A stretch of 32,133 nt of DNA from a virus (IMGVR_UViG_3300005805_009082:1-32133); one strand, 5' to 3'; positions 1-32,133 are shown, counted from the first letter of the stretch. Notes: a model not told the origin generated them from the sequence alone. Translations and numbers: made by a program.

Positions 1-2
1 AA

Positions 3-383
3 GAAGACCTTTTCCCAGATGAGTGGAAGTGTCTCGTGGCATGTCTTATGTTGAACTGCACATCAAGGAAACAGGTCGAAAAAGTTATTCCTGAATTCTT
101 TCGACAGTGGCCGAGTCCAGAAAGCTTTCTTGTTGCTGATGACAACACAGTTGCAGATCTTATTGCACCTTTAGGCTTTCGTAATAGAAGAACGCAACGG
201 CTGTTCGAGATGACCCGCGCATATCTCACTAAAAATTGGTCGCACGTTTCAGAATTACCTGGTATTGGTGAATATGCTTCACGAGCTTGGGAGATCTTTT
301 TTAGAAACAAACTTGGCAATGAGCCGCCCAATGATGGAGCATTAGTATTATATTGGAGCTGGAGGAAAAAGCATGGCTATTGA
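3..383 (+). CDS. MBD4-like HhH-GPD DNA glycosylase, 5' truncated by the window edge
   Basis: The frame is open from nt 3 (EDLFPDEWKCLVACLMLNCTS...). It contains PLGFRNRR and the HhH motif ELPGIGEYA...EIF, resembling the MBD4 glycosylase domain (ELHGIGKYGNDSYRIF). Confidence 0.8.
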   Translation, partial: EDLFPDEWKCLVACLMLNCTSRKQVEKVIPEFFRQWPSPESFLVADDNTVADLIAPLGFRNRRTQRLFEMTRAYLTKNWSHVSELPGIGEYASRAWEIFFRNKLGNEPPNDGALVLYWSWRKKHGY

Positions 384-684
384 AAGAAAGCAGTTCACAG
401 AAAAGGTAGAGAAAAAGAAGATTGAAAAGATTGAGACAAAGAAAGTGAAGCGTGGTTTCAAGCCTGATTCTCTTCCTGATGCGATCGTCGAAGGAAAGTT
501 CGTGGGCACAATTGGTTCAGAAATTATCGTAAGCCGCTTTCGTAATGGAAGAGAGGCGCTACATGTTTGTACGGTAAAAGAAGTTAGCGCGGACGGTTTA
601 CTTCATTCGTGGGATGAAACTTTACAACAGTGGTTTGTTTTTCCAGTCAAGGAAGCACCAAAGGTTGTAAAGCTGAAGGCATGA
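373..684 (+). CDS. Hypothetical protein with a Lys/Glu-rich N-terminus
   Basis: 103-aa ORF overlapping the end of the upstream gene, with a GGAGG Shine-Dalgarno at 361-365. Confidence 0.7.
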   Translation: MAIERKQFTEKVEKKKIEKIETKKVKRGFKPDSLPDAIVEGKFVGTIGSEIIVSRFRNGREALHVCTVKEVSADGLLHSWDETLQQWFVFPVKEAPKVVKLKA

Positions 685-723
685 ACGCCATCCAGCGCCC
701 TCAGGATTAAATTACTAAAATAT

Positions 724-844
724 TTAGATTATCTCAACATTCTTAAAAAAGAAATAATCTAGACTAAAAGCCAAAGTTCGACAAGGTATTTAGGCCCGTA
801 CCGGGTCTAAGAAGATATATTATACTTGTCGAGTTGAGCTTTAG
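724..844. other. Intergenic structured element with two adjacent hairpins
   Basis: Hairpin 1 pairs TAGATTAT (725-732) with ATAATCTA (754-761). Hairpin 2 is a long nested stem: CTAAAAGC/GCTTTAG, TCGACAAG/CTTGTCGA and TTAGGCCCG-tac-CGGGTCTAA (764-844). Confidence 0.5.
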
Positions 845-993
845 AATGACGATTAAATTAAGGCAATTTATCGCTGGTTTTGTTTGTGCGCCTGTTTCTG
901 GTGGATCACATGATGGCGATGATTGTTTTTTAGGAGGAATTATAGGGTCTGAAATATTAAAAATGAAATCTTTACCGATGGCTTTAGAGGCAA

Positions 994-999
994 TATTTA
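994..999 (+). promoter_or_regulatory. TANTTA motif (putative late promoter) before the 1971-aa fibre gene
   Basis: TATTTA lies 9 nt before the ATG at 1009. The same motif recurs before about 10 other genes. Confidence 0.5.
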
Positions 1000-1008
1000 G
1001 GTAGAGTA

Positions 1009-4000
1009 ATGTCAGACACGGCCCTTAAATCTCTTTCGATAGTTGCCGGACAACCCGGTAATACAGGTTCTCTATACAGCAATATAGGGGACGATGTCTA
1101 TTTCTACGTCAGCGGGTCGATAAACACTGATAATCCAGATAAAAGACGAGTCGCGGTTTTTGGTGGTGACCTTATTGTCAGCGGTGGAATAAAGGTCGAT
1201 GGTTGTGAGTTAACAGGTTCTTTTTCTTTTGATTGTGACGCTCTTGAGCTAACAGGTTCTCTTGAAGTCCAAGGTAAAGGCGTTTTTACACAAGGTATCA
1301 GTGGTTCACTGACGACGCTGGCTGATGGCACATCTTACCTCATCGCAGGCAGCAATATAACAATAGCATCTGCGTCGAACGGTGGTGTTACTATTTCATC
1401 TACCTCCACCACAACCCCTGCCGCTGGTAATGATAATGAGATTCAGTATAATGACAATGGTTCTTTCGGTGCCAGCTCTAATTTCACGTTCGATGGATCG
1501 AGACTATATCTCACAGGTTCACTAGCACAAGGTGATGGCGCTAAAGCTGAAGCAATTTACTCGCATGCGGAAGGTAGAACAACAACGGCAAGCGGACAAT
1601 ACTCCCACGCTGAAGGGTGGAGTAACACAGCATCAGGAAACTATTCTCATGCTGAAGGTGTTTCAACAATAGCTTCGGGTTTGTATTCCCATGCCGAAGG
1701 AAATGACACTAATGCCACGGGCGAAGGTTCACATTCGGAAGGTGATAGATCAACCGCCTCGGGTCAATATTCCCATGCTGAAGGTCTATTAACAATTGCT
1801 TCAGCAGATTATTCTCATGCTGAAGGTCAGCAAGCAGAAGCTGTTGGTCAATATTCTCATGCTGAGGGTTTAGGAACAATTGCCTCTGGTTCTTACCAGC
1901 ATGTTATTGGTAAATACAACAAGAGAGACAATGATTTTTCTTTATTCGTCGTTGGTGATGGAACAGGCGATTCAAATGCAAATAGAGGAGATATTGTTAG
2001 AATTAATGTGGGTCCTTCTATCGGAACGGGTAGAATGGATGTTACAGGTTCAATCTCTGCAACACAAGGATTGTCAGGCTCACTTACACGGTTGATCGAT
2101 GGTACATCATACCTTATTGCAGGCTCGAATATCACGATTACGTCTGCATCTAATGGTGCTATTACCATTTCAGGTCAAGCTGGTGATATAACATCAATCA
2201 CTGCAGGAACAGGATTGTTGGGTGGTGGTTCTTCGGGCGATGTTGCTCTTGACATCAACGACTCTGTCGTCGCGACCCTTTCAGGTTCTACCTTTTCTGG
2301 AGTAGCAAAATTTAATACAGGTCTTTCGGGTTCACTCACTAAGTTAGTTGATGGAACTTCATACCTCATTGCAGGTAGCAATATAACAATAGCTTCCGCG
2401 TCCAATGGAGCTGTTACAATCAACTCGACTGCTGTGAGCAGCGCAGGTGGAGTCGATACACAAGTCCAGTTCAACAGCGGTGGAAATTTTGCTGGTGATT
2501 CTGGACTAACTTATAACAGCAGCACTGACACACTGACATTGGTTAATCTTGCGATGACTGCGTCTGCTGATCTCATCTGGCAATTCAAGGACAACAGTGC
2601 AGGAGCTCTTAATGTTGGTGCTGGTGGTAGCAACTATTGGACGTTCAATACTGGTGATGGGCAGGAGCGGCTTGGTTTCTGGGATGGCGTTAGAGCATCG
2701 TTCGGTGATATCAACGATCCAGACCTAAACATTCAGCACGATGGTATAAATTCGAGGATAGAAAACAAAACAGGAAAGCTGATTTTATCCAGCGCGTCTG
2801 GACTTGACGTTTCTGGTTCGACAAAATTTGTGAATGGCTTGTCAGGTTCCTTGACAAAGCTAACGGATGGAACATCATACCTCGTTGCTGGTTCGGGTAT
2901 TTCCATCACTACGGGTTCTTCTGGCGCAATAACAATTACGAATGATGGAACTGTTGGAGATATTACTGCAGTTAATGCCGGAACCGGCCTGACAGGCGGA
3001 GGCTCTTCAGGTGCTGTTACTCTTAACATTAACGATTCTATCGTCGCGACTGTTTCTGGTACGACATTTACTGGTGTTACAAAGCACGATGCAGGACTCA
3101 GCGGTTCACTTACTAAATTAACGGATGGTACCTCATATCTCATTGCAGGTTCTGGTATCTCTATTTCGACAGGTTCGTCCGGTGCGATAACAATCACAAA
3201 TGATGGAACCGTCGGTGACATTACTGCAGTCAACGCAGGAGTCGGTTTAAGTGGTGGTGGGTCATCGGGCTCTGTGACTCTCAATATTAATGATTCTGTC
3301 GTTGCCACAGTTTCTGGTACAACTTTTACGGGAGTTACAACACACAACGCAGGTTTATCTGGTTCTCTTACTAAGTTAGTTGATGGAACTTCTTACCTCG
3401 TTGCTGGAAGCAACATATCAATTTCTACTTCTTCTAACGGTTCAGTTACAATCAATTCAACAGCGGTGGCAAGCGCTGGTGGAGTCGATACACAGGTTCA
3501 ATTCAATAGTGGCGGGAATTTTGCTGGTGATTCTGGATTGACATATAACAGCAGCACTGACACGCTGACACTCGTCAATCTTGCGATGACTGCGTCTGCT
3601 GATCTCGTTTGGCAGCTTAAAGACAATAGCGCTGGCGCATTAAACATTGGTGCCGGTGGAAGTAACTATTGGACGTTTAACACGGGAGACGGACAGGAAA
3701 GACTTGGCTTTTGGGATGGAGTTAGAGCGTCCTTTGGTGATATTAACGACCCAGATCTTAATATTCAACATGATGGAACAAATTCAAGGATAGAAAACAA
3801 GACAGGAAAGTTAATTCTTTCCAGCGCACTCGGTCTTGATGTTTCTGGGTCGACAAAATTTGCAGATGGTTTATCCGGTTCACTTACACGATTAACCGAT
3901 GGCACGTCATACCTTATTGCAGGTACGGGAATCAGCGTAACATCAGCATCCAATGGCGCAGTAACAATTGCTTCAACTGCGATAACGTCCCCTGGTGGTT

Positions 4001-6924
4001 TAAACACGTACGTCCAATTTAACGATAGCGGTTCTTTTGGTGGGGTTTCAGGATTTACGTTTGAGAAAGCGACAAATTCTCTAAACGTTCAAGGTGATAT
4101 AACCGGGTCTAATGCTCTGTTCAATAACATCACTGTAACAGGCACTGCGAGCATCTACTACGTCGAAACGATAAATCAACAAAGTCTCATCATCGGTGAT
4201 AAATACATCACGATTCTTAGCGGCGCAACAGACCACACAAGCTTAGATGGATCAGGTCTTTTGTTCGGTAGCGGTTCAACAGGACCCACAGTCGATGCTC
4301 TTGGCGCGAACGCGCATATTTTGTATAGAAGTGATAGTGATACACTAGAAATATTCCCTGGATTAAGTGTTTCAGGAAGCATGTTCGTTACGCAGAATGC
4401 GACGATAACTGGTTCACTTATCGTTTCAAGCTCAGTAACAGCACCAGCATTTTCGGGTTCACTCACCAAGTTGACCGATGGAACTTCATATCTTATCGCA
4501 GGAAGTGGTATCTCCATCACCACGGGTTCTTCTGGTGCCATTACTATTACGAATGATGGAACTGTTGGAGACATTACAGCTGTTAATGCTGGAGTCGGTT
4601 TAACAGGTGGAGGTGCGTCGGGTGCGGTCACTCTTGATGTTGATGATTCTGTTGTCGCGACGGTTTCGGGCACAACATTTACAGGCGCAGTTAAATTTAA
4701 CCTAGGGCTGAGTGGTTCACTTACGAAGCTTGTTGATGGAACTCCGTATCTTATTGCAGGTAGTAATGTCATCATTTCATCAGCTTCAAACGGTTCAATC
4801 ACAATTTCTTCGATAGCTACAGGCGGCGGTGATAGTTTCTTTAGCAGTACAACGAATGGTTCTATTTTTACGACAGGTTCGGCGGCTTTTGCGGGTGTAG
4901 AATCGATAGACTCTCCTCTTGACAAAGGAACTGACGTTTTCTTCTATGTTTCAAATGGTCCAACAGGAAATGAAAAAGCTCTGTTTGGTGGAAATGTCGT
5001 TACCAGTGGTTCGCTGACGGCCAAAACAGGTTTGTCTGGTTCTCTTACTACGTTATCAGATGGAACATCGTATCTCATTGCAGGCGATAATGTTACGATA
5101 ACTTCTGCGTCCAATGGCGCGGTAACGATTCAAGCGGCATCTCCTGCCGGATATGCCAAAGGTTTCTTTTACGGATATGAACAAGATGGTTCAGGTAATA
5201 TCGACATTACCCCTGTCGGGATACTTGCAAATGGCTATGATCAAGAAGCAGATGTTGACGTTTATAAAAATGGTCAGCTTCTTACTGCAGGCGTTAGTAA
5301 CGACTATACAGTACCAAGCAATAACACGATCCACCTCAATACGACTTTAAATCCTGATGACATAATAACCGTAAGAATATTGACGTCAGGTTCGTCCGGC
5401 GCGCCTGGAGGCGTAGGAAATTCATACACTACTACGTTTACTAACGCATCATTATCCTCTGGAATTTTAACTGTAAATCACGGATTAAATTCTCAGTACG
5501 TTATCATCAGCATCTATGACAATAATGATTATGAAGTTATTCCAAATGAAGTCATAGCGACCTCATCTGGAGTCGCGACGGTCGATTTATCAAGCTTTGG
5601 TACTATTTCTGGTACATGGAAAGTTACAGTTATCAACGGCGGTGGCGGTAATAACATCACATCTATTACCGCAGGAACTGGATTGACCGGTGGTGGAGCC
5701 AGTGGCGCCATATCTCTTGCAATAAATGATTCTATTGTTGCGACTGTTTCAGGTACAACATTTACGGGAGCAACAAAACACAGCGTGGGTCTTAGCGGCT
5801 CATTGACCAAGTTAATAGATGGAACTTCCGCGTTCATTGCTGGCAGTGGCATATCAATTACTTCTGCTTCAAACGGCGCAGTAACATTTACCTCTACTGC
5901 GACGACTTCACCGGGTGGGTCAAACACACATATTCAATTCAATGATAGCGGTTCATTCGGCGGTGTGTCAGCTTTCACTTTTGAAAAAGCTACTAACTCA
6001 GTTAATCTTTCTGGTAATATTACAGGATCAAACGCCCGCTTCACCAACCTTACTGTAACTGGGACGGCCAGCATCTATTACGTTGAAACCCTAAACCAGC
6101 AAAGTCTTCTTATTGGTGACAAGTACATCACAATTCTCAGTGGCGCAACTGATCATGCGACGTTGGATGGGTCTGGTATCTTATTTGGTAGCGGATCGAC
6201 TGGTCCTACGATCGATTCTTTCGGCGCGAATGCACATATTTTATTTAGAGATAGTACAGACACATTAGAAATATTCCCAGGGTTGAGCGTTTCAGGAAGC
6301 GTATTCATCACTCAAAACGCGACGATAACTGGTTCGCTTGTAGTTTCAAGTTCCATTAAATCACCAGCGCTTTCCGGTTCTCTTACGAAACTCGCAGATG
6401 GAACTTCATACCTCCTTGCGGGGACTGGTACGACTATAACTTCAGGTTCTAATGGTGCGGTTACTTTAGCGATTAACGATTCCATCGTTGCGACATTGTC
6501 TGGGTCAAAATTTACAGGCCCAGTAACATCCTCATTTGGCTCTTTAATGGGAGGCTATTCTGAGTTTAGTGGAAGCATAATTGAATCGATGACAAACTAC
6601 AACAGTAGCACTGGTGTGGTTAATTTTGATATAACTCAAGGTTCAATATTCTATGTTAATAACCCAACTGGAAACGTCACAGCTAACTTTACAAACGTCC
6701 CAACAACCAACTTGAGAATCATTACTACGACAGTGATATTATCACAGAGCACTACAGCTCGTATTGTCAGCGCTGTTCAAATCGGAGGTGTCTCATCAAC
6801 TATCAACTGGGCAAATGGTGTGACACCAACAGGTAACGCGAATAAACAAGACATCTTTGGATTCAGCTTAATAAGATCCGGAAGCACGTGGAAAACGCTT
6901 GGTCAAATGTCATCGTTCGGATGA
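1009..6924 (+). CDS. Giant modular tail-fibre/adhesin-like virion protein (1971 aa)
   Basis: G/S/T-rich. It has 12 copies of GLSGSLTKLxDGTSYLIAG..., five or more GDITAVNAGTGLTGGG...INDSVVATVSG modules, 14-aa SHAEG repeats and a C-terminal beta-rich domain. Confidence 0.8.
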   Translation: MSDTALKSLSIVAGQPGNTGSLYSNIGDDVYFYVSGSINTDNPDKRRVAVFGGDLIVSGGIKVDGCELTGSFSFDCDALELTGSLEVQGKGVFTQGISGSLTTLADGTSYLIAGSNITIASASNGGVTISSTSTTTPAAGNDNEIQYNDNGSFGASSNFTFDGSRLYLTGSLAQGDGAKAEAIYSHAEGRTTTASGQYSHAEGWSNTASGNYSHAEGVSTIASGLYSHAEGNDTNATGEGSHSEGDRSTASGQYSHAEGLLTIASADYSHAEGQQAEAVGQYSHAEGLGTIASGSYQHVIGKYNKRDNDFSLFVVGDGTGDSNANRGDIVRINVGPSIGTGRMDVTGSISATQGLSGSLTRLIDGTSYLIAGSNITITSASNGAITISGQAGDITSITAGTGLLGGGSSGDVALDINDSVVATLSGSTFSGVAKFNTGLSGSLTKLVDGTSYLIAGSNITIASASNGAVTINSTAVSSAGGVDTQVQFNSGGNFAGDSGLTYNSSTDTLTLVNLAMTASADLIWQFKDNSAGALNVGAGGSNYWTFNTGDGQERLGFWDGVRASFGDINDPDLNIQHDGINSRIENKTGKLILSSASGLDVSGSTKFVNGLSGSLTKLTDGTSYLVAGSGISITTGSSGAITITNDGTVGDITAVNAGTGLTGGGSSGAVTLNINDSIVATVSGTTFTGVTKHDAGLSGSLTKLTDGTSYLIAGSGISISTGSSGAITITNDGTVGDITAVNAGVGLSGGGSSGSVTLNINDSVVATVSGTTFTGVTTHNAGLSGSLTKLVDGTSYLVAGSNISISTSSNGSVTINSTAVASAGGVDTQVQFNSGGNFAGDSGLTYNSSTDTLTLVNLAMTASADLVWQLKDNSAGALNIGAGGSNYWTFNTGDGQERLGFWDGVRASFGDINDPDLNIQHDGTNSRIENKTGKLILSSALGLDVSGSTKFADGLSGSLTRLTDGTSYLIAGTGISVTSASNGAVTIASTAITSPGGLNTYVQFNDSGSFGGVSGFTFEKATNSLNVQGDITGSNALFNNITVTGTASIYYVETINQQSLIIGDKYITILSGATDHTSLDGSGLLFGSGSTGPTVDALGANAHILYRSDSDTLEIFPGLSVSGSMFVTQNATITGSLIVSSSVTAPAFSGSLTKLTDGTSYLIAGSGISITTGSSGAITITNDGTVGDITAVNAGVGLTGGGASGAVTLDVDDSVVATVSGTTFTGAVKFNLGLSGSLTKLVDGTPYLIAGSNVIISSASNGSITISSIATGGGDSFFSSTTNGSIFTTGSAAFAGVESIDSPLDKGTDVFFYVSNGPTGNEKALFGGNVVTSGSLTAKTGLSGSLTTLSDGTSYLIAGDNVTITSASNGAVTIQAASPAGYAKGFFYGYEQDGSGNIDITPVGILANGYDQEADVDVYKNGQLLTAGVSNDYTVPSNNTIHLNTTLNPDDIITVRILTSGSSGAPGGVGNSYTTTFTNASLSSGILTVNHGLNSQYVIISIYDNNDYEVIPNEVIATSSGVATVDLSSFGTISGTWKVTVINGGGGNNITSITAGTGLTGGGASGAISLAINDSIVATVSGTTFTGATKHSVGLSGSLTKLIDGTSAFIAGSGISITSASNGAVTFTSTATTSPGGSNTHIQFNDSGSFGGVSAFTFEKATNSVNLSGNITGSNARFTNLTVTGTASIYYVETLNQQSLLIGDKYITILSGATDHATLDGSGILFGSGSTGPTIDSFGANAHILFRDSTDTLEIFPGLSVSGSVFITQNATITGSLVVSSSIKSPALSGSLTKLADGTSYLLAGTGTTITSGSNGAVTLAINDSIVATLSGSKFTGPVTSSFGSLMGGYSEFSGSIIESMTNYNSSTGVVNFDITQGSIFYVNNPTGNVTANFTNVPTTNLRIITTTVILSQSTTARIVSAVQIGGVSSTINWANGVTPTGNANKQDIFGFSLIRSGSTWKTLGQMSSFG
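1540..1911 (+). repeat. 14-aa (42-nt) YadA-head-like repeats, T-x-ASGxYSHAEG
   Basis: SHAEG/SHSEG occurs 8 times at a 42-nt period from 1561 to 1855, followed by a degenerate QHVIG at 1897. Confidence 0.85.
2443..3861 (+). repeat. 129-aa internal duplication (2443-2829 and 3475-3861)
   Basis: AGGVDTQVQFNSGG...GLDVSGSTKF is present twice at a 1032-nt offset, with 5 aa differences and many synonymous changes. Confidence 0.9.
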
Positions 6925-6927
6925 TTT

Positions 6928-7467
6928 ATGCTAGGAAGAATTTCATCCCTTGGACCTGTTTCTCCTCTACCAAAAGCTCGAGCGGCGTACCGTTATTATC
7001 GATTTTCTGTCACAAAGGTAAGGGACAACACCGCAGATCTACCTTCTTTTCCAGTGGGCATAATGCAGTTTGCTGAGCTTGATCTTTTCTACAACGGGTC
7101 TCGAGTGAATTACACGGGAGCGACAGCAACCAATCCTGGCGGCGCCAATCCAGTAGGCGAGGAGCCATCTAAGGGAATTGATAACAACACATCTACCAAA
7201 TTTCTTGATTATAGCGGAAACGGTGGAATATATGGAGCCGTTATTTCCTGGAAGTTTGTCATAGACTTTGGAGCCAGTGTAAGACGGGTCGCTAATGCGT
7301 TTAGATACGCGACAGCCAATGACGTCACTGGACGAGATCCTGTGCGGTGGACATTAGAGGGCAGTAACGACAATTCGACATGGACTACTTTACATACACA
7401 GTCCACTGATGCGTCAATAACCACAAGCCGGCTCACTTATACTCAACTTTTTTACTTTGATGTTTGA
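6928..7467 (+). CDS. Discoidin/F5-8 type C-like (galactose-binding fold) protein, putative fibre tip
   Basis: Motifs YRYYRF, QFAELDL, IDNNTSTKFL and ANDVTGRDPVRWTLEGSNDNSTWTTL. Starts 3 nt after the fibre gene stop. Confidence 0.65.
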   Translation: MLGRISSLGPVSPLPKARAAYRYYRFSVTKVRDNTADLPSFPVGIMQFAELDLFYNGSRVNYTGATATNPGGANPVGEEPSKGIDNNTSTKFLDYSGNGGIYGAVISWKFVIDFGASVRRVANAFRYATANDVTGRDPVRWTLEGSNDNSTWTTLHTQSTDASITTSRLTYTQLFYFDV

Positions 7468-7494
7468 TATTATGATAGTTATGGGCATTAAATC

Positions 7495-8400
7495 ATGAGA
7501 ATCGGTTCATTAAGCGGATCTTTAACTAGACTTATCAACGACACTTCGTACCTTGTTGCGGGGACGGGTATATCGATTACTTCGTCTTCAAGCGGGTTTG
7601 TGACTTTGACATCAACCGCAACGACATCTCCCGCTGGTATTGACACCTATGTTCAATTTAACGATGGCGGTTCTACATTCGGTGGCGATGCAGGTTTAAC
7701 CTACAATAAAACCACGGATAGCTTGACTGTTGTTGGAGATGTTACTGGGTCAAGTGCGAGGTTCACAAAAAACCTGACTGTACTTGGAACGGCCAGCTTT
7801 TATTATGTAGAAACGCTGAACCAACAATCTTTTATCGTCGGAGATAAGTACATCACGATTCTTAGCGGCGCAACAGACCACACAAGCTTAGATGGGTCTG
7901 GACTTCTATTTGGTAGCGGATCTACCGGCCCGACAGTTAATGAACTTGGATCAAACGCGCACGTAAGATACCGTTCTTCTCTCGATGTGGTTGAGTTGTT
8001 CCCTGGATTGAAAGTTTCTGGTAGCGCGGCGATCACAAATTCCTTGACCGTGACAGGGTCTCTTATTGTTTCAGGAAGTCAAGCGTATGTTGCTATCGAT
8101 GCAAATGGAAACACAACATCGAATACGACGGTCGACTGGAATACAGGAAACGTACAAACGTTCACATTAAATGCGAATCCAACTACATTCTCATTCAGCA
8201 ACGGTAAATCAGGCGGAACTTACATGCTTATCATCAGACAAAATTCCGCGGGTTCTTACACGATTAACTGGCCCGGCGCAGTCTCATGGCCCGCAGCCTC
8301 GGCCCCGACCATGACAGCAGGAGCAAACAAATACGATGTCTATAGCTTTGTTTATGATGGAACGACTTACTTTGCGACTTCTGTCCAGAATTACACGTGA
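7495..8400 (+). CDS. Short fibre-like protein built from the same modules as the 1009 gene
   Basis: Contains the SLSGSLTRL...TSYLVAG module, a TYVQFNDGG module and a VETLNQQS...GDKYITILSGATDH module. Its C-terminal VDWNTGNVQTFTL...INWP...DVYSFVYDG domain resembles the C-terminus of 1009. Confidence 0.8.
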   Translation: MRIGSLSGSLTRLINDTSYLVAGTGISITSSSSGFVTLTSTATTSPAGIDTYVQFNDGGSTFGGDAGLTYNKTTDSLTVVGDVTGSSARFTKNLTVLGTASFYYVETLNQQSFIVGDKYITILSGATDHTSLDGSGLLFGSGSTGPTVNELGSNAHVRYRSSLDVVELFPGLKVSGSAAITNSLTVTGSLIVSGSQAYVAIDANGNTTSNTTVDWNTGNVQTFTLNANPTTFSFSNGKSGGTYMLIIRQNSAGSYTINWPGAVSWPAASAPTMTAGANKYDVYSFVYDGTTYFATSVQNYT

Positions 8401-8406
8401 TAGGCT

Positions 8407-9426
8407 ATGTTTGTTTTTCCACTAGGCTTTTTTTCTACCACTTCTACTGCTTCGGCGGATCTATACACTTTTTCTAGCTTCACGTTTACGAACGCGTCAG
8501 CGTCCGGTCATAGAGGACCGACGTTGACGAATTGCTTAAATTCATACAACACAAGTTCAAATTCTTGGCTAAGCAACACTTCTTATTTCAATGTGACGAC
8601 GGAAGGAATTCAACAGTGGACAGTTCCGGCCACGGCAAATTATGATATAGAAGTAGCAGGTGCTCGTGGTGGTGTTAATACGCAAGCATCGCCTTGGATA
8701 TCTGGAGGATACGGCGCTGTCGTTAAAACTCGAGTATCATTAAATAAAGATGATATTCTCTCAATCGTCGTTGGACAAATCGGAGCCGACCGTGGTACTG
8801 GTCCTACGGGCAATTATTGCGGCGCCGCCGGTGGTGGTGGAACATTCGTTTATGCTTCTGGGAGTTTCACTTATTACGCTGTGGCAGGCGGCGGTGGCGG
8901 TGGAGCTTCTACAAGAACGAATTTACTTTCAACCTTTCTCTCAGCTAGTGGAAAACATAATGTTACTTCGGGCACAACGATACGCATCACAAACAATAAT
9001 ACAGCTCTCGGCGGCACAAATGGAAATGGTGGTGGTGTAAGTAGTCGTGGAGTTTTGTATGGTTCCGCCGGAGCAGGCGTGTTTTCTTCAGGAAGCAATG
9101 GCAAAGGCGGCGGTTCCGGCCAATCGCGCATCAGCGTATCAGGTAGCTGGTGGGGAGGAACTTTCAATCCAGGACAAAGCACATACGGAGTCTCAGGCGG
9201 CTTCGGAGGCGGCGCCGGTGGCGGTGCTAGCGATGGCACTACTTTTCAAGCTTACAACTGGGCAGGTGGCGGTGGTGGCTACTCAGGTGGAGCAGGTGGA
9301 GGCAATGGCGGAGCCGGTGATGGTCAATACGGCGGTGGCGGAGGAAGCTACTACACGGGTTCTTTCCAGACAGGTTCCACAGGAACAAATGCTGGACACG
9401 GATATGTCACGATAACGAAGATTTGA
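8407..9426 (+). CDS. Glycine-rich adhesin-like protein (Gly_rich / ALK-LTK-type polyglycine domain), putative fibre tip
   Basis: Motifs GIQQWTVP..YDIEVAGARGG, GGYGAVV, LSIVVGQ, AGGGGGTFV, GGGGGYSGG and GGGGGSY...GHGYVTITK. Confidence 0.75.
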   Translation: MFVFPLGFFSTTSTASADLYTFSSFTFTNASASGHRGPTLTNCLNSYNTSSNSWLSNTSYFNVTTEGIQQWTVPATANYDIEVAGARGGVNTQASPWISGGYGAVVKTRVSLNKDDILSIVVGQIGADRGTGPTGNYCGAAGGGGTFVYASGSFTYYAVAGGGGGGASTRTNLLSTFLSASGKHNVTSGTTIRITNNNTALGGTNGNGGGVSSRGVLYGSAGAGVFSSGSNGKGGGSGQSRISVSGSWWGGTFNPGQSTYGVSGGFGGGAGGGASDGTTFQAYNWAGGGGGYSGGAGGGNGGAGDGQYGGGGGSYYTGSFQTGSTGTNAGHGYVTITKI

Positions 9427-9949
9427 TTTTTCCTTTTTTACGACGCTCTGCCAAATCCATCGCGGCGCGCCCAGCCGATGTATTTGGGTCTCTATCAGGT
9501 CTGTGTTGTCTATCTCTCTTCTTGGCCATGACCGCAAGAGCTTCAAGTTCACTGAGTTTTCTGACTTCATTTGCCCGCAGGGTCTTGAGTCGTTCTAATT
9601 CTTGATTCAAAAAAGTCAATTCGCATTGTTTCGAAAAAAGTAGTTTTTCTGCCTCCGAGGAAACAGACTTAGCGATGGAGGAGAAAGAGTTGATGATGTT
9701 GTCCATGAATCGATAGGCATCCCCATTGATCTGTTGCTGCACAAAGAGGTCGAACAATTCTTTCTTGTGTTGTTTTACATGGACTTCAATCTTTTCTGAT
9801 GTCTCTCTCGATCCGATAGAATAGCCTTCGACTCCTTTCGCGCCGTCTAAAAGTTTGCTGATCAGTTCAGACTTTTCTTTGATCAAGCCATCGATGAAAG
9901 ATACTTTTGCCCGTTGCACGTCTAGCTCATTATTCTGCGTGTCACTCAT
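9407..9949 (-). CDS. Hypothetical alpha-helical/coiled-coil protein with a basic C-terminus
   Basis: 180-aa ORF with charged helical composition. It overlaps the 8407 gene convergently by 20 nt. Confidence 0.65.
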   Translation of the reverse strand: MSDTQNNELDVQRAKVSFIDGLIKEKSELISKLLDGAKGVEGYSIGSRETSEKIEVHVKQHKKELFDLFVQQQINGDAYRFMDNIINSFSSIAKSVSSEAEKLLFSKQCELTFLNQELERLKTLRANEVRKLSELEALAVMAKKRDRQHRPDRDPNTSAGRAAMDLAERRKKGKIKSSLS

Positions 9950-10020
9950 AATGTTTTGATTAATCCCTTGTTGATTTTAATGCCTATTTTATCGCCATTT
10001 TTTAGAGGGTAAATCTGCAC

Positions 10021-10050
10021 AAAATAAAAAGGCCTGGTTGCCCAGGCCTT
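10021..10050 (-). terminator. Rho-independent terminator after the 669-aa gene
   Basis: The minus strand reads AGGCCTGG-GCAA-CCAGGCCT followed by a U-rich tail; the loop is a GNRA tetraloop. Confidence 0.85.
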
Positions 10051-10071
10051 CCTATCTTATTCTACCATTAA

Positions 10072-12081
10072 TCAGGTTATATCGCGGAGCGTAATCGATA
10101 TGATATCGTCACTCGTTAATGTGCTCGTGATTGAGGTATCGAGGGTTACCTTATTGCCACCGATATTTGTGATATCGTAACCGAATGCAAGGTAGACGCC
10201 GTTTAAGTAGACGTCAATGTATTCGTCGGATGCATTATTGAGTGTACCGAAACCAGCGCCACCAGAGCCGAATGTGATTTCACCATTGCCTGTATTGATG
10301 TATGGTGAGTTACCGAGAAGATAACCCTTGACAGTATCGGTGATTGCAGCAATGTTTGCGATCGTAACTGCGCCGTTAGATCCAGTTGTGATTTGGATAC
10401 CACTTCCTGCGATGAACGCTGAAGTTCCATCAACAAGTTGAGTATGTGAACCACTTATTTGATCGATATAACCACGATACCATCTTGTACCGGTTGAACC
10501 GAGGTCATAGAAGTTATTTGTTGATGGTTTAATTGTTCCCTGGAATGTTGTTCCTGAAACCGTCGCGACTACGCTATCATTAATCGATAAAGTATAGTTG
10601 CCATTTGCGCCGCCATCAGTTGCGGAAAGACCAGTTCCCGGTGTGAAGACACGCTCATCTGTAAGAGTGCCGTTTGTAGCCAATGTCAAATATTGCGCGT
10701 TTGTTGGCGCGCTAACAGTTGATGTAGCGTTGATTGTAACTGCGCCATTGGATGCCGAAGTAATTGTGACGTTGGTACCGGCGATAAATGCTGAGGTTCC
10801 ATCAGTAAGCCTTGTAAGAGAACCGGAGAGTCCGAGGCTGGCCTTTACAATACTACCTGAAACTTCAGCGGCGCGGATGTTAGAGTATGCTACGATTGGA
10901 ATTGGTAGAGAGCCTGTTGCGCTGTTGGTCGTCGTCGCGAACGCGAACTCTGTTGCAGAATCGTCCCAGAATGCAGCGACATTGTTCGAACCGGCAAGAC
11001 CACCAATCCAACCACGGTCGCCCGAGGCTTGCTGGACCGTACCAGAAGCGAAGCCTAGGCCGATGACTGCGTCCTTGATTTCGAGGTTTACAGAGTTGAC
11101 TGTGGTCATTGTTCCATTGACCGTCAAGTCTCCTGAAACAACAGCGCTACCAGGGAATGTTACGTCAGCTCCTGATAGAGTAATCGCAGTGCCACCAGTT
11201 GATGATTTGATATCGTTACCTGTGACTTGGAGGTCACCCTTAATCTCAGTCAAGGTGTTCGAAGTCATCGTGATGTTGGTGTTACCATCGGATGCCTTGA
11301 TATCGTTACCACCCACTGTCACGTCACCAGCGACTGTAATGTCACCGCTGGAGCCAAGCGTGATGTTTAGACCAGCAGAACCAGAAATATCATTTCCAAC
11401 GACTCTGAGGTCACCGGCTGTTTGAACTTGTGCGCCATCAAAAGTGATCGCAGTTACTCCACCTGAGGATTTAATATCATTACCTGTAACAGTGAGGTCA
11501 CCAGCGACTGCGACATCGCCTGTTGTTGCGCTCAACGTTAAAGCAGTCGCTCCATCAGACGCCTGAATGTCATTTCCACCAATCTTAACATCTCCTGCGA
11601 AGGTGGTGAGAGTATTGGAGGTCATCGTGATGTTGGTGTTACCATCAGATGCTTGAATATCATTGCCAGTTACCTTTATGTCACCAGCAAAGGTCGTCAG
11701 CGTGTTCGAAGTTAATGTTATATTAGCGTTGCCATCAGATGCTCTGATGTCGTTACCACCAACAGTCACATCACCTGCAGTTACTATCGAGCCGCTTACG
11801 TTTACGTCACCCGCAGTATAAACTGCGCCCTGGAAAGCAGAAGTTCCGGTGGTTGGTGTTACACGAAGACCGGCGTAGATGTCTGCAAGGTCCTGAGAAC
11901 CGCTGAGGTTGTCGGTCCATGCACTCGTGCCCATTATCAACTTAACTTGGGTACGTAACGAGTTAAGGTCGTCCTCTATTGTTCTGTTGGCCTTTAAAAG
12001 GTTTCCGTTGGATACGCTGTCCGAAACTCTTGAGGCCAGTGTACCGCTAATTTGTAATTGTTGAACTTTTGTGATTGCCAT
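10072..12081 (-). CDS. Repeat-rich tail-fibre-like protein (669 aa)
   Basis: About 7 copies of a roughly 30-aa GDxxVxGNDI repeat, a GDLTVNGTMTTVNS motif and two SGSLT/DGTSAFIAG modules. A GGGAG SD lies upstream. Confidence 0.8.
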   Translation of the reverse strand: MAITKVQQLQISGTLASRVSDSVSNGNLLKANRTIEDDLNSLRTQVKLIMGTSAWTDNLSGSQDLADIYAGLRVTPTTGTSAFQGAVYTAGDVNVSGSIVTAGDVTVGGNDIRASDGNANITLTSNTLTTFAGDIKVTGNDIQASDGNTNITMTSNTLTTFAGDVKIGGNDIQASDGATALTLSATTGDVAVAGDLTVTGNDIKSSGGVTAITFDGAQVQTAGDLRVVGNDISGSAGLNITLGSSGDITVAGDVTVGGNDIKASDGNTNITMTSNTLTEIKGDLQVTGNDIKSSTGGTAITLSGADVTFPGSAVVSGDLTVNGTMTTVNSVNLEIKDAVIGLGFASGTVQQASGDRGWIGGLAGSNNVAAFWDDSATEFAFATTTNSATGSLPIPIVAYSNIRAAEVSGSIVKASLGLSGSLTRLTDGTSAFIAGTNVTITSASNGAVTINATSTVSAPTNAQYLTLATNGTLTDERVFTPGTGLSATDGGANGNYTLSINDSVVATVSGTTFQGTIKPSTNNFYDLGSTGTRWYRGYIDQISGSHTQLVDGTSAFIAGSGIQITTGSNGAVTIANIAAITDTVKGYLLGNSPYINTGNGEITFGSGGAGFGTLNNASDEYIDVYLNGVYLAFGYDITNIGGNKVTLDTSITSTLTSDDIISITLRDIT
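11150..11775 (-). repeat. Approximately 30-aa tandem repeats, GD(V/L)xVxGNDI(K/Q)ASDG..IT
   Basis: Seven successive GNDI-containing units are visible in the translation. Confidence 0.8.
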
Positions 12082-12119
12082 CGACGTCTATGCTCCCGTT
12101 GGTCTACGCACCAATAACC

Positions 12120-12267
12120 TAAATATTCATCATTGAATAAAGATTATTGACGAAAACAGTAAAACCTGCTGAACTCTTGACATAAGTCAAATTTGTCGAG
12201 CTCAGATGGTCGCTACGATGACATCGACTTTAAGATAACCTAATATTTATTCGGGTTAGATTACTTA
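12120..12267. promoter_or_regulatory. Divergent TANTTA motifs between the two fibre genes
   Basis: TATTTA on the minus strand at 12120-12125; TATTTA (12244-12249) and TACTTA (12262-12267) on the plus strand. Confidence 0.45.
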
Positions 12268-12287
12268 AAATCTGGATAGATATTGCC

Positions 12288-15200
12288 GTGGCTACTACTA
12301 AATTAAAAGGCGTCCAAATCTTCGATGGTACGATTAAGTCGGAGGACATAGACGATACTCTTGAAAAAGAGTTCACGAAGGTCCGCGTCACGACGGGCGA
12401 TTCGACTCCTGACTTCCTGTATAATAAAATTTTGACGAGCGGTAGCGTCTCCGTCAACTACATTGGCGCCTCAGGGTCAGCTCAGACATTGGTCATATCA
12501 GGTACCGCAGCCGGGTCGAATACACAAGTCCAGTTCAACGACGACGGGGCCTTGGCCGGCGATTCAGGGCTTGCCTATAATAAGACGACGGATACCCTTA
12601 CAGGCGTGACCGGTTCTTTCACGGACAACTTCTCCATCGGTGGAGACCTCGGGGTGACGAAGAACATCTCCCTTACCGGGTCCAACATCTACCTCGCGAA
12701 CAATCTGAGCATCGACAACAACACACTCTACATCGATGCCACTAACAACCGTGTCGGTATCGGTAAGGTTCCGAGTGTCACATTCGACGTATCGGGTACA
12801 CTCTCGACGTCGGGTGCCGACCAACCTTCTTCGATATTCAATGGAGATACATTCGTATCGGGCGCGTTCGGAATATCCGATTACCTCCAGATGAAACCGG
12901 TCGGGACCGTGAGAATCCCAACGAATACGACCGCATCCTACGTGTACACCTCTGGGTCGACCAACGACCTTTACTTCACCCAGTACTCTCCAGGATTCAC
13001 GAACACGACACGTCTCAGGTGGTTGGAATCTGTCTTGTCCACAGGTCTTCTCCACGGTGGCGTTCTCTCTACCGCGGCCGGTTCGACGACATTCTCCATA
13101 ACCTCTGGGTCAGGTCTCATAGTCTCTCCCAATGCATCGACGATGCGTGATCCATATCCGACGACATTGTTGGTTAATTTTCCGTCGTACATAAGCCAAT
13201 CGCTAACGTATGTTGCGACCGCGCCTATCACGTACATCGGAATTAACTCTTTGGGTGGAATCATACAGCAGACGACACCCTTTACGAACGGTGATTACCT
13301 AGACTACATCAACATTGGTCGAATCTTTCATGAGAACTCAGTCACACGCGCTGCGTCCACAAGTCCATCGACCTCGTACTCTGTTCCTCAACAATTAAGC
13401 CACTTTGCCCGAGCGTTCGGCGCATTAAAGATTTCTGGGCATTCCTTGGCCGCTAGCTCATCTGCTGGTGTTGGAACGTTGGGACTGACTAAGACGACGG
13501 GAGAAGCCTATTCGGAAGGTAGAAATTATACTTTCGACCCTGACGACCCCAACTATTCGTCGACCGTCAACGATTCAGCGGTCACGACATCAAAAATATA
13601 CAGACTGTACATCAACGGGTCATCTGCGCTCGTCCTTGATACAGGAGTTGGTGGCGCAGGTTACGCGGTCATAGACCCATCGCAATACAACAACAATGGA
13701 ACATTAGCATCTGTAGGCGGACAGTTTTCCATACAAAGAGTTTATTGGTTCCCTAATTCTGTTGATAGAGCTTTTTATGTTTATTACGGAAATGCTGTAT
13801 ACAGCTCTTTGAACGCGGCTGAGTCGGCAATTGCATCAGAAACATTCACTGAAGCTGACGATACAAAATTCGGAGCTATTTTCGTTGGTATCGTCATTGT
13901 AAGAGGAACCGCGACGGATTTGACTAACACCTTGCAAGCAAAGTTCATCCAAGGTGGTCTCTTCCGAAGCGTCACATCGACCGGTGGCGGCGGCGTGGTG
14001 CCGACAACGCCGGGAGGGTTGGATACGTACGTCCAATTCAACGATGGTGGTTCTACGTTCGGTGGTGATGCTGGGTTAACCTATGATAAAAACACAGATA
14101 CCTTAACCGTTGCGGGAGACGTGGCGGTTAACGGTGGCGACATCACGACAACTGCGACAACGTTCAATCTCGTCAACTCAACAGCCACCACTGTTAACTT
14201 GGGTGGTGGAGCCACGAGCGGTGTAAATATCGGTAACACATCTGGAATTGTTTCGGTTGCTGGTCCTGCGCAGTTCGCACAAGGCCTCACCGGTTCTCTT
14301 ACAAAGTTATACAACGGCACCTCTTACCTCATCGCTGGCGCAGGTATCTCTATTACCACGGGATCGAATGGCTCGGTAACGATTACGAATGATGGAACAG
14401 TTGGTGATATTACTGCAGTTAATGCTGGAACTGGTCTAACAGGTGGTGGAGCTTCGGGCGATGTAACTCTTAACATTAACGATTCCGTCGTAGCGACGGT
14501 CAGCGGCACGACGTTTACCGGCGTGACAAAGCACAATGCAGGATTAAGTGGTTCTCTTACTCGATTAACTGACGGAACTTCCTACATTGCTGCTGGCGGT
14601 TTTATTACCATCACTTCGGCATCGAATGGCGCAATCACGATAGACGGCACAGGTTATGGCGCTCCAGAAAACGCCAATTATCTCATCCTCGCCGGTGGAA
14701 GCGGAGAAGGTATTCTTACGAATGAGCGTAAGTTTGTAGCGGGCACAGGTCTCACCTCGACCGATGCTGGTGCTGGTGGCAACTATACTCTATCGATTAA
14801 TGATAGCGTTGTCGCTACAATCAGTGGTTCTAGGTTCACGGGAGAAGTTTCCACTGCGTCAGGGGTAGATATTGCAGCCGGCAACAAGCTTAGGTCTGAT
14901 AACTCTTCAGGTGATGAAGGTGGCGAAATATTATTAGCAAAACCAGTAACAAATACGACGCTTGTCGGTACTGGTATCACAATTGATGCCTACCAAAATA
15001 AAATTCGATTTTTTGAACAAGGCGGAACAGCCAGAGGCGCATACATTGATTTGACAGCTTGCGCTGGCGGCGTGGGAACTGACTTATTGGCTGGTGGCGG
15101 TGGTGATATCACTGCGGTTAATGCTGGAACTGGTCTAACAGGTGGTGGTACATCTGGTGATGTAACCCTTAATATCAATGATTCTGTTGTCGCAACTGTT

Positions 15201-16304
15201 AGCGGAACACAATTTACTGGTCCAATATCTTCTACAGGTTTTACTTCGTCTGATAGAGTGTTGATTGTATCAGGAACAAGTAAGACAATATCTCAAGCTG
15301 CTAACTTGGTATATGACAGCACAAATGCTTACTTAGGTATCGCTGTTGCAGCTCCAGGTAGAAATTTAAATGTCAATACCGGCGTTCGTTTTGGTTCAAC
15401 AAACTACATCGAATTGGTCGGCGCCAATTCGACCACTTGGAGATGGGCAAATGCTGGCACTGTTACGACTATTGAACATAATCCTCACCTAATATTCAGA
15501 AACAATTCAATTCTCGGTTTCAATGCATCCAACGGTAGCACAATCGACGCTGGCTTCACCAGAGCTGCAGCGGGTATCATAAATGTCAGCGGTTCGGCGC
15601 CGGGCGCTGTATTAAGGTTCAACGCTTCTTCAACTCCTCTCGCAGCGGGAGATCTTGGCATGAGTACGTCAACAGGACGTCCTCAAGCGTTTATTGGTGG
15701 ATCAGCTGTTGCCTTGGCACATACCGGTGAGATTGCCCCCGTCGATGCACAATATGTAACTTTAGCCACAAACGGAACTTTAACCAACGAACGTGTTCTT
15801 ACAGCAGGAACAGGACTCACATTAACAGATGGTGGTGCTGGTGGTAATGCAACATTAGCCATTAATAATAGCGTGGTTGCAACTGTTTCGGGTTCAACAT
15901 TCACCGGCGCAGTGAGAGTAAAAGCGCATTCTGGATATAACGGGAGCGATTTCGTTACAACAACAGCAGCCGTAACTACTACAAATACATCTGCAACAAC
16001 GATCGCTACGATATCTACGGCAGCCAGCCGTGCTTATCTTATAGAAGCGAGGATCGTTGGTCGTCACAGCACTGATGCCAACCGAGCAGGATATGTATTG
16101 AGAGCTGTTTATTATACAGGTGGTGGTGGAAGCTTGAGCCGACAAGGTTCGGATTCAATAGATTTTTCTGTCGAGTCTGATTCTACTTGGAACGTTTCCA
16201 CGACCACTTCAGGTACGGACATTTTAATTCAAGTAACAGGCGGTAGCGGCCAAACGGTTTATTGGGTCGCGACAGTCACATATCAATATGTTTCAAGTAG
16301 CTAA
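12288..16304 (+). CDS. Large modular tail-fibre-like protein (1338 aa)
   Basis: N-terminal QIFDGTIKSEDI, a LYIDATNNRVGIG fibre motif, and the shared SGSLT, GDITAVNAG, QVQFND and LTNERV modules. GTG start. Confidence 0.8.
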   Translation: MATTKLKGVQIFDGTIKSEDIDDTLEKEFTKVRVTTGDSTPDFLYNKILTSGSVSVNYIGASGSAQTLVISGTAAGSNTQVQFNDDGALAGDSGLAYNKTTDTLTGVTGSFTDNFSIGGDLGVTKNISLTGSNIYLANNLSIDNNTLYIDATNNRVGIGKVPSVTFDVSGTLSTSGADQPSSIFNGDTFVSGAFGISDYLQMKPVGTVRIPTNTTASYVYTSGSTNDLYFTQYSPGFTNTTRLRWLESVLSTGLLHGGVLSTAAGSTTFSITSGSGLIVSPNASTMRDPYPTTLLVNFPSYISQSLTYVATAPITYIGINSLGGIIQQTTPFTNGDYLDYINIGRIFHENSVTRAASTSPSTSYSVPQQLSHFARAFGALKISGHSLAASSSAGVGTLGLTKTTGEAYSEGRNYTFDPDDPNYSSTVNDSAVTTSKIYRLYINGSSALVLDTGVGGAGYAVIDPSQYNNNGTLASVGGQFSIQRVYWFPNSVDRAFYVYYGNAVYSSLNAAESAIASETFTEADDTKFGAIFVGIVIVRGTATDLTNTLQAKFIQGGLFRSVTSTGGGGVVPTTPGGLDTYVQFNDGGSTFGGDAGLTYDKNTDTLTVAGDVAVNGGDITTTATTFNLVNSTATTVNLGGGATSGVNIGNTSGIVSVAGPAQFAQGLTGSLTKLYNGTSYLIAGAGISITTGSNGSVTITNDGTVGDITAVNAGTGLTGGGASGDVTLNINDSVVATVSGTTFTGVTKHNAGLSGSLTRLTDGTSYIAAGGFITITSASNGAITIDGTGYGAPENANYLILAGGSGEGILTNERKFVAGTGLTSTDAGAGGNYTLSINDSVVATISGSRFTGEVSTASGVDIAAGNKLRSDNSSGDEGGEILLAKPVTNTTLVGTGITIDAYQNKIRFFEQGGTARGAYIDLTACAGGVGTDLLAGGGGDITAVNAGTGLTGGGTSGDVTLNINDSVVATVSGTQFTGPISSTGFTSSDRVLIVSGTSKTISQAANLVYDSTNAYLGIAVAAPGRNLNVNTGVRFGSTNYIELVGANSTTWRWANAGTVTTIEHNPHLIFRNNSILGFNASNGSTIDAGFTRAAAGIINVSGSAPGAVLRFNASSTPLAAGDLGMSTSTGRPQAFIGGSAVALAHTGEIAPVDAQYVTLATNGTLTNERVLTAGTGLTLTDGGAGGNATLAINNSVVATVSGSTFTGAVRVKAHSGYNGSDFVTTTAAVTTTNTSATTIATISTAASRAYLIEARIVGRHSTDANRAGYVLRAVYYTGGGGSLSRQGSDSIDFSVESDSTWNVSTTTSGTDILIQVTGGSGQTVYWVATVTYQYVSSS

Positions 16305-16314
16305 TGGATAGATT

Positions 16315-16566
16315 ATGGCAAAAACTCTTAACAACAACGTAGAGACAGTCACTATAGACAAGATTCAAATCGAGAAGTTTGAAGTAAATCCACAGACAAA
16401 CTCGATGGTGATTCATTACTCCAAGGGTTACGAACTCAATGGACAATATGTCACTGTTCAAAAAGAGTTTATCGATTTAACGAGCGTGACATTCGACTCG
16501 ATGCTATATGCCCAGATAAAAGAATCACTTTATTCAACTTTGTTGTCTCAATTAGGAATCAGCTGA
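16315..16566 (+). CDS. Small protein, paralogue of the next gene (possible fibre assembly or accessory factor)
   Basis: TIDKIQIEKFEVNPQTNSMVIHYSKGY...FDSMLYAQIKESLY aligns with the 16582 ORF. Confidence 0.75.
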   Translation: MAKTLNNNVETVTIDKIQIEKFEVNPQTNSMVIHYSKGYELNGQYVTVQKEFIDLTSVTFDSMLYAQIKESLYSTLLSQLGIS

Positions 16567-16581
16567 AAGTAGAGATGTACC

Positions 16582-16827
16582 ATGCCGGCAAATATAACAC
16601 CAACCACGATGACGTTAGATAAAATACGCATCGAACAGTTCACAGTCAGTCCACAAAAGAACGCTGTCATGATTCATTATTCAAAAGGATACAATGACAC
16701 AGAGGGCAATTACGTTCCAAAAGAATACACTTCGATGAATCTTATCGATGTCGAGTTTGACCCAACTCTTTACGAACAAGTTAAGACAACGCTCTACAAT
16801 TTGCTTACGGCTGAGTTGTCTTCTTAA
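16582..16827 (+). CDS. Small protein, paralogue of the previous gene
   Basis: TLDKIRIEQFTVSPQKNAVMIHYSKGY...FDPTLYEQVKTTLY. Confidence 0.75.
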   Translation: MPANITPTTMTLDKIRIEQFTVSPQKNAVMIHYSKGYNDTEGNYVPKEYTSMNLIDVEFDPTLYEQVKTTLYNLLTAELSS

Positions 16828-17021
16828 TTTAGTTCACTCAATCTTCGCCAAACAGAACCTTCATCTCTGAGCCAAACCCGGGATGAACCGTATTGTCCCC
16901 AATCGAGTCGAATCAACCAGTCGACTTCTTTGGTAATCCATTCGACTGACTGGACTCGAACCACAAATCCGGTCATCCCATGGACCACCAGTTTATCTCC
17001 GATATTCGGGGGTGGTTTCAT
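16824..17021 (-). CDS. Small SH3/KOW-like 'GDLV' family protein
   Basis: PNIGDKLVVHGMTGFVVRV...IRLDW; fills the gap between neighbouring genes. Confidence 0.6.
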   Translation of the reverse strand: MKPPPNIGDKLVVHGMTGFVVRVQSVEWITKEVDWLIRLDWGQYGSSRVWLRDEGSVWRRLSELN

Positions 17022-17032
17022 GTGGTCTATTT

Positions 17033-17347
17033 TTATCGTTTAATCGGAGGGGTCGGGAGCACGCCATAATCCTTGGTGTATGGATCAGGCAGTGCATATG
17101 GGTTTTGACCGGTGGGAGGAACAGGACCCCAGCAATCTTCTTCTTGGTGAACTGGCTCGATTAGATGCGAAGATATTTCATCATCATCTTTATCTTTCAT
17201 GCTAATCCTACCGAGCTGTTCTCTATCCGAGAAATCGGGTCCCATTGCATTACGGATTACTGGCATATGAGGTAAAGTTATACCGCCGGCCGCTTCATCA
17301 AGGACCGAGCGAATGAGACTTCTTAACTCGCCTACTGTAATCTTCAT
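17033..17347 (-). CDS. Hypothetical protein with an MKITxxELRxLI.. N-terminal motif
   Basis: Begins MKITVGELRSLIRSVLDE; TACTTA lies 6 nt upstream. Confidence 0.7.
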   Translation of the reverse strand: MKITVGELRSLIRSVLDEAAGGITLPHMPVIRNAMGPDFSDREQLGRISMKDKDDDEISSHLIEPVHQEEDCWGPVPPTGQNPYALPDPYTKDYGVLPTPPIKR

Positions 17348-17359
17348 GCTTGATAAGTA

Positions 17360-17551
17360 TCAATCGAAAAGGACTTTACGGACCGCCTCGGTTGTCGCGT
17401 CTTTTTCTTCTTCTTTTTTATTCTCTTGGGCGGGTGGAAACTTCTTATATCCACCACCAAGAGCCACGAAGAGAACATTCAATGTCATTAGGCTCATGAT
17501 GCCAAGTGTGAATGTCATCCAGGGATGTGTGTGTATCCAAGATTCGTACAT
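17360..17551 (-). CDS. Small single-pass membrane protein
   Basis: Hydrophobic stretch WMTFTLGIMSLMTLNVLFVALGG followed by a charged tail. Confidence 0.65.
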   Translation of the reverse strand: MYESWIHTHPWMTFTLGIMSLMTLNVLFVALGGGYKKFPPAQENKKEEEKDATTEAVRKVLFD

Positions 17552-17552
17552 A

Positions 17553-17822
17553 TTATTTTCTCCAGGTAATTCGACCCCGTGAAGTATCGTAAGGGCTTAC
17601 TTCGACCTTGACGTAGTCGCCAGGTAGTATTCTAATATTATTCTGTCGAAGTTTACCTGATAGTGTCGCGAGTATCTGGACTCCACTCTCTGTTATGACC
17701 CTGAACCATGTACCGGGAAGCGCATCATCTACGATTCCTTCGAGTTCCATGCGGTCATCTCTATCGTGGTTCTCTATCCTTGACTCGTACTGTCCATTGC
17801 GATTTTTCTTGTTCGTCACCAT
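17553..17822 (-). CDS. infA: Translation initiation factor IF-1
   Basis: [17 protein letters not shown]...[39 protein letters not shown]. An alternative ATG start lies at 17750. Confidence 0.95.
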
Positions 17823-17994
17823 GTGTTTCTAGTTCTTGCTCCTCTTCATCTCCCAATCCTGGGACTGGGACGTTCTTGTTTCTTTGTAACATACTGGCAC
17901 CACCCATTCCGCCGAACCCGGCGTTATCGATGGTGTACATCCTTCCGACCTCTTCTCGGATAATCTTGCGCAGTTCATGGATTGTTATCTTCAT
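17761..17994 (-). CDS. Hypothetical protein with an [16 protein letters not shown]-terminal motif
   Basis: Same N-terminal motif as 17033-17347; TAATTA lies 5 nt upstream. Confidence 0.65.
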
Positions 17995-18385
17995 GCTTGT
18001 AATTAGTCTGCAAAACTGCGCCTGTGAGGCCCGAAGTGCTTTTCTCTAGCATCCATTTAGAATCTACATAAAATCCCTCAGAGGGTCCGGGCCACCTCTC
18101 AAACACGTTCGCAAGAAAAATTTTCTTGCCGCCATCAGCTGGCTCTGCAGGACCGTCTGGAATGTAGTACGCTCTTGCATCAAAAACCATGACTTTACCT
18201 GTTACTGTGATTAGTAGTATTTTCCCATCTTTAGGGTCCGCTCCAACAGCGACGACGAGAGATTCTTTGTCTTCGGCGGCCGTGTCAAGCTCTTCCGGCG
18301 CAAGACGAGTCATGTAGTTTGGTAACTCGAACTCGCAGTCTGGGCCGAAGTCAATTCGCATATCTTCAGTGAACGTTAGTTCCAT
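17975..18385 (-). CDS. Hypothetical protein
   Basis: 136-aa ORF in a chain of short overlapping minus-strand genes. Confidence 0.65.
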   Translation of the reverse strand: MELTFTEDMRIDFGPDCEFELPNYMTRLAPEELDTAAEDKESLVVAVGADPKDGKILLITVTGKVMVFDARAYYIPDGPAEPADGGKKIFLANVFERWPGPSEGFYVDSKWMLEKSTSGLTGAVLQTNYKHEDNNP

Positions 18386-18602
18386 TTGTAGATTGCTTTA
18401 AAAGTAATTCCGAGGTATAATATGGACCTTCGTATCCGGTTCCTGGAAAGAAAACATAATATATGTCGGGTGAATTTTTCAAATATTGTTGCGACTGGCT
18501 CCACATCTTCAGTGATTCTCCATTCGCTTTTTCGACGCTGACAACAACTCCGAAATCGCTTCCGGTTCGTTTTGTCACAAGGTCTCCAATCTGATATTTC
18601 AA
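18366..18602 (-). CDS. Small SH3/KOW-like 'GDLV' family protein
   Basis: MKYQIGDLVTKRTGSDFGVVVSV...YYVFF; TTG start overlapping the upstream stop. Confidence 0.65.
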   Translation of the reverse strand: MKYQIGDLVTKRTGSDFGVVVSVEKANGESLKMWSQSQQYLKNSPDIYYVFFPGTGYEGPYYTSELLLKQSTNGTNVH

Positions 18603-18814
18603 ACTCTCTCCTTTATTTTATGTATTGTTTCTTCTGTCACCGGAAGTAGAGCATCGTCTAGGTGATATCGCATTTTTACGCCATCTTCTGTCGTCCACAT
18701 CACAAGTAATGTGTTTTCCGATGCTTCGTCGTGATCGACAACGACTCCAATACGGTTCGACTGTAAATTCCATCGAGACCTCAGAACTACAAGCTGACCA
18801 AAATAAGGGTCCAC
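18599..18814 (-). CDS. Small SH3/KOW-like protein
   Basis: PYFGQLVVLRS...IGVVVD...LLVMW; GTG start. Confidence 0.6.
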   Translation of the reverse strand: MDPYFGQLVVLRSRWNLQSNRIGVVVDHDEASENTLLVMWTTEDGVKMRYHLDDALLPVTEETIHKIKERV

Positions 18815-18822
18815 ATTGGTAA

Positions 18823-19191
18823 TTATGCATCGAGGTTTCTCCCAATTTTTCTTGACATAAATTTGGCAAGATCTTTTTTGGCGCTTTCAATCTTCATTGT
18901 CATACCTGCTTCAAGAAGTTTAGAGAAGCTGGCTTTCGCAAACAGCACACCAAGAATTGTTAAGATGATTGTTTTATTATCCGCTTCATTCAATGCCATA
19001 ATGAGAGAAATCAGCATGGCTAAAAGCAGGCTTCGCACATTGGCGTGTGCCGCACCTTTGACTCGAACACAATTCCTGGATAGTTCGATGAATTTTACGT
19101 GTTCTATCAAGATTTCGACTTTGACATCGTCGTTGATAGATGTCCAATCTATGTCGAAGACGCTTGATTCAGGCAACTTTTCAGACGTCAT
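18823..19191 (-). CDS. Hypothetical membrane protein with two hydrophobic segments
   Basis: The likely start is the ATG at 19191, overlapping the end of groEL. Hydrophobic segments LLLAMLISLIMAL and IILTILGVLFA. Confidence 0.6.
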   Translation of the reverse strand: MTSEKLPESSVFDIDWTSINDDVKVEILIEHVKFIELSRNCVRVKGAAHANVRSLLLAMLISLIMALNEADNKTIILTILGVLFAKASFSKLLEAGMTMKIESAKKDLAKFMSRKIGRNLDA

Positions 19192-20812
19192 TGGTATCCT
19201 CCACGACGACAGCATCTAATGTAAGGAATGTCGTCGCGACGGATGCTGCGTTTTTGAGCGCGGTTCTTGTGACCTTAACAGGATCTATGACGCCTGACGA
19301 TATCAGGTCTTCATAGACGTTTTTAGCAGCGTTGTAACCAATGCTCGTGTTGTCTTGTTTTATTCTGTTTAATTCATTAAAGACAACTTCACCATTACCA
19401 CCAGCGTTTTGTACGATCCTACGAAGTGGCGCTAAGCATGCATCTCTGATAATGCTGAGGCCTGCTTTTACACCTTGAGAAATATCATCTTCTGAAGCAT
19501 CAAGCAGTTGTTTTTGCGCACTGTAAAGAGCCATACCACCACCGGAAACGATACCTTCATCGGCGGCCGCTCTAGTAGCGTTAAGTGCGTCTTCAATTCG
19601 ATATTTTCTCTCAATCATTTCCAGTTCAGTTGCGCCACCAACTCTAATAACGGCAACGCCTGAAGAAAGCTTTGCAATACGAACCTTTAACTTTGTGAGT
19701 TCTTCGACCGTGAGCGCAAGATCCTGTATTTGTGTGCGTAACTCTTCGACGTGCTTTTCTACAGCATCTTTGGTCGCACCTGTCGCGACAAGTGTGGATG
19801 ACTTCGCATCAACAACAACTTTCTTTAATGAACCCAAGTCTTGCAATGTAACAGACTCAAGCTTCACACCAGTTGTTGAGGATATGAGCTTTGCACCGGT
19901 GAGAGTTGAAATATCATTCAACAATTCTTCCCTATGCCTTCCGAATCCCGGTGCTTTAATCGCGACAACTGCAAGATTCGCATTAAGCTTATTCAACACA
20001 AGACCTTGAAGCGCTTCGCCTTCGACCTCATCAGCAATAATGAGTAGAGGAGTACGATTTTGCATCGACTTTTCGAGGATCGGAATAAGCTCTTTTAACG
20101 TGCTGATTTTTTTATCCGTTAAAAGAACTTTCGCATCGTGGAAGACGACGTTCATCTTTTCAGAGTTCGTCACAAAGTATGGCGAAAGATAGCCTCGATC
20201 AAATTGCATGCCTTCGACGACTTCCAGTGATGTCGACATGCCTTTTGCGTCTTCAACAGTAATGATACCATCACGCCCAACTTGCTCCATCGCTTTTGCA
20301 ATGAGATCACCAATGTTACGATCACCGTTGGCGCTAATTGTACCGACTTGGGCGATTTCTTCTGATGTCGTCAGCTGTTTCGCTGATGATTTTAGCTGCT
20401 CAAGGACAAACTGTGTGCCAAGCTCAATGCCAGCACAGAGATCCTGCGCGCTGTAACCAGCTTCTAAAAGCTTTAAACCTGACTTGACCATCGTGTGTGT
20501 CAAAACGGTCGCGGTTGTGGTTCCGTCGCCGGCAATGTCATTTGTTCTACTCGCAGCTTCTCTGATTAACTCAGCTCCCATCCTATGAAGCGGATTTTTC
20601 AAGTTAATCGACTTGCTGACGGTAACACCATCTTTCGTGATAATCGGCGTACCACCATCTTTTTGGATCAAAACGGTCTTACCTTTTGGGCCAAGGGTAC
20701 ACATGACTGCTTCAGCTGTTGTGCTGAGACCCATGAAAAGCTCTTTTCTCGCTTCTTGAGAAAAAACAACGCGGGTTAATTGGCTGGATTTATCTTGAGG
20801 TCCATTGAGCAT
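19181..20812 (-). CDS. groEL: GroEL-like (Cpn60) chaperonin
   Basis: Motifs TLGPKG, ITKDGVTV, AGDGTTTATVL, EGMQFDRGYLSPYF, KAPGFG, IEDALNATRAA and GVIDPVKVTRTALKNAASVA. No GGM tail. Confidence 0.97.
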   Translation of the reverse strand: MLNGPQDKSSQLTRVVFSQEARKELFMGLSTTAEAVMCTLGPKGKTVLIQKDGGTPIITKDGVTVSKSINLKNPLHRMGAELIREAASRTNDIAGDGTTTATVLTHTMVKSGLKLLEAGYSAQDLCAGIELGTQFVLEQLKSSAKQLTTSEEIAQVGTISANGDRNIGDLIAKAMEQVGRDGIITVEDAKGMSTSLEVVEGMQFDRGYLSPYFVTNSEKMNVVFHDAKVLLTDKKISTLKELIPILEKSMQNRTPLLIIADEVEGEALQGLVLNKLNANLAVVAIKAPGFGRHREELLNDISTLTGAKLISSTTGVKLESVTLQDLGSLKKVVVDAKSSTLVATGATKDAVEKHVEELRTQIQDLALTVEELTKLKVRIAKLSSGVAVIRVGGATELEMIERKYRIEDALNATRAAADEGIVSGGGMALYSAQKQLLDASEDDISQGVKAGLSIIRDACLAPLRRIVQNAGGNGEVVFNELNRIKQDNTSIGYNAAKNVYEDLISSGVIDPVKVTRTALKNAASVATTFLTLDAVVVEDTNDV

Positions 20813-20821
20813 ATGCTTAGG

Positions 20822-20850
20822 ATTATAGTCATCTATAGGTTTATTGTTTA
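20822..20850 (-). promoter_or_regulatory. Sigma70-like promoter of groEL
   Basis: TAAACA-N17-TATAAT, ending 9 nt before the ATG. Confidence 0.6.
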
Positions 20851-21129
20851 ACCTTTATTGACTTTAATCCAAATAGGCTGACCACGCTTCCAGGCAATGG
20901 CAACATGACCTGCGATGTAATCATGTAGCAATGCTATGAGAACAAGCTTTTGTTGTGCATCTTTAACGCGGTCGATATAACGAGTTAATCTACACTCCGA
21001 ATAATCATAAACTTTCCTAAGGATACCATGAAAAGCTGTTTGTTGAGACTTATGCAACTGGAACTCAGTACACTCCCCAGGTTTTACTGGAATGTCTTTA
21101 GATGCTCTGGTCCCCATTGCTCGTTTCAT
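20848..21129 (-). CDS. Hypothetical protein
   Basis: 93-aa basic ORF filling the gap between uvsE and groEL. Confidence 0.6.
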   Translation of the reverse strand: MKRAMGTRASKDIPVKPGECTEFQLHKSQQTAFHGILRKVYDYSECRLTRYIDRVKDAQQKLVLIALLHDYIAGHVAIAWKRGQPIWIKVNKG

Positions 21130-21152
21130 AATTAAGTCCCAATTCTAACATT

Positions 21153-22088
21153 TTATCTTAAAATTGAAAATTGCCGTCTCATATTAAATACGGAGACATT
21201 TTTCATTTTTGCTTCAATTTCAACATCGACCTCATCATTACGTAACGCGGCCAACTGAACATCCGGTATGTAATGAATCATATTGCTGTGCTTGCGACGG
21301 TCCTGGAAGTTACCGTTCATCAATTCAGGCTCTGTATTGCTGAGATGCTGAAGAGGTTTGATACCTTTCTGCCAGGTTTCACTGGTTACAGCAAAGGCAT
21401 CTTCCATTGATAAGTCATCCGTGTTGAATGTATGATGATGGGAATCGAAAACGATAGGGACGTTAGTTTCCTTGTAGACATGGAGCAAGTCCATCACGCT
21501 GTAAGCCGTTTCATCATTTTCAAGAGTAAGACGCTTCCGGACGTTATCGGGAAGAGACTTGATTTGGTCAATCAATCTTGAGTTTCTATCGGATTTACCA
21601 CCGTGGATATTGATTGCATAATACGGCGAGTGTTCTAGACCCATCATGTCAAACATCCACCCGTGAATATTAAGCTCGACGAAAGCTTTTTCAACAACGG
21701 AATCAGAATCAGATGAGAGCACGCAGAACTGTCCTGGATGGGTTGTTACCCGCATGTTGCGAGACTTAACGTAATCTCCGGCCGCGTTCAAGTGTGCGAC
21801 AACTTCATCATTCTTCCACAACATGCTGTCTACTTGGTCTGCCAACGGAAACATCGCAGAAGAAATTCTGAATAGTGAGATTCCTGCCGAGTGAATCTTT
21901 GGAATCATCTCACTGAGCCGTTGAGCGTTGTGGACATAGAGCGATTTGATTAGCTCATTTGGGTATTTTCCACTACGATAACGTCCGAGTTGCAATGTTC
22001 TCTCATCGAAAACATTGATTAGTTCCTTCTTACCTGAACGTGGCTTCGTGATTTCCTCGAGCCACTGACAACAAACACCTGTAGCCAT
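21153..22088 (-). CDS. uvsE: UV damage endonuclease (UvdE/UvsE family)
   Basis: Motifs LFRISS, RVTTHPGQFCVLSS, INIHGG, RLTLENDE, PIVFDSHHH, RKHS and IEAKMKN. Confidence 0.95.
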   Translation of the reverse strand: MATGVCCQWLEEITKPRSGKKELINVFDERTLQLGRYRSGKYPNELIKSLYVHNAQRLSEMIPKIHSAGISLFRISSAMFPLADQVDSMLWKNDEVVAHLNAAGDYVKSRNMRVTTHPGQFCVLSSDSDSVVEKAFVELNIHGWMFDMMGLEHSPYYAINIHGGKSDRNSRLIDQIKSLPDNVRKRLTLENDETAYSVMDLLHVYKETNVPIVFDSHHHTFNTDDLSMEDAFAVTSETWQKGIKPLQHLSNTEPELMNGNFQDRRKHSNMIHYIPDVQLAALRNDEVDVEIEAKMKNVSVFNMRRQFSILR

Positions 22089-22094
22089 GTCGTA

Positions 22095-22125
22095 ATCCTA
22101 ACACCTTACGGTAGTAACTTTACAC
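22095..22125 (-). promoter_or_regulatory. GTGTAAA-type promoter of uvsE
   Basis: TGTAAA-N18-TAGGAT, then 6 nt to the ATG. The -35 element overlaps the upstream GTG TAA stop. Confidence 0.55.
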
Positions 22126-22941
22126 TTGACACGTTTCACACCACCAAGATGTGCGACCATCTAACGTGTCTTCGCGTTTCACCGGATGACCTTCCGGACA
22201 CTGTTTCATGTTATAGACGCGGAAGTAGAACTGAGCATTACCCTTGTCTCCATCCACCGTGCGATATGTTCGAATTGAGGCACCGTGGTCGACGTAGGAT
22301 TCCCACGCGGCAGATAACAATTCGTACTGGAGTTTCAAGATGTTCTCCGACGATAAATCCGTCACAATCCGATGTGGGGATATTCCTGACCGGAACAACG
22401 CCTCGGCCTTGAGATAGTTACCACATCCAGAGATGCAAGATTGGTCCATAAGGGCCTCACATATTGTCCGGGTTGGTTTTAATAGGATTCTTTCCGCGAA
22501 TATTCCAGGGTCAACCGGAGGTTCATCGAGGATGTCCGGACCGAGGGATGCAAGTTTCTTGGCATGGGTCTTTGGGTCGGAGACGAACTTGACCGTCCCG
22601 AACCTCCGTGTATCGTTGAAGAAGAGTTCCCCGCCCTCTTCAAATTCGACGATGAAACCTGCATGTTTGCCTCGGGTGCGAGACCACTGTCCTGACATTC
22701 CGTAGGTGGACCACATGTACCAGGTTACGTCTCCCCCGGTGAGGGTCCACCACATGAACTTCCCCTTGACATCGACCGACTCGACTCTCAGGGGTAAATC
22801 AGCGATTATCTTCTCGAGACCGTCGGGGACCTTCGTCGCATACCTCCCGTCCTGGGTGGGAGACAACCGGACGATTGATTTACCGACGATGATGTTTCGT
22901 AGGACGTCACGAGAATGACGAAGTTCTGGACCTTCTGGCAC
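22120..22941 (-). CDS. Fpg/Nei family DNA glycosylase/AP lyase
   Basis: N-terminal PEGPE, KGKFMW, YGMSG, FNDTRRFG, the H2TH motif LMDQSCISGCGNYLKAEALF and a C-terminal CPEGH...CETC finger. Confidence 0.95.
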   Translation of the reverse strand: MPEGPELRHSRDVLRNIIVGKSIVRLSPTQDGRYATKVPDGLEKIIADLPLRVESVDVKGKFMWWTLTGGDVTWYMWSTYGMSGQWSRTRGKHAGFIVEFEEGGELFFNDTRRFGTVKFVSDPKTHAKKLASLGPDILDEPPVDPGIFAERILLKPTRTICEALMDQSCISGCGNYLKAEALFRSGISPHRIVTDLSSENILKLQYELLSAAWESYVDHGASIRTYRTVDGDKGNAQFYFRVYNMKQCPEGHPVKREDTLDGRTSWWCETCQV

Positions 22942-22947
22942 TGAACC

Positions 22948-22977
22948 AATGTAACACCGGTGACCGATGTTTTACAC
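22948..22977 (-). promoter_or_regulatory. GTGTAAA-type promoter of the Fpg/Nei gene
   Basis: TGTAAA-N17-TACATT, then 6 nt to the GTG start, consistent with a leaderless mRNA. Confidence 0.6.
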
Positions 22978-23118
22978 TTACTCGTCTTTCTTCTTTCGTC
23001 CCTTTATCGCAAAGTAGACGTAGACCCCGATCGCGATGAGGGGTGTCCATGGTAACAGGAGGATTATGATTCCAATCGTCTTCAGTATTTGAAAGACGTC
23101 GGGCGAAGCGAGTGCCAC
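22978..23118 (-). CDS. 46-aa membrane microprotein (not in the ORF track)
   Basis: GTG start; reads MALASPDVFQILKTIGIIILLLPWTPLIAIGVYVYFAIKGRKKKDE*, filling the intergenic gap. Confidence 0.6.
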   Translation of the reverse strand: MALASPDVFQILKTIGIIILLLPWTPLIAIGVYVYFAIKGRKKKDE

Positions 23119-23121
23119 ATG

Positions 23122-23343
23122 TTAATTAGCGGTTCGCAAATAATCAACAGCGATTTTTTTCATTGTTCCGTCTTCGACGAGGACGGTGACCCAGTGGACG
23201 ACACTTCCCTCCACGTCGGTGTACTGGTTCAATCCTGAGACGACGACAGCGAGACCCTCTGCGCCTGGGTCGCTGAACGGAAAAGACATCTGGAAAATCC
23301 CACCACACTTGTCGTAGTAAACTAGGTCGCCCTGAGAAATCAT
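23122..23343 (-). CDS. Small SH3/KOW-like 'GDLV' family protein
   Basis: MISQGDLVYY...GLAVVVS...VTVLVEDG; ATGA overlap with the tilS stop. Confidence 0.65.
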   Translation of the reverse strand: MISQGDLVYYDKCGGIFQMSFPFSDPGAEGLAVVVSGLNQYTDVEGSVVHWVTVLVEDGTMKKIAVDYLRTAN

Positions 23344-23942
23344 CTGATACCTAATGCAAGGTACTTCTTCTTGATGACTTTGTGCAACCCAGGATTTACC
23401 ATCATCGCTTCTGGGACGATGTTGTGTCGAATACGGTTCCTCATGAAACGAGTGTCGTAGTTCGTCTGGTCATCCACCCACGGTAGGTCCTTCCGTTCGC
23501 ACCACGAAACAAACTCGGACTTCGGCGTGATGAGAAACGGATGGAGTACGTTGCCGGTCTTGTACGGCATCAATCGTGGTTCACCGTGAAGTGAGTTGAA
23601 AATCCACGTTTCAATCGCGTCGTCGAGGTGATGCGCGGTGACGACAGAGAGTTTGAAAGACGCGAAGAACCTTTGACGTTCGTTACGCCAGTATTCCTCC
23701 CAGGATTCATCGGGGGATTTCTCTCGTTCGAGTTTTCCGATGTGGAGTTTGAGTCGACGTTGTTTCGCGAACTCCTTCGCAAATCCTAAAGCGATTTCTG
23801 AAGTAATCGTCCCATGGTCGAAGAATGCGAGTTCTACGTGTTTTCTTCCCCGGATGAGGAAGTCGGCGACGGCAACAGAATCGACTCCCCCCGAAAAAGC
23901 GACGACTACCTTGTTCGGAATCTTACCGAGAATTCGAATCAT
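23340..23942 (-). CDS. tilS: tRNA(Ile)-lysidine synthetase, minimal form (catalytic domain only, 200 aa)
   Basis: PP-loop AFSGGVDS, FDHG, EEYWRNER, TAHHLDDAIET, HPFL and DDQTNYDTRFMRNRIRH. Confidence 0.9.
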   Translation of the reverse strand: MIRILGKIPNKVVVAFSGGVDSVAVADFLIRGRKHVELAFFDHGTITSEIALGFAKEFAKQRRLKLHIGKLEREKSPDESWEEYWRNERQRFFASFKLSVVTAHHLDDAIETWIFNSLHGEPRLMPYKTGNVLHPFLITPKSEFVSWCERKDLPWVDDQTNYDTRFMRNRIRHNIVPEAMMVNPGLHKVIKKKYLALGIR

Positions 23943-23949
23943 TGGATTT

Positions 23950-23979
23950 ATTGTATCTCAAGATTACTGAAGATTACAC
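23950..23979 (-). promoter_or_regulatory. GTGTAAT-type promoter of tilS
   Basis: TGTAAT-N17-TACAAT, then 7 nt to the ATG. Confidence 0.6.
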
Positions 23980-24031
23980 GAATAGCTCAATTAGTTCGAT
24001 ATGGCTGTCTCTGTGGAATATATTTATCACC

Positions 24032-24835
24032 ATGAAACAACAGGCTTACGTTTGTCAATACTGCGGAAAAGAAGCGAAAAAACGAAACCGAATGTCACTG
24101 AGTATTCATGAAATACGCTGTGATTTGAATTCAGAAAAAAACGCGAACATGAAAATTCCTTCAAGAAAAGGAAAATATAAAGGTGACAATCCTTCCGAGA
24201 TAACAGTGAAAAAGAGAATCAGCGCAGAAAGAAGAAATGAATGTTTGTCAACTCAAAAATTTGAGTGCGTTCATTGTAGAAAAGATTGTAAACGTGCGGA
24301 TTTTAGAAAATCATTTTCCAGTCTTACGATTCATGAATCACAGTGCAAATCAAATCCAAATGCAGTAAAAATTCAAAGAAAACCGCACACAGAAGAAACG
24401 AGAAAAAAAATAAGTGAGGCTGGAAAAAAAAGAAATTTGTCTTTTGAGCAAAGAAAGAAAATCAGCGAGTACATGAAAAAAGCCGTGGCGTGCCATCCTG
24501 AATCTTACACTAGCTCAAACCGCGGACGAGTTAAGCAAATAGAAATAGACGGTCTTAAGCTTCATGGCAGCTGGGAAGTTTTATTTTATACATGGGCAAA
24601 AAACACCGGACTAATGCCAGAAAAGTGCATGAAGAGTTTTTCATATGAGTGGAACGGAACTCGTTCTTATTACCCTGATTTCTACATTCCGTCATTGTCT
24701 CTTTATGTGGAGATAAAGGGATACGAAACAGAACAAGACAGAGCCAAATGGAATCATTTTCCTGAAAAGCTAATTGTTCTGAAGAAAAAAGAAATCGAGC
24801 AAATAAAAAAAGGAACCTTTAGAGGATTAATCTAA
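24032..24835 (+). CDS. Free-standing putative homing endonuclease (Zn-finger, NUMOD3 and PD-(D/E)XK domains)
   Basis: Two CxxC...IHE..C motifs, NUMOD3-like KPHTEETRKKISEA and YYPDFYIPSLSLYVEIKG. It is AT-rich and on the opposite strand to its neighbours. The likely start is the ATG at 24032, after TATTTA. Confidence 0.75.
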   Translation: MKQQAYVCQYCGKEAKKRNRMSLSIHEIRCDLNSEKNANMKIPSRKGKYKGDNPSEITVKKRISAERRNECLSTQKFECVHCRKDCKRADFRKSFSSLTIHESQCKSNPNAVKIQRKPHTEETRKKISEAGKKRNLSFEQRKKISEYMKKAVACHPESYTSSNRGRVKQIEIDGLKLHGSWEVLFYTWAKNTGLMPEKCMKSFSYEWNGTRSYYPDFYIPSLSLYVEIKGYETEQDRAKWNHFPEKLIVLKKKEIEQIKKGTFRGLI

Positions 24836-24846
24836 AGGTTCCTTTT
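24808..24846. terminator. Bidirectional hairpin terminator between the endonuclease and the tRNA
   Basis: AAAAGGAACCTTTAGA-ggattaa-TCTAAAGGTTCCTTTT, a perfect 16-bp inverted repeat abutting the tRNA CCA end. Confidence 0.8.
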
Positions 24847-24929
24847 GGTGGAACGGGTGGGACTTGAACCCACAAGCCGAAGCGCTCGTTTATGAGACGA
24901 GTGTGTATAACCGATTTCACCACCGTTCC
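24846..24929 (-). tRNA. tRNA with CAU anticodon and a class II (Leu-like) body, CCA encoded; probable Ile2-type TilS substrate
   Basis: GGAACGG-TG-GTG AAATCGGTTATA CAC-A-CTCGT CTCATAA ACGAG-CGCTTCGGCTT-GTGGG TTCAAGT CCCAC-CCGTTCC-A-CCA (84 nt). All stems pair; the anticodon is at 24892-24894. Confidence 0.95.
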
Positions 24930-24938
24930 ATAGTCTTT

Positions 24939-24968
24939 AATATACTTCATCCCACGTTGTTTTTACAC
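24939..24968 (-). promoter_or_regulatory. GTGTAAA-type promoter of the tRNA
   Basis: TGTAAA-N17-TATATT, 9 nt before tRNA G1. The -35 element overlaps the GTG TAA end of the upstream ORF. Confidence 0.6.
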
Positions 24969-25166
24969 CGGGACGACCTGCAAATCATCCGCTTCGATGC
25001 AGTAGACTTTTCCTGCGATGATGACGCGGCAACAGATGACACCGTTGTGGAGGTAATCGTCATCCATCACGACACCGGTCTTGTTGTGAGGGTCGAGAGA
25101 TGTGTTGTTTACGCGAACGATTCGTGCGAGAAGTTTCGTCCGGGAAGTCTTCTTCTTGTTTCCCAT
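24963..25166 (-). CDS. Small SH3-like hypothetical protein
   Basis: The likely start is the ATG at 25166 (MGNKKKTSR...KTGVVMD...CRVIIAGKVYCIEADDLQVV). The longer ORF-track version overlaps the next gene. Confidence 0.55.
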   Translation of the reverse strand: MGNKKKTSRTKLLARIVRVNNTSLDPHNKTGVVMDDDYLHNGVICCRVIIAGKVYCIEADDLQVVPV

Positions 25167-25170
25167 TGTG

Positions 25171-25425
25171 TTACTTGATGGACTCGAGTTGACAATTGTC
25201 CTGGAAGATGTATCCAACCGTGCACCGTGACGAGACGACCTTGACGTAATCTTTGGAGTGTAAGAACTTGCTGTGTTCCACGACCGGTGAAGGTGTGTTG
25301 TCGAGGACGAGGAGGAGCTCGCCTGGAGACTTGATTTCTTCCAGCGATTCTCTGAAATATTCATCCCAGATGTTAATATAACTGAACATCGTGGACAGGA
25401 GGTCCCCAGGGTTGGCTTTGACCAT
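25171..25425 (-). CDS. Small SH3/KOW-like 'GDLL' protein
   Basis: NPGDLL...GELLLVLD...YVKVVSSRCTVGYI. Confidence 0.65.
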   Translation of the reverse strand: MVKANPGDLLSTMFSYINIWDEYFRESLEEIKSPGELLLVLDNTPSPVVEHSKFLHSKDYVKVVSSRCTVGYIFQDNCQLESIK

Positions 25426-25435
25426 CTTGTATATT

Positions 25436-25465
25436 AGTATACCATTACCACTAGAGACTTTACAC
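25436..25465 (-). promoter_or_regulatory. GTGTAAA-type promoter
   Basis: TGTAAA-N17-TATACT with a TGn extended -10, 10 nt before the ATG at 25425. Confidence 0.6.
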
Positions 25466-25474
25466 AGAATATTC

Positions 25475-25873
25475 TCAGCCGACTCCAGGGTGACCGTTTG
25501 AACCCGTCAATGTTAAGAAGTTGTGGGTTGGGATATTGGTTAGACCACAGAAGATTTGGTAATCCACGCTGGTCCCGGCTGAGCATGAGACATAGAGCAC
25601 GGTGGTACGGATTTCTTCGCGGATTGTGTCGCTTTGGTCGAGAGTGATAAAATTTCCCACCGTCGATTTGAGACCATTTTCCGTGAATGCGATGGCTATC
25701 CTGTCTCCTGCGTTCGATCCGCGATTGACGATGTTGATGAATCTCGTCACGTATGGGAAGTTGTACGTGTGAACCTGACCGACAGAAATTATCGATGATG
25801 AAACATACGGCAACGCTGAGATCTGGTACGCAGGCGTCGCGTACTCACCGTTAGCTGCCCATTGCATCGACAT
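25475..25873 (-). CDS. Hypothetical beta-rich, probably virion protein
   Basis: PAYQISALPYVSSS...FPYVTRFINIVN; S/T/G-rich; TATTTA upstream. Confidence 0.7.
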   Translation of the reverse strand: MSMQWAANGEYATPAYQISALPYVSSSIISVGQVHTYNFPYVTRFINIVNRGSNAGDRIAIAFTENGLKSTVGNFITLDQSDTIREEIRTTVLYVSCSAGTSVDYQIFCGLTNIPTHNFLTLTGSNGHPGVG

Positions 25874-25922
25874 ATTCTTCTAAATTACTTAAATTACTTG
25901 ACAAGCGTCAATAAATATCATT

Positions 25923-27443
25923 ATGCCTGGATTTAATTCATTAAATAGAAGTTTAGTTAACGGTGCCGGTGGATCTTTATCAATTAACCCCTTTGGTTCA
26001 CTTAACTCAGCCGAACAGATCGCGACGGCCCAGGCGACCTTTGTCTATGGTGTAAACACGACGCAATGGACGACTTCGTCAATCGGCACCGGAGCGGCGG
26101 TGACTGTCGATAGTGGCATCGTAACTTGCTCCTCAGGTATCTCTACTAGCGGTTCTGCGGGTGTTCGTCTGCGCCGCGGTGTGAAGTACCGTGCTGGTCA
26201 AGGAGTAATCGGTAAAATCACTGCAATATTTGACCCTGGCGTCGCTGGTTCGACCCAAGTTGCTGGTTTCGGTAACCCAGAGTGCGGTTATTATTTCGCT
26301 CGCCCTGGAACGAACTTTGGAATCTTACACGTCGACACTGCGAAGAGAGAGGTAAGAAAACTCACAATTTCTGCCGCGGGTGGAACAGAGAACGTGACGA
26401 TAACCTTGGACGGTGTCTCAAAAACTTTTGCAATCATAGGCGGATCGAACGTCAATCAAACATCATTCCTGATAGGAGAGCAAGACTACAGTCAGCTAGG
26501 ATATGGTTGGGACGCTGAATCTATCGACGGCGAGATCTACTTCATTTCATTACGAGCAAGGTCCCTAACTGGTTCTTATGGAATTACAACTTCAGGAACA
26601 GCATCAGGGTCTTTCTCTATTGTGCAATCAGGAGTAATTCCAAATCAAACGTTCATCACACAATCGCAATGGAATATTGACAAGCTAGACGGTACCGGTG
26701 CTTCTAGAATAACTTTGGATCCGACAAAAGGAAATATCTACAGCGTTGGATACCAGTATCTTGGTTTTGGTAATGCTGTATTTTCCGTGGAAGATCCCAA
26801 CAAGGGAATCTTAGTACCAGTGCATCAGATCGAGAACGCAAATTCAAGAAACTCTATTGTATTACGAAACCCACATACTTTCGCGCGATGGAGCGCGACC
26901 AATGCGGGATCTTCGACCAGCGTTTCAATTAAAGGAGCTTCTGCTGCGACATTCGTAGAAGGAGTTGTTAATCGAAACATCGGTCCTTGCTTTGCGACAG
27001 GTAGTATAAAGACTGGTGTGACCACAAGTATTGTTCCACTTCTCTCGATTAGAGCTAACCAGGTTTTCAAAGATCAGACATGTTACGTGGAACTTGATCC
27101 ATACAACATTTCTGTTGGCGCTGACTTCACCAACGCATCGAACACTAACTTGTTGAACGTATATGTTTACCGAAATGCGTTGTTGTCAGGACCTGTCAAC
27201 TTCGCCTATGTAAATTCAGAACTCTCTGCTTGCGCTGCAGATTTGTCAGCGACTGGTGTGACGTTCGGCCCCTTGACGCAACTTGTGAAATCGTTCACGG
27301 TCGCAGCGAACAGTTCAGAGACTCTATCGATACTCGCCGGCGAGTTTTACATAGGTCCTAGAGAAACTTTGACGGTTGCGGGACGAACCACCGGAAACAC
27401 CGCGACGGTCACAGCCAATCTATCGTGGTACGAAGACCAATAA
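25923..27443 (+). CDS. Beta-rich putative virion structural protein (506 aa)
   Basis: S/T/G-rich, with YRAGQG and QSQWNIDKLDGTG..TLDPTKGNIYSVGYQYLGFG; TACTTA upstream. Confidence 0.7.
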   Translation: MPGFNSLNRSLVNGAGGSLSINPFGSLNSAEQIATAQATFVYGVNTTQWTTSSIGTGAAVTVDSGIVTCSSGISTSGSAGVRLRRGVKYRAGQGVIGKITAIFDPGVAGSTQVAGFGNPECGYYFARPGTNFGILHVDTAKREVRKLTISAAGGTENVTITLDGVSKTFAIIGGSNVNQTSFLIGEQDYSQLGYGWDAESIDGEIYFISLRARSLTGSYGITTSGTASGSFSIVQSGVIPNQTFITQSQWNIDKLDGTGASRITLDPTKGNIYSVGYQYLGFGNAVFSVEDPNKGILVPVHQIENANSRNSIVLRNPHTFARWSATNAGSSTSVSIKGASAATFVEGVVNRNIGPCFATGSIKTGVTTSIVPLLSIRANQVFKDQTCYVELDPYNISVGADFTNASNTNLLNVYVYRNALLSGPVNFAYVNSELSACAADLSATGVTFGPLTQLVKSFTVAANSSETLSILAGEFYIGPRETLTVAGRTTGNTATVTANLSWYEDQ

Positions 27444-27466
27444 AAAAGCCTCGTATTACCGAGGCT
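27442..27466 (-). terminator. Rho-independent terminator between convergent genes
   Basis: The minus strand reads AGCCTCG-gtaata-CGAGGCT-TTTTT. Confidence 0.75.
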
Positions 27467-27490
27467 CATTGAATTTGATTTATTGGGATA

Positions 27491-27709
27491 TCAACCTTCG
27501 CCTGAAGTGCCAGGAGGAGCGTTTGGAATGAAGAGCTCCATCTGAGACATTTCTTCACGGATGAGGTTTGCTAAGTCTTCAAGAGTTTTGCCTTCGGACT
27601 CTAAAAACCTGCGGAAAGAGTTCTGAATCGCTGTGTTCACATCGACAACGCGGCAGAGGATCGTGCTTGGATCGGGTCCGTTCTCAGGGGTCATGTTTTC
27701 TTGTGTCAT
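27491..27709 (-). CDS. Hypothetical protein
   Basis: 72-aa ORF ending just before the terminator. Confidence 0.6.
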   Translation of the reverse strand: MTQENMTPENGPDPSTILCRVVDVNTAIQNSFRRFLESEGKTLEDLANLIREEMSQMELFIPNAPPGTSGEG

Positions 27710-27771
27710 TGTTTTACTTTCTGCCCCCTACTGGGGACCATTTCATATCATACAACGCGGCGCGGAGTTGT

Positions 27772-28305
27772 TCACTTATTTTTGTCGAGGGGGGACCAAA
27801 TGATTTTGACATGACCCTTTTCAATTCTTTCAATGAGAGACTCCAACGGGTCGAATGTTGTGTATGAGGGAAATTCTGCATGGATAGAAAACACGCTTCC
27901 TGTATCCGTAACGTTCGTTACGATGCTGGGTTTTTCTTCTCCAGCTGCTTTGTCCAAAAGAACCATACCTGGAATGATTTTTATGTCAGCCTTGGTTTTC
28001 TTTTTCATTTTTTTCTCAATGTATTTGATTGGCGGGTTTTCCGACCACTCTCTTTTTTTTTTCAAAAGAGGTTCTGTTGCGACTGTGTACATTAAAACGT
28101 ATTTGACACCATCTGAATGAATTTTTTCGATGCCTTTTTCCGCAGAGGCATCGCTAGCATATGCAGTCGCTTGAAGTGGATTATCTACCCAAGTATTTGA
28201 ATCTGCGTCCCACCAAGAAACGATTTGTTCTTCATCTTCATGTTGGATGAGATGTGGGATGTTTTCCTTCTTAGTGTTCTTCTTTTTAATCTTCTTTTTT
28301 GGCAT
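27772..28305 (-). CDS. Hypothetical Lys-rich protein
   Basis: 177 aa; TACTTA 12 nt upstream. Confidence 0.65.
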   Translation of the reverse strand: MPKKKIKKKNTKKENIPHLIQHEDEEQIVSWWDADSNTWVDNPLQATAYASDASAEKGIEKIHSDGVKYVLMYTVATEPLLKKKREWSENPPIKYIEKKMKKKTKADIKIIPGMVLLDKAAGEEKPSIVTNVTDTGSVFSIHAEFPSYTTFDPLESLIERIEKGHVKIIWSPLDKNK

Positions 28306-28332
28306 GTGGATTTTATGTAAGTATTTTAGAGA

Positions 28333-28548
28333 TTATTCTATATCGTGTTCTTCAACTTTGACGAACAGCGTTTCGCCATTCGTCCAGCGATTCTTGAGAT
28401 TGTTATCTTTAATCCACGCGGCCCCCCACACATAAGTGGGGTGTCTTAAACATCGTCCGACAGCTGCTTCTTCTGAAGAAAATACTCCTAGAATTTTAGT
28501 TCCTTGGGTATAACTTGTTCCTTGTAAGGCTAAATAGACTTTGCTCAT
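28333..28548 (-). CDS. Small phage hypothetical protein
   Basis: The MSKVYL...ILGVFSSEEAA...VEEHDIE pattern is typical of small phage proteins. Confidence 0.65.
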   Translation of the reverse strand: MSKVYLALQGTSYTQGTKILGVFSSEEAAVGRCLRHPTYVWGAAWIKDNNLKNRWTNGETLFVKVEEHDIE

Positions 28549-28560
28549 GTCAGCATTTTA

Positions 28561-28758
28561 TTAAGTGTCTGAGTAGTTTTTCAAAGAAACTTTTCTCAAT
28601 AATGCTTGAGGAACTGTTGTGACTTGTCCATCCGTACGGAGGATTCTAACTGTGCTCTGAGACTCGTGGCCGATTACTATAGCCTGGCGAGGTTCCAAGT
28701 CAAACTCTTCGTCTTTTGGGACAAAGCTGTAATCGACCACGAGGTCTCCGATATCCAT
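28561..28758 (-). CDS. Small SH3/KOW-like 'GDLV' family protein
   Basis: MDIGDLVV...AIVIG...VRILRTDGQV. Confidence 0.65.
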   Translation of the reverse strand: MDIGDLVVDYSFVPKDEEFDLEPRQAIVIGHESQSTVRILRTDGQVTTVPQALLRKVSLKNYSDT

Positions 28759-28761
28759 GGG

Positions 28762-30144
28762 TCACTTGTTCGCGTTGATGTTACCTTGGATAGACCAAGC
28801 GAAGTCGAGCTGCACATCGTTCTTGAAAGCTGGGTTCTTCATGTCGATGTACTGGTTCGTCGAATAGCCGAGGTTACCCGTCATCGTTGCGAGAGCATGG
28901 CATGAAGCGCAGTTCGTCTGCACACCGTATTGGAAGTCAGGTTGCCATGTGTTCTTGTATTGGAACACATTTGGACCGAATCCCGCTTCGAGATATGGGT
29001 TATAGCAGATGATTGGTTCTGCATCCTTATCGGTGCCACCGGTGATTGGTTGGTTTGGATAGACCATTGCATAGCAAGGAGAAACAGCGTAATGAGCTGC
29101 AGCTGGTGACAATGTCGATGGACGAAGCTTCGCATAGGTTGGTGAGCTTGGGTCGCCTGGATAATCAGGTTGCGGAACCCAGAAGTATGTCTGCCATGTC
29201 CAGTTTGGAATCTCTTTTGTTGTTACGTGCATCGCGACGAGGAGCGCAACATCGCCTGCGCTGAATTGATGGTCAGCGGGAGTTCCGTTGTCTTGTTTGC
29301 TATTCAAGTAAGCTGCTTCATCAGCATCGAGCTTGAAATAAATGAAGTTGTTGGCGTTGCACGTCGCCGCGACGAGTTGTTCAGGCGTTGGGTTATCAAC
29401 AGTGACGGGAACAAGCTTCTTGTCCGGGTCTTGTTTGTTGTCAAGGTCGACATAGACCCAGTTATTCCAGAGCTTATTACCAAAGACTTTTGCTGGAACT
29501 GGGGTTGTTGTCCAGGCCGGTAGACGAACGAGTCCGGTGTTAGACTTGGTCACGTAGTAAGTTGGTTTTGTTGTGATTGACGTGACTGGGAATTCTGGAA
29601 TCTTGCCAATGTCATCTTTGACCATGTACTTGTTGAGGGTCGATTGGTTGAAGATGAGATTTTGTGATGCAAAGCAAGATGAAGCTGGGCTGTATGACAC
29701 GGTCTCAACTATGACGTAATCATCATTAATTGGATTCTCTGCCTGAAGACCAGCATGACCAAATTGCTTTGGTCTGTTGAGCTTTGCACGATTGACCTTA
29801 ACATTGCATCCGGCGTTTTTATCACCGTTGCCGACGGCCGCCGAGAGTTCTCCTACACCGTGCCATGTGTCATAGACAGGAAGTTTTTGTCCGTTGTAAG
29901 ACTGACCGGAATCCTTCGTTAGACCTGCCCAGATACCCCACGCATGCTTCGCGATGCTGACGTTGTCTTCTGAGTTCAACCATGTGTAGATGGTATTTGG
30001 GTCTTCTGGGAACTTGAATCCGTCGACACCGGTGTCTGAAGGAAACTCGACTGGTGTGATTTGTGTGGTCTGTGGTTTTTTGTCTTTCTTGCAAGATGTC
30101 GTCATGAGAGCGAGGAACATCATTGCCAAAATCTTCTTGTTCAT
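28762..30144 (-). CDS. Lipoprotein with a C-terminal CxxCH (putative c-type cytochrome)
   Basis: Signal peptide MNKKILAMMFLALMTTS-C (lipobox-like), NCASCHALA near the C-terminus and a GGAG SD. Confidence 0.75.
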   Translation of the reverse strand: MNKKILAMMFLALMTTSCKKDKKPQTTQITPVEFPSDTGVDGFKFPEDPNTIYTWLNSEDNVSIAKHAWGIWAGLTKDSGQSYNGQKLPVYDTWHGVGELSAAVGNGDKNAGCNVKVNRAKLNRPKQFGHAGLQAENPINDDYVIVETVSYSPASSCFASQNLIFNQSTLNKYMVKDDIGKIPEFPVTSITTKPTYYVTKSNTGLVRLPAWTTTPVPAKVFGNKLWNNWVYVDLDNKQDPDKKLVPVTVDNPTPEQLVAATCNANNFIYFKLDADEAAYLNSKQDNGTPADHQFSAGDVALLVAMHVTTKEIPNWTWQTYFWVPQPDYPGDPSSPTYAKLRPSTLSPAAAHYAVSPCYAMVYPNQPITGGTDKDAEPIICYNPYLEAGFGPNVFQYKNTWQPDFQYGVQTNCASCHALATMTGNLGYSTNQYIDMKNPAFKNDVQLDFAWSIQGNINANK

Positions 30145-30219
30145 GTTGTCTCCGTTTCGTAGAGTCTAACAATTATACTTTTAGAGACGAAAAGAGAAAA
30201 TTTCGTCACCCCGCGGGGA

Positions 30220-30504
30220 TCAGAATGGAATTTCACTAACGATTCTCATCCACTTGAATGGGACCCACCCAAACCCGCTCGGCAACATGACACGTGCGAC
30301 CCCAAGGGAATAGAAAGAATCAGGAGTGGTTATCGTCTCCAAGACGAGTCCCATCTCATCACGATAGAACCTGACGTCCTGTGTGAAGATGTCGTTGACG
30401 TCCGGAGGACGGAAGTACGTCAGGATGAAATCGCTCTCAAAGTTACTCGTGACGAGGTCGCCCGGGTAGATGATTACATTACCTGGTGTCGTCGGGTATA
30501 CCAT
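30220..30504 (-). CDS. Small SH3/KOW-like 'GDLV' family protein
   Basis: IYPGDLV...MGLVLE...ARVMLPSGFGWV. Confidence 0.65.
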   Translation of the reverse strand: MVYPTTPGNVIIYPGDLVTSNFESDFILTYFRPPDVNDIFTQDVRFYRDEMGLVLETITTPDSFYSLGVARVMLPSGFGWVPFKWMRIVSEIPF

Positions 30505-30698
30505 TACTTCTCGACCTTCACCATGACGTGGTCCATGACTTTGACGACACGGGACGTTCCAGTGATGAGGACATCGTATACCTTGGTGACCTCGTCGAAG
30601 GCGACGATGATTCCGGTCTCGTTGATGAGTGACTTCTTCTCCATCATGAAACTGTAGGGGTCCTCGATGAACCTGATTAAATCCCCGACATGGTGCAA
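30504..30698 (-). CDS. Small SH3/KOW-like 'GDLI' family protein
   Basis: VGDLIRF...ETGIIV...YDVLI; TAATG overlap with the next gene. Confidence 0.6.
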   Translation of the reverse strand: MHHVGDLIRFIEDPYSFMMEKKSLINETGIIVAFDEVTKVYDVLITGTSRVVKVMDHVMVKVEK

Positions 30699-30818
30699 AT
30701 CTTTACCCTCGACCCTCTAGATTATATATCGTCGTCACCGAGGAACGGGTTTTTGCGGTCGGGGCGGTATAATTCGACGACGATAAATTACTTATGTCCG
30801 ATTCGGGAGAAAAAACAC

Positions 30819-31604
30819 ATGGCACTACTTCGTAAGGGTTCTAAAGGCGCTGATGTCGAGAAATGGCAAACATTCCTCCGCGGTTTGACGACAGAGAGCA
30901 AGGTCATTGTCAGCGGGGTTTTTGATGACGTGACCGAGCTGGAAACGAAAGCGTTTCAAAAAGCAAAGGGTCTTGATGTCGATGGCATCGTTGGACCAAA
31001 GAGCCTAGCACTTACGACGCAAGTGAAATTGCCAAGTGGAGAAGTTGTTGATGCCGCGGCGGCAGGAGGAAACTGGCCACCGAAACCAGGGCACGGACCT
31101 TTGTCATTAGCTGAACGTCAAAACGTGTTCGGTAAGTTTGCTTTCGTAGCGGCGCCAACAGCGAGCAATCCAGAAGCAATCAACATCACAGATGGTTGGG
31201 GTAACAATAATATCGTTACTGTAACAATACCTCAGCTCGTTGGAGTTTCGGGTGCTTCGAAGACAGGTGGGGTTCAACTTCACAAATCAATTGCGCCACA
31301 AGTTGTGAAGATGTTCCAGGCCTGGGAAGATGCGGGTCACAAAGGACTTATTCTTTCGTGGGGCGGTTCTTGGGTGCCACGTTTTATCCGAGGCTCAAGA
31401 ACATCTCTTTCTAACCACTCATGGGGAACTGCATTCGATATGAACATGCAATGGAATGGTCTTGGAGTTGTTCCTGCGCTCAAGGGTACAAAGGGTTCTG
31501 TTCGCGAACTCGTTGAGATTGCGTACGCTCATGGAATGTATTGGGGTGGATGGTTCCCATCTCGTGCTGACGGTATGCACTTTGAGGCCTACAAGGTTCT
31601 CTGA
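30819..31604 (+). CDS. Endolysin-like protein: peptidoglycan-binding domain plus M15 family Zn peptidase
   Basis: LLRKGSKGADVEKWQ...FQKAKGLDVDGIVGPKS (PG_binding_1-like) and SWVPRFIRG..LSNHSWGTAFD...WGG...DGMHFE. The likely start is the ATG at 30819, with a GGGAG SD. Confidence 0.88.
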   Translation: MALLRKGSKGADVEKWQTFLRGLTTESKVIVSGVFDDVTELETKAFQKAKGLDVDGIVGPKSLALTTQVKLPSGEVVDAAAAGGNWPPKPGHGPLSLAERQNVFGKFAFVAAPTASNPEAINITDGWGNNNIVTVTIPQLVGVSGASKTGGVQLHKSIAPQVVKMFQAWEDAGHKGLILSWGGSWVPRFIRGSRTSLSNHSWGTAFDMNMQWNGLGVVPALKGTKGSVRELVEIAYAHGMYWGGWFPSRADGMHFEAYKVL

Positions 31605-31622
31605 GGGTTATACTTAAATCCG

Positions 31623-32133
31623 ATGGATACTTTAGTGGCAAAAATTAGAGAAATCATTCTCGAGGAACTTCGTGCCCTCAGCGAGGATGAAAAGAAGAGC
31701 AAGGTCAACCCTATCTATCTAAAAGGTTCTCCTGAAAAGAAAAAGAGAGAAAAAGAGATAAGAGCTCGGGCGAAGAAGGACACAGATGACCCTTCTGCTT
31801 ATCGACCTTTTGCCACAGATAAAGACCCAAAGACGGGAGAGACAATAAAAACCCAACCGTCTAAGTGGAACAAGAAATTTGAAAAAATGTTCGGCGAAGG
31901 AGCTGAGGACTTCGAGCTTGACTCATTAAGAGAGTTCATATCTGAAGTTCTTCTACACGAAAAAGGTGACAAGGTCACCAAAGCTTTGAAGAACAAAGCA
32001 GAAAAATCTGGTGCACCGATGAGTGCTCTACGTGCCATCTACAATAAGGGCCTGGCGGCTTGGAGAACAGGACATAGACCTGGCGCTTCTCAGCACGCAT
32101 GGGCGATGGCTAGAGTCAATAGCGTTCTTGCAG
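31623..32133 (+). CDS. Viral protein with a DUF5824-like domain, 3' truncated (not in the ORF track)
   Basis: MDTLVAKIREIILEEL...LKNKAEKSGAPMSALRAIYNKGLAAWRTGHRPGASQHAWAMARVNSVL, open to the end of the window; TACTTA 6 nt upstream. Confidence 0.75.
   Translation, partial: MDTLVAKIREIILEELRALSEDEKKSKVNPIYLKGSPEKKKREKEIRARAKKDTDDPSAYRPFATDKDPKTGETIKTQPSKWNKKFEKMFGEGAEDFELDSLREFISEVLLHEKGDKVTKALKNKAEKSGAPMSALRAIYNKGLAAWRTGHRPGASQHAWAMARVNSVLA

Follow-up and report, generated by a model that had tools for sequence, protein, structure and literature searches.

A mosaic tRNA(CAU) with Ile2-type ends and Leu-type D and variable arms beside a minimal tilS gene in a large lake phage

The locus: tRNA, TilS and an endonuclease-like gene

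The window analysed in this work is a whole virus contig of 32,133 nt (IMGVR_UViG_3300005805_009082). Its sole tRNA gene specifies the CAU tRNA of Table 1, and its other genes include GroEL, IF-1, UvdE, Fpg, an endolysin and virion-like proteins. The sequence is present in lake-water assemblies, none of the datasets listed as carrying it is RNA, and related phages are found on contigs up to 278 kb; the phage is described as a large lake phage. No coherent host phylum emerged from the relatives of IF-1 and TilS. The anticodon is covered by contigs from three runs (X1, X2, and X3) with zero differing letters, although the runs belong to one study and the window may itself derive from one of them; this agreement, together with CAU in the relatives, rules out a sequencing error or a fresh anticodon mutation. 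The distance of about 0.9 kb between the tRNA and tilS given in the first-pass annotation is correct, and the gap is filled by an endonuclease-like gene that had been overlooked.

Table 1. Features of the tRNA-tilS region (positions in the window)
Feature	Position	Strand	Remarks
Minimal TilS, catalytic domain and start of linker, no C-terminal domains	23340..23942	-	200 aa
Promoter-like GTGTAA-N18-TACAAT	23950..23979	-	Putative; ends 8 nt 5' of the tilS start
Endonuclease-like protein, Cys/His repeats, C-terminal PD..EXK motif	24032..24835	+	267 aa; phrog_15137, E 2.7e-18
Terminator-like hairpin 3' of the tRNA	24808..24846	-	Overlaps last codons of the endonuclease gene
Mosaic tRNA(CAU), Ile2-type acceptor stem and anticodon arm, Leu-type D and variable arms	24846..24929	-	84 nt, CCA encoded
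Variable arm, 2-bp stem and UUCG loop	24874..24884	-	11 nt; compared with phage tRNA-Leu(UAA), L180
Anticodon CAU in CUCAUAA loop	24892..24894	-	C34 is the predicted lysidine site
Leu-type D arm, G12:C23 and A13.A22, preceded by G9	24903..24920	-	D score +34.2 bits towards Leu
Promoter-like GTGTAA-N18-TATATT	24939..24968	-	Putative, motif match; directly 5' of the tRNA

All stems of the tRNA pair, and each pair listed at first pass is present (G10-C25, U11-A24, G12-C23, A13.A22, U8/A14, A15/U48), as are A73, C5:G68, C29:G41, the CUCAUAA loop and the 11-nt variable arm; MFE folding did not return the cloverleaf (z -1.75). The tRNA has the marks of tRNA-Ile2 (CAU with A37 and A38, A73, paired 1:72) except the short variable loop of a class I body. 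From the E. coli IleRS stem set C4:G69/U12:A23/C29:G41 it has just C29:G41; the short alleles at the locus likewise lack C4:G69, with A4:U69 in 24/80. It also has the tRNA-Leu marks A73, U8:A14, A15:U48, G18G19 and a long arm. The A at 20a (3 nt from G19 to 22) is missing, the segment being 4 nt here, and a Leu anticodon is found neither in the window nor in the orthologues. The tRNA and tilS share a putative promoter type, as proposed earlier: both lie behind GTGTAA-N17/18-TAnnnT, a motif with five matches in the window against 0.49 expected, a count reached in 0/100 shuffles. The tilS message would probably be leaderless. The last codons of the endonuclease-like gene form the tRNA terminator, and the hairpin is kept in three loci that are without the endonuclease gene (L001, L002, and L251).

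The first-pass description of a TilS without C-terminal tRNA-binding domains holds, alignment to the 317-aa Aquifex enzyme being confined to its residues 25-225. The protein scores 106 bits with TIGR02432, above the cut-off of 93.6, and its structural model (pLDDT 95.6) has Aquifex TilS as best match (E 7e-14, TM 0.78-0.82). The best 120 of 468 homologues are all 181-230 aa in a search that covered 110-350 aa, a size range showing that the short form is shared by the family. The PP-loop and H43, R89, H104, D108, E111, D158, N161, R168, N169, and R172, which we take to be TilS active-site residues, are invariant in 40/40 aligned proteins; residue 134, opposite Aquifex Arg174, is His here and in 17/40 in total. 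Phage records matching the window TilS number 28, and an alignment with TilS of the PA5oct group covers 97% of the window protein at 39.7% identity. TilS of Pseudomonas phages MIJ3/PA5oct has been published (PMC6892783, accessible text). In the available passages of PMC12514573, TilS has two C-terminal domains in type I and one in type II; the window enzyme fits neither type and would be smaller than both. The pairs C4:G69/C5:G68 are read by the distal C-terminal domain (PMC12514573 and PMC12069591, accessible text), which is absent here; C5:G68 had been named at first pass as a reported TilS determinant. C29:G41, also named there as a TilS determinant, is an IleRS element in the passages found.

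Mosaic structure, frequency and allele turnover

Each tRNA domain was scored by position weights against 111 phage tRNA-Leu and 80 short CAU tRNAs adjoining tilS or the endonuclease gene (distinct sequences; the Ile2 set takes in alleles of the window's own locus). The log2 Leu/Ile2 scores, positive towards Leu, are -11.4 for the acceptor, +34.2 for the D arm, -5.3 for the anticodon arm, and +3.8 for the T arm; in leave-one-out runs D arms were fully separated and the remaining domains were separated in 76-90% of cases. Acceptor and discriminator are 15/15 identical to short CAU tRNAs of the same locus (L024, L030, and L454) and 10/15 to the best Leu, and the T arm is 16/17 identical to the same three. 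The D arm and that of a phage tRNA-Leu(UAA) (L471) agree at 14/14 scored positions, and the variable arm matches another at 10/11 nt (L180). The best BLAST matches in cultured phages, where annotated, are tRNA-Leu at 72-75%. The genuinely Leu-like features are G9, G12:C23 (107/111 Leu vs 0/80 short Ile2) and purine13.A22; core triplets of the tRNA-Leu type are described in the part of PMC12360207 available. A15:U48 and A73, taken at first pass as Leu marks, are present in 53/80 and 80/80 short Ile2-type tRNAs and lose that meaning. The tRNA is thus a mosaic of Ile2-type ends with a Leu-type D arm and variable arm. The claimed Leu layout of these arms stands by score, except that the D loop has one nucleotide more after G19 than most tRNA-Leu: the G19-22 segment is 3 nt in 100/111 phage tRNA-Leu and 4 nt in 6/111. 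The 4-nt segment is common to the window, L007, L037, and L272, all found via tilS. The idea of a tRNA-Ile2 rebuilt on a Leu scaffold is right for the D and variable arms; the ends remain Ile2, so the scaffold is not wholly Leu. No relative with this body has CAA or UAA, as the first reading required, and CAU is the anticodon of all tRNAs that have this acceptor stem and lie next to tilS or the endonuclease gene.

A long variable arm is taken as the hallmark of Leu, Ser, Tyr, and Sec tRNAs. A long-gap pattern returned 122 loci from an estimated 880 viral stretches, 90 of them with a long-arm CAU tRNA, and a short-gap control returned 122 of about 28,000, 115 of them real; the long-armed share of phage CAU tRNAs is roughly 2-3%. 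Because 58 of the 94 distinct long-arm CAU tRNAs are initiator-like, a long arm on a CAU tRNA does not alone mean Leu. The Leu-core type is rarer: its pattern matched 13 times in viral contigs, 8 of these with a called tRNA, and five times in cellular genomes, never at a tRNA; the pattern prescribed the 4-nt D-loop segment, so its matches say nothing on the conservation of that feature. The exact 5' pattern had 0 matches in viral contigs. A broader cellular scan gave a long-arm CAU call in 41/121 loci, many of the A8/U14 type in Burkholderiaceae. The literature searched, which covered few subscription papers and no supplements, yielded no publication on long-armed phage tRNA-Ile2 or this endonuclease family, and a term search of the accessible text of PMC8421152, PMC6409571, PMC5389517, and PMC7609411 found no such tRNA or endonuclease family.

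We compared 160 tilS loci, the best 80 of 186 viral loci and the best 80 of 239 from the share of the metagenomes scanned (a redundant set). The CAU tRNA within 1.3 kb of tilS is short in 42/160 and long-armed in 8/160, it lies further off in 3/160, and 107/160 have no called CAU tRNA in the DNA covered. The bodies seen 5' of tilS were ordinary short, divergent short, long-arm with A8/U14 swapped, Leu-core, and intron-split (by a group I intron in L021 and L031). The co-occurrence of long-arm CAU tRNA and short TilS, proposed at first pass as a check, recurs in other phages, where near-identical tRNAs precede tilS, and the two complete genomes found via the long-arm tRNA each have a short tilS, the frame being 224 aa in one and 208 aa in the other. 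The TilS proteins of L007 (Leu-core), L009 (other long-arm), L012, and L256 (both short) are 92-96% identical and form one clade in a quick tree (SH-aLRT 99), and these four loci carry four different tRNA bodies. The window and L007 have TilS proteins 72% identical and tRNAs that differ in the D loop only. Near-identical TilS with different bodies means that the tRNA body has been swapped and the CUCAUAA loop kept, a loop that is invariant across alleles. Co-evolution of the long arm with a special TilS is ruled out, since near-identical TilS serve three body types. On the quick tree, where some labels assigned at a low threshold (L005 and L098, for example) could be wrong, 3 changes are required to explain the Leu-core form and 2 to explain A8/U14; the Leu-core allele has been retained across a clade whose TilS branches measure 0.19-0.25. 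A contig of run X5 departs from the window at the variable-arm/T-arm border and enters a short allele. Complete genomes G002 and G003 have four and three CAU tRNAs, for which reason identity by elimination failed. Besides its Leu-core CAU tRNA, G002 has a short one that is clearly Ile2-like; therefore the Leu-core tRNA need not be the working Ile2. No phage-encoded Ile, Leu or Val synthetase was found in five records, two of them complete genomes.

The endonuclease-like protein resembles TnsA-like/NUMOD3 clusters. Among the best 80 of 373 viral relatives a called CAU tRNA lies within 150 nt in 69, and the remaining 11 also adjoin one on inspection (8 intron-split, 2 long-arm, 1 at a contig end). 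The intron-split tRNAs gave Rfam group I calls in 5/6 tested, with introns at two loop positions; CAU makes up 87/440 tRNA calls at endonuclease loci. A nuclease motif, a scattered occurrence at one fixed position next to a conserved gene, and intron-interrupted target alleles are traits of free-standing homing endonucleases, which suggests that the family is a candidate tRNA-Ile2-specific member of that class. T4 SegB is likewise a stand-alone endonuclease gene beside tRNA genes and moves tRNA alleles between phages (PMC2330249 and PMC13096335, accessible text). According to the same passages SegB is a GIY-YIG enzyme that recognises the T arm and cuts tRNA genes without isotype preference, whereas the window family carries a PD..EXK motif and lies directly beside CAU tRNAs in the best 80/80 loci. 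Several counts speak against the endonuclease as driver of the allele turnover. Long-armed forms account for only 5 of about 55 distinct intact tRNAs adjoining the endonuclease gene (binomial p=0.012 if the background is set at a rough 2.5% and 0.14 if it is set at 5%, the lineages being non-independent). The family is found within 1 kb of 2/54 long-arm loci vs 0/71 short loci, and the same tRNA occurs without the endonuclease gene in L251 and with it in L256. Since short tRNAs predominate next to the gene, the long arm is unsupported as a fixed immune allele and is at most one among several endonuclease-escape forms.

Reading of AUA in carrier genes

ATA accounts for 128/605 Ile codons in 31 window ORFs. 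In a codon test with a matched control, in which ATA was never counted in homologues, 8 Leu-core loci were compared with 28 short-allele loci. The majority residues at 165 ATA columns of Leu-core loci are I 72, V 34, L 20, and M 12, and those at 829 columns of short-allele loci are I 384, V 189, L 107, and M 22; L against I+V does not differ between the two (Fisher p=1.0), and Leu codons align to L in 76-80%. Taken together, the window and L532 hold ATA 33, 20, 4, and 2 times in columns where outside homologues have I, V, L, and M. ATA codons 310 and 362 of GroEL face I in 4/4 solved homologues and codon 509 faces I in 3 and V in 1; for IF-1, codon 65 is I in 5/5 and codon 50 is I in 4 and V in 1. 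An ATA-to-Met excess in Leu-core loci (12/165 vs 22/829) was traced largely to L272, in single-homologue columns, four of them in one gene; the 6/20 ATA columns of L272 that align to Met count against the Ile reading.

The first-pass option of a leucylated tRNA therefore falls as a change of the AUA code, ATA aligning to Ile/Val exactly as in ordinary-allele carriers. These alignments point indirectly to AUA being read as Ile in the carrier's genes, a reading that a host tRNA could supply. Partial mischarging would not show in codon alignments. The allele looks recently exchanged in the window lineage, and the proteome may not reflect it. Ile-to-Leu changes in proteins are mild.

Charging of the tRNA and turnover of its body

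We consider it probable that the locus pairs a phage tRNA(CAU) with a short TilS as a cassette: the phage enzyme would lysidinylate the tRNA, the host would charge it mainly with Ile, and AUA would be read as Ile. The phage TilS likely lysidinylates the mosaic tRNA. Without C-terminal domains, the enzyme would read little beyond the anticodon stem-loop, and the tRNA body would therefore be free to vary. Lysidine and the anticodon loop would then hand the tRNA to IleRS, and the host likely charges it mainly with isoleucine, so that AUA is read as Ile. The accessible text of PMC9976931 gives the E. coli IleRS elements as the anticodon loop with L34, A73, C4:G69, U12:A23, and C29:G41, and the LeuRS elements as A73, A15:U48, G18G19, and A20a; the Met/Ile switch is treated in PMC4237120 (part available), and in Aquifex a change at 20a or 21 brings only a 2.5-fold loss (PMC2377443, part available). 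Going by the portions at hand of PMC9976931 and PMC2377443, the window tRNA has most of the bacterial LeuRS elements (A73, U8:A14, A15:U48, G18G19, and Leu-like arm geometry), for which reason partial leucylation may occur. Given these published elements, Ile is the most likely amino acid and leucylation a live risk.

A tRNA of dual identity, lysidinylated and reading AUA but also charged by host LeuRS to give a tolerated Ile/Leu mixture, would be a bacterial counterpart of nematode nev-tRNAs; we regard it as unlikely, though the Leu-type core with G9, G12:C23, and A13.A22 speaks for it, as do two genuine phage tRNA-Leu with the same 4-nt D-loop segment. The nev-tRNAs have precisely the D and V arms in common with tRNA-Leu and accept leucine in vitro (PMC3333845, accessible text), yet the part of PMC4300185 available reports no detectable mistranslation in vivo, and A20a is displaced by one nucleotide in the window tRNA. 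A first mixture estimate allowed 5-30% Leu-like ATA columns in the window, but uneven ATA masking overstated Leu, and once the control is matched, Leu is no more frequent at ATA columns here than in carriers of short alleles. AUA forms a lower share of Ile codons in Leu-core than in short-allele loci (Mann-Whitney p=0.011), a depletion that comes from about three lineages; the window, at 0.23, lies inside the range of its short-allele sisters (0.10-0.35), and in the long-standing clade L037/L272/L538/L541 ATA mostly interchanges with other Ile codons. Outright reassignment, with the phage reading AUA (or AUG) as Leu, draws on the Leu-type D and variable arms only and is very improbable: the window ATA columns favour Ile (lnL -109.5) over Leu (-165.3), ATA stands at conserved Ile positions of GroEL and IF-1, and ATG aligns to Met in 251/464 columns, like the controls (502/935).

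It is also conceivable, if rather doubtful, that the allele is a passenger or decoy, poorly modified or charged, or taking Met when unmodified and reading AUG harmlessly, while TilS serves host or other tRNAs; such an allele would persist by resisting the endonuclease or by absorbing a host tRNA nuclease. The loss of IleRS stem elements, the spare short Ile2-like tRNA of G002 and the many tilS loci with no CAU tRNA nearby are compatible with it, and most allo-tRNA(UAU) tested were translation-inactive according to the accessible text of PMC5389517. Set against this are a tRNA whose stems all pair, with an encoded CCA and its own putative promoter and terminator, an anticodon loop invariant across alleles, and the persistence of Leu-core alleles over a clade with TilS branch lengths of 0.19-0.25.

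Under the favoured Ile-reading cassette, the likeliest driver of body turnover would be the endonuclease family, which adjoins CAU tRNA genes in every case examined, through cutting and gene conversion; we give this about an even chance. Escape from host tRNA-cutting defences is a less probable driver, and the anticodon-nuclease version suggested at first pass has no direct support, the loop being canonical. Neutral recombination with tRNA-Leu genes appears improbable.

Several known systems resemble parts of the locus. Bacterial tRNA-Ile2(CAU) with TilS has the CAU anticodon, CUCAUAA loop, A73 and TilS catalytic domain in common with it, but the window tRNA has a long variable arm, a Leu-type D arm and no C4:G69/U12:A23, and its TilS lacks either C-terminal domain of the known types I/II (PMC12514573, part available). 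Bacterial and phage tRNA-Leu share G9, G12:C23, purine13.A22, U8:A14, A15:U48, A73, and variable-arm geometry; unlike them, the window tRNA has CAU, Ile2-type acceptor and anticodon arms and an extra D-loop nucleotide, and it occupies an Ile2 locus adjoining tilS. The nematode nev-tRNA-Ile(UAU)/-Gly(CCC) also combine a non-Leu anticodon, aimed at AUA, with D and V arms common to tRNA-Leu. From the accessible text they are eukaryotic, of whole tRNA-Leu origin, with a UAU anticodon and known in vitro leucylation, whereas the window tRNA is phage-borne, a mosaic with Ile2 ends, in need of lysidine, and known here from sequence alone. The allo-tRNAs have a long arm and an unexpected anticodon, and often target AUA; they differ by an 8/4 or 9/3 branch and Ser/Ala identity (PMC5389517, part available) from the 7/5 window tRNA with A73.

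A bolder and unlikely extension is a two-identity tRNA that both IleRS and LeuRS load and a stripped TilS modifies, with tolerated Ile/Leu ambiguity at AUA as the cost of evading a tRNA-Ile2-specific homing endonuclease or a nuclease of the host. The mosaic, short and other long-arm alleles under near-identical enzymes form a natural series for IleRS/LeuRS discrimination, which could show if one extra D-loop nucleotide blocks LeuRS. The 200-aa TilS may modify any CAU stem-loop and would be useful for AUA reassignment work. An isotype-tied endonuclease family, together with group I introns at two anticodon-loop positions, points to an undescribed conflict over phage tRNA-Ile2 genes.

Long and short variable arms in phage tRNA genes

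Among the viral loci recovered with a long-gap CAU tRNA pattern (L128-L249), long variable arms were observed on 58 distinct initiator-like phage tRNAs, and 10 out of 36 tRNA-Asn(GUU) calls in the same loci also carry a long arm. A second long-arm CAU family (L002, L009, L128, L178, L645, L679 and others), in which A8 and U14 are swapped, is present in phages and is widespread in Paraburkholderia, Ralstonia, and Cupriavidus genomes. The mirror case was found in large phages, where class I (short-arm) tRNAs carry the Leu anticodons UAA, UAG, or CAA (L540, L553, L558, L523).

Many Verrucomicrobia and Acidobacteria genomes (L642-L760) contain the 3' piece of an initiator-like tRNA without its 5' half; a GC-rich hairpin stands 3' of the anticodon in these pieces. 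The half tRNAs are perhaps integration-site remnants.

Transcription units, neighboring genes and ATA codons

Five successive minus-strand units of the window begin with GTGTAA. The start codons of Fpg, UvdE, and tilS lie 36-37 nt downstream of this motif, a spacing that implies leaderless messages. A conserved leader of approximately 40 nt is found upstream of the tRNA in seven relatives (L001, L002, L007, L009, L251, L256, L288), and it is not present upstream of the window tRNA. For the Fpg-like protein, the MutM entries (E 1e-27) are much weaker matches than a set of four solved chains (E 2e-41). In relatives L016 and L017 a tmRNA is located a few kb from tilS.

Coordinates of features in the window and two relatives
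Feature	Locus	Position	Strand
GTGTAA unit start	window	22125	-
GTGTAA unit start	window	22977	-
GTGTAA unit start	window	23979	-
GTGTAA unit start	window	24968	-
GTGTAA unit start	window	25465	-
Fpg-like gene	window	22120-22941	-
tilS	window	23340-23942	-
Endonuclease-like gene	window	24032-24835	+
tmRNA	L016	13323-13699	
tmRNA	L017	6973-7348	

ATA accounts for 0 of the 14 Ile codons in tilS, but other minus-strand genes of the window are likewise ATA-poor. In L272, which carries the Leu-core CAU allele, 6 out of 20 ATA columns align to Met; a 377-aa minus-strand ORF there has four ATA codons opposite Met in its sole homologue (L538).

Introns and endonuclease genes at CAU tRNA loci

Group I introns interrupt phage tRNA(CAU) genes in L453, L456, L459, L489, L511, L516-L518, L021, and L031. 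Two insertion sites occur, one following position 33 and the other following position 36; most of these split genes are misnamed by ARAGORN.

A CAU tRNA gene adjoins a member of the endonuclease family in all 80 loci (L452-L531) representing the best 80 of 373 viral relatives. In many of these 80 loci the endonuclease open frame reaches the tRNA and takes in its first bases. Judged from sequence, the family of the endonuclease-like gene in the window is a candidate isotype-specific homing endonuclease.
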